NCBI GenBank assembly: GCA_044892525.1
Contig: CM097885.1
Location: 219,418,001 to 219,482,000, forward strand
Length of the DNA: 64,000 nt
Reading direction: 5' to 3'
Source of the DNA: Schmidtea polychroa
Taxonomy: Eukaryota
Made by a program: the position numbers and the translations under genes. The notes beneath the pieces are model-generated. The model was not told where the DNA came from and did not search any database. It worked only from the letters and a program-made list of their open reading frames with translations. Below, piece by piece: positions 1 to 64,000 of this stretch (positions are counted from its first letter, which is position 1; the number at the start of each line of letters is the position of its first letter).

Positions 1-429
1 CCATACAGTCTTCCTTGTTTTTGCAGTCTCCATAGCTTTAAATTTAAATGCATATTATTGTAAAATATTTTGTGAATAAAAAATAAAATATAATAAACAC
101 TTACTACACACTTATTTTAAAATACTAGTAATACTATTTAAAATAAGACAACAGCATTCAACTAACTTCAAGACACTGCGCACAATTTAACACCATTATA
201 AAATACTTAAACCAATATTTAAAATAAGATAGCAGTATTACAATGAACTCTAATGTAATTTCACAATTTAAAACGAATTTTTACTACCAATACCTCAAAT
301 TAACACAATTTTCAGAACTTATAATTTTAATTGGTGAATTTGGATAACGGATATGAATTTAAAATATAGTTAAGTTATTTTTCAAGGATAATATTGAAAT
401 AATTTTAAAAGGATTACCAAAATTATCGG

Positions 430-489
430 TAATTTTGTTTCCAATATATCGGTAAAACGGTTAATCGTTAACCGGTTTTGCTTTCCCTA
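430..489. mobile_element. Orphan right terminus of a TAGGG-ended hAT-type element
   Basis: Clustered AACCG/CGGT(T) subterminal motifs end in ...CTTTCCCTA at 489, the same style as the ends at 12905 and 62934. The partner end is not seen. Confidence 0.45.
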
Positions 490-1519
490 GTACGTGGGTA
501 TATTAGTGCTTATTTTTAGCTAATTTTAATTGAAAATTTGCTAAAAAACGTTTTCACTTACAAAAGTTTGAAGTACTGTTAATTATTTTTACGTTGATCA
601 CAGCAGCTATAAATAACTCATTCTTCTTTATTTTTATACAAAATTTAGTTGCGATATCAATTTAGAAGTGTGACTTGTTAGAAGGAAAATAAAATCACTG
701 AAATTGTCAAATTCCTTATATTGCTCTCCAAAGGCGATTATTAATTACTAACATTATTGCATGGATATGAAAAGAAAAATGAACTTGACCGACCAAATAG
801 ATTTCCCCACAATTGACTTGGACCACAAATAACCTTCCGGATAACAAATAATTTTGAAACATTAACTTAGCGATCTGATTTATATTAAATCCATAATCAA
901 TTAAGGCTGCTTCCGTGTGTAAAATATAAAATATTCCTTAATTGTAAATTTCTATAACGATTTTAATTTTCCCCACCAATTTGAAAGTTTATATTAAAGT
1001 TTATATTAAAAGTTTATATTAATCAGTAACCGTAATCAACAACAGTAACAGTTAACAGTAATCAATAACCCGAATGAAATAATATGCTTGTTATAAAGGC
1101 TTCCAAACAACCATTAATTTCTGTAATTTCTGTAATTTTCTAAATTTAATAAATCAAACTAATTATTTAAAGCCTTTATTCGAATTCAACACTCGATAGG
1201 CCCAAACAAAAACAGATGCCGTTAATAAGTTAAAACACAGAAATTCTTTTGTTTTAAACTTTGTTAACATTGAAAATTTTACCAATTTCGTTTTTTAATT
1301 TCATTTATTGAACGAACACTAAAATGGTCATTGCAATCGAGGGTAAAATTGAGTAATTGACTTTTTTATGTATCGATCAAGTGATTTTTAAAATATTCGA
1401 ACTCCTAGTGTTTAAAACATCTATTGTCGATTAAAAATAATTAAGATTTCCAAAACGATATCAAATTTATTTCACAACAACGTTTTTCAAACAAAATCTT
1501 TTTAAGGAGGTTTTTACAA

Positions 1520-1590
1520 GTAAAGATATCAATGTTTTTATTTGATATTCACGAATTTTCGGCACTGCCTTTTCCAAGTGATTTTGATCA
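1520..1590. repeat. Dispersed ~70-bp repeat, second copy at 30084-30150
   Basis: Both sites share the core ATATTCACGAATTTTCGGCACT...CAAGTGATTTTGATCA, with a few differences. Confidence 0.6.
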
Positions 1591-1769
1591 TTATCTATTG
1601 ATTGCAGAAAATATAGGAAAAATAAATATATTTTATTTTGATATTATTGGTTAATTTTAAATAATATTGAATTTTTTTGAGTTTTGAAAATTATTTGATT
1701 CGAATTATAGAAGTTTTAAATATTAAATGTCCGTGAAATTTAAGTTAGTTGAACAATGTTGTAAAGTTT

Positions 1770-2280
1770 GTGTTTTTTTTATAAGAGTTTCTACGGCTAA
1801 TCTTTGCAATATATTTTTGAACGCATCTTGTAGTATTTGTCATTTTGTTTCGGGTAAGAGTGGTGCTGGTTTATGTACTTTTCCCCAGTGTTCATGATAA
1901 TTACTGGTTTTGTTTTTGATGTGTTCATTGAGTCATGTTCGGAATGTTCTGTGTTTCCACTATGTGGTACATTACGTCGCATCTTGTGCAAGTGATTTGA
2001 TACACAACGTTTTTGGAAAAGCGAAAACATTTGGTAAAGAAGCGGCAGAGTCAACCTCGATGCTGTGGATTTTTGAGATTTTCGAAGTTGTGATTTCAAA
2101 GGTGCAGCAGGAGTGAAGGTTGGGTGAATATGTGTCCACCGTGTAGAGTTTTAGTGAATAAATCTGTGTTAGAAGTGAGTGTGTCTGGTCCTTGAGAGGA
2201 ACTTATCATTAAAAAAGAAATTTCACCTTCAGATTTAGGTAATTCAAGAGTGTTGGTGGACTTTGCATGCGATAACAACG
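1770..2280 (-). pseudogene. Degenerate Penelope-like GIY-YIG endonuclease fragment
   Basis: Across frameshifts the minus strand reads KNVVYQITCTRCDVMY..ET / HRTFRT*LNEHIKNK..EHW / ILQD..LQRLAVETLIKK. This matches the PLE GIY-YIG pattern seen more intact at 37.7 kb. Confidence 0.6.
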
Positions 2281-2594
2281 TGGTAACAACCTTTCGCCAA
2301 TTTTAGCAATTTTTTTCTACATGAACCATATAGAATTGAATATTAGATCATCTTATGGGGATAAAATCCTATGTGGAAAAGATATATTGACCTCCAAGGT
2401 ACCTCTCTCCATAGTATCCACGGTAACTCCCCTGAACTATTTAATTATGAAGGCAAAATTTCTTTTTAAAACATCGATATCTTTACTGATTCATAGTCAA
2501 TTTTTTTAATGAATATAATGTCAATTGTTTATTTTAAAATTTCTTTTACTTTAAATTTTATCACGCATTTCCCTCTTTTTAAAGGTTTCAGCCA

Positions 2595-2990
2595 CTATGT
2601 TTCTGATCTTACATTTTTCATTCTAGCTCTTATTTCTCTTAAAGATTTCATATCCTGAACTTTCAAGTCATATTTCATCTCTTTGTCATCCAGCGTATGG
2701 TTTCGATTAACTTCTCCAATTTGTTCCAATAATCTTTCACATTCTGTTGTTTGTAGATCTTCAATTTGTTTTGATGGTTTAAGAATTGCCTTCAATAGCT
2801 TTTCATTGTATCCCTCTTCGGATTTTATTTCAACGATAACTATCTCTATAGTATTTCCAAACAAGACGATTCTAACGAAATAGTATCTCAGATAACCGAT
2901 CAATTTCTACAATGAATTTTTGGATATCTTAACCCAATTTTTGGTTGCTCTACAAAGTTAACCAATCGCAAATCTCTGATTTGATTTTTT
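2595..2990 (-). pseudogene. Degenerate LTR-retrotransposon gag remnant
   Basis: DKEMKYDLKVQDMKSLREIRARMKNV resembles DREVKKEIEMKDLKTSEEIKATIKKL in the gag at 30450, and DIQKFIVEIDRL resembles DLENFIKDCQRF. Confidence 0.4.
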
Positions 2991-3084
2991 TTCAAAGTTT
3001 CTTTTACTTTAAATTTCATCTCATAAACCCAAATAAATTTTGATTGGTTATAAAATAATTATTATTTGAAATCAAAAATTTTAG

Positions 3085-3417
3085 CTGGGCTTTTTCTAAA
3101 TCCTTTAAGCCGAATTGGAGCTGCTGCGATATCTTTTCAATTGTATGGCGGTTTAGTATTGTTTGGGGGGTTTCTCCTCTATGACACCCAGATGGTTGTA
3201 AGGCGGGCTGAGGAGCACCCTCCGCCTAATAAATTTTACAATTTCCAAAATTCAATACCCCTATACGATCCAATCAACAAGTAAGCCAAGCCGCTTTGAG
3301 AAAATTATCTATCATATAATAATCTTCTTTAGTTCAATGAGCATATTTCTGGACACTCTCAACATTTTCATTCGATTGGTCGCCATTTTGGGTATGGGAA
3401 ATAATAAAAAAAGATAA
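3085..3417 (+). CDS. GHITM: Last two exons (3085-3280, 3333-3417) of a GHITM/MICS1-like Bax inhibitor-1 family membrane protein
   Basis: Translation GLFLNP...LYGGLVLFGGFLLYDTQMVVRRAE...YDPIN|NSMSIFLDTLNIFIRLVAILGMGNNKKR* matches the GHITM C-terminus. A 52-nt GTAAG..TAG intron (3281-3332) keeps the frame, and an acceptor TTTTAG precedes 3085. Upstream exons were not found in the window. Confidence 0.85.
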
Positions 3418-4791
3418 ACTTTCGTCGTCGCCATGAACTATATATTCATTTCAGAGATCCATTAAAAATTCATTTGTTACTGCTATAATAACCTCTTAGT
3501 TGCTGTTGTTTGAAAATAAATCTATCGCATTGCGTTTTGTTTTACAGTTTTTACATTTACGAAATATCGTTTTGAATTAATTATTGCTATAATCTGGTTA
3601 GATATCACTAATCTTTTATACAAAGGAAACTAACTCTACCTGTCAGTGATTTTTATTCGCTATTTATAATAGTTGTTTTATTGGATTATAGAGAGAAAAA
3701 CAGAAATTTTCGATTTTATAAAATTAGCCGGAAACGTTATTATCGCTTTTAAACAAAGGAAAATAAAACGCAGATTGACTCAAACCGCATGGAATGATTG
3801 GGAGGTGTTTTCTACATTTTCAGTGGCAATAAGATTTAAACCGTAAAGGACTTTTACTATGGTACTTAAATTATGAGTGTAGATACAAATATCGATATTG
3901 CAACATTTTCTCTATTTGTCAGTTGGGTACTATGCCAATACGAGCCCTTCTACTCCTTTCAAGGTAGTGTTACATAATATGTAAATCTTTTTGGTTAAAG
4001 ATGTCGTTTTAAGTCTAAAAAGTAGATTTAAGCATCAGATTTTAAAGGTAAGCTATATTTAGAGTCATTTAAGTGTTGAACTTAAAGGTTGGAGGGTCAA
4101 AATTTAAAGTAAGTTACATGGGCCAAGATGGGTTAGGTGGTAGTCATTTTATGGTGGAAAATTTTGAGTTTATGAAAGTAGTTTAGGATCTAATTTTAAA
4201 AGTAAGCTTAATTTTGATGCATCAAAGGGTTTAAATGAATGGTTATAAGGATGTGTTGGTGTATGGTGGGGAAGAAAATTATTTACATACGATTTCCAGA
4301 CATACGAAGCCTTATCGTTCCGCTTAGACACCCCCCTTGCATACCCCTAATGATCATACAAATATTCCCACGCGTGAGCCCGTGGTGATGTTCCACGTTG
4401 GTGCTGCCCCACGGGTCGGAAGAGCTTAGCAGGTGAGCCCCTACCTTAGGACTACTCCTAACCCCTCCTCGGTTCGGATTCCATGGTGCCTTAGAAGGAC
4501 TCACCCTTATTCATGCATAAATCTCGGTCCGATCCTGATCCAAGGGAACGACCGTTAGCCTAATTACTTTCCTTTCGCAACGCTATTACATTTATCCTCG
4601 AAACCGAACATATGAAAACTTTATAAAACAGAACCAAACAGAAAAATATATTAACACCGAAAACGAAAATGAAAATACATCATTACACCTGTTAGTACAA
4701 CATCATACGAACAATTAGGATGCACAGTATTGGCGAAGTTTATCAGTCAATTTACGACTCGAAGTACAATCGAGATCAATCGTAAGCCGTT

Positions 4792-5403
4792 TTAGCCAAA
4801 GTTTTCTCCGTCGGCAATTATCTCGTCGATATCGACAGGTAATCTACAGTCTGATATAAATTTGATACCGCTGGCTGGGACAATGCGGAAGACTTCTTTC
4901 GAGGGAATTGAGTGAGTGGTTGATATTTCTTTAATCTTCGAGTGTGCCGCTGATAACGACGTTTCGAGTGCTGCCATTGCATCACGGCGTTTTTGATTTT
5001 TCTCCGCCCTGGTATGTCGCTTTCGTTTTCGCGTTGACGGATTGGTTTCGGTCGATGATGTTGTGACTGGCGCTACGAGAACTGGGGCCAGAATTGGGTC
5101 CGATGGGTCGCCTTTCACTGGTAGGTAGCCCGACAGCAGCGGAGCTGGGATGGGCGGCAGATGCGAGCCGTGCCCTTGACAATTTGAAGTGGACGAAGTA
5201 GATGGCTGGTAATGGAGAGGAAAAACGTTCGATCCATCCAAGACGGGATATTCGCGTACCCGCTTAGCTAATTCTGCCTCCGTGTAGACCTTATGGAGGG
5301 CTTCTGACTGTGCCTTTATTGTGAGCCTTTGACAGCGGCTCTCTTCCAGCAGGCTGTCCTATCAGTGCTCTAATCTGAGGACCTTAGTCCTTTCCTCCTT
5401 CAT
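4792..5403 (-). CDS. 3' part of a split GC-richer ORF (ORF-A), possibly the N-terminal region of a Penelope-like ORF
   Basis: The frame is open from 5295 to 4792 (HKVYTEAELAKRVREYPVLDGSNVF...RKRKRHTRAEKNQKRR...IKFISDCRLPVDIDEIIADGENFG*). The last motif resembles the V.NLS..L....LL.KG.NF motif of PLE N-termini. This copy of the repeated part has TGA TAG at EH**DSLL. Confidence 0.45.
5296..5403. repeat. 108-bp direct repeat, second copy at 10051-10158
   Basis: GAGGGCTTCTGACTG...TTTCCTCCTTCAT occurs at both sites; 104/108 identical by manual alignment. Confidence 0.95.
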
Positions 5404-5589
5404 ATTATTTTTAAAAGCACACTTGTGGATTATATAGATTTAATATTTTATGAAAAAAAGGTTGATGTTGATGAAGTTCGTAAAGCATTGATGGAATTGT
5501 ATAAAGATATTCTCTCAACAAAAGTTTCTTTTGATATCCGAGTATTGGTGCCAGATGGTGCTCAGAAGAATAAAGTCTTATTTTTTTAA
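5401..5589 (+). pseudogene. C-terminal ORF fragment, possibly a Polinton packaging ATPase tail
   Basis: Open frame HIIFKSTLVDYIDLIFYEKKVDVDEVRKALMELYKDILSTKVSFDIRVLVPDGAQKNKVLFF*, with no start, lies directly upstream of the Polinton membrane-protein gene. The similarity to A32/FtsK-like ATPase tails is weak. Confidence 0.3.
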
Positions 5590-5597
5590 TTATTAAA

Positions 5598-6191
5598 ATG
5601 GAAGAAGTAAGAGAAGAAAAAATTTATCCAGAATTGAGATCATCAAGATATTATTCTTCCAAGTCCTCGGCTCCCACAGAACTTGAAATTATGAGAGTAA
5701 AAGAATTTAAATCAGAAACATTACATTTACAAGATTTATTAAAACATTATAAAAAAATTAAGAATAGATGGAATAAAGGGAATACAGTTTTAAAAGTTAT
5801 AGGTTATTCTTTAGGATTTACATCTGCAATATTAACAGTTATTTTACCTATAACTTTACCAGTTTTAACAATAGCACCTGTAATACTTGGAAGTATTTCT
5901 GTAGCTGATGGTTTCTTGACTGAAATAGTTTCATTATCTTATACTTCTAAAAAGAAAAGTTTATATCGTGAAGTTTGTTTATCAATAGAATTAGGAATCT
6001 CTAAATTATTTTTATTTCAATTAAAAGCTTTGGAAGATGGAATCTTAACTGATGATGAAATAATGAAATCAAATCAAATAATACAAGATATTAAAAATAA
6101 TATTAATAGATTAAAAAGTGCTAATGTTATAACTAATGAATATTCTAAAAAAATTAAACGGGAGAAATGGTTAAAGAATTCTTATTTATAA
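5598..6191 (+). CDS. Conserved Polinton/adintovirus small membrane protein (PW/gasderminX-like), 197 aa
   Basis: ATG start and intact frame. Pattern: IYPEL..SAP, Y.K.K.RW, central hydrophobic hairpin (GFTSAILTVILP..PVILGSISVA), then KALEDGILTDDE. This pattern is typical of the ORF found near pPolB in animal Polintons. Confidence 0.7.
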   Translation: MEEVREEKIYPELRSSRYYSSKSSAPTELEIMRVKEFKSETLHLQDLLKHYKKIKNRWNKGNTVLKVIGYSLGFTSAILTVILPITLPVLTIAPVILGSISVADGFLTEIVSLSYTSKKKSLYREVCLSIELGISKLFLFQLKALEDGILTDDEIMKSNQIIQDIKNNINRLKSANVITNEYSKKIKREKWLKNSYL

Positions 6192-6392
6192 AATGGGTGT
6201 ATTTTTAAAAAAGTAGATCAGGTTGCTATAGTTGCTTAAATTAATTGTCGACATTTTATTATTAAAAAATTAAATATCGCTGGTTTCAGTTATGGTTGAA
6301 AGCCAACCTATGAATCATTAATTTATGATCTTTAAATTCTTTATCACTTAGACCTTTTATATATTCAGGATCAGTATTAAAATATTTAAGTT

Positions 6393-9300
6393 CTAAACAT
6401 ATAGGATTAAAAACTTGAGAATATAAAGGCTTCTCGATTTCTCTCCCGAGATAAATGATTTCAACATTATAAATATCAAGATCAGTAATTTTGTATCATA
6501 TAACTTATTCAACTTTTCTAGATTTTTTATTATCGGTATTAAATTATTTCCTATAGGAAGAGTTGTCTTTAAATCACTTAGGATGAATCTCTTATCATCA
6601 TAATTTGATAATGATACTTTTTGAGATTCTATCAAGTGAATATCATGGTTTTCGCTTTTAATCTGATGCACTTCATCAATTTTATCTTTATGATTTGGAT
6701 TCAATGTATCTATATAATCTTGATGAGAAAGATTCTTTGCAACGGATTTCTGTATTCCTTTACATCTGTTATCCTTTACAGGTTTTTCTTCTTGTCCCTC
6801 TGGTCCTTTAGGGAATATAGGATATTTAAATGAAATAATTTCCTCTTTTTCTGGGGTTTTAAATATAATTTCTCGGGTTATAAATTCAGGGTTTTTAAAT
6901 GTTTCGTATGAATATTGTTTAGCACGAATAAATATTCCATTTTCTATAGGAGTAAAAGTTTTTTCATCTTTAAATGAAAATAATTCTCCAGTTGAATTTA
7001 TTAAATTTGAAAGTATAGGATTTTCAGCTATATCTCTTTGTAAATCATGAGTTCTTATTGTTAAAAACATTGAATCTGTATCCATTGCATGCATTGATAT
7101 ATTAGAACCATATATAGGTTGTAAGATGTTATAATATGTTTCATACATTTGTAATTTTGAAAGTTCTAAAATTGAAAACCCTATAAATATTGGTTTGTTG
7201 TATGTTTTCTCAAAACTCTTTAGTTCTATTGCAGTAAGACTTTCAGAAAATACTTGTGCGTTTTTAAATGTAGGCTTTCCTAGCATACGATTATAACGCT
7301 TAATATCTTTGGCAGTATTAGTTAGGAGTTCAATATGAGTATATTTATCAACATTCTCCATTGTCTTCCCAAAGACTGAATTGTTTAAAAGTTTATAATT
7401 ATTATCTTTAAAAAGGTTACCTTCTCTTTTTGCAATGTTTCGACATCTAATGTTCTCCTCGATAAAAGCTTTCATAAATGGCCTCTGTTTAAATCTTATG
7501 ACACTATGAACTTTTTTTAATATCATACATCGTGAAAGATAAAATTGGAGGAGTCTATAGTGACAAAGATAAAACCTTCGATCTGTTTGATCACAAAGAA
7601 GTTTCATTGTTGGGGGTTTATCTTGTGAGATTTGCCATTCAGAAAGTTCGTTGATATCAATCTTTCTTCTTACAGGAGCTAATGGGAAATATCTTGTTCC
7701 TGATTTTATATCATCTGGATATAATAAGTCACATTCTACAAAGTAACCTATTGGATAATCTTTAGGTGTTGAAAGTATTTCTTTTATAAGTTCTTTTGAT
7801 GATTCTATTTCAATGAAATCACCCATTGGTAAATATTGAGTCATAATTCCTGAATATAAAGCTGTTGCATCTATATAAAGTATAAATATAGGATTTTTCA
7901 TTGTTTCTAATATTTCTTTTAATTCCTCATTGTTAATTTTCATATATGGATCATCAGGGTGTTTAGAGAGTCTTCGGCTAGTAGTTATTGCATTTCTAGC
8001 TTTTATTTCTCTATTCCCCATTACTGAAGAGACTCCTCCTCTAATGTTTGTTTTAATTTGGTTAAACATATCGAGGTTAGTTAAAAGATCTATAATTTTA
8101 TCACCTTCTTCTATATTTGAAGTCCAAATGGTATATAATAAAGTATCCCAAGCTAAAGAGGGTGCTGTTATATAATTGTAAGGTTTAAGAACAAAAGATT
8201 TTGTAAATTCTTCAAAGCAATCTGCTAGAATATAAACATCCAAGGATAAATACATACTTGTATATTCTCCTAAAGTTTTACACTTGAATAATTCCCACAT
8301 TTTATTTGCTCGAAAATATTCTTGATCTGTAATATGATATTTTTGAAGTTGTGAAGAGAAATCTTCTTGGCTAGGAAGACTTGTTTCATTATATTTTTCA
8401 AACGAGTCAACATAGTCATAAGGATATATTCCTTTTGCTAAGCACGTAGGATATTCTTCTGGAGGAATATTATTTTTTTCCAAGAATTCTCGAGTGATTT
8501 TGAAATTTTCTGGTTTCATTGTTTTTGCTACTGCATCTAGAGACATTTGGAGAAAGTTTAACGAGTCTATAAATTTTAATTTTCCATATTCAACTGATTT
8601 ATATTTTTCCTTTGTAAGTCCTATAACTTTGAAAGAGTTTTTAGCATTTTCTGCTAAATGTTTAATAAATAGATGTATGTCATAACCAAAAAGATTATGA
8701 AATATAACAGGTACAAATTTAGGAGTATGACAATTAAGATTGCAATTTTTATGAGCTGCTCCTCGATAATTATTTTCCTTTTTTAAATGATCATGATCGG
8801 GGACTTTTATGTTTGAAGATTGTCTTTCATGAAACATTCTTTGTTCTTCTTCTTCAATAGTTTCATTATTTGGAGGTTCCTCAAGGAGTTGATCCTCAAA
8901 TGGTTGTTTACACATCCAACAATTTGAAGAATTTTCATATTCTTCCCATTGTTCGGTTGAAAGGTTTATTTCATATTTTGTTTTTAATACTTTAAATATT
9001 TCATGTTCTAGATCATTTATACTTTTAGTAAAATGATTTAAAACATCTTCTGAAGTTCCTTGAAATGTATATTCTCTAGATTCTATGAGTTCAGGATAAT
9101 TACTTTTAAATAATAGTTTATAAGCAGAAGGTAATTGTTTAGTTTTTTTAACACTATTAGGTTTATTTCTTTTTCTTAGAAAGGCTTTCATCCTCTCTGG
9201 TTTCATCTTCTCTCCTGAGGAGTTCCATGAATCCATGAGTTTATTTTTTTCTATTATTTTTAAATATTGGTTAACCAAATCTTGTTTACGATTTATAGAT

Positions 9301-9731
9301 TCAAAGTCTCCATAAACCACTCCTACTGTTTGTAGTAAATTTGAAAAGTTTTTAAAATTCATCTTGGGATCTGTAGGCATGTTAATTAAAGCTGGTTCAT
9401 CTTTTTCACAAAATCTTGTATGTTTAATCATAGAGTTTTTAGTTGTTGAATAATGAAGACATCTTTTACATGTTCCTCCTCCACTAGTTGGATTCTCTGG
9501 TGATGTAAAAGCTTGAAAGTTTTTTATTAAAACATAATGTTGATTATTTTGTTGTTCCAAGATTAAAAGATATATCTCCCTAGTGTTATCCTGGGGTTCA
9601 TTATCTCTAACTTCATAATCTGAAATATAAATTGGAATAATTTCTCTGCTATTAACATGTTTCCCTTTAACACGTTCATAAATATTAATTTTAAGATTAT
9701 TTAAACTTTCTACAAGATTATTTAAAATTTT
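6393..9731 (-). CDS. Protein-primed family B DNA polymerase (Polinton/Maverick pPolB); frame open for 1112 codons, native start missing
   Basis: Motifs: CKRC..H..C finger; CWMC..DHDH..YRGAAH.NCN (endonuclease VII-like); PVIFHNLFGYD and FIDSLNFL exonuclease motifs; KGIYPYDY; IRGG; YIDATALY; KLLNNSVFGK; MDTDSMF; KQY; KGI; DDKR. No internal stops. I translated the frame upstream of 9560 to a TAA at 9734-9732. Confidence 0.96.
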   Translation of the reverse strand, partial: KILNNLVESLNNLKINIYERVKGKHVNSREIIPIYISDYEVRDNEPQDNTREIYLLILEQQNNQHYVLIKNFQAFTSPENPTSGGGTCKRCLHYSTTKNSMIKHTRFCEKDEPALINMPTDPKMNFKNFSNLLQTVGVVYGDFESINRKQDLVNQYLKIIEKNKLMDSWNSSGEKMKPERMKAFLRKRNKPNSVKKTKQLPSAYKLLFKSNYPELIESREYTFQGTSEDVLNHFTKSINDLEHEIFKVLKTKYEINLSTEQWEEYENSSNCWMCKQPFEDQLLEEPPNNETIEEEEQRMFHERQSSNIKVPDHDHLKKENNYRGAAHKNCNLNCHTPKFVPVIFHNLFGYDIHLFIKHLAENAKNSFKVIGLTKEKYKSVEYGKLKFIDSLNFLQMSLDAVAKTMKPENFKITREFLEKNNIPPEEYPTCLAKGIYPYDYVDSFEKYNETSLPSQEDFSSQLQKYHITDQEYFRANKMWELFKCKTLGEYTSMYLSLDVYILADCFEEFTKSFVLKPYNYITAPSLAWDTLLYTIWTSNIEEGDKIIDLLTNLDMFNQIKTNIRGGVSSVMGNREIKARNAITTSRRLSKHPDDPYMKINNEELKEILETMKNPIFILYIDATALYSGIMTQYLPMGDFIEIESSKELIKEILSTPKDYPIGYFVECDLLYPDDIKSGTRYFPLAPVRRKIDINELSEWQISQDKPPTMKLLCDQTDRRFYLCHYRLLQFYLSRCMILKKVHSVIRFKQRPFMKAFIEENIRCRNIAKREGNLFKDNNYKLLNNSVFGKTMENVDKYTHIELLTNTAKDIKRYNRMLGKPTFKNAQVFSESLTAIELKSFEKTYNKPIFIGFSILELSKLQMYETYYNILQPIYGSNISMHAMDTDSMFLTIRTHDLQRDIAENPILSNLINSTGELFSFKDEKTFTPIENGIFIRAKQYSYETFKNPEFITREIIFKTPEKEEIISFKYPIFPKGPEGQEEKPVKDNRCKGIQKSVAKNLSHQDYIDTLNPNHKDKIDEVHQIKSENHDIHLIESQKVSLSNYDDKRFILSDLKTTLPIGNNLIPIIKNLEKLNKLYDTKLLILIFIMLKSFISGEKSRSLYILKFLILYV

Positions 9732-9798
9732 TTAAATTTATATAATTTAAAATTAATAATCTGATAAAGATCAACTCCGGAGTTTGATTGCGATCAAA

Positions 9799-10050
9799 AG
9801 TAGTGTGTATATAGCCCTATCCCAAATAGCCCTCTAACTTTTTCATAATGCCATTTTCTTTTCTATTCTCTTTTTAGTTTGAAGCTTTTGAGTTTGAGGC
9901 TTTAAAGATTAAGGGTGGTTGTTGTTTAAAATATGGGGTTAAAATACTATAAAAGCATAGGTTTTATGTTGTTTTTCTAATGGTTTAAGCGTAATGGAGG
10001 TATGTTTTTGTTTGGAGGGCTGTTTGGGTTGGGTATATATACACACTACT
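9799..10050. repeat. 252-bp cassette bounded by imperfect inverted repeats starting AGTAGTGTGTATATA
   Basis: Left arm AGTAGTGTGTATATAGCCCTATCCCAAATAGCCCTC versus right arm (reverse complement) AGTAGTGTGTATATATACCCAACCCAAACAGCCCTC: 31/36 identical. Confidence 0.85.
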
Positions 10051-10308
10051 GAGGGCTTCTGACTGTGCCTTTATTGTGAGCCTTTGACAGCGGCTCTCTT
10101 CCAGCAGGCTGTCCCTACAGTGCTCTAATCTGAGGATCTTAGTCCTTTCCTCCTTCATTTGTGGCGGGGAGAACCACGTGCCTTCATAAAGGTCTATGCG
10201 CTTCTTTAGAGCCCCAATATATAAGTGAAGTTGAGCAATATCCGCGTTTTTGTCGGCACAAGAAAAACACGGGCGAAGTTCTTTAGCCTTGTTGGATGGG
10301 GTAGTCAT
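9985..10308 (-). CDS. 5' part of split ORF-A (86 native codons, then read-through into the Polinton terminus)
   Basis: MTTPSNKAKELRPCFSCADK...RLTIKAQSEAL; codons 51-86 are the 108-bp repeat. After 10051 the frame runs into AGTAGT terminal sequence. Confidence 0.5.
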   Translation of the reverse strand: MTTPSNKAKELRPCFSCADKNADIAQLHLYIGALKKRIDLYEGTWFSPPQMKEERTKILRLEHCRDSLLEESRCQRLTIKAQSEALSSVYIYPTQTALQTKTYLHYA

Positions 10309-10789
10309 CTAGAAATTTATTAATATATTCAGAAGCAGTCGCAACACTCATTTGCGTATCATTTACGATTTAACCCCTAGGCTTAACGATCTCATTCATC
10401 ATACCACTTTACGCAACCCTCAAACAACTCTTTCCTATATCTCAGCACTTCACATTCATTCCGTTACTAACCGTTCAGATCAAATTATCTACTAATAATA
10501 ATTTAGAAAAGAAAACGGGGAAAATATTAAATTCAGATTACTCGACGTAAAATCAACATTTAATTTCAGGTTAGACAGTCCTCTCCATTGTTACTCTCTT
10601 TGGTTATTTGTTATGGTGTATTTTAACGTTGTTATGTTCCGAAAATCAATTAAACTCTAATTCCTAGTATAGTGATTTTGTAGATTTGTGCATGCCTGGT
10701 GGTCGAAATTTAGGGGGATTTATAATTATTTGTACGATGTTAATTGCAATCCAGGTTGAACAATATTCGAATCATATTATATAATAATA

Positions 10790-11300
10790 CTTTAGAAATT
10801 AGATTATGGATTTTTGTAAAACGCGCTGCACTCGTCGTCATAGCGACGCCTACTCGTGTGTGCCTGTGTATCATAGTTAATTTCTGCTATGTGGATCAGT
10901 GTGTCTCGTCGTGTTCCTCCGGACTCATACCTGTATTGAGCTATCGTCTGTTTATATGGATCTAGAAAATTTTCGTGTCTGTTTGCGGTGCGGGATACGA
11001 CATACCTCCTCGCTGCTACACACTGTATCATTATTCTAAGTGATTGCAAAACACGATTACGAAATGATGACGTCATGGAATAATCTTACTAACTGGTTTG
11101 ATTTGTCGTTCCACTAGTATGAATTTAGCTATGGGGTGTATAAGTATATGTAATTACGAGGCACAGTGTTTATTACTCCTATCAGAAACTTTATGAGTAG
11201 CTGTCTTAGACGGTGTGCTACAAGTCCGAAGAGTGAGCGAACTGGAATTATTAATCTAATTTTTCTGGGATACGATTGTCTCAAGACAATATCTACCTAC
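10790..11300 (-). pseudogene. Possible highly decayed reverse transcriptase (PLE-like)
   Basis: Scattered minus-strand pieces RKIRLIIPVRSLFGLVAHRLRQLL and RVGVAMTTSAARF echo the PLE RT motifs R.I.S...LA..L and GVAMG. Many stops. Confidence 0.25.
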
Positions 11301-11599
11301 GCCTTGGCTAAACAACTCGTTATGGACAATAATTTGTTATCATCTCTATCAGACTTTCGTCGATCGTCTAACTCGGTTAATTACAGTCCGACTGGATCTC
11401 ATTTATCGATAAACTGATAACTCTGGCAGCAGCTTCTATCGTCTCTACCGTAAGTGTTCTGATAATTCCCCATGATTTGTTTACATTAACTTCAGAAAAC
11501 GATGCTTATCAGTAACTCAAAAGTCAACACGGTAGACTAAAAGTACATCGTAAATGGATTTTGGCGCTAATGCTCTGGCGATCTAAATCAGATGACGTC

Positions 11600-12905
11600 T
11601 CAAAAGGCAGTATATTGCAGAAATTCATTGGATTTATTCGTGCGTTGTGAATCACTTTGTATAAGAAAAAAAGTATTGATGAAGAAAAGTCGTATTGGAA
11701 TAACGATGAGATTGAAGATACAGAATGCTATGATGATTGCCTTGGTTTATCAAATGATATTGATATTGAGAATGTTGATTTGAACTATCACGATCTGCTT
11801 CAAACATCTCGAAAACTTGTCAAATTTATAAAGAACTCAACAGTTCGCAATAATGTTTTCCTAACAAAAAACAAAGCTTTGACAGGCCGCAACAGTGAAT
11901 TATATCTGGATATTAAGACGCGTTGGAATTCAATTCCTACCATGTTGGATTCAATTATAAAATCAGAATTGGCTATTCGAGAAACGTTAACTGAATTTAA
12001 TGCAATATATCAAATAGATTCTGTTGATTTTGATGCTCTTAATAATCTTCTTTGTGCTATGGAACCGATTAAACTTGCTGTTGAACGCTTAAGTCAAGAT
12101 GATGCGACATTAGTAAGTGCTGAAATAATATTAGAGTTTATGTTCAAGAAACTTTCGATGATTAATAGTGAAATAAGTCAAGATCTGCATGATAACTTAA
12201 AGCAACGAATCGATGAAAGAATAAATAAAGATGTTATGAATCTTTTGAAAAGTCTCAAAGATTCATCAGTTGTTCCATCAGAAACAACATTAACATTTGC
12301 TGGACGTTTAGCTTCACGCATATTTGAATTTGATGATGGCGATGATATACGTGGTTCTACCCAAGAAGAATTTGAAAACACCAATCTTTCGCTAAAAGAA
12401 GAACTTAATATGCTTTTATATATGGATCAAACCCCGAAAGTACTTGGAGTAGATTTTAAATGGCTTAAGTCAGAATTCACTTTGTATAAGAATACTGGAC
12501 AACGAACGGAAAATCTTCAAAAACTTTACAATGCACTTCTTAGCATCAAACCAACATCGACTGACATTGAGCGTGTATTCTCAATTTGCACAAATTTTTG
12601 CACTAAAATTAGATCACGCTTATCAGATGATGCTCTTAAAGCTTTGGTTTTCTTGAAATTTTACTATAAAAAATAAATAAGTTTTCTGATGTTATATGAA
12701 TTAAGTTGTTATAAAAGATAATAAATATTTTCCAAGATATTAATAAATTGAAAAAAAATAAATATATACATTTTCAGTATTTTTTAAATATTAAAATTAT
12801 GGGAAAATTGAAAAAACAGTAAAAACAGCTAATATCAGCTGTTTTTTCGAAAATAAAAAACAGTAACAGCTGTTTTTTGAAAACCGCTGTTTTTGTAAAA
12901 CCCTA
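11600..12905 (+). mobile_element. 5'-truncated hAT transposon: transposase C-terminal half (ORF 11657-12676) plus right terminus
   Basis: Motifs LDIKTRWNS, EPIKLAVERL and the hAT dimerisation motif LLSIKPTSTDIERVFS..RSRLSD. AAAAACAG/CTGTTTTT subterminal repeats end in AAAACCCTA at 12905. Confidence 0.9.
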
Positions 12906-14237
12906 GTTGTGATCGACAAGGTCCTATTCCAATCACTCTGATCGACAAGCTGATGATCAAGAAAGTATTCCTCTATCTATGTAGATTTTCCCAAACCAGC
13001 ACTAATGTAAACACAACTTTCAAATACGAATCGTCTCTATTTCGAAACCTAAATCGTCTCAGTGGCTGTTGGAAATTTCGATGCGACAGAATACAACAAT
13101 GGAGTACCCTACGAACAATCGCAATCGGTGAAGGAAATTCGACTTCTCAATCTACTGAGTCTCATCACCCCTCATGACACACCCAAGAAGGCATTCATTG
13201 CTGCCGCCATTCTTGCACCGTCATGAGGGACCAATCAACTCCTTCGCATTCAATAAAATGATAATTTGCATATAATTCATAATGATCAAAATATGTTTAC
13301 GAAATAATGAAGAAATATAATTTACCCGGCGACCCTATCATTTGAGCTCCAAGCATGATGTCTCTCTCCGTTAAATCACTCGCGTAATCAGCGCATTGGC
13401 GGGCCTCTCTTCTCCCAGTATCGTATTCTCTGAGAACCCAATGTCCTTTCAACATCTTCTGGATGCATATCAGGAAAATTCCGCGTGGCTATTCCCTCTC
13501 ATTCGCATCATACTTGAAGTTACCAAATGGTACAGTCGCCGGCACCATGAAGAAAGCTGTTTTCTTTTAAATAAATTTATTTTCTGAAATTTATCATTAT
13601 TATCAATTATATGACAATGTTAACTTAATTTCATTTATTCAATTTTCCAAAATTCGTTTAAAGGTAAGTTTTTGAATTTAAGTAATTTTTAGGACTTGAA
13701 TTTTGATTTTATATAATTATGATATCATTATTCAAGTTCTTAAATATTACTGTTAGTCAGCATTTATAATATTGATAATATATAACATTGATAATTAAAT
13801 TTCAGGTGTTTTTTTTATGGTATTTTATTTGGATTTATTTGGATTTATTTCGTAAAAACTTTTAACATTCGGAACATTAAATTTTTGCACACAGGTAAGT
13901 TTGTGTGTTGCTATAATATAATTTTATCGATTTTTTTTAGATTATAGAAACTCTTATACACCTAACCGCGAAATATAACATTATCTATAATCTAAAAAAA
14001 ATCAATAAATATATATTATAGGAACACACAAACTTACCTGTGTGTAGAAATTTAATGCTGCGAAATTTAACATATTTATTATAGGAATCAAAAAAGTGAG
14101 AGAAAATAATTAAGCATACAAGCACAGCACACATAATGAAAAATACATACAAAATTAAGTAAAGTGTTTTTCATGCGAAATATACATTGATTAACATATA
14201 ATTAACATATCAATATTTTCAAATTATTTAAAAAGTT

Positions 14238-14560
14238 ATGTACAAAAAAACTTTTGAATCAGACTCCGACTGATCTACCTTGAGCTTTAGGGAAAAAGAA
14301 GTAAATACATCGTAAGATTTAATTATAAAATAATTTAGAATATAAAATTTCTTTAGATTTACAGATATTGAAGAAGATCCTTCGACATCTTTGAATTTGC
14401 AGGAAAAAAATCGCAAATCGTAAATTTTAATAAATTATTTTAACAAATTAATATTTTCATAGAATTACAGAAATAGACAAATTTCGAACGAAGATTTAAA
14501 AAACTTAAAAAATATTTTATCCATTCTTTACTAAATGTCTTTAAAAAATAAATGTTTGGT
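14238..14560 (+). pseudogene. Disabled paralog of the spliced mini-gene at 15143
   Basis: ATG TAC AAA...GAC TGA gives an early stop. Introns 14312-14356 and 14420-14462 lie at positions equivalent to the 15143 copy. Confidence 0.5.
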
Positions 14561-15142
14561 GATTACTTTACTTATTTATAATTATAAAAATATCTAACTT
14601 AGATTTTTACGAAAAAAATCCAAATAAATCCAAATAAAATACCATAAAATTCCTAAAAAAACACGTGAAATTTAATTATCAATGTTATATATTATCAATA
14701 TTATAAATGCTGACTAACAGTAATATTTAAGAACTTGAATAATGATCTCATAATTATATAAAATCAAAATTCAAGTCCTAAAAATTACTTCAATTCAAAA
14801 ACTTACCTTAAAACGATTTTTGAAAAATTGAAAAAATGAAATTAAGTTAACATTGTCATATACACCTAAATCCACAATATAAGAGTTTCTATAATCTAAA
14901 AAAAAATCGATAAAATTATATTATAGCAACACACAAACTTACCTGTGTGCAAAAATTTATTGTTCCGAATGTTAAAAGTTTTATTATAGGAATTGAGAAA
15001 GTGACAGAAAAATAATTTTACATACAAACACAGAACACATAATATAAAATACACGCAAATTTAATGTAGCTTTTTTTATTCCGAAAGTAGAGAGTCATTA
15101 ACATACTGTTAACATATCATTAATTTAAAATTATTAAAATTC

Positions 15143-15531
15143 ATGGCTGAAAAAAATTTGGATTTTGAATCTGACAACTCAACTTTGAGTTTTCGAGAAA
15201 TGGACGACAAAACATCGTAAGGTCTATTTATAAATATTTTTAGATTTTCAGATATTTCTTTGGAGACATTTCCATTTTGCGAAGGTGAAGATCTGACAAT
15301 GTAAGAATTTTTTTATTTAATTACAAATAATTAAAATATTTTACAGCATATCAGATATTTCTAGTCAAACGCCTTTGTGTGAAGATATTCAACAAGTTCC
15401 ATCGACATCTTTGGAATTGAAGAAAAAAATTCGAAAATCGTAAATTTTAATAACTTATTTAAAAAAAATAATATTTTCAAAGAATTTCAGAAAATGACAA
15501 AATCCGTCTACATCGTCAAAGAGGCTATTAA
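15143..15531 (+). CDS. Four-exon 90-aa acidic/Ser-rich protein of unknown function inside a TIR element
   Basis: Exons 15143-15216, 15244-15300, 15347-15439, 15483-15531. GT-AG introns of 27, 46 and 43 nt, all phase 2, splice to an open frame MAEKNLDFESDNSTLSFREMDDKTSFSDISLETFPFCEGEDLTIISDISSQTPLCEDIQQVPSTSLELKKKIRKSISENDKIRLHRQRGY*. Confidence 0.6.
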
Positions 15532-16562
15532 AAATGAGCTGGAGAAAGAAGATAACAAAAACTTAAAAAACAATTTTATCCATATACGCCTAAATGTCTT
15601 AAAAAAATAAATTTGTTTGGTGATTATTTTATTTCTTTTTAGTTAAAAATATATATAACTTACATTTTATTGAAATAATTCCAAATTCATAACATCATAA
15701 AATACATAAAAAAGCACCTGAAATTTAATTATCAATATATTATAAATGCTGATTACAAGTAATATTTAAGAGCTTGAATAATGATCTCATAATTATATAA
15801 AATCAAAATTCAAGCCTTAAAATATACTTAAATTTAAAAAACTTACTTCTAAAACCATAAATAAAATTGAATTGAGAATGAAAAAATGAAATAAACATTC
15901 TCATAAATGGTGAGTCATCGATTGATGAACACACCAACATGCATTATAGAGACTTTTAACATGTGGAAACGGGTGTAATTGGTGACTCACCTCAGGTGGT
16001 GTGCACACCAACGTATATTATAGACAATGTTAACTTTCGCGGTTAGGTGTATTGTGGATTTAGGTGTATACTAATTTTCTTACTGTCTCGTCCAATCAGG
16101 ATTAAGTAGTTGTGCAGATTGCACTTTTTTCTATTTTAATTGTTGTTTTTATGTTTTATTTTTAATTTATTTTGTTTTATTTTCCTTATTTAATTATTAA
16201 TTATGTTTTTCTTAATTTATTTTATCTGCCTAATCCTGACGGCCATCTTATTTGTATCTTTTCTGATTTTATTTTAATTTTTAATCTAAAAGAATTCCAT
16301 TTTCGCTATTTTTCACTTAATTATTATTTCTCATCTAATTTCCATTTAGTTACTGTTTTTAATCTACTTTGATTTCTCATCGTATTTTCAATTCAATCTA
16401 TTTTTTTGTCCTCGTTTTTAAATTAATTACTACTTTTAATCTACTTTAATTTTAATTATTTTAAATTAATTGCTACTTTTGTTGGATGATGAGGGTAGAC
16501 TCATCACCACATTCACCCTCAACAAATATTATAAGACGGGGCCAGGAAAATATAGGGTCAAT

Positions 16563-16959
16563 CAGTGCTCGAAGTGGAACAAAATATGTGCCGGGATAGG
16601 CATGCTGTGGCAACCGGGATTCCAGGCTTTTATGCAGAAATTTTCAGTTGGGGGTGTTGCAAAACTTTGGGGGGTGTCCACCCATTTAATCATAAGTTTC
16701 AGAATATACCTACCTATCCATTACTGCTGCTTGGGAAATTCTTAATTGAATAGAGAATAGAGAATAAAGAATATATATATACATACATATATGGATGTAC
16801 TATGTGTGACCTTAATTGCAGTATTTGTGTGCCTATAAAATGAAATAAGTACCGGGATAAACCTATAGATTATATGAAATGAAGTGCCGGGATGCTATTC
16901 CGCCTACATAATCAATGCCGGGATAATATCCCGGCTATCCCGCCTCACTTCGAGCACTG
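16563..16959. mobile_element. hAT-type MITE, 397 bp
   Basis: Perfect 14-bp TIR CAGTGCTCGAAGTG, perfect 8-bp TSD GGGTCAAT (16555-16562 and 16960-16967), and repeated CCGGGA subterminal motifs. Confidence 0.9.
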
Positions 16960-18199
16960 GGGTCAATATATGTGACGAAGAAAGGCAATAAAGTGGATCA
17001 TCGGGAAACAAAACAATCTAGACAATATTCGTCCAGCAACAATCCAGACAAATATCCAGTCAGAAATAAATATCCATTAACTAGTATCCCTTGTGTGGCT
17101 ATCCTTTATGACAATTAATTGAATATCATTTATGTGTTGATTATCCCTGATGATAATTATGACATTTATGTGTATATGCTATTCTTTAACTGTCGATTAA
17201 TTTTTATTCTTTATCCTTTAATGGTTGATTAATTTTTATGTACAGACATGATTTTGTGAATATTTTATTAATTAAAGTTTATCATACACTTAACGTTATA
17301 ATAAAAAGGGGATTGAATAAAATTATTATATTATAAAATATTAATTATAAAATTATTATAAAAAATAGAATTATTATAAATTAATTATTATTATAGTCAC
17401 AAAGAAGGAGAGGGTTTAATATTTTGTTTGTCTTGCATCGGCAATCGTTCTGAAAGGATCAGTTTCTTCAATTTAACAGTAAGGTAGAAGCATAAATGAA
17501 ACTGAGACTCCATAGAATTTATTTGTTTAATATGCATTTTTTCATTGAAAATAAATCCTATTTTATTAAATAAACATTTATATATAAAATACAATAGTTA
17601 TCCCGTTAATTTAATTTAACAGATAATTTTCAAAAAAATCAATAAAACATTTTTATCATGGAATATGTGCAAAATCTAAAATGCAAAAAAAAATCGAAAG
17701 ACAGGAGAAAAAATTGAAGTGCAATTAGATGGAAATCAACAGAGAATTTGTGCAATCTCGCACATCAAGATGATCAAATATGCTCCAATCAGTCGCGATT
17801 AATTGTTATTGAATCACATCTGATGCTTGTCTGTGTATTTGCGTTATAGATTACATCATTTATTAGTAGCAATAATTTTCGGTTTCTACAATGAATTGAA
17901 TTGATAAATGAATTTGATAATAACAAATTACAGTTGACAAAATAAAAGGTAATTTTATTTTTAATTTTTAATTATTATTTTTCTAAGTGAATTTATTTTT
18001 AAATTTTATTTTAATTATTATATCATTAATGTTAATTTTTGTTGAATATATTAATTATTTAATTACTTTTACATCAATTACTGAGAGTTATTATCGTATT
18101 TAAATTATGAAAAATTGAAAAATATTTTGTTAGTATTTTTTTACTCAATATTTGAGAATAATTATCAAATCTAAATTGGAAATATTTAAACAAGAGAAA

Positions 18200-21100
18200 A
18201 TCATGTTATTCTTGATAAATAAAAATGTTTTCATTTTTTATAATAACTAAAACATAATAAATATAAATACACTCTTCTGATCCTTTTATTGCTATTGTTG
18301 GAGTTTCGCAGAATACTTTCATTATATACCAACTGCTTAATTAAGCAAAAAGATGCTTACGCCTACAGTCTCCATAAAAGTGAAGGACAAAATACAATTT
18401 TCAAATTTGAGATATTAAAGCAATCTCGCAATAATAAATGTAAATTCATTTTAATGGTAATTAAATTAAGATTTGAAATTTATGGTTGAAACGAGGAGAA
18501 AGTTACTCGATTGTGCTTAACGGGAAAATGATAAATTTATATAAATTACCTGTCAGTTTCGAGAAAACAATACTGTTGTTAAATCAATTTTATTCCTCCT
18601 AAAGCACTAAAAGTTATATTTAGTGGCTGAAGATAAAATAATTGGTACAGCACTCCGGTAAAAGACGAAATTTTTGAGGTTAATTTTTGATCGTACTTAA
18701 GCTTTAACCATCACTATTTTTTCTCTTTATTTTTCTCGTTAATCTAAACTAGTTCTAATAATCTGAATAAACTTTTAGTTCACCTTTAATTAATTTCAAT
18801 TAAAATTTTAAATTAACTAACTTTTATTAAAATGATTAAAATTTCATTGACCAAATAATTTAACTTAAATTTTTATAAAAAATAATTTGTGTAAATTTAT
18901 TTTCAATCCAATTTGATCGGATTACATTGAAAAACTAATTGAATATTACATTTACATACATTCATGAGAAAATATTCGAAAATTATTCGTAAATTTTTTG
19001 TTATGTTTATAATTACTGATTCTCAGCTAAAATAGAAATAATGNNNNNNNNNNNNNNNNNNNNNNNNNNNNNNNNNNNNNNNNNNNNNNNNNNNNNNNNN
19101 NNNNNNNNNNNNNNNNNNNNNNNNNNNNNNNNNNNNNNNNNNNNNNNNNNNNNNNNNNNNNNNNNNNNNNNNNNNNNNNNNNNNNNNNNNNNNNNAAACT
19201 GATTTAAAAGTAGATAAAAATTAATTTTTATACTCCAGAAGTATAATGCCTTAATGTCTATAAAAATGAATAAATTATTTATCTTCATGTTGATCTAAAA
19301 TTGTAATTGCAAAAAATCTAAAAAAAATATTTAGAAAATTTCTATGTATGAAAAGAAATCTGTTCATGGAATTAGTAAAAATTGTTGGTGTTTGAAAAAC
19401 GATGTTCCAACACAAATGAAAGAGGTTATTTGATTTCAAATTGAATGAAGTAATGGTTCTCTTTAGATATCAAATCCAATTCCCTTCTGTTCTATTTTCA
19501 ATTCAAGTTCTAAAACTGACATAAAAAAGTTAAAAGAAAAGGTAACAATTTTTAAATATTTTTTTCATTGTTGAAATTTTAATAATATTTAGTATTGTTA
19601 TTTTTAGTATTGCTTTTTTGAAATCTATTAAACTTATTTTTGTTGATTTCAATTTCAACAAATAGACTCACATTTATATTTTATTAACAATGTGGAATAA
19701 AATATAATAATTTTTCCTAAAATAGAAAAAAATCATCTATTTTAAAGCTTCTCTCTCACATACAATGGTACTTTACAACTCTTTCAATGTATATTTCCGA
19801 TCATATACACTTCCTTAGTAATATGCTTAAAAGCTCACAGATGATTTATTTCTTAAAAATATTTTATTTTGATAAGTCTCTGTTCCCGTAAATTCATGTG
19901 ATTTATTAAAAATATAAATATAATTTACAAAGACTCATGGAAAAGGGGTTTTGTAAACCTTTGTTGAGAGGATCAAAGAATACAAATTATGAAGTTGTTA
20001 TTTAATAACAAATAATATGTTTAAATTTTATTTTAAATATTTTCACCATTTGAGGTCTGATTAATTTAACATTTCGTTGCAAACTCCCATTCATGAAAAA
20101 CAGCTTGACATATACGATAATGGCTTTCAAATCTCCAATTTATTTTAATTTTCAGTTTTAAAATTAACTGATTTTCCTGATTAGGAACTTTTGGGCTTGT
20201 TCGTTTTCCAAAAAAACTTTCTTTCACCATATTGTTCTATATTATGCTAGCGCATTCTTGAAATTCTGAATCCGATAATTAATCGATTATTTTTTTCTTT
20301 TTCTGAACTTTTTGCACTTTCTTCTGCACTTTATACTAATTCAATATATCACAAACTGTTTGCAATGCAAGATTATTGATGCACCGCAATAGAAACATAG
20401 AATTTGCTTATCTTTTCAAATGACTTTTTAAGAAATTATTTCATAAATATAAAAACGACTTTTTATTGTTTTTATTTAAAGATAACTTTTATTCGCAGTT
20501 AATCAAATGCAAAACCTCTAGTAAATCTATTTTATGTCATTTATTTGTTCACCTCTCTTCACGGCTTTGTTGTTGCGAATATACCAGAATAACTATAACT
20601 CAATGTTTCATAAGCTCTAATCACTAGTGATATTTCTTTCGACCTTTTCAAGGGCCAAACGAAAATTAAATCATAATTATTGGGAAACAGAAGGCATTTA
20701 AAGAAAAGTTACAACAATGAATTAAGAATACAAGCAATTCAAAGTTTGATTGTTTTCCAGATATTGATGCTTCTCCAAATAAGAGTATAATTATTTTGGG
20801 AAATTAAGGATACTCTGGAAAATTTAGTTTTAAGATTTATGTTTTAATTAAATATTCCTTGATAAAAGTGATTCGTTAATTTTACGATATCTATAAAAAT
20901 TATGACACAAAAGCGTTCACTTAAAAGTTACAAAATTAATAAATATAAAGTGGTGAATTTTGAAGACATGGAGACAAACAGTATTAGGACTGATAATTTT
21001 TAGAATTCTTTACAATCCACATAGTACATGTCAAAACGAAACTTGCTGAGTCTATTTCTAAAATAATCTGCTGTTGTTAATAAAAAAATGGATTTGAAAA

Positions 21101-21600
21101 ACAGAATCCTAGGAATTTGTTATTTTGCCTTTTTTATAACACACCTCCCTGTGTTCAATTAAAAAACTAAATAATTTAAGTAACTCAATTAGAAAATTCT
21201 TGAATTTTCAATTAAAATTATATTGCTTTTTTAGACGAGAAAAAGTTCAAAGACAGAAGAATTTCAGATTGACAACAAAATGTCAAAGTCTTTTGATTAT
21301 ATCTACAGTCAATCGAAAAACGATGCTTTATGTGAAGACATTACCAGAACAATAAAAAAAGATTCAGTAAATCATGATCAAAATTTTAAGAAAATTCAAT
21401 GGAAACCTCCTGCAAATCAAAAGAAAAAAATTAATTTAATATATATTACCAACAGAATTTTAGGTTAAAGTTTTCTTATTTGAATACAATTGTTTTAATT
21501 AAAGCTTTAGTGGCTGATGATGATTACACTGACTCGATTGAATATGACAAGGCTTTGAGATCATTAAGCATTTGCTGTGGAAAATATTTAAAAGTAAATA
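18200..21600 (+). other. Candidate scattered small exons of an unidentified host gene
   Basis: Several short open segments flanked by AG/GT, e.g. ISNPIPFCSIFNSSSKTDIKKLKEK|GT near 19474-19546 and DKALRSLSICCGKYLK|GT near 21550-21595. No recognisable domain, and the region spans an assembly gap. Confidence 0.25.
19044..19195. other. Assembly gap (152 N)
   Basis: Run of N bases. Confidence 1.
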
Positions 21601-21611
21601 TTTTATAAATA

Positions 21612-22320
21612 CCGTATATGTTTTGAGAATCCTTTCATTTTCTCAAAAATCGTCAGTACGCTTTATAATGTATGGTTATTGAATTGAATCTATGGTTGTG
21701 CTTTGTGGCTTTCTGACCTAGAACCAGATGGATTAACCAAATAGCTCCAGCCTCTAGATATTGATGTCAATATGTCGTTTAAAGTTAAATTATGAGCTGC
21801 GTGGGAGCATTGGATGACAGAAGATGAACACACATTCACCAAGACAAGAAGGCAACGCCGGACAAGTTACGCCACTATCTGCCAGTAGATCGTGGATGTC
21901 TGGGCGAAGGTATCAGTCTCCAGTGTCATCCGAGCTTTCAGGAAGGCCGGAATCATCACTGAACAGCTAAGTAACAGCAACGAGACTGACTCTGATAATG
22001 ATGATGATGATGATGAGAGGGATCCGGGCATGCTTGATGCCGAAATCACCCAACTGTTAAACTCAGACACTGAAGATGAAGAATTTGATGGATTTTTGGT
22101 AGAGGAATAGAATAAACCAAAAAAGTCAATGAATTGTTTTGTATTTTATTTGTAACACTGAACAATGTAGAGAGTTATTGTGAAAGAGTTGAAAGTTTGA
22201 CTTATCGGAGTTTAGTGTCATTTAATATGTGCGCCTTATGTATGAAAATAAAACCGTTAGCAGTCAATCAATGATATTGTGCCTTATAACACAATGTGCC
22301 TTATAGTTCGAAAAATACGG
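21612..22320 (+). mobile_element. Internally deleted pogo/Tigger (POGK-like) element
   Basis: TA-flanked CCGTAT...ATACGG ends. Remnant QPLD.....FK..L..W..WM..EHTFTK..RQRR.SYATICQ*IVDVWAKVS..RAFRKAGI and acidic tail DTEDEEFDGF. Confidence 0.85.
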
Positions 22321-22794
22321 TACTTAAATAAATTTAATAATATTAATGCTGGGAAAATTCAAACAAAATTGAAATATATAAACAATTGAAAGCTTTAAAT
22401 TTTTTGATGTTAGAAGAAATTTGTATTTTTAGACAAAATTTCATTTTAACAATTTGCGTAAATTTAAATCAACCCTTTTTGTTCTGGGAGCCTTAAAAAT
22501 TTTAGGTTCTAAAACATGTTCATGTACCACTTATGTTTAAAAACTATACTTGTTTTATTTATACTCATATATTTTCTGGGTTACAAGATACTTTTTTAAA
22601 CGTTAGACATCTAAACACCTTTGTATCTAAGATATATTTGCATCGAATGATTATTGATGATTAAAAATTGGAAGTAACTTAAATATTACATCAATTTATA
22701 GACAAAATTTATGTGAGCTTCTTTCGAATTTTATCTTTATTCATAAGATCGACCAGCAGTAACGATTTCGTTGATTTGAAGAGTTTGAAGAATC

Positions 22795-23328
22795 TCGATA
22801 CATTTAGTTTACTTTTTATCCAAAGTTAATGTTCTAAATGAAAAACTTCAATAAATTTAAATTATTGATATTTTATTTTCAAGACCCTACGATCGAACCT
22901 TAATCACAACATAACTTTATAATACAACAACTTTTACGATCAAAAGAGTGCTTTACTACTAGGCAGGGTAGTAACTTTTCTTTGCCACATTCTCATTCAT
23001 AATAATAATAATATCGAAAAAACGATGGGCTATTTTTAATAAAAACACTAAACGAAATATATTTCAAGGAAATTATTGTTATTATCAGTCTTTCATAATA
23101 TTAATTAAAAATCTTAAATTTTATACCATTTCCAAGTCATTAAAACACTTTTCCAAATCATTAAAACATTTTTAAATAAATTTAAACACTTTTAAAAATC
23201 TTTAAAAAAAATTAAATCACCAGGATTATATTTTAAAATTTCGATACATTTAGTTTATATTTTATTCAAAGTTAATGTTCTAAATAAAAAACTTCAATAA
23301 ATTTAAATTATTTATATTTTATTTTCAA
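22795..23328. repeat. Diverged 88-bp direct repeat (22795-22882, 23241-23328)
   Basis: TCGATACATTTAGTTTA..TTTTAT.CAAAGTTAATGTTCTAAAT.AAAAACTTCAATAAATTTAAATTATT.ATATTTTATTTTCAA is present at both sites. Confidence 0.8.
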
Positions 23329-23829
23329 ATTCTTTAATAATAATTGTTTTCATTAACAAAAATGAATGAATCAAATAATGAGAATTTAGAAGACAATATT
23401 TATGAAGATGACATCGGAATACCTCGTGAAACATCAGACCTGACAAATCCAAATGAAATTTCACAAAAAAAGACGCATATCATTAGAAATAAAGAATTTG
23501 TTGGTACAAAATGTTTTTGTAAACTGTTTGGAAATGACTTCTGCTGCTCGATGTTTAGGAATATCGAAAAGAACTGCTGTTTAAATGTCAAACGGAACAT
23601 GTTGGCTCTGATAAACTCGCTCTTGTATTGAGCATCATCTTCTTTCGAAGCATCAGCTAAAAGCCTTTGACTTGATTCCTCGTATAGTAATAATTCATGT
23701 TCGGGGATAACGGCAAGCATAAAGACCAATTTATAGTGTCCAAATTTCCATGCGTCTGTTCCAGTTTTATTGTTCGAATATATAGAAATTCATATTTGGA
23801 TAATGGATCAACTATCCGCTTAAAGTCAA

Positions 23830-24035
23830 TCATTTATGAACCTTCAACTGATTTGAATTTATTCAACTTCATTTGATCAAGATTTAATTTTCATACGATT
23901 ACATAATCACATAAATCCACACTTCCAAGGAATGAGTTAGTTTCGTTGATTAATTTCGTTATTGATTCTGAATGTCCATATAATATATCACTCTGTTTGC
24001 CATCTTCTAAACTCCATACAATCATAATATCCTTT
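23830..24035 (-). pseudogene. WD40-repeat-like gene fragment with internal stop
   Basis: MVKDIMIVWSLEDGKQSDILYGHSESITKL..TNSFLGSVDLCDYVIV*KLN shows a W..GH..I...S.D..V.VW WD40 pattern, with TGA where W is expected. Confidence 0.45.
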
Positions 24036-24299
24036 ACCATTTTGAAATTAATAAACGAATTTTTAAAACCTTTGTATTTTCAAAATAATCACAAAACCTA
24101 CCAAATTTAAACCACTGATATAAATCCAAAAAAATAAAACTTGACATAAATCCAAAAATTGAAAAACTCAAATCCAAAACAGTGATAACAACTCGACAAT
24201 TGTTCGCGTCTGTGCGCGCACACAAATTAATCCAATGTCAAAGTAAAAAACGCACACAGGCGCGAGACATAAACTGATAATTCAACAACTGCCAACACA

Positions 24300-24908
24300 A
24301 TAATTAGAAATTATAAACGCAACAACTGAATAGGCGTGGTGGTGGTGCTCGCAAAAATATTCTAATAGAAGCTGTTCTGAAGCAGTTATATATGATTGTT
24401 ACACAGAATCCAGATGCGCTACGCTTTTTCAATTAAAAGAAATGTTAAATGTTTCCGGTTTCCCTATGGGTAAACAACAGTGGCGAATGGACTTATAAAA
24501 TTGGGAATAACTCTTAAAAGAGCGCGTAAAGAGCTTGATAGAGTAAATTGCGCAAATTCTATCCAACTCCGCCGCGAATATTCAGTTTTTTCTCCTTTGG
24601 ACAGAAAAAAGTGTATTTTTGTGGATGAGTGTGGTTTCAAATTGCATCTTCACCGTTCTATGGCAAGATCACAAAAGGGAAGCAGGTCAAAATTAATTGT
24701 TCCGACTGCGAGAGGAAGAAACATGTTGCATTCAATGATAGTAGATGACGGTACATGTACCGGTGTAAAATTTGAGCGCTTTATTAAAGAACTGGTAGTA
24801 ATAATGAACCGAAGAGAAGACCTGTGTGTATCAATGATTATTATGGATAACGCCCGAATACACATAGGCAGAGAAATCAACGCAATTTTAGATGGTATTT
24901 TTAGATGA
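24300..24908 (+). pseudogene. Degenerate Tc1/IS630-like transposase, 3'-truncated
   Basis: RGGARK, LGITLKR, CIFVDECGFKLH, IIMDNARIH; frameshifted in the HTH region; the third catalytic residue is missing. Confidence 0.85.
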
Positions 24909-24971
24909 TATAAAAACTTTAATAATAAGTGGAAAAAAATTAACATTCAATCAGAAACGAATTTATTGATA

Positions 24972-24972
<1 letters not shown>

Positions 24973-25035
<63 letters not shown>
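24973..25035. repeat. (ATT)21 microsatellite
   Basis: Read directly from the sequence. Confidence 0.98.
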
Positions 25036-25041
<6 letters not shown>

Positions 25042-25569
25042 TTTGAAATTATTTCAGTTAAATAATATTTTTATTAGAAACACGAAATATCTATTCAATT
25101 TTAACATAAATATTTCCATAAAAGTTGTCATGATGTTAAGCAATAAATCAGTTTAAACAAAATTTGGGATTTTTCACATATTAAATAAATATTTTTTTTT
25201 ATAAATTTCACTATAAATGTAATTTAGACATTCTACCTATCTGTTCGCTCGACAGTGGAAAATCCTCATAAAGTATTTATATTCATTTAATTATTTTAAT
25301 ATTTATTTTAGTAAAGATTTAATCATTTTAAGTAATACATATTTAAACTACTATAACTTTTTTTGATAATGCATTCAACTCTCGAATAACGCGGTTAATT
25401 GGTTCCTTGTTATTCACAAATTAGGCTTCGCAATTTGTGTGTGTTTATGGATTAGTAAAAAGTTTCATTGATGACTAGGTATAAAATCTTTTGATTTTCT
25501 AATTTTAGTTCACAATTATTTTAAACATTTTAAAAATTTCAAATTTTTCAAAAGAATATTTTTGTTTCG

Positions 25570-25613
25570 CGGCCCGCTGGAAAGGGCCACTGAACACGGC
25601 TTAAGAACCGCTG
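25570..25613. mobile_element. Orphan Charlie/Buster-type hAT right end
   Basis: GCGGCCCGC...GGCTTAAGAACCGCTG; the reverse complement CAGCGGTTCTTAA resembles Charlie-type TIRs. No partner end found. Confidence 0.4.
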
Positions 25614-25859
25614 TTATAGAGTTTAATTGAACTATTAAATTGAAATATTAAACGGCATTATATACCTGGTTTTTAAATGAACGACTAAAATCGAACTCCA
25701 TTAAAAATAAAACCAAAATATTGTTAAGTTTTTAGTCAAGCAAATATTAAAATCGGTAATTCCTGACTCCACGTGTTCTATAAAAAGAAATCAACTGAGC
25801 GAACAATATCCAACGTATATGTTTATATTCAAATTGTAACATTCAAGTTTTTACAGTGA

Positions 25860-26300
25860 GAAATAACACCCAGTATGACCGGTTGTGTGCACTTTACAAC
25901 AATAATTACCTTGGCTATCTGATTCCGATTCGATTATATACGATCTATAAATTGCCTTGGCTTTGTCTGTTTCTATTTCCGACAATTAACCTATTTTCTA
26001 AAATCCTATTCTCAGTTTCCTCGTCCCTACCTGAGGTAAAATACCGATTGTTTCTAAGTTTGAGTTTCTTTATATAGTTAAAATAATCATTGATTAATCG
26101 AGTTTCAACTAAGTCATCACAATTTGACAACATTTACCCCATGGCCATTTTTATTTTCTCATCGTTGAAGGAAATATATAATTATCCCACCGTGCGTCTC
26201 CCTTGTGATAATCTTTTTTGCCATTTTCCCATTACTCATACTGCATCAACATCAACTTTGTTTACCTTTCTTTCTGTTTACTTAGCTTCAGGTTTCCTTA
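25860..26300 (-). pseudogene. Possible decayed Gypsy pol (RNase H/integrase junction)
   Basis: Fragments resembling GK.N..ADAL.R and KVHTTGHTG (integrase H..GH.G), heavily disrupted. Confidence 0.3.
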
Positions 26301-26785
26301 ATTAATTTACGATTTTCTGTTTTTGTACGTTTTCTTACCTTTCGACCCTTTCTGAACATATCCTGATGAATCCATTCTCGCCATGATCTTTCCCATCATC
26401 TTATCTGCATCTGACTCGTTTTTAAAATTTTAATTCGATGATTTGTTGATATCTTATGATTTCGAATTTTCCACATTCTTTTTTTAATTAAATGGAAATT
26501 ATAATAATTATAAATTTAAAAACACCAACAATATTAAAAGATATCAAATTTATTCTTCTCTTAACATTGATGTGCAATTTTTCGCTAGTCCTCATTCACT
26601 AGAGAATTTTAAGAAGAGACAAAATTCACTTGTTAAGAATTTGTGTGAAAAAGTTATCTGTGAAACATACGAAATTTTCAAAATTCTCAATAACGAAATC
26701 AGTTCTTATAAGATTCCAACGGTTAGAATTTCCAACACAAGTAACATTTTTGTAATCAAATATTTTAGAAACTGAAGTATACTAA

Positions 26786-26993
26786 CCCATTAACGTCCAA
26801 AAGGAAATATTTACAAACAAACTGACATTAATGACGGTTATCATTGCGTTGTCACCATATTGAATTTTTTCGTAGACTACTTGTGCTATCTATTGTTGAA
26901 ATTGGTCACTACTTCCAGGATAATCATTATAGAAAAACATGAAATCACGCCTTTAACAAGTGTACCCATTTGAGTACAGTGGGAGGTAATGGG
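26786..26993. mobile_element. piggyBac-like MITE, 208 bp
   Basis: TIRs CCCATTAACGTCCA and CCCATTACCTCCCA (11/14); both flanks read CTAA. Confidence 0.55.
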
Positions 26994-27749
26994 CTAAATG
27001 AATGAATTTAAAATAATTTTTAGTTGACTTCACCAATTTTATAATTAAAGCTTTTCACTTTAACTCTGATTATGAATTTATTTTCAATAAAAATGAATAA
27101 TTAATGAAAGATATTTTAAAGGATAGAACAAACTATTTGTCAAGTCCCCCATTCCTCATGCCACTTCTGTACGAAACCTATTATTTTCTTACAAATATAC
27201 ATAATTGGTTGCTAAAATCAAAGAAAAACATCATTTTACTGAAAGGCAAAGAAAATGCATATCATTTATTAGAAGCAATTGTTCGATTCCTTATTGTCAC
27301 TGATGAAACAAATGAAAGGTAAATCTGTTAAAGTTATCAAACTAAATTATAATAAAGTTTTTAATTGTTAGATATTTTTCTAAGAGTAATTAATCTTTTT
27401 GTAAATATTATAGATGAAAAATTTTAGGTTTTAAGAGATAGTCCAGTAGTTGTATTCTGCCCGGGAGAAAAATTAGTAAAAACTGAAAATACATTCTCCC
27501 GTCATTGTTCATTATTATTTTATGTGTTTGAATCGAAACTCTTAAAATGTTTTGTTAACTTCTTATCAGCAACTGAAAATTTATATGTAATTATTATATA
27601 ATTATTGTAATATAAATGCGCTAAATGTATTTACTTTAGTTCTAAGTTTAAGCTCACTAAGAAAAAATATCTTTCTCTTTAAATTTATTTATACATTATT
27701 TATACCTTTCAAACTGTTTGAAGTTTGTATCTATATATTAAATTAAAAT

Positions 27750-28054
27750 ATTATGTAATACTATTGGTAAAATCTTAAAACTTTACAATATTTTTCTATT
27801 CTATTTTTTTGCTGGAAAAATTTAATTATTGTATTGCTATCGAAATTAAGTTTTTACAAAGTTCCAAGTCAATTTAATTTGTGAAAATGGATAGAATAGA
27901 AAAAAAAATATGTAAATTATGTAATACTATTGGTAAAATCTTAAAACTTTACAATATTTTTCTATTCTATTTTTTTGCTGGAAAAATTTAATTATTGTAT
28001 TGCTATCGAAATTAAGTTTTTACAAAGTTCCAAGTCAATTTAATTTGTGAAAAT
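27750..28054. repeat. Identical 139-bp duplication (27750-27888, 27916-28054), 27-bp spacer
   Basis: Manual comparison shows no differences. Confidence 0.95.
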
Positions 28055-29079
28055 AGATCACAATTAAATTACAAAATGTGATATTAACTAACAAATAAAT
28101 GAAATTAAAAAAGTTTATAATAATATAATAAATTTGCACGAAAAAAACTTTTCCAAATGTACACCATAATTTGGGACAGGGGTAAAACTGATAAATTAGT
28201 TATTTTAATTAAAAGACACAATAATGCACGATTTATATTTAATTCTTGTCTAGATTGAAATTATACAAAATTTCAAAATAAAAGAAATAAGTGGTTAATT
28301 TTGTTAGATTTTTTTACTTAGTTTTGTGATTATTCTACAGGTAAAATCGAATAGAAAAAATTAAGAACTTTTGATATAGTCAAAACTTAGTTTTTAAATA
28401 AATTTAAATTAAAATTTTTTTATTCACATTTGATTAGACTAATAGTTTGATATTTATTCTACCAAATCGAAAATGTCATGAAACAGTGAATAACCCATCC
28501 AGGGTCCGAAAATAGATAATATTTTCAAGATTAGACTGGATTATTGGAGTTATATGCATCAGAATGTGGTGTAGAAACCTTGAAGACTTATAAAATAATA
28601 TCTTTTCGAATTATCTATCAAAGTGACGGATTAAAATTTATTATTTTATTTAATATCTAGAAATTAAGAACAAAAAATTAACAAATAATTGACTGTTAGA
28701 TAAATAGGTATTCAAAAATAAATGCTAATAGTTCGTTTAATTCATGAAATTTATTTATCAGATATTAGAGACAGGAAATTATACAGAATATTTTGGGAAA
28801 CCGTTGCAATATAGATAAGTCAAATACAAATGATAATATTTATTAGAATTCTCATCCGTTAAAATATTTATATCTGTTTGCAAATCACTAAATAATTCCA
28901 TAAATTTTATTTAATAAATTATACACTCAAAACTTATCTTTCCTTTTGTTTCTTATTTAAACAAATTTCAATCTTCTTTTTAAAATATTTTTCGATAAAA
29001 AGATTTTTAAAATTTAACAAAATTTCTAATTAAAACTTTTAGAATTTTTCATCTTCCTCTTATCCCCTACTTAAGAAAT

Positions 29080-30050
29080 TTTTTAAGTTTTTCCACGTTT
29101 CTTTCAATCCTTTACTCGTTTCTTAAGATATATCGTCTGTCATACACTTTCTCGATCACTTTATATGGTCCCTCATATCTGTCCTGGCCTTTGTTGCGTG
29201 TTTCTTGTTTGTTCTTCTTTTTCTTCCTTTGCATGTTTTTCTTTTGACCTGTACCATTTCCCCTGCTAATCTATTTTCCAAACAATATCTTTGGAGGGCG
29301 TCGTTTTATGTTTGGTTGCATTTAATGTAAATTCGACTTTTGGTAGTATCTCTGGCCAATCCGTCTTCCTTCTGTCCCGAAAAGTAGCATTTATATCAGC
29401 TCTCGTATTGTCCTGAATTGCCTTTCTATATGTCCATTTGTTTGGTGATGGTATGGACTCGAAAAATATAACTTAATATCAAGTTTCTTTGTGAATTCTC
29501 TCATCATTTAAACGCCTTCCCACAATCAACTCTTATCTCCCTTGGGCATCCAAATCTTAAAATCCATTTTTCTAAAATCGTTTTCTTTATTGGTTCCTCG
29601 TCTTGTCTTGTTATAGCTCTCAAGACTTGATACTGTCTATTATACCCAATTTATACTTCTTACGTCCTTTTGTTTCTTGAATTGGTCCACATAATTCCAC
29701 TAATCTAATTTCGAACATTTCGACTGATTCTAGTTTTTTTATTGGTTCCTTCGTTGTATTTGTTATAGCCTTAGTTTTTTGACAAGTCTCACAACTTCGA
29801 ATAATTTCCTGAATCTGACTCTACAGGTTTTTCCCAATATATCTGTCTTTCATATAATCGGCTATCTTCTCGACTCCAGCATGACACATTAGTCTATGGA
29901 TTTCTTTTCTGGTATCATCGTTTTCTTTCGTAATTCTTCTTCCAAATTTCCTTGTTGATTGGTGCTTCTACCTTCTTCTCTGATCGAGTCTAGTAATCTA
30001 GTTTTTATCTTTCCTTTCTTAGCTTCTTCGTGACCCATTTGCCATTGAAC
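29080..30050 (-). pseudogene. Degenerate Gypsy integrase
   Basis: HRLMCHAGVEK..IQEIIRSCETCQKTK (HHCC), NATKHKTTPSKILFG-like segment and RYEGPYKVIEK (GPY/F); multiple stops. Confidence 0.75.
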
Positions 30051-30449
30051 ACACATAATATTTATCATAGTATTTATGAATCAGTAAATATATCGATATA
30101 TTTTTTATATTCACGAATTTTCGGCACTACTTTTCAAGTGATTTTGATCAAAAAGGCTGTAAGGAATTAGTAAATCTCTATATAAAATTATTATGGTTAA
30201 ATGGTAGAAGTGAGATCAGTTAGTAGAAATAATTATTTCTGTTAAATTTTTATATTTAAATTCTATATTAAATTATATCATATTATATTAAATTATATTA
30301 AATTAAATCAATTAAATGTATGACCAGTAATTACATTAATACTAATAATTATCACGCCTCGGTGTTTAAATACTCTAGTAAACGGCACAATTTTGAAGTT
30401 GTTATAAAAATAAATGCTTGAAGAAGACTTGAATTTAATTGCGTCTAAC

Positions 30450-31436
30450 ATGGCGACCACGACCACGGATCTATTAATAAGCAGACTATTACCTGAGAAA
30501 TTTCACAAAGGCGATGATTTGGAAAATTTTATCAAGGATTGTCAAAGGTTTTTTGGCGCGACAAAAACAACAATTAGGATGCAAGTAATATTAACTACAA
30601 CATTACTTGACAGATCGGTAATGGAAGATTATGAAGCAGCCGAAGGAAAAACTATGGAAGAGAAACTTCGATATGCATTTTCGAAACCGACATCATTAAT
30701 GGATGATCTAAAAGAAGCTTTGAGTTATGAACAAGGATCAGATTCAGCCGAAACTTTTATAGAGAAAATTAAAAAGATGACAAAGAAATTAATAGCTCAC
30801 AAATGGGATGAAGAAGAAATAGAAAAATGCCTGCTTAAAAACTGTGTAAGAGATCGAGAAGTTAAAAAAGAGATCGAGATGAAAGATTTGAAAACATCAG
30901 AAGAAATAAAAGCGACAATAAAGAAATTAGAAAAGGTAAACAAAATTATGGGCCATATTAATGTTGTGAAGACTTTACCGGTTGTTCAAAACTACAGAAG
31001 CTACAGAGATGTTGCTGAAAGAGGAATGGTAAACGGAAATAATAATTTCAAGCAGCGAAACGTCAGTAACCGACAATTGGAATGCTGGACATGCAAGAAA
31101 ACTGGTCATGTTAGTCGAGAATGCCAAATGAAAAGGAAAATGACGTGTTTTGCATGCGGAGTTGAAGGCCACGTACGGCGAGAATGTTCAACGATTCAAT
31201 GCCAGAGATGTCACTTACGTGGACACAAGGAGATTGACTGCTATACAAATTTGGAAAGAAGGAAGTTTCAAACTAATTCAAACATGAGAAACAATAGTTA
31301 TTATGCCCATCGAACCACAAGCTATCAACAAAAGATCAACAATCCAGGAAGAACAATTGCAGCAATTGAAGCTAATGATGAGACGATGTCACTTGAGTAT
31401 TCAGATGATGCAGAAGATAAATATGAGGATATTTAG
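30450..31436 (+). CDS. Gypsy Gag with three CCHC zinc knuckles
   Basis: CWTCKKTGHVSREC, CFACGVEGHVRREC, CQRCHLRGHKEIDC. ATG at 30450 is the first ATG outside the LTR body; the track's start at 30414 lies in the LTR. Confidence 0.9.
   Translation: MATTTTDLLISRLLPEKFHKGDDLENFIKDCQRFFGATKTTIRMQVILTTTLLDRSVMEDYEAAEGKTMEEKLRYAFSKPTSLMDDLKEALSYEQGSDSAETFIEKIKKMTKKLIAHKWDEEEIEKCLLKNCVRDREVKKEIEMKDLKTSEEIKATIKKLEKVNKIMGHINVVKTLPVVQNYRSYRDVAERGMVNGNNNFKQRNVSNRQLECWTCKKTGHVSRECQMKRKMTCFACGVEGHVRRECSTIQCQRCHLRGHKEIDCYTNLERRKFQTNSNMRNNSYYAHRTTSYQQKINNPGRTIAAIEANDETMSLEYSDDAEDKYEDI
30451..30461 (+). promoter_or_regulatory. Primer binding site (TGGCGACCACG), possibly tRNA-Arg
   Basis: TGG immediately follows the LTR-terminal CA. 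The tRNA assignment is an inference from known Arg-type PBS sequences starting TGGCGACC. Confidence 0.6.
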
Positions 31437-32185
31437 CACCCAAAAGTACATGCTTCGACACGGGAGGCAATTATCGAAGCAATATACTAAGTAATTTTGA
31501 TATTGACGTAAATATTGGTCATAAAAATTTTAATAGAGTAAATAATCCTTATATATATAATAATGTAGAACCTTTATGTAATAAAATTTGTAATTTTAAA
31601 AAGTTTCCTTTAAATAATTTTAAATGTTATAGTTATTTTAATGCTGATCGATCTTTAATAAAAAATAATAATAATCCTAAGAATCAAGAAGAGTATAATG
31701 AAAAAAAAGAAAAAGTTTATAAATTTATTAAAAAGGCAGAAGATAAATTAGAGAGAAATGAAATTGGGTGGATTAATGAAATATCAGAGAAGCAAAATAT
31801 TTTCACTAAAGATGAATGGAAACGAACGATACTGAGTTATGACAAATTGCAAGGTAGACCGAGTACAACTCTTGAAATTCAGGACTATAGAATGGAATGC
31901 TTACTAGATACAGGAGCAAGAGTAAATGTAATGGCAGAAGCAGTTGTGGACAAATTAGTGAATGTGAAGATCATAAAAACAGATGAGATGTTAAGATATG
32001 CAAATGATAGTAAATTAGAGACAATCGGAAAAATAAATATTGATGTTAGAATTGGTAATATGGAAAGGAAAATAACATTTATAATAGTTAAAAATATTGT
32101 TCCAGATATAATAGGCGGAGTGGAATTGCAGAAAGAGTTTGGAATTAAATTGAACTACATCAAGCAAAATGAAGAAAGATATTGA
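31427..32185 (+). CDS. Retroviral-type aspartic protease frame (-1 relative to gag), truncated
   Basis: LLDTGARVNVM and IIGGVELQKEFGI. The frame is open from 31427 with no ATG before the protease domain. Confidence 0.85.
   Translation, partial: GYLAPKSTCFDTGGNYRSNILSNFDIDVNIGHKNFNRVNNPYIYNNVEPLCNKICNFKKFPLNNFKCYSYFNADRSLIKNNNNPKNQEEYNEKKEKVYKFIKKAEDKLERNEIGWINEISEKQNIFTKDEWKRTILSYDKLQGRPSTTLEIQDYRMECLLDTGARVNVMAEAVVDKLVNVKIIKTDEMLRYANDSKLETIGKINIDVRIGNMERKITFIIVKNIVPDIIGGVELQKEFGIKLNYIKQNEERY
31439..31481 (+). promoter_or_regulatory. -1 programmed ribosomal frameshift signal
   Basis: C CCA AAA heptamer in the gag frame, 5-nt spacer, then a perfect 8-bp stem TGCTTCGA/TCGAAGCA, inside the gag/pro overlap. 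Confidence 0.65.
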
Positions 32186-32281
32186 TATGAATTTGTATTA
32201 CATTAATATTACATTAATATTTATAATTATCACGCCTCGCTGTTTAAATACGTTAGTAAACGACTCAATTTTGAAGTTGTG

Positions 32282-33164
32282 TTGATCTAGAACCGAGAAT
32301 TGAGAGCTTGTTTTAATGAATCAAAAATATCTAACACAAAAAATCGCACAAAGTTAAATTAGAACACCAATCAATACAAATTAAGGTACATAACACATAG
32401 ATGATAAATAAGACCGGGTAATAAAATAAAGGAACGCAAAAAAGGTCGCGATCACTAACACAATTAGGAGAAATATCGCATTCGGAATATCTAACAACTA
32501 AAATAAAATAATAATAAATAAAATAATGGGTAATAAATTAATTAATAATATGAAAAATTTTTAAATAAATAAATTCAAAATTTAAAATAAAATATATAGA
32601 AAAATGGTAAAATGATAAAAAGTAAAATAAAAGTAGTAAAATTAGATAAATTATAAAATTCATAAAACCAAATTGTTTAAATCAATGAAACTAAAATAAA
32701 CTAAATAAATAAAATATGGAACGACAGTTATTGGCGGGGAAATAAATCATCGACAAGTAATATAGAAAACACATCATTATTTATGACAGAAACATAAGGG
32801 CGCATCCCTGCACAAAATTTTGAAAAAGAACAATAGAAAACATACAGAAATGAGGACCATTGCTGAATAAAATAGAAAAGTGGAAAGTAGAAATAGAAAA
32901 TGAATAATGACGTAAGACCTTCTATCGGCCGTCTAGGACCCGAAAAGAAAATACAGTGGGGAGTAGTTTTAGCAATAGAGCTCACCTGCTCATTGTTTTT
33001 CGCCTTTATGTACAGTACCAACATGGGCGTCGCCATGGGTACACAAATGGTTTAAAGTGCAATAGTCATGGAGGTGCTTAGGAAAGAGTCGAGTGAATAC
33101 CTATGATTACCAATACCCCTAGCGTATTTAAAATTTAAGATGACACACCCCTAAGTAACCAACC
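32282..33164. mobile_element. 883-bp insertion in the 3' LTR
   Basis: LTR sequence resumes exactly after a GTTGTT duplication (32276-32281, 33165-33170). No TIR or ORF was recognised. Confidence 0.65.
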
Positions 33165-33546
33165 GTTGTTATAAAAAATAAATGCTTGAAGAGGATTTGA
33201 ATTTAATTGCGTCTAACAGATAAAAAGAGCAAAATTTATTAAAATTCAAAATTAATAAAAAAAGTAATAAAATATCTTGTTCTTCAACAAATAGAGTTGT
33301 TGGGTTATATTTACAGGTTGTTATTCTTAAATTACCCTAGAAATCATCAATATATTTGGATGTTTCTTGTTTAAATTGATGCATTTTAAATTTTAACTGT
33401 GGACAGTCTTGTCACTATCTCTTCTGGATATGTAGCATTAACTCTTTAGTCTTCTAGCATTACAAACAGCTTGAATGAGTGATAATATTTCCAAACTAAA
33501 CAGGACTAAAGATTTATGACTTTATTATGTAAATTGAGATTATATA

Positions 33547-34375
33547 CACCAAACTCCTTTTTACACGGTAGATACGTTCCAACGAAAATCGTGTAAAAAA
33601 AGACATGTTAACCATAGTAAGATTGAGGATGTGTTCTACAATTATAGAAAACCGTGTAAAATAGAAAAAGGAACCATTAGTTGTTCTAAAAAACCATGCA
33701 AAAAAATAGTAAATCTTGAAACCATATTATATAAGTTTTAGAAAATATAATCCATACATGTTTTTATTAAAAATAGATAATAATGGTAATTTTAGTCCAT
33801 AAGTAAAAAACAAATAAAATTTTTGTTCATAAATACATATAAATTAAATTCAAATTGGAAATATAAGTCTTATTTAGCAACTAATATTTATTATCACTAC
33901 TTTATAATAAGCGTGCACGTTTATTATAGACTGGCTAAAATTGCTTTAATCACTTAGGTCTACCAAATCTGATATTGGTTTTCTTATGATAAAATCTGTT
34001 ATAGGCTGCTGGGTTTTTGCCTTTTTAACTTCATTATAAAGTTCTTGATAGCCAGCCATACAAACCTGTAAATTCTGTTGGAATTTTAATGCACGATCCA
34101 CGTTAGGATCATGAGTGAGAAAAAATTGTTCCATACTGGTACCAAATTTTAAGCCATCGCGAATTAAATCAGAAGTTAGTTGATGCATTTCAACTTCACC
34201 TTCGTCACTATGGTTCTCATCAATACCATTAACTGTTATAGCTTCAATCAAGTCCTCATCATCTAAAGGTTTTTCAAGCATCAACTCCGCAACTTGCATA
34301 TTTTCAAAGCCCTCACCACCAATTTCGCGTGAAAGCGTTACAATTTCAGAACACACAACTGCATTTTGTATTACA
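33547..34375 (-). mobile_element. Truncated Tigger/pogo element (transposase C-terminal tail, one terminus)
   Basis: TA-CACCAAACTCC..TAGATACGTTCC terminus related to 38351. ORF 33946-34356 (IGGEGFENM..GLKFG..FLTHDPNVDRALKFQ) is homologous to ORF 38657-39271. Confidence 0.75.
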
Positions 34376-36028
34376 TAGTTACTAATTTTAAATTAAAACA
34401 ATTTTTTTTTGGAAATAGTGTTAAACCGAATATCTTAATTACTTAAAATTGGATAAATCAAATAATAATAATAAAATTTTTCTACAAGTACTCATTTTCA
34501 TTCCTGATTTATTTTTATCTTCAATATTCTTGATCTACATTTCTTTTCGGACATTAAATTAATATTTTCTTTTATATCTAATACAAATTTTTGACAGTTT
34601 TTTCAAGTTAGCCAAATTTTTCTAATAAATACTATGTCAATTGAAAAGAAATCAGAGGTGAAAATTGAAAAATATAAATAAATACATTGATAAAATTATT
34701 GATATTAAAGATATTAAAATAAACAAATTTACAATAGTAAGCATAAAAATGAAAATAATAAACAATACTTTAACCCTACACTCAGCTCATTTTATTTGTT
34801 GAAGTAATATAGGTTTACGGCAAAAACGGTGCAGTCAATCTCAAACTAGTCCGTATATCTTTTTATAATCACTATATGCCATTTTTATAATCTATAAATT
34901 CTTAATTCACGATTCGATATAGATTTATCTGCGCATTTATTGTTCACGCCTTTTTGGTGGATACCAAATTGAAATATTTTTAAATTTATCAGGCAATATT
35001 AATCTAGTATTGGAAAACAGTATGAATTTTGATAATCTAATACTTACCATTAACTACAGTTATCTAGATTTTGGTTGTTGCCAAATATGGCATTGTAAAT
35101 ATTGCAGGGCTAATACGATCGCACACATTTATTCATTTCACTGTTAACGTAACAGGTTAAAATGAACAAACCCTTATTACCAAACGAGATGGCCTTCTTA
35201 GAAATTAAATTTTAGCCAAAGTATTATAGTTTTGTTCAACATTATCAAAGTGTTTCTATTTACTTAAACGTCCAATACAAGACACTACAGAAAAATATCA
35301 AATAAGGTTTTGAGGAACTTCTCGATTTTACGACTATCAATTATTTGTACAATAGATAAATTTGTGTTTATTGTCCACACTAGTGGAAAATAAAGATAAA
35401 ACTCAGATTAGGTTTCCGAGGCTTTTAGATTTATTTAAACTGCTCATCCAAATGTACCAAACAATTATGAAATGACAGACAAATACGATCGTTATAAGCA
35501 TTTACCTTAGCCGATATTGAATAATAGATATATAAAAATCACGTAGAATGCTGCTCCATTGAAAAGTAAGACGCACAGCATCATTCAATCATACAAGTAT
35601 TAAGCATATTTACACATTCGGAATGTAAAGATTTGTAAGATTTAATATATTATATTTACAAAATAGTGAAAAATTGTGAAATGTTACTATTTAGATGATT
35701 CTTTATAAATATTAAAAAAAATTCTGCTTATTTTTAAAAAATTAAATATATTAATTATCATGATTTAGACTTTATAAACCAGAATCTGTTGTCCTCTCGA
35801 ATCACGAAGCGAATGCACTAACATTTTACGAAAAGTTGCATTTAGAAAAATTCATAAATTCTTCATTAAAAAGGTAAATTCATGTTCTTAGTCCTAAATT
35901 TATACAACTTCAACCAAAAGTAAATGAATAGTTCATAAAAATTTCAAAAAAATAATCTTTTGAAAAAAATAGTTAAACATACATGGCAATGATTTAATTA
36001 TAAAATAACGCCAATCAAACATTTTTTT

Positions 36029-36067
36029 CACGATTAATTTCGACAGTTTTCCTGTCATCATCAGGTG
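36029..36067 (-). ncRNA. Minimal type I hammerhead ribozyme (consensus-intact)
   Basis: Minus strand CAC-CUGAUGA-U-GACAG-gaaaa-CUGUC-GAAA-UUAA-UC/GUG has the full core, a 5-bp helix II, a palindromic helix III (AUUAAU), an AUC cleavage triplet and a CAC/GUG helix I. Confidence 0.8.
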
Positions 36068-36682
36068 GGATATAATACTCATTAAATAAAGGATTTTAAA
36101 CAAATTTAATTATATATAAAAAAAATTTTTTTATTTTATAAAAAATATTATTTTTTAAAACTTTAACATTTAAAATTTAATTTAATAATTTAAAAAAATT
36201 TTTATTAATTATTTAATTTAACACAACAATCAATACATACAATACACAAAAGCTTATTTAAAAACACTCAACACACAAGTATTTACTGCATTCTGCACAT
36301 TAATTTTCGGATTCAATGATTTTATCAACAACGCCTCACAAATCACACGTTCCCAATAATTATCGAAGTTTTTTTAATAAAATTTTAAAATCAGACATAC
36401 CTATTTTAATCTTACAGCCCTTATTGTGCTCACCAATATGGGTCAAAGACTTCGGTCTACAATGTTCTCGAGCTCGAATACAGAGATGACGGGAAGTCTC
36501 TCCAATGTATGTGGCATTACACCCATTACATGTAAACTGATAAACGAGATCGGAACACAATTCAACCGGAGTCTTTGACTTATTAATAAACATATTGCGT
36601 ACTTCCCATGAAGTTGACACTATCCTATAGTTTAAATTCCCTTACTGCTTTCTTATCTTCACTTTATAATCCTTAAAACCTT

Positions 36683-37990
36683 GCACAATATGATAGACAA
36701 AGTATGGATGAAATTATGGTTTCGTTTGATGTTTGTAGTCTGTTTACTAATGTACCATTGGTTGAAACAATTGAATTATGTTGCTTGTTATGGAATGAAA
36801 ATATTTCTGAACATCATATTTTGGATAGAACAGCATTTCGTGAATTTCTTGTATTTGCAACTTCAAAAATCAATTTTCTTTTCAATAATTAATGGTATCA
36901 ACAAATAGATTGGGTTGCTATGGGTTCTCCTTTAGCACCAACGATGGCTTCAATTTTTTAACAAGCTTAGAAAAGAAAATTGCATCTTTCCAAGGTATGA
37001 AACCCACTGTTTATAAACGGTATGTGGATGATATATTTCTTATATTTGAAAATCAGAGGCATGTTGACCCGTTTTTGCATTATATGAATAGTCAACATAA
37101 AAACATTGTATTCACATGTGAAACGGAAAAAAAATCATTGCTTGCTTTCTTGGATTTGTTAATACAACGCAAAGAGAAACACTATGAGACAGAGATTTAT
37201 AGAAAATCAACTGATACTGGTCTCTATACTTCTTCCGAAAGTTTTTGTGAATTCAAGTATAAAAGAAATATGGTGAAGGGGTTGATTTATCGTGCATGGT
37301 CTTTGTCTTCTACTTTTAAAAATTCAGTAAAAAGTGTTGACATATTGGTTGAACTGTTAATGAAGAATGGTTATTCAAAATCCTTTTTAGTAATTATGGT
37401 GAAAGAGACTGTTGACAAATTTATTAAAAATCCTAAGGATCCATGTTTGAGAAAATCTGGGTGTGATTTTGTTGAGGTGTGTGAGTCTGACGAGTTAAAT
37501 AAATTAAATAGTGTGAGCAAGGATGATGAGCCTAAATTTGTGTTAGTATTGCCGTACTCAGAAGGTTTTAAGGATTATAAAGTGAAGATAAGAAAGCAGT
37601 TAGGGAATTTAAACTATAGGATAGTGTCAACTTCATGGAAAGTACGCAATATGTTTATTAATAAGTCAAAGACTCCGATTGAATTGTGTTCCGATCTCGT
37701 TTATCAGTTTACATGTAATGGCTGTAATGCCACATACATTGGAGAGACTTCCCGTCATCTCTGTATTCGAGCTCGAGAACATTGTAGACCGAAGTCTTTG
37801 ACCCATATTGGTGAGCACAATAAGGGCTGTAAGATTAAAATAGGTATGTCTGATTTTAAAATTTTATTAAAAAAACTTCGATAATTATTGGGAACGTGTG
37901 ATTTGTGAGGCGTTGTTGATAAAATCATTGAATCCGAAAATTAATGTGCAGAATGCAGTAAATACTTGTGTGTTGAGTGTTTTTAAATAA
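36683..37990 (+). pseudogene. PLE reverse transcriptase-GIY-YIG endonuclease, frameshifted
   Basis: SFDVCSLFTNVP, VAMGSPLAP, YKRYVDDIF, FLDL, IYRKSTDTG, DLVYQFTCNGCNATYIGETSRHL..R.REH. After a frameshift at the A7 run the frame continues FDNYWERVICEALLIKSLNPKIN..* to 37990. Confidence 0.92.
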
Positions 37991-38176
37991 GCTTTTGTGT
38001 ATTGTATGTATTGATTGTTGTGTTAAATTAAATAATTAATAAAAAATTTTTTAAATTATTAAATTAAATTTTAAATGTTAAAGTTTTAAAAAATAATATT
38101 TTTTATAAAATAAAAAAATTTTTTTTATATATAATTAAATTTGTTTAAAATCCTTTATTTAATGAGTATTATATCC

Positions 38177-38215
38177 CATCTGATGATGACAGGAAAACTG
38201 TCGAAATTAATTTTG
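38177..38215 (+). ncRNA. Second minimal hammerhead copy with disrupted helix I
   Basis: CAU-CUGAUGA-U-GACAG-gaaaa-CUGUC-GAAA-UUAA-UU/UUG: the core is intact, but three substitutions break helix I and change the cleavage triplet to AUU. Confidence 0.6.
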
Positions 38216-38350
38216 AAAAAAAGCTTGTTAGGATTTTGTAAAATATTTCTTTCGAAACACAATGACATTTTTTCAATAATTATATCAAATTTGCTTTTGT
38301 TAGACATTAAAGATAAATGCATAGAATATAATCAAATAAGCTTCAATATA

Positions 38351-39416
38351 CACCTAATTCTGTTTTTACGCGATAGATACGTTCCCCGAAAATACGCGTA
38401 AAAAAATCGCGTAAAAAAGATATGGTGTCCATATAAAAGTAGAGTATTGGTTCTTCATTTCCAAAATCATCTAAAATGATGTGATTACGTATTTTATACA
38501 CTTTTTATTTATTTAAATATATATTTATGAATAAAATAACGACAAACGAAAAAAAATACTAATTTAACAAAAAAAATTCATTATTTAACAAAAAAATCAC
38601 AAAAAATTCATTTTAGTAAAACAAAAAGTGGCAAAATATATCATTAAACATATTTTTTAATTGCTGTCACTTCCTGATGATATACGTATTCGTTTACGTG
38701 AGACTTGAACGCCACAATCACTGTCATCACTAGAAATATTTTCCACTTCATTTTCATGTTGAAGTAATGTTGATGTTTTAGCGGTTCTAGTCAAAAATTC
38801 AGTAATCAATTGTTGTGGTCTGGGTTTGATAATGCTGTTATGTAATTCGCGATAATTTCCCATTAATAATTTCACGTCACGTTGAAATTTCCGAGCTCTT
38901 TCCTCAATAGGATCATGCTTGCCAAAATGATCGCTTAATTTAGCTGCTAGTTGAAGTCCTTCTTTAATTAGATCTGCGGTGAGTGTAGGAACCTCTACGT
39001 CGTCATCTTCGCTAATTTCTTGCACATCGGGTGTCTCAAGCGCAAAAGCAATGATTTCATCACTGCTAAGTACCGTATCCACTAATAGTTCTTCTATATC
39101 TGCAGACGATAGATCATCAAAACCTTCTCCGCCTACTTCGTGAGCTAAGGCTATGATATTGCTAAACTCGACTGCATTAGAAGGTATCGGATCTTTATTT
39201 TTGACGCATTCCGGCCAAAGGGACTTCCAACATGCGTTTAAAGTTGATGGTTTTAGTTCGGATAGCGCCAATCCAGCATGTTTGATGCAGTCATTAATTT
39301 TTTTTAATCGCGTTAAATCAAATCAAATCGCGTAAAAAACAGAACGAAATAATTTTTTTGAATCGCGTTAAATCAAATTCGCGTAAAAAAAGTTCGCGTA
39401 AAAACAGAATTAGGTG
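38351..39416 (-). mobile_element. Internally deleted Tigger/pogo element, 1066 bp
   Basis: Perfect 23-bp TIR CACCTAATTCTGTTTTTACGCGA and TA TSD. ORF 38657-39271 encodes only the C-terminus (LNACWKSLWPECV..GGEGFDDL..DPIEERARKF). Confidence 0.92.
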
Positions 39417-39547
39417 TAATAATCAAAATGTTCTGTTCAAACAGAACTTTATAATAAGCAAGCAATTTTGAGAAATAAAGTTTTATATCATGTACTATAC
39501 ATACAAATCATATAGGGCTTTTCTGGCTTCTGGTTTTGTCTTATGCT

Positions 39548-40108
39548 TAAGGTGACCAGATTTTTTGATTTTTAACATAAATACAATTTATAAATATAAA
39601 AAATTGTATAATATTTTATTCCTTGACATATTATTAGTTTGATTAACTTAAAATATTTGGAAAATTTTATTTTTATATTTCTTTCTAAAATTTCTTTTAA
39701 GATTGGGTCAGTGATATATTTTTTGTTATCAATAAAGAAAATTGAAGACTATGAGTATTTTAAGCTAAGTTTAAGAAAATTTATGTATTTATGAAATATA
39801 TAAATAAATTATTTACCTTTATTTTCTATGGTAAGTAGCAGATTTGTAATATTTATTTGTTTAATTAGCTTCCTAGCACGCAGTACGAACACGAAGTGTA
39901 TCATCTGAGAAACAAATACAATGTAACTGGGTAAGAAAAACAATATGTTAGTCTTAGTAGTCCGTAGGATTCTTAGAATGCAAAACAATGATTTTCATAA
40001 AAATAAAATTTAACTTAATTCTGAAATTCGGGACTTTTGAAAAACGTTGCGGGACGATAAATCGTGCAAAATCGGGACTGTCCCGCCAAAAGTGGGACGT
40101 CTTACTTA
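39548..40108. mobile_element. Degenerate TAGGGTGACC-type hAT MITE
   Basis: Left end TAAGGTGACCAG and a right-end cluster of CGGGAC/GTCCCG motifs; the right TIR is eroded and no clear TSD is visible. Confidence 0.5.
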
Positions 40109-40781
40109 TGCTCTTTCAACAGCCGCGGAAAATCTTTCGGCTTTTGTACTTTTGAGTGAACTTTTCTTCTCAACTAGTAATCTACTGGTATGTTTTCGAC
40201 ATGTTCCCTTTCAATGTCTCATTTATATCTCTTTGCAAAAACTTTCGACTAAGAATTTTGTTGTTAGAAAAATTCCTGAAATTTCTATAATTTTCATTAT
40301 TCGTACTTGTTTTTTATCTGACCACCAAAAAACTTCACATTTTTTGCTTTCTTTTTTTGTATTAACTGTTGGTAACACCGCGTAAAAACGTCAAAATGCG
40401 TTTAATACGTCATATTACAGAAACCATCTTTATTGTTTGGTTGTTTTTTAAATTAAATTTAATAGTTAAAAAAATAATTAACTTCAGTTATCAGCAATGT
40501 ACTCGACAAATCTAATAGCGTTCGTTTTCTACAACAGCGTGGTATTTTACACAATCCACGCACATGTACCACGATTTATATAGTAAAGATTTTGGTGGTC
40601 GAATAAAAATCAAGTACCAAATTATTTTCTCACACGTTTTTATATTTAAATTCTTCTTTTCTCCCATTATGAATGAATTATCAATATATAAAAATATAAC
40701 CAACATTTTTTCCATTTCGATTTACTTTTAACATGTTTTTACAATAATTATATTATTAATTATATATCTTTAGTTTATTTA

Positions 40782-41985
40782 CAGGGTTATGCAAATCTAT
40801 ATCCTTATTTATGCAAATCTATATCCCCATTTATGCAAATCTATATGCCCATTTAATAAAAATATATAAATATGAGGGTTGAGAGATAAAAAATTAAAAA
40901 CGCCATAAATATATTTCAAAGGACCATTTATTAGATAAATTGTTCCCTTCGTCTTGCCTTTTCAACCCATACCCTCATATAAGAGTAAAAACCACGACAT
41001 TCTACTCCATAAGATATATCAGTTCCCAGTAACTCATCTAAAGCATCTTCTATCCTTATGTTTGCGTTGGCAGCTTTCAATACATGATATCGTGATTTTA
41101 ACATCGAAAAAAACTCTTCAATTGGCTTGAGCTCTGGTGAGTAAGGTATTAGAAATTTCACGGGTTTTCGATTTTCGGACAATAAAATCTGAACATCTCT
41201 TGAATGATGAAACTTTGCATTGTCCATTACCAGAAATTTGCCTGGGTTTTGTCGAAAGTAGGGAATTATAGGGAATTGATAGGCAACTATACCATTTATA
41301 CCAATCACACACATTAAACTTCTATTCACATTTCTGTTAGCAGGAACTTGGATAAAAGCTTTTGTGTTTATAGGAGAATACTCATATGCCCTACTTGTGT
41401 GCAGATTGAAGCCCGTTTCGTCAAGAAATACCAGGTTTTCATCACCTATCATTAAAATTTCAGATGCATATATTGCTCTCTTATCTAAGCGATTTTCAGT
41501 GTTCCTCTCAATCGGAATACGGGCCAATCTTTTTCTGGTTAGCTTAAGCTTTTTCAACTTTCTAGAAATCTTTGATTGCGTCGTATTTATTCCGAATTCG
41601 TTGCTCAAGAGGGCTTTTACCTCATCCTGTATAAGTGAGTTGTTGCAGCTTATAATGTTGAGTATTCCCCTCTCTTCCGGATTTAGAGTCGATGACCTTT
41701 GACGACAGGTCCTCCTACACTTCTCAGCGGCCGGTACAAACTTGACTTTATTCTTTTCGTCTCTTAGGATCTTTCTAACAGTCTTTCTATCCAGTTGAAA
41801 GGTTTCTGAAAGATCCTTAATGGTAGAATTTGGTTTTTTGGAAGAATTTATTACACGATCTCTAAGTTCTTTGTTGAGAGTTGTCCTTGCTTTGCGACCC
41901 ATATTTTGGGGTTATTTTTTCAAAACTTTTAATTAAAAAGGTATATTGATTTGCATAAATGGGGATATAGATTTGCATAACCCTG
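40782..41985 (-). mobile_element. Tc1/IS630-like transposon, 1204 bp
   Basis: 38-bp TIR CAGGGTTATGCAAATCTATATCC.. (2 mismatches), TA TSD, internal TTATGCAAATCTATAT direct repeats (3 left, 2 right). Confidence 0.95.
40931..41902 (-). CDS. DD34E transposase, 323 aa, open frame with a probable small in-frame deletion
   Basis: VFLDETGFNLH, LVMDNAKFH, PYSPELKPIEE (34 residues between D and E). The segment between GIVAYQ and FPIIPYF looks shorter than in the 24.5-kb paralog. Confidence 0.9.
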   Translation of the reverse strand: MGRKARTTLNKELRDRVINSSKKPNSTIKDLSETFQLDRKTVRKILRDEKNKVKFVPAAEKCRRTCRQRSSTLNPEERGILNIISCNNSLIQDEVKALLSNEFGINTTQSKISRKLKKLKLTRKRLARIPIERNTENRLDKRAIYASEILMIGDENLVFLDETGFNLHTSRAYEYSPINTKAFIQVPANRNVNRSLMCVIGINGIVAYQFPIIPYFRQNPGKFLVMDNAKFHHSRDVQILLSENRKPVKFLIPYSPELKPIEEFFSMLKSRYHVLKAANANIRIEDALDELLGTDISYGVECRGFYSYMRVWVEKARRREQFI

Positions 41986-44900
41986 TAATTAATGACAATA
42001 TCCATAAAAGATAATTTTTCAATAAGAAAGGTTTATTTTTTTAAATGAAAAACCTTATAAATTACGCAGAATAAAAGAATAAAAATCAAATGAAAATTTA
42101 TTTTCATTATTTCTTCATGAAATTTAAAAAATATGTTGTTTTCTAAGGCATTCTTCAGTTAAGTAATATTTCAATCTCTCTTTGATGGTCTTATCTGGTT
42201 ATTCGAAATAACCAATTCTAACAACTTGTAAACAGCTTTATAATTGTTAGATTGTTATATTTGAGGGACATTTACAGAAATTACGTAAAACATTACAAAA
42301 AGAATTTTTGATATAATTAGATTATTTAGATAAGAAATGATAAAAAACAAACAACCTCAATATCAACGAAAATAAAACTAACGAAACATTTAAAATTTTT
42401 TAAAAAAAAATTTAAATCTTATTTTTGGTTAGATATGTAGCGACTGTTTCCAGTATTTCATTCGGAGTTCTTCAGTATAATTCCAATCCAAAAGAATTGC
42501 ATTTTATTATTATCAAAAGTATGTCTTCCACAAGAAGAATTACAAACAAAAAAGATACGAGTTCTTCAAAGTTGTCGAAATGTTCGAATAAAAATGAAAA
42601 GTTACAATCGATTTTTGTTACTGTTTATCAAAATTTTCATTTGATTTACACGTCACACAAAATGTGAGTAACTTATCTAAATTGTTATATTTAAAAAAAA
42701 AGTTTTCGTAATATGGATTTTTTGCGCTTTAGAAAAATGAATATAAATTTTTAGATCGCAAAAGTTTTAATGTTAATAGTCAAACTCTTTTCAAAATTGT
42801 TACTAAAAAATATAAGAATATTTGGAAAAGGGCAAAATTCTAGGATAATTTATTCATTGAAAACTGAAGTGTAAAAGGTGTAGAAAAAAGTTATAAAACT
42901 TATTCCGCTCTTTGAAATAAATCAAACTGTTTCAAGAATTTACTGACTCTAATATGCCATTCATACATTAAAACAAAAATTTAAATAAAATTTTTAAATA
43001 AGAAAAAATGTCCCATTTATTCTCACTCTGAGTCAAAGAATTTGCCCATAGAAATTATCTTCCATTCAATACTGTACTTGTATACTATTTTAATTATTTA
43101 TTTTATTCAATTTATTTTTCTTTATCCTTCAACTATTTCTCCATGTCATGTTTCTCAGTGATTAACAACAATGCTACTTTCATGTTCTATTTCTTTTTCC
43201 CAATTATTTTTTAATAATTTAATAACAATTCCGCTTTTAATATTTTAGACATCCTCAAAATTACTAAGATTAATTTAATTACAAAATTACCTTCATGAAT
43301 ATCTGGACGAATTAAAACAAATTATTTTTAGATTGTTAAGTCAAGAAAAAGAGACGAACCAAATTATTTTTGTAATTGATCCAATTTTACCGATCACTGG
43401 GGATGTATTAATAATGGCGAATGTTCTAAACAGATCAGATTTGCAATATATATATTTTCGGTAATTTTCTAAAATACATTTTATATCTTTATTTGCAAAA
43501 TTCATTATCATAAAAGTTTTATCCTTATGATTATCCTTATTATTCAATTTTTATTTTTACATTTAATGAATATTTAAATTAATTTTTTTTTATAAAAATA
43601 CAAATTGAATAAACAATATAATAATAAAGGAATTTTGTGGTTTGAGTAAATTCAGATTTGAGTGAAAACTCTGCGATAAACTCCACTGAAATATAAAAGA
43701 TTAAAAATAATTAACTGAAAACAACAGACAAAATCAGTTCGATAGAACCTTCGAGTCAGTGTAAGTTTTCAAGTGTCTGCTATCATTTTTATGCCAATTC
43801 ATATTCATACTCATCATGCCAACATGAATTCAACACATATTTTTTTATAAATCAGATTATCCACATTCATCATTCCCACTCGGTCATTGCAACGCTAAAC
43901 AAAATTCAGTTATTCCCAGTTATGCTTAGAATCGCGCTGCTTCATATTTCTTCTTTCACTTGTTTTAGGCGAAAAATGACTGTATAAACATCGTGCATTG
44001 CTCGAGCCAGTGCTTGACTTGTTGGATAACAGGTTAGCTCCCGCTTCACTACTATTGCCGGGACCTCTACGTCATCATTCATCGTTGTACACGGTTCGAA
44101 TCCTTTACGGAAACTTGAGGGGAGGTCACACTGAATTTTATAGTTTTATACGGAAAAATGACCAAACTCGTCTTTCTAATCGAACCATAATTCCTGAAAC
44201 ACTGAATTAACAAACAACATATTAATGCATTCAACAGTCAGCCTAATCAACATTCATTCCTCCTAACCTGTCTTTGTCATCATGCTTTATCTCTGTAATC
44301 GGTTTTTATATATGTTGTAATAATCTCGTTTAGGTATTTTACCGTTATTATCCCCCTTTTGCATTTTATCGTAATAAAATGTATCCTGGCTATACCGTGT
44401 AACAAATAAATACAAACTGATAATTTAAGATTCACGAATCTAATGTGGCTTTTCTCAAAAATTTACTTTCAGTGTGGCTGGGTAAACTTGTGTTATGAAC
44501 TTTCTGTCTCCGGGTGGCGAGTAATTTACTGTACCCTCATATCAGGGATTCTCCCTGCATACTTGTGTAGTAATCTCGCGATGAAATTTATTTTCTGTCA
44601 TGTTTCTCAATTCTGTAATCTCTCTGGACAATATCTCTACAAACCTTCCACAATTATTGTCACCTTCAAATCAATTCAATAACAATACACTTAGTGGATT
44701 TGCCGACAGTTATTACTCACGATAATTTATTTTTGTTTTAAAATTTAATTGCATTCCTTTACTCTCGCTAGTATGTTTTTGGTGTCTTATTGTTCTAACT
44801 TGGAGTAATCTTGTGTCTCGCTACAAGTTTCAAAGATAAGAAATTTTACAACACAAAAAAGCTTACGATGACGATTACTTTGGACGTTCCATGCTTAATT

Positions 44901-47388
44901 TGCTCATATTACCAAAAATTTGGCGCGATTCCTAAATCTTGCTTTATAAGTTTATCCTGCTTGTTTCATCCCGTAGTTATCAACTTACTGTCTGAGAATG
45001 TGATGGTGTAACGCGAGACTTTTTTGAGTCTTTAATGAGTTCCACCCTCCACATTACCTTCGTTCACCTCAGTACAGGAGTCGACCTCCAAATGCGGTGC
45101 TATGTGGAGTCTGACTAAACATCGACTTTTTCCACACAGGTCCTATGTCGAGTCTTTTTGAATGATTATTTATATTGTTTGATTGTCATAGAATAACATT
45201 TTAATTCCAAAAAATACCTTTTATTAAAAAAAACCCAATTTAGTTCAAGAAAATCATATCACAAAAAATCATTAAAACAATTGTATACCTGGTGGGTAAC
45301 TTTTTTTTACGGATCGCAAAGGGTTAAAAAATTTAATAAAGGGTTAATAAAAGGCTTAATAAGGGATTTAAAGTGAATGAAAATGATTTCCAAAGATGAT
45401 TAAAATAAAAATAAAGAAAACATGAAAGTTTTAACATAATTAAAATTTTAATTAAACTACTTACGATATTATACCAGATTACAAATAAATTAACACTATT
45501 GTTGGGCTAGAACTGATTTCTAAACCCTAAGTTAGGAAGGCGACGAAATGTGTCAGCACACAACACGCATACCCAGCATTAAGTTTACTTAAATAAAAAT
45601 ATATAAAAACACCAAGTAAACAATGATAAGAAATAGATAATATACCCAAAAATAAAACATTTGGAAAAAACACGAGCAAGAAGTATCACACGAAAACAAA
45701 TATAACCGAAAGACATAAAAGAACAAAAACAAATTTGAATAAAGGTGATTAGTAAAAATTAAAGAGAAAATTAAAGAAAATCTTCATAAAATCTTACGCA
45801 AAGAAAATTATATCAAAATTTTGAATAAAAATCCAAAACAATCCATAAAAATGGCGAAATCCATCATGGCCCCCAAACAACCCAATAAAATTTATAAAAA
45901 ATAAATATTTCAGTTTCAAATATAAAAATTTTAGAAAAGAATTCACAAAAAACAATTTAAAAATAAGAAATAGATTAAATTTAGCATGGAATGTTTTGTA
46001 AATGCCCAAATCCACCATGGAGGCAAATTTAAAATCGAATGTTCTAGAATTAAATTAATTCGAATTTGTTATACTGCATCAATGCACGCATGCATACTTT
46101 CACACCAAAAATAGGGTATATAAACTAACACATTTCGTCACTTTTCAATGCTTACTCTTATGACAAAATTTTGATTTTTCTAAGATTGGAAGTAGGGACG
46201 ATTTTGTTGTGAATTATAAATTAATATTGTTTAAACCTCGTCTTCATTTTTTCATTTAGCTACAGAGGTGTAGGTTTAAGTGAGATCGTCGGTTATCATT
46301 GATTTTGAAGCGAGATTCCAACCAAACCTGCATCTTTTCGTTGTTGGGTCCACAACCCTAAACAATTATGGGTCTATGACCCAACATGCACCTGAAATGA
46401 AGTTTTTTTTATACCAGAGGGTGCCACAAACAAAATGGTGAAATCCATAGAGTAGTGGGGGATATTTCCTTCTTGGTAGTTGGCATAGTCGTTACGACTT
46501 GCGGACAAGCAAAATGATGAAAATTAAAGAGGTCAACTGACAGTCATATAACAATAGGGCCTATCGTACCGAACTCAGTGTGGTCGGGAAAGTAGGCAAA
46601 TTTTAATTAATTGACTTTTTCTAGTAAATTACATACATAATATGACATTAAAACTACTTCATGATACACAACACTAGCTATTCCTAAACAGGCAATGCCA
46701 CAGACTCAAAATCACTACAATCACTACAAAATCACTACTTTACTCTGATTTTAACCAGTTAATTGACAAATAAAATAATTTTTATATTTACTTTATTGCA
46801 TAATTGTTAAAGTAGTAAAAACCAAACTGTGGGAAATAACAAATATTTTTTTGTAAAAATTTTCCTCAATTCTAAAATCACGCCGACTAGAGCAATTTCA
46901 GTTATTTTTAAAATTAGCATTTATCCGAGTTAATAAAATTTGATAATATTAGTTCTCAGCATATGAATTCTCACAAAAACTTACTACTTTTATCGTCCTT
47001 AAAGGATGATTGTGTCAATTATGAAGCATCAATACTCTATTATTCCAACTCTATTAATCATTAACAAGGTTCCAACAATCAATGTTAATAGAAAATAAAA
47101 AATCGCATCAAAATTCCAAATGTATTTAGTTTTTCTAACATCATTTTTAATTATGAATAAGGACAAACTGAGAGTAATATAAAATGTAATTCAAATGAAA
47201 AACTTAATACAGGCTCAATAGATTGAATAAAACCATCTACCAACGACTAGTAAAATTAGAAAAATGTAACTAAATGGATATCAAAATCCTTATTTCATCT
47301 CTTCATCATCAGATCAAAGTATCTATTATCTATGTAATTGCTAATTGAGAAATAATAATCCAGAAATTCATCCCATGTAACCTAAATT

Positions 47389-47764
47389 GGTACTTCCGTG
47401 TTATCTTACCCCCCAAAAATTAAATTATAAAATACAATTAAAATAACAATATAAAAAATGAGAGAATACATTATTGATGACGTTATTGAACATTATTGAA
47501 CATGAATTTATTAAGGCTATCTGTGATTTATGTGATTATGTGATTATGTGAGTTTATGTGGCGCAAACGTGTTCTTAGCAACAGTGCCGATGTGTTCGAC
47601 ACTATTCTCAACGACATTGTGGTTTTCTGGCCACCTGGATGACCATTTACAAACTCTTTACAAACATTTCCTCAGTTTGTAACTGTGATTTAGAAAATAA
47701 ATATAATAATTATATGTGTTCTTTTTTAATTTAATTTTTGGGGGTAAGATAACACGGAAGTACC
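47389..47764 (+). mobile_element. Merlin (IS1016-like) deletion derivative, 376 bp
   Basis: ~40-bp TIR GGTACTTCCGTGTTATCTTACCCCC.., perfect 8-bp TSD CCTAAATT, and an internal remnant LCEFMWRKRV....DVFDTILNDIVVFWP* matching Merlin/IS1595-family C-termini. Confidence 0.85.
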
Positions 47765-49622
47765 CCTAAATTATACAAATGTTAAATCTAACTTAACATA
47801 TAAAATTTGTAAAAATTACATTAAGAATGAATTTTATTTAATGTTTAAAGAAGTCTTACCGTTTATCTTAGACAATTTATTCAACATGTCCTAAATTTAA
47901 TTGACCGTCTTCCATTAATTTTATGCTAAATTTGAAATTGATTAAAATATAACCGACAATTAATAGTCAGCAGCAGCCATATTGTAAAATTTAGCGATCC
48001 TAATCTAAATTCCATGGTAATGCAAAAATTTCATTGGATAACCACGAGATTTCTACTATTGACCCAGGAAGACAACAGATCATAGCTACTTACAATATAT
48101 CTTGAAGAGCTATTTTGACTCGACTATTTTGTATTGAGATATTTTGTGGGCAAGCTATTACGACGAGGCTATTTTGACGGGGTGTCATTATTCATGGTTA
48201 CAAAAGTATAGTTTGTTTTAATATTCAACTTCATAATAGCATGGGAGAGCACATTTAAATTTATTTGTCAAATCATGGTACATCTTGTCGAGTATGGAAG
48301 TGTGATTAAATCATTTGTATAAAATGGTGATAACAGAATTAGTTTCAAGCAATCTATGGCAATATACATCAGTTAGTGTTGGATGATGAGAAAGTTGGTT
48401 TTACGTATGAAATTTCTGACCAAATAGGAATGTTTGGAAATTGTGAAAGAAGAACGCCAAATTATTATCAAGAATATCTTTCAGCGGTTGAATGTGAGTA
48501 CCAGAGATGTGCATCTTGAATGAATTTGGCATAAGCAAAATGGCATCCAGGTTCGTCCCACATTTCCTTTACTCTAAGATGTGTAAAAACCTTCTCATTT
48601 TTAATGAACATGGTGACTAATTCTTCAGAAATATCATTACTGTGGATGAAACCTCTTTATTCTGTATGGTCCCTAGACAAAGCGTGAAACTAGCAATTGT
48701 CACCGAAAATCATTGATATTGACAATATTTTGGGAACAAAGTGGCATAATCTTAACGGATTTCGCTAAAAAAATCTGCTAATTTGTTTAAAAAAGAAAAG
48801 TTGGAAATTCTATATAAAAAGTTCAACACCGTGTTACTAACCTTTCAAATATAAATATTTCAACTAATATTTCAATTCTAATAGTTATTCTAATACTTAA
48901 ATAATTACCAAATAAATATATTGTATAAATATAAAATTCTATGATAGATACAAATTTACCTCATTAAGTCTAACAAAAAAATAATAACGTTAAAAAATAA
49001 TTTGAAAGACAAGTCTCACATATTTATTGACATCACAGCTAAACCGTACGAAAAGTATACATAATCGTACAATATCATATGCACATTGTAAATCATATAA
49101 ATCGTCTTTCTTCGCTTAGCCAGATACGTTTTTACAAACATTGAAACAAAGTAACAAATACGTACTGATTTAGAATGTTATTTTTTATTGCACCATTATA
49201 AAAATATGACTTGTCCTTATACAGTAATATTGTTTTTAAGTGAATAAAGTATCATATTTATATTTCTCTAAACCTCACATTTTTAACATCAGTACAATAA
49301 AGATTTTGGAGCCTTGGTCGATGCTTACTTCGTCTCTATATTTACACTGGTCTGATTGTGCAATAATTGACAATTTTAATTTGATTCTTATATATTTGCA
49401 TTTCCTCTTGAATATTTCATTCCGGTCGCTGTTTAATTTACAATAATTTAACATTCTTTTAACATGATTTTTTAAAATATATTTTTTTATAATATTTTAT
49501 GTATTTATCACATTTTTGTGTTTTCTATTTTTTAACCTGTTAAGCTTTACCTGACTTATATGAGGTTTCCATTAAAATGCTGCACTAAACATCTTATCGA
49601 CCTCATGAACTACTGCTAATTC

Positions 49623-49945
49623 CGGGTCACCTCATAGAATCGACTTTTAGTACATCGATTTTTAAAACATCGAGTTGGCTAATAATTACATGCCTAATTT
49701 AGATAATTAAAACAGACACAAATTGATAAAAATTTTCTTCATATTTAATTTAATTTTAATTTGTAGATGTTTTAAAACTCGATGTTTTAGAAGTTTTAAA
49801 AGTAGATTTTATTGACAATCGATGTATTTGTTGTTGATGTTTTGGACTCGATGTTTTAGACAGTAGATGTTTTCGCCAATAGATGAATTAGAAGTTGATT
49901 ATTTTGTTGTTGATTATCTAGAAGTCGATGTTTTGGGGGCGCGCC
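49623..49945. mobile_element. Mutator-like MITE, 323 bp
   Basis: 9-bp TSD TGCTAATTC (49614-49622, 49946-49954); imperfect TIRs built from AAAACATCGA/TCGATGTTTT repeats. Confidence 0.7.
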
Positions 49946-51039
49946 TGCTAATTCATACATACCCTATTCTGAGTCTCATATGAAGTTTTAGTTTTTCGAT
50001 TATTTTTAAGTTGTCATTTGACATTTGGGGCAGCATTTAAATCAGGGGAGAGCAACCCGAGACCCGCCTTGAACATTTTTCCGGCCCACGAGATTCATCA
50101 TACCTTTGCAAAATATATTTATTTTATTATTATAAGAACTTTTTTCAAATAGCATATGAAATTTACTATATTTAGATAAATACTTATTATAGTAATTTAT
50201 GTATATATATATAAATAGTAATATATAATTACTAAAATTAATATTTATAATTATTAATTTAATATAAATAGGCAAATACTTTTAAAAGAAAAGGACAAAT
50301 AAATTTTCTGCTAAAATCAATTCAGATTAGTAGCAATAAAATAGTTTAAAACTGAGCTGAAATCAACAGTGATTAACCAGCAATTTTTCAGTAATTTCAG
50401 TTGTGCTTTAAATAAGCAATATCAATATCGGTTTAATTGAAGAAGTCCCATTGTTGTAAATACCAGCTGTCGCGCTTTGTGAATACTATAAAAGAGTTGA
50501 TTAAACGGAGAATTATCAGACAATTTTTGCTCAAGCAATTTTCTGCTTCGACAAAAATAATTAGAAATGTATAAGCTTGTTTGGAAAGAACATAAAATTC
50601 TTAACCATAAGGTTATTTGAATTTTATTTATTTAATTAATAAACTCAACTGCACAACCCAACCACGAGAAGCAGAATTTCTGATTGTCTTACTCGTTGGA
50701 TATAAATTTTAAGAGGGTAAATATCTAGGTAACGGTAGGTCGAGCTTGGGAATTCCCTCATCTTGTCCCATTCTTTTATACAGCGCTGTGAGGCATTAGT
50801 TCCAGCGTTTGTGCTTTATCTGAGGACGGTTCGAACCGATTTCTTTGCTTAATTCGTATCATCTTATTTAAAACCGTCTTATTCGAAACTAACCGTGTTA
50901 TTTGAAACTTGATATAATAAAAATATAAAGGTTGGAAATCAGCAGAAGTTCTATTACACATTTTTATATGTTACGCGTATCACAAAAATAACATAAAAAT
51001 AACAATTCATTATAAAAAATAGAAATAACAATTAATGAA

Positions 51040-52030
51040 CATTAGCTATAAACGAATATATTATTTATTAAATTATAAACGCAACGTTTCATTTAGTATA
51101 ATTAATCGCTGTCATCATCCAAACGTTGTATTCTTTTTCTTTTAGACATTTTTTTTACCTCTGGAACAAAACAAATCTCAAACCAAGCCTTAAAAATGCT
51201 TGATGTCATCCAATCCTTATTGTTCGCTCGCCAATAAACTGGAAGTTCGGATTTAATAACATCTTTCATTGGTTGACGATTGAGAGATCGATTAATGACA
51301 AGTGGCTTTAGCATAAAGTTACCTGACGCATTGCTACACATTAGGACAGTTATTCTTTATTTAGCTGTTTTGAAACCAGAGACAATTTTATGAGATTTAG
51401 ATATAAATGTTCTAGACGGTAATTTTTTCCAATATAGTCCCGTTTCATCGGTATTAAAAATTTGGTCCCCACATATCCTCCATCGTCTGTAGCTTTTAAC
51501 AGGCCTAGAAGAAAATTAGTGGCACCCTCTTCATCGGCGGATGCACACTCACCATGCAATTTCAGATTATGCAATAAATGCCTTTTCATGAAATTTTCTA
51601 CCCATCCCTTAATTGCTGTAAATGAATGTCATTGCTGTTGCGCTGAAGAGTCAATTATTTCTTTTAAACGTCCATATATTTTAAGTGCTTTTTATTTGAT
51701 TGTACGACCATCTAAAGGAATTTTTTGTGCAGTCTTCTATCCAAATTATAAGGGCTTCTTCCATTTTTACCATATCAATATCACAAGCACAATCAGAACT
51801 TTTTGAAATTGAGGAAGCTCCTGCAGAAACATTATTCCTGATTTTTCCTCATTTCTTTTGATCCCCCGAATAGTAGCTTCATTTAAATTTGATGATTTCG
51901 CTATGGACGATATCTTTTCTCTTCCGTTTATCTGTTCTAAAATTAATATTTTTTTCTGAAGGTTAATCGAGTTCCTCTTAAAAGGTAATCTTTTCTGTAA
52001 ATTCATTTCTAAGGGCAAAACAGCAATATT
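51040..52030 (-). pseudogene. Degenerate Tigger transposase
   Basis: CENP-B-like HTH (KKILILEQI..KISSIAKSSNLNEATIRGIK), LKLHGECASADEE, IFNTDETGLYWK-like segment, CSNASG..LKPLVI, WRAN.K.WMT; several frameshifts. Confidence 0.8.
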
Positions 52031-54859
52031 CATGTACGATAATAAGTAAATTTAAATATCTAAATATACTCTTACCTAAAAAACAAATACGCAGGTCAAT
52101 TATCATTATTATTATATGATCTATATTAATATGTAAGAATAATAATAACTCATTATGTTTCAATTTTTCACTCCAAAAAATGTCTATAGACTATAGTATA
52201 TCTAAATCTAATATGGGGATATATAATTGTGTATGTAGCCTGCGGAGTTATGATGCATTTCCAAAGTGGCCTACAAGATCATTTTGGTTGACCGTCCCTG
52301 ATTTAAAAGAAACATCATATGAGATAGGTACTGCTTAACCGGTTAAAGAGTTTATTATCAATATTTTTTATTTAAACAAAAATATTATTTATTATTTAAA
52401 TAATTTATTTAAATATTATTATTTTATTATTTAAAATAGAATTCAGTTCCATACGTGTTGGATCAACGGTAGGTCGCTGGTATTTAAAAATTCAGAATTA
52501 GATAAATCTAAAGGTTTGTTTAAAATATAAAATTTTTATTAATTTACAATTCAGACTACTCGTCGCCATACCCAGAAGATGTTGAATTGTTATTTAAACC
52601 AAATCCTGGAATTGTTAAAGGTAAAATAATTCAAGTACGATGTCTCTATAATTGTTGTAAAGTGTATATTTTTTATTTTAATATTACTAATTATATTTCT
52701 AAATTTTTGGACAATACAAAGTATTTGAACCAAGCTTCCGAATGACAGATTCAGTAATATACAACGGCAGACAAAAGTTTAGCAGCACATATTCCAATAT
52801 AGAAATGTATTAAATAACAGATAACAATCAATTTAAAAGTTAATAAATATATTAAAAAGGTTATTAGAACTTAGTATGTGATCCTTTAACCTTGATGACA
52901 GCAGTAATCCTTGCTGGCATAGAACGTAAATTATTTAAAAACATATTTCGTTAATTTTCATTTTTTCAAACTATAGATTATTTTTAAACAGATATTGTGA
53001 AAAATTAAAGGTGAAATATAAAAGATTTTATTGATTTTGCATATTTTTTGTAAATTTTGTAGCAGTTTCAAACTTTTTTCTGACAAAGTGATTATGAAAG
53101 ACATGAATGAAAATATTTTATTAATAATTTTTTTGCACTTTCTTATCACATGGAAATATAATCAATAAAATAAAAAATAAATAAGAAATTGTGTTAATTG
53201 CCGTCAGGTGATCAAATTATTATTGTTGGGTTATTGAGTTGGTGATAATTTTAAATGTTACTCTGACTCCAAGCGTGTCTTTATACGATTCACAAATAAC
53301 ACTTGACAACAGAAATCTTTATTGATAATCACAAATAAACTTTCTCTTTACACTGACAATAAATTCAACCTCTGCTCGTTGACTATACAATGCTTATTGC
53401 AACACTCGGTGAGGAATAGCACTTTTGTATAACACCGGATTAAAAGATCACAAATTACTGATTGGTTTCTAAACTGGGATTTTGAGCTGGTTGTTTTCTT
53501 TGACTTTCTCCCAAACTTTATTCAAATAATCAATAACTTCTTTTCGTTTTATTATTCAACTAATTCTTTTCTTCAATTCTTCTCCAATAATTATTTTCCA
53601 CAATTATTTCCTTTACAATTATTTTTGACAATCGTTTGTCCAACAACGTTTCGTCCAACGTCTAATTTTCTTCAATAATTTTATCTCTCAAATCGTATCT
53701 CAAATTGTCTCTCAAATCGTCTTCCAAATCGTTTTCAATTTCGCGTCACTTTGTCTCTAATTTTTCTTCTCTCTTTGTTCTCCTTTCATATTCACCAGTT
53801 TTCCCTTATATAGTTCGCTTCTCATGTGGCACTCCAGATAATCAAGTGTTTTTCCATTTTCCTTCTCCTGCTTTTCCCGACTGTCCCATTTTTATCTCTG
53901 ACAGCTGTCAAATTGTTTTCCCTTTTTTGTTTGACCGCCTTCTCCCATCAATTCTATTATCACTGGCAAGCTGTCGAGATAAGGAGTTTTCCTTTTTTCC
54001 CCGATTTCAAAATTCCTTTTCCTTTCTGTACTAATTAATTAGTACTGACCTTGATTTTTATTTTCCTGTTTGATAACTTTTATTTCCTTTCTCTTTCTCA
54101 TTTTTAATTTCTTTTCACTTCCTTTTTCTTTTCTGAGTTTCTATAGATCGTCCCGTTTGTCATGGCGATCTTCCCCCAGGTCATTTTATTTATTTCTTTA
54201 TAAATTGTTATTTAGGTATCCTCAACATTATTGTATTTTGTTCGTCTATACTTTCCATTACTAATATTTACTCATCCGGGGCTCAAAAAATAACTTGTTA
54301 ATAAATTAAAAAAAAACGAAAAAAAATCTTTACATAAATTCAATGCGAATAAAAGGTACATAAATTGCTAGTTACTGGCAACCAAAATAACCAGAGATAA
54401 ATACCCAAGATTTTCATTTTCTTTCCAACAAAATCAGAAAGTCGATAAAAAAAGGTTTTGATAAACTCTGACAAACAATACAAGTTACTCACTGGCAAAC
54501 AAAAGCAAATGTCTTGACAAGCCTATGGACAATAAAATGTATTGTTGTCCAGAAAATTATTAATGCCAAAGGTTAAAAAAATCATCATATTTATAGGCTT
54601 TTTAGTGAACACAATTTAGAATAATTAGAATTTTTAATTATGGATATCAATAATGCTTTTGGTATTAGTCTCTTCAATGTATGTGGCGTTGCACCTTTTA
54701 CATCTAAGTTTAAAACAAAGAAATACAATTTTATAAAGGAAAATACGAACGAGAAAACAGAAACGCAAACGTGAAGACAAAAAGAATTACTAAATTATTG
54801 GAGAAAACGTTGTCAGACCAGAAGAGAAATTTAAACAAATTATAAAAGTTATTAATCTC

Positions 54860-55902
54860 TAGAGTTTGGCGAGTCGATTAACCGAAAACCGTCGGTTTTT
54901 AACCCATGTTTGCGGTTTATTCTTACTTTTCCTTATTTTTTGATATTTTAAAGTACTAAATAAATTTTTTCGGCAAGAAAACTTCTTATCAATGGAAAAT
55001 AGGAATATTAAATTTTAAAATTTAAATCATTAATTATTAAAATGTTTACAGTTTAATAATGTCGTCAGCAAATTTATGGAAATATGTACTAAAAAAGAAA
55101 AAATCCACGTAGTCACGGATCTACAATTTCGTTGAAAACCCATATTTTTAGACATGGTATAAAAGTAGATTCTGAAGCATCAAACGACTATATGGGACCA
55201 TCAACATCAAAGAAAGTCAATACTTGGCAGTTATTTTAAATTAGTTATTGTAAATGAACGAGTATCGGATATGGCTGGAAACAAAACTATTCGTAAATTA
55301 ATGTAAGAAGGTGGCAAAAAAACTGCTGACTTGTGAAAGAGATGCGATGAGACTAATTTATGAAGACTGAAGATAAAAAGTTGGTAGTAATTAAAGATAT
55401 TATAAAGAGAGTTGAGAATGGTGAAAAATGTAGCTGCACGTTAGATGAGTACTTAAATGTCAGACGAAGAGGATAAATCGTAATTAAACTGCACTGTCGT
55501 AACAAGAAAAAGATTTACAATAAAAAATAAAAGATTGACAATTAAAACAACGTCCACTGATGTGCAGCGTGTTTTTTTTCAAACACAACCAATTTTTGTA
55601 CTCGTCTTCGCTCTCACCTCTCAGATAAACCATTGAATATTTTTTTGAAAGTGTTTAATGGGAAAATGTTGATTATCTTAAGTTTTCAAGTTCTCATTTT
55701 TTACCGTTAAATACAGAATAGAATTGAAGCAAATGCAAATGAATTGGAATCATTGGAAGTTTATTTTATGCTCTTTTCATACTTATAATATCTTAATGTC
55801 TTTAGATCGTTTAATTTGCATTTAATATATTAAAAAATAGACAAAATCTTCTAAAAACCGAAAATCGCGGTTTTCTAAAAGACCGGTTTTTCCAAAACTC
55901 TA
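54860..55902 (+). mobile_element. Internally deleted TAGAG-ended hAT element
   Basis: TIR TAGAGTTTGG/CCAAAACTCTA, AAAACCG subterminal motifs, eroded TSD TTAATCTC/ATAATCGC (6/8), and a remnant IKTTSTDVQRVF. Confidence 0.7.
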
Positions 55903-57221
55903 ATAATCGCGAGCAACAAAATCAATTCAATCGATCGTCGAAACTAGAAATAGTAGTTAAGTTGTGAATTCTGAGTTTTGTTACAAATGTACTATTCCTC
56001 CCGAAGGGTAATTTTGAATTATTGGTGTCAGTAATAAATCGATAATCAATTGTGTTGATCAGTAAAAGTTTATATTGTCAGCAATTCGTTATTGTTGATT
56101 TCATATTTCATCGACACCCCAACTTATTCAATGAATTGAAAACATCTTACTTTGCGGAAAATTATATTTTTGACAAATTCAATAAAATATTTTTATGAAT
56201 TTATTAAAATTAAAAACCATTTAAATACCAAGACGGATATAATTTTTTTTGTTATTAGAAATTAGACATTTCGTTCTTATATTCCATATATCCTTGACTT
56301 ACCATTATTATGCTCAAATGGTTCTCTTTCGATGAGCCTAATCGTTTTACAAAAAATATTTATAGATAAGTTAGGATTTATTTTAATAAAAAATTCTGCA
56401 TTCATAAAGTACGGTTTCCACCCTGTTGTATTGAAATACTCGCTAAACTCTAGAAAATATGATTTATTCTGGGAAATAAATAATAATTTAAAACTAAATG
56501 TATAATGTTATTTTTACTAATTTTACAGAACATGAAAATATGTTGCTTTCCCAGAAATATTCGATATCGGATCAAAAAATTTGCGTCATAAACATATTTG
56601 ACCAAATTAAATTATTAGATCAAACAATTCAAAGTAAGATTATTAAAGCCTCTTACGAACAATAAATGTTGTGAATTTAGAACCTGAACTTTCCTACCAA
56701 GTTGGACCTCTCAATGGTAATATTTATGCATCAATTTCAAACAGCAGAAGCTGTGAAAAGTAAATAATATCTACATATATCCAGAACATATTATTTTATA
56801 TTTTATATTATATTTTTTCAAAATGATATAAAAAATAAGTGTTGGGTTGCTACAGTTGCGTACACTTTCACCACAATAAACAATATAAGCTTTGTGATAC
56901 CCAGTGCAAATCCCAATAGTAGACTAGTTTCGAGCAAACAAGTTTCAACAAACCAGTTTTTGTTCGAAAAACCTTACATTTTTAGTTTCCTGAGATATCA
57001 TAAATGTTTGATGAACTTCTCAGTGTTGCGAATTGTTCGTAAAATTTTGACCTAGCCTTCTTTAAGAACATTAGGATGTGTGTAAAAATGAGACATTATA
57101 TACTAAGGTTTTAATAAGAAACCAATAGGAGAAGTTAAATGCAATGTTACTTAGAATCCTTCTATGGTGTAGTATATTTTCATATGTGTCATGCCAAAAA
57201 CTTTATCAGCACTATATATAT

Positions 57222-59046
57222 CAAGGGTGGGCACGCATGGGTTCAATAAGAGCCATTTTCCGAAAATTTATTTTTTACAGAGCCACCATAGTAAAGTACA
57301 TATTTTTTTTTATTTCATTAATTTGATTAAAGAGACTTAAACGCTATTAAAAAAAAACAAAATAATTATTTCAAACATTAAGTAACAAACATAAAAATCC
57401 ATTAATAAAAAGTAATAAAATTTCTTGAATTAACGAAGACTTTTGGTCAAATCTTTGAAATTTGGTGTATACTTTGTTAAAGCTGTTCGCAGCAATTCTG
57501 TAAGATGCTGATTGGTCAACTGTGAACGATATTTCGACTTTACGAACTTCATTGTGGAGTACAAAGATTCACAACAATATGTTGTACCAAAAATTGAAAT
57601 TAGACGGCAAGCAGCTTGTTTTAAGTGTGGATATTTTGCCTCTGGTACGAGTTTCCAAAATTCAACTATAGAAGTAGATTTATGGTGCATTTGCAAAGCC
57701 TGGTCCTCTTTCATATCTAATAACTCCAATTCCCCAACCGCTTTTTTAACAAGTATTACTTCAGAAATTGGAAATCCATCTTCAATAATATCACAAATAA
57801 ATGGGTTCACAAAAAATGCAAATGTAGATTTATAACTTTTCAAATCTTCAAACCTACATTTGAAATCCGCTTGCAATTTTTCCAATTTTTCACTGTATTC
57901 GTTTACTTTTTCTTCTGTAATATCAATTATATTAGCTTTTATTCGTGGAAAATGATTAAATATTTTCGACCTAAGATCGTTCACAAAAAGCCGAAGTTTA
58001 GCTTCAAAACTAAATAACGTTTGTGACAAATCAATAATTATCTTTTCTTTTCCTTGTAAAGCCAAATTTAATGTTTGCAAATGTTCCATAATGTCTGTAA
58101 GGAACATTAAGTCAGAAAGCCAAGTTTCATTTTCTAATTCTGGGTATGCTATTCCGTTTTCTTTGGTAAATATTATGATAGGATTTAGGAGTTCCACAAA
58201 ACGGTTCAAAACATTGTAAGTTGACAGCCATCTAACAATACACCATAAGGAGACATCATTAGGCAAATCATCTGTTTCGTCATTTAATCTTAATTCTTCC
58301 AAAAAGTTTTTAAATTGACGATGTGTTTTGGCATTTGTTCTAATTAAATTCACAATCTTCAAAACAATCTTCCACACATTTTCGTATTTAAAGTACTTCG
58401 CTATGAGATGCTCGCGATGAATTATGCAGTGAAGAGATAAAAAGTGAGGAATATTAGGATCTCTGTTTAAAAGACCAATGAGACCTTGATTTTTCCCCAT
58501 CATTGCAGGCGCTCCGTCTGTCGCAACACTTACAAGTTTGTCACGAGCCAATTCGAACCTGTCCATAACTACATCAAGCGCAGTTTTGACATCGATACCG
58601 CGAGTTGTTTCGAGAAGAGCTACTAGGTCTAACATTTCTTCCTTCACTTTTACGTCAGAAGATACAAAGCGGACAAAAACGGCTAATTGTGGAACATCCT
58701 GAATGTCAGTAGACTCGTCGAGAGCTAAACTGAATGCTGTACAATTTTTTAAATCACACATCAAATTATTTTCAACATTTTCGCTAATTTGGCCAATTCG
58801 ACGCTCAGTTGTACGACGTGAAATAGGAAAGCGCCGCCTACTACAAAATAATTTTAAAAAGCAGTAAAATGTGAAAAACAATGTTTCGTTAATTTTTGAC
58901 ATTTATGAAAATACAATTGCAACAAAAAATTTTTTCTCAAAACATTTAGTGAAAAATTTCAAAATAAAAAATCGAATTCGATTATCAAGAATTCAATTAT
59001 CAATGAGCCGCAGTTTACTCAACGAAGAGCCGCATTTGCCCACCGT

Positions 59047-59048
<2 letters not shown>
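57222..59048 (-). mobile_element. Buster/SPIN-type hAT element (GTF2IRD2/EPM2AIP1-like transposase), 1827 bp
   Basis: TIR CAA(G/C)GGTGGGCA, ATATATAT TSD, GAGCCGCA subterminal repeats. Confidence 0.92.
57430..58902 (-). CDS. Open 490-codon transposase catalytic core lacking the N-terminal DNA-binding region
   Basis: ISRRTTERRI, FSLALDESTD, TDGAPAM, HCIIHRE, VRWLS, FGTTYCCESLYS. Starts at TTG, and homology begins ~25 codons in. Confidence 0.85.
   Translation of the reverse strand: MSKINETLFFTFYCFLKLFCSRRRFPISRRTTERRIGQISENVENNLMCDLKNCTAFSLALDESTDIQDVPQLAVFVRFVSSDVKVKEEMLDLVALLETTRGIDVKTALDVVMDRFELARDKLVSVATDGAPAMMGKNQGLIGLLNRDPNIPHFLSLHCIIHREHLIAKYFKYENVWKIVLKIVNLIRTNAKTHRQFKNFLEELRLNDETDDLPNDVSLWCIVRWLSTYNVLNRFVELLNPIIIFTKENGIAYPELENETWLSDLMFLTDIMEHLQTLNLALQGKEKIIIDLSQTLFSFEAKLRLFVNDLRSKIFNHFPRIKANIIDITEEKVNEYSEKLEKLQADFKCRFEDLKSYKSTFAFFVNPFICDIIEDGFPISEVILVKKAVGELELLDMKEDQALQMHHKSTSIVEFWKLVPEAKYPHLKQAACRLISIFGTTYCCESLYSTMKFVKSKYRSQLTNQHLTELLRTALTKYTPNFKDLTKSLR

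Positions 59049-59112
<64 letters not shown>
59049..59112. repeat. (AT)32 microsatellite at the right TSD of the Buster element
   Basis: Read directly from the sequence. Confidence 0.98.
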
Positions 59113-59116
<4 letters not shown>

Positions 59117-59920
59117 TGTTTCTTTAATTTTTATATAGAGAACAAATGGATGATAATATTCTAGATTTAAAACGGCAAGGAGACAATTCAAAAAGTAAGC
59201 TAATGAATACATTGTATTGTTGATAAATTGGTTTCCTCTGTAGTATTGCGGACATTTAATTTGTTGGAAAATGAGATATCAAGTGCCGTTGAACTCTTAA
59301 CAAGTGATGAAAAAGTGTGCCCAAGGTTGTTAACGGAAAATCGGATGAAAAGCACAAGAGTTTACGAGAATGAAAGTATACGAACAAATTTAAAGGAAGA
59401 ACTGCATAAAGAATCAAATAATAAAGTTACTTCGTATATCTTGAGTTAAAAATTATTAAAAATTTAGGTAATCATTAATAAAGAATTAAATCAAGTCAAA
59501 GATTTCATAAAAATCACCTCAAATAATAATATCGAATTTAATAAACTTGATGATCGAAAACATCAGGAAAAAATGAAAAGTTTAAAGAATATTTCTCCAT
59601 ATGATAACCTGAACATTCAAATGAAGCATTCAGATGATTTGAAAAATTCATGTATTTCGGAAGGTATAAAAATTTTATTTTTAAATAAAATATGCCAAAA
59701 ACCTTTCTGTAGAAGTGAAATATCCCTTGATTGTAAATTCAAAAGCCTAAACAAATCTACAACATGATTGAATACAAAATTAATGAAAAAGGCACACAGA
59801 TTATCACTGACAACAAAATCATTCGCCGATTACCCAAAAATTTGGCGGAAACTTTCTGTTGGAAGTTGTTTTTATAGGCTGCTTTTTTCGATACATTTGA
59901 TGATACATGTCCATCTGGGT

Positions 59921-62900
59921 TAAGGTTTCTGATGCCGTTAATGGAAAACGGAAAACGGCTGTATTTTGAAAGCCATTTCCGTTTTTACAAATAGATACAA
60001 ATAAATTCTGGAATAGAAGCGAACTCGAAAAAGACCAGGGTGAGCTGATAGAATTTTAGCAGTTTCATATTTTTAGCTATTTTTCAAAAAATACTTTCCG
60101 TTTTTTTCATTAACACAATTTTTGCAAACAAATAAAAATGCAAATATTAAAATAATTAAAAATGGGTTGAAAACTGCAATAACAAAGTGTAAGATTAATT
60201 AATTAACGGTAAATTTCTCAAAACACGTGGGATCATTATCGAGACGAATGAACAATCAAGATAAGAACCGACCTCTAAGAAACCAAAGACAATTTTGGAT
60301 TTCATGCCAAAAAAATCGCTGAATAAAATAGTTTCTGGTCTTGCAACCGATGGAATTTCCATTAGAGCAATAACTCGAAATAGCTGCACGAGGATTTGAA
60401 CGAGCTAGTAAAGAAGGACATCGTGATGAATACTCTAGGCCAGGGGTGGGCAAACTTTTTCTATAAAGGGCCACATAGAAAACTTGATTGTTATCGGGGG
60501 CCGCATATATATTTTGTCTACTACTTTACTTTAGTTACAATTTTTACAACTTATGAAAATATGAATTGATGAGAATAGTCATGTATTTGTCAGTTTATTT
60601 CACATTCCCACTCTATTACAAATGCACATTACATTTTCAAATAGGAACTAAACGAATTGCTAATTTGGGAATAAGATTTTACTATTCATAATTATTCCAA
60701 CAAAAGTTTATTGTTACACGTCATAATAATTATGAAGACAAAGAAACTTAATTTACATACAAGCCAACCACAATGTACAAATATAATTAACGAGAAGTAT
60801 GTAACTGTTCACAATTTTGAATAATTTTCTTGAACTGTGGAACCAGTTTACTGGTTGTGATTCACATAACTGCATTTAAATTGCAGTCAGTCAACATCGA
60901 TCTGTTCTTAGACTTATTTATTTTCATACAAGAAAACGCTTGCTCACAAATGTATGTGGACCCAAATAGTAACATAAGCTTGGCAGCAAAGTGTTTTAGC
61001 TGCGGAAATACTGCTGCTGGCAAACATCCATAAAACTCCAGCAGAAGAACTGACTTGAACTTCTCCTTCAGGTCATTTTCTGCTTGTAAGTCAAGCAGTT
61101 CTAACTGTATATACTCTGGGGCTGAATCAGCTTCTGCACTAAATGGCGAACTGAGGATATTGAAGAGTGGTTCTAGGGTTTTGAAGTCTTGGAACCTCCT
61201 TTCAAACTCCACAACCAAGGCATCCAACTGAGCCTTGTACTTGTCAGCCATTTGACCAGGAATGGTATTCTGATTCAGCAAAGGGAAATGGCAAAACCTG
61301 TTTTCACCAGCTTGCCTGGAGAACAGGGCGAGTTTTGCCTGAAATGATTTAACATGTACATAAATTTCATGTGCAAACAAGCTATTGCCCTGAAGTTTAA
61401 CATTCAGCTCATTCAACACTCTTCGTTAACAATGTTAGTGCCAAAGTCACAAACAACCCCCTTCATCTCCAAGAACAAAACTATTTCTTCCTTGAGGTCC
61501 CACACTCGCCTTAATATCTTGCCTAGGCTTAGCCAGCGGACACTGCTGTGGTAGATAACGTCAGAATGTTCAGTTTCCAAATCTTTAAGCAGTGTCTGAA
61601 ACTGCCTGTGATTAAGTGCCCTGGCTCTGATGAGGTTTATCACACTGACAACTGGATCAATAACATGCTTAATAAGCAATGTAGCTAAACACAGACTTTC
61701 CAGATGGATGACACAGTAGAGAGATAAAAGTGCATGGTTAGGATGTTTTTCTTTAATTTTATTATTCATCAACTTCACCAGACCAACATTTTTTCCAGTC
61801 AAAGCTCGCGCTCCATCGGTTGTTACACTTGCCATCTTGTTCCACATCAACCCAGTTCTTTCAACACAGTTCTCAACAGAGTTGAATAAATCCTGGCCTG
61901 TGGTTGTGTCTTTGAGCGGCTCAACACTAAGTAATTCTTCTTCAGTCTTTGCTTGCATCTCGAAGTTGGTGCATCAAATTGTCACTTATCTTTTCAACAC
62001 GCCTGACTACGGTTCTCCTTGATAAAAAAATGCTGTCAAATTTTGTTTTCTGTTCTGGACACATAATGCTTGCTGCATCTGACAAGCATTCCTTAATGAA
62101 CTCGCCGTCAGAAAAGGGCTTGTTACGTTTTACAATCTTATGGGACAGCATCAATTATTAACCAACTCCTGGCTTTTCTTTTTTCTCTCTTCGTTTGTTA
62201 AATTGCGCCCGAAATCCAAATGTCTTGTTTCGTAGTGTCTTTTCAAGTTGTACTCTTTAAAGACGCTCACACACTCATGGCACAGCAAGCAGACTACTTT
62301 GCTCCCAACGCTCGTGAAGCAGTATTTAGCAATCCATTCGACATTAAAAACACGACATTCGTCTTCAATCTTTCTTTTTTTAGCAACACTCATGGGTAAT
62401 TCAAAGTCTATTCGCTTTAAAATTACAATTTTTACAAAGCCTTTCAAAATGTAAATTGTAAATAAAATCCTCTTCTGGTTGAGCGGAAAAGCAGTTTCAA
62501 TGTTAACTAGTAATGACCAGTAATTAATAATATTCTGGAGCCATAAAATCGATTTAATATCCATAAATTCGAATCAAAGCAATAAGAAATACATTTCAAA
62601 AATATAGGCAAAACTGCAAGTCTAAGCTCCAAACAAAGAAAATTAATTCGCATAGGATCGCCACACGTACATTCATACGGGCCGTAGTTTGCCCACCCGT
62701 GCCCTAGGCAATACTGACAAATCCAAGTTGCTGAAACAAGAATTGGTTCTTTTTTGCACTAAAATACGCTCAGGCTTATCAGATGCATCTCTCAATGCTC
62801 TAGTTTTTTTGAAATTTTATTATGGAAAATTTAAAAAGAAAAATTGATTAAATAAGGAGATTCAAAAAATATTTTGTGTTAAATATTTCAAGGAAAATCT

Positions 62901-62934
62901 TTTCTCGAAAAACGGCCGTTTTTCAGAAACCCTA
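59921..62934 (+). mobile_element. Internally deleted TAGGG-ended hAT element interrupted by a Buster element
   Basis: TIR TA(A/G)GGTTTCTGA, TSD ATCTGGGT/ATCTGGAT (7/8), N-terminal remnant LATDGISIRAITR and C-terminal remnant RSGLSDASLNALVFLKFYY (cf. ORF 11657). Confidence 0.8.
60441..62701 (-). mobile_element. Full-length but frameshifted Buster/SPIN-type hAT element, 2261 bp
   Basis: 16-bp TIR CA(G/C)GGGTGGGCAAACT and TSD CTCTAGGC/CCCTAGGC with central TA. ORF pieces 62564-62151, 62154-61942, 61958-61413 and 61419-60862 reconstruct a GTF2IRD2-like transposase (CLLCHE..KRHYETRH, SRRTVVRRV, TTDGARAL, VRWLS, FGSTYICEQAFS). Confidence 0.92.
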
Positions 62935-63092
62935 ATCTGGATGTCACTTCCAGCTATATTTTCTTTATTTTAAATTAATAAAATTTTTGAACAGTCATCT
63001 AAATTTGCTTTTAGTTGTTTGTTAAATCTTCAAGAATATAACATGTATTATTTTGAAAATTTGTCTTTTACCTTTTCAAATCGACATTCAAT

Positions 63093-64000
63093 TAGAGTTT
63101 GCAAAATATCCGGCTTTTTAGTATCCGCGAATACCGGTTTTCATTATTCGAAAACCGCAGTTAACCGTTCGGATACGGATATTTTGGAAATAGCTAATTT
63201 AAAAAAGAAAGGAACAAAAAAAACTCGAAAAATTGTAATTTTAAAATGAAAATTTATTCACATTTTTCATTTAAATACAAATATTTTAGAAAAACTAAGC
63301 AATTTAGCGAATAATCTGATAAACGGGTTCGAAGATTGCCGCAAAAGTGGGAGGAAACAGAGAAATTTCTTTCGGCTTCGATTAATGATGGTTTTATTGT
63401 TGTAAGGCTTAAAGTAATCTTTCAAGTTTTCTGGCCTTTGACCTGTTTTCTTAAATATTATAAAGTCATCTTTGATGTTTAAGTTGGATTTTTGAATATT
63501 TTCGCAAGTAGCATAATTAATAGCAGCATCTAGTTCTGCTTCCAACGAAGTTGGTGCATCCGTGTTCAAATCTACATGTTATGGTGAAGATGAAGGTGAT
63601 AAAATAAGAAGATTCAAAAAGTCTACCAAACAGATTAGATGCAAATTCCAAAACAATTTTAGATGGATTTATAGAGTTATTGGTGAGACAAGCCAGAGTA
63701 TCGATAATGGTAGAATTTTCTCTTTCCTTCATCCGTCGTTCGATATTTAATTTTAATCATCTCATTACATTCATTCAATTTTTTGTACAGAAAATTCATC
63801 GCTCCTTTTGCTGTTAATAAATTGGCGTCTTGTCTTCCCAATGTTTCAACAGCTAATGTTAATGGTTTTATTGCATTCATTAAGCTGGACAATTTTTCGA
63901 AATCTATTCCATATATTAGGTGAAGTGCATTTAATTCGATTAGTGTGTTTTGAATTGCAATTCGAACTCTGAGTAATTTTTCTAACATAGGATGAATAGA
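63093..64000 (-). mobile_element. Degenerate TAGAG-ended hAT element running off the window
   Basis: Terminus TAGAGTTTGCAAAATATCCGG at 63093. ORF 63677-63988 (AIKPLTLAVETLGRQDANLLTA) is homologous to ORF 11657. Confidence 0.8.

Follow-up and report, generated by a model that had tools for sequence, protein, structure and literature searches.

A young, truncated Polinton copy with a long open polymerase frame in Schmidtea polychroa, and the abundant family from which it comes

Does a long polymerase frame without stops, standing in a fragment only one third the length of the element that it belongs to, point to a protein kept by selection, or to an ordinary insertion too young to have decayed? 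The question is raised by positions 5404 to 10050 of a 64,000-nucleotide stretch of the Schmidtea polychroa genome (contig CM097885.1 of assembly GCA_044892525.1, positions 219,418,001 to 219,482,000, forward strand), the whole of which was analysed and is called the window here. The open reading frames of the window include 1112 codons of a protein-primed B-family DNA polymerase (pPolB) without a stop on the minus strand, at 6393-9731. A preliminary description, made from the letters of the window, saw in this a minimal Polinton with a lesion-free pPolB and a membrane-protein gene, either very recently inserted or with a polymerase under selection that possibly replicates mini-elements in trans. 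The fragment and its flanks are made up as follows.

4254..5403, no strand assigned: left part of a host repeat (multi-copy, TGTTGG start, minus-strand orphan ORF), which holds the inserted fragment
5296..5403, plus strand: left copy of a 108-bp duplication of the host repeat, in which all four differences between the two copies lie
5402-5403: two bases common to the host duplication and the Polinton sequence at the left junction
5404..5589, plus strand: about 60 codons from the 3' end of the family's coiled-coil gene of 325-341 aa, the remainder of which is missing together with all genes beyond
5598..6191, plus strand: predicted membrane protein of 197 aa, intact, a standard gene of the family, without a Pfam family
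6393..9710, minus strand: remnant of pPolB, with Exo and palm kept and the N-terminal region and native C-terminus lost
6489..6493, minus strand: private one-base deletion that causes a frameshift
9711..9728, no strand assigned: 18-base filler at a deletion of ~1.65 kb, 13 bases of which repeat 9693-9705
9729..10050, no strand assigned: outer 322 bases of one terminal inverted repeat (TIR), with an AGT-repeat terminus at its end
9799..9837, plus strand: inverted inner copy of the terminus inside the TIR, a feature of the family and not a second end
10051..10158, plus strand: right copy of the 108-bp host duplication, which agrees with the host family at the four variant sites
10159..11647, no strand assigned: right part of the host repeat

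Both boundaries of the preliminary description, 5404 and 10050, are correct, and the AGT-repeat terminus that it mentions is present, reading ...ACTACT at 10050. Elsewhere in the window, a fragment of a hAT transposase (PF05699, frame of 341 codons) breaks the host repeat at ~11648-12905, the repeat resuming near 12909; at 13600-16050 there is a cluster of direct and inverted repeats, 80-210 bases long and nested in one another, which are likely miniature transposons; and ~3100-3420 presumably holds exons, separated by a short intron, of a host gene like those for GHITM/Bax-inhibitor membrane proteins.

The fragment comes from an abundant young family of adintovirus-type Polintons with hundreds of copies in the genome. 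A 267-residue piece of the polymerase, searched against its own genome, matches at 94-100% amino-acid identity in all 144 scored places (of 9036 candidates); these sisters are ranked by similarity to a stop-free stretch, and the sample therefore favours open frames. The exact 24-base terminus occurs 491 times genome-wide, its reversed control not once, and the first 100 listed termini include 25 facing pairs, 21 of which span 13.2-24.1 kb. A 6-bp target site duplication (TSD) flanks seven of the eight pairs fetched, the terminal repeat measures ~950 bases in both of the pairs compared, and the element is ~15 kb long, the window fragment (~4.6 kb) being one third of it. Sister copies with capsid and integrase, and with the ATPase as well, were sought and found: the DJR major capsid protein (PF21738) in all three sister ORFs tested, the rve integrase (PF00665) in two (E 7.9e-12 and 9.4e-13) and the A32 packaging ATPase (PF04665) in the one tested. 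Candidates for the maturation protease and the penton are sister ORFs of fitting size, with a weak peptidase match only (E 0.038); Pfam has no penton family. The family also possesses a PLA2-like domain and a weak protein-X-like match. PF03175 scores above cut-off in the window and in a sister, and of 7992 candidates 2060 are relatives of pPolB at E 1e-30 or better, the best of them unnamed (54% and 51%); a PDB sequence search with the polymerase gave no match below E 0.3.

Several further observations concern the family. In the integrase ORF (sisters L036:3495-4880 and L048:4956-6413) rve is preceded by the PLA2-like domain (PF08398), and that domain in turn by a zinc finger-like motif at the N-terminus. 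Sisters differ from their nearest neighbour by 0.4-2.4% in pPolB (loci L031-L048) and form mosaic subfamilies, and near-identical pPolB pairs in inverted orientation stand ~30 kb apart at two places (C3:15252830 and 15285486; C2:70310718 and 70340831). In one variant of the terminal repeat (window 9799-10050) the terminus recurs in inverted form 252 bases from the end; other variants have this inner copy deleted.

Measured against this family, the window copy is not a complete Polinton, since it is without a second TIR, a 6-bp TSD, integrase, capsid, ATPase and a whole pPolB. The terminal repeat is represented by a single terminus with 322 of ~950 bases, and neither the rest of the window nor the 10 kb preceding it yielded another Polinton part. 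The 197-aa ORF is open, just as the preliminary description had it, and has a hydrophobic stretch at about residues 64-113, but of the 20 loci covering it 16 have it open as well. Five homologues of its product were found out of 286 candidates, the Atlas neighbours (with a homologue as query) are all unnamed, and a search for its Pfam family found none.

The polymerase had been called lesion-free. Its 1112 stop-free codons stand, the long minus-strand frame matches PF03175 in the Pfam search (E 2e-19), and all of the Exo and palm motifs tested are retained; both of its ends are nevertheless damaged. Sister frames have 1441-1476 codons, with a long N-terminal region preceding Exo and palm, and in alignment residue 8 of the window frame falls on residue 336 of a sister frame of 1452 codons. 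About 335 N-terminal codons and the start codon are gone through the deletion of ~1.65 kb at 9710/9729, where, of 17 sisters in which both anchors are present, 16 carry 1627-1710 extra bases (25 loci examined, eight without an anchor); the same deletion took two thirds of the terminal repeat. The earliest in-frame ATG with a long frame behind it is now at 9431, and 1012 codons follow from there. A sister has Cys and His motifs that, judged by pattern alone, would mark a vOTU-like domain; the Cys motif, upstream of the retained His motif, lies in the deleted N-terminal part, and Pfam gave no OTU match. The lost region is predicted to have comprised the terminal protein and the vOTU protease, needed for protein priming, if its parts are placed as in the pPolB architecture of PMC11161782.

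At the other end, one base is deleted near 6490 in the assembled sequence, where an assembly error is possible. This deletion is absent from all 42 sisters covering the site (51 examined, nine not reaching it) and swaps the last ~67 residues for 31 unrelated ones, the window frame ending 48 codons past position 6540 as against 84 codons in 32 of the 51 sisters. In contigs from two public runs the family has one base more near 6490; the public-run contigs (four runs) cover the family, no listed piece of them puts the window junctions to the test, and their depth gives no copy number. An insert of 20 residues near 8820-8892 was considered as a further lesion and rejected, because a subfamily has it too: of 40 scored places, 16 besides the window match at 97-100%.

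We conclude, with a probability of about 0.92, that the stretch belongs to the ~15-kb Polinton family as one of hundreds of copies, that it is young and truncated, and that it is likely dead, because its polymerase has neither a start nor the N-terminal region and ends in a frameshift.

How the copy was truncated can be approached from its junctions. The internal junction is whole only at the window locus among 40 scored of 1279 candidates, and the left junction likewise among 40 scored of 1000 candidates; a "minimal element" is hard to reconcile with a structure seen once among the scored junction matches. The fragment is bracketed by a direct repeat of 108 bases (5296-5403 and 10051-10158), absent from the preliminary description, and the terminus is joined cleanly at 10050/10051. 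That the 108-base repeat is native to the host repeat or to the Polinton was rejected, and the 108 bases are single in 11 of 11 host-repeat copies. In the filler at 9710/9729 the 13-base templated match was reached by 15 of 5000 shuffles. The host repeat itself, which has more than 1000 candidates in the genome, is composed of mosaic haplotype blocks. One block switches between 5284 and 5293, at most 12 bases from the duplication's left edge, and a second switch lies in the left flank near 4890; a single host copy comes closest to the left flank at 4900-5295 (94% over 4900-5403), and other copies come closest to the duplication and the right flank.

Some features of the host repeat deserve mention in their own right. 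To judge from its TG start only, it may be a long LTR. A sister host repeat (L062:1523-2284) has an orphan ORF of 253 aa, and no Pfam family was found for the host-repeat ORF. Another copy of the repeat (L065:2309-3252) is cut by an integrase-like sequence, which we take to resemble a different Polinton family.

We propose that the family spreads by pPolB replication and integrase-mediated insertion with 6-bp target duplications, and that one copy would have entered the host repeat at 10050/10051. Error-prone repair of a break may then have cut ~10 kb from one side, with 108 duplicated host bases being joined to the Polinton interior via the two shared bases, and the repair would also have cut ~1.65 kb inside the element and left the templated filler there. 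Microhomology, a templated filler and a duplication are what microhomology-mediated, templated repair commonly leaves behind. The simplest history of the locus, we infer, begins with insertion and continues with deletion during repair.

It is possible, though we hold it only tentatively, that an already deleted and broken extrachromosomal Polinton was integrated by one end, in which case integrase would have joined the terminus at 10050/10051 and host repair the broken end, duplicating the 108 host bases in one event. The clean joint of the terminus would be expected from such an event, as would a duplication that begins exactly at the terminus in bases that every host copy examined has once, and neither the window nor the preceding 10 kb holds a further piece of the element. 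Retroviruses are known to integrate by one end with long duplications; our literature search for such events found nothing. A single sequence cannot separate this course of events from deletion after insertion, however, and the four derived differences of the left copy, with the haplotype switch at 5284-5293, fit template switching equally well.

We consider it rather unlikely that the locus is a junction of two copies of the host repeat, one of them bearing the Polinton, brought together by ectopic recombination or by deletion between them. The differing nearest relatives of the two flanks and the position of the switch, so close to the edge of the duplication, are what such a junction would leave. 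Against this, the host family is mosaic throughout and switches again near 4890, so the coincidence may be due to chance; the far end of the host repeat is interrupted, which hides the target duplications of the host repeat. 

The open frame is accounted for by the youth of the copy. Private changes of the window copy relative to 31 sisters amount to 11 silent and 16 replacement (dN/dS 0.38); after 19 closer sisters were added (20 insert-bearing subfamily members fetched, one dropped for low coverage) they fall to 3 silent and 2 replacement (dN/dS 0.18) over ~950 codons, and closer sisters may exist beyond this sample. Both counts mask the codons at 8790-8915. Selection on the window copy, as it might have been read from the count of 11 and 16, is for this reason rejected, most of those changes being history of a lineage that the first sample had missed. 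The five remaining substitutions lie within the range of 3-25 seen in 51 copies. Private changes of 50 sisters are 88 silent, 312 replacement and 27 stop, with dN/dS 0.94; if 6% of changes make a stop, five changes leave the frame free of stops with a probability of 0.73. The frame of the window is open because only ~5 substitutions have occurred since the copy left the active lineage, and it has much company: frames of at least 1112 codons are found in 55 of 143 sisters, and of at least 1400 codons in 24 of 143. The pairwise dN/dS of 0.32-0.51 between the window and the 31 sisters bears witness to selection in the lineage that replicates.

A recent Polinton insertion, the first of the two readings offered by the preliminary description, is borne out by the five private substitutions and the hundreds of young sisters. 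The second, a selected polymerase helping in trans, does not agree with a frame that has no start codon, terminal-protein region or Cys motif and a frameshifted C-terminus, in a family where those 24 sisters have at least 1400 codons. The preliminary description had itself held that many near-identical full-length copies with neutral divergence would make this an ordinary young insertion, and such copies, with the dN/dS of 0.94 in 50 sisters, are what we found. It had also set the open polymerase against the broken transposons around it, a weak contrast, since the window has other open frames like those of transposons, 326-490 codons long.

Selection could still be argued in another form, with the polymerase co-opted: a transcribed copy would yield an Exo-palm protein of 1012 aa from the ATG at 9431, lacking the terminal protein and the protease, ending in a new C-terminus and primed by the host. 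The kept catalytic motifs, the availability of that ATG and the ratio of 3 silent to 2 replacement changes agree with it, and the lean towards silent changes is the one result that speaks against a dead copy. It consists of five changes, though, too few to carry weight (binomial p 0.065; Fisher against the sisters p 0.077); the C-terminal frameshift is private to this copy, the native upstream region is deleted, and youth alone accounts for the open frame. Unlike a domesticated gene, the copy has hundreds of young sisters, a private frameshift and a handful of private changes that do not reach significance. We regard co-option as very improbable; if true, it would be a case of a viral replicase turned host enzyme.

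That the fragment is a minimal non-autonomous or helper element, replicating itself or mini-elements in trans, we find scarcely credible, since the three short two-ended derivatives that might suggest it (232, 185 and 610 bases, L109-L111, among the 25 pairs) differ in length and are all without a 6-bp duplication, the inner terminus continues into the long repeat at 20 of 20 loci examined (of 104 matches), so that the 252-base AGTAGT...ACTACT unit was rejected as a free mini-element, and the window copy, unlike a member of a mini-element family, has one end only, no terminal-protein region and junctions each found at one of 40 scored places.

The window copy is itself one decayed copy and matters little, its junctions being a small example of the destruction of a Polinton by break repair. 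The lesson is that, in a young repeat, the absence of stops from a long frame should not be taken for selection. Whether animal Polintons still form particles is a question better put to the family, with its hundreds of near-identical, capsid-encoding copies.

Among known systems, the family agrees with the definition of the Polintons/Mavericks, for which PMC10748475 gives lengths of 13-25 kb, TIRs of 100-1500 bp and TSDs of 5-8 bp: it has pPolB, rve integrase, A32 ATPase, DJR capsid, TIRs of ~950 bases, 6-bp TSDs and a length of ~15 kb, whereas the window copy, at ~4.6 kb, has one partial TIR and is without integrase, capsid, ATPase and 6-bp TSD. Polintons are also known, and silenced by piRNA, in one planarian, according to PMC8532177. 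The family also fits adintoviruses as PMC8502044 defines them. Of these, the alpha adintoviruses combine OTU with a PolB of the PF03175 type and have PLA2X, in which PLA2 is joined to protein X. The family resembles them in its PF03175 match, in putative vOTU-like Cys and His motifs, recognised in sisters by pattern only, and in its PLA2-like domain; it differs in that this domain lies N-terminal of rve in the integrase ORF and not with protein X. Named pPolB relatives are only 33-37% identical. The pPolB architecture TP-vOTU-Exo-Palm, as set out in PMC11161782, is matched by the sister frames of 1441-1476 codons with their long N-terminal region, which the window copy has lost together with the Cys motif while keeping the Exo and palm that follow.
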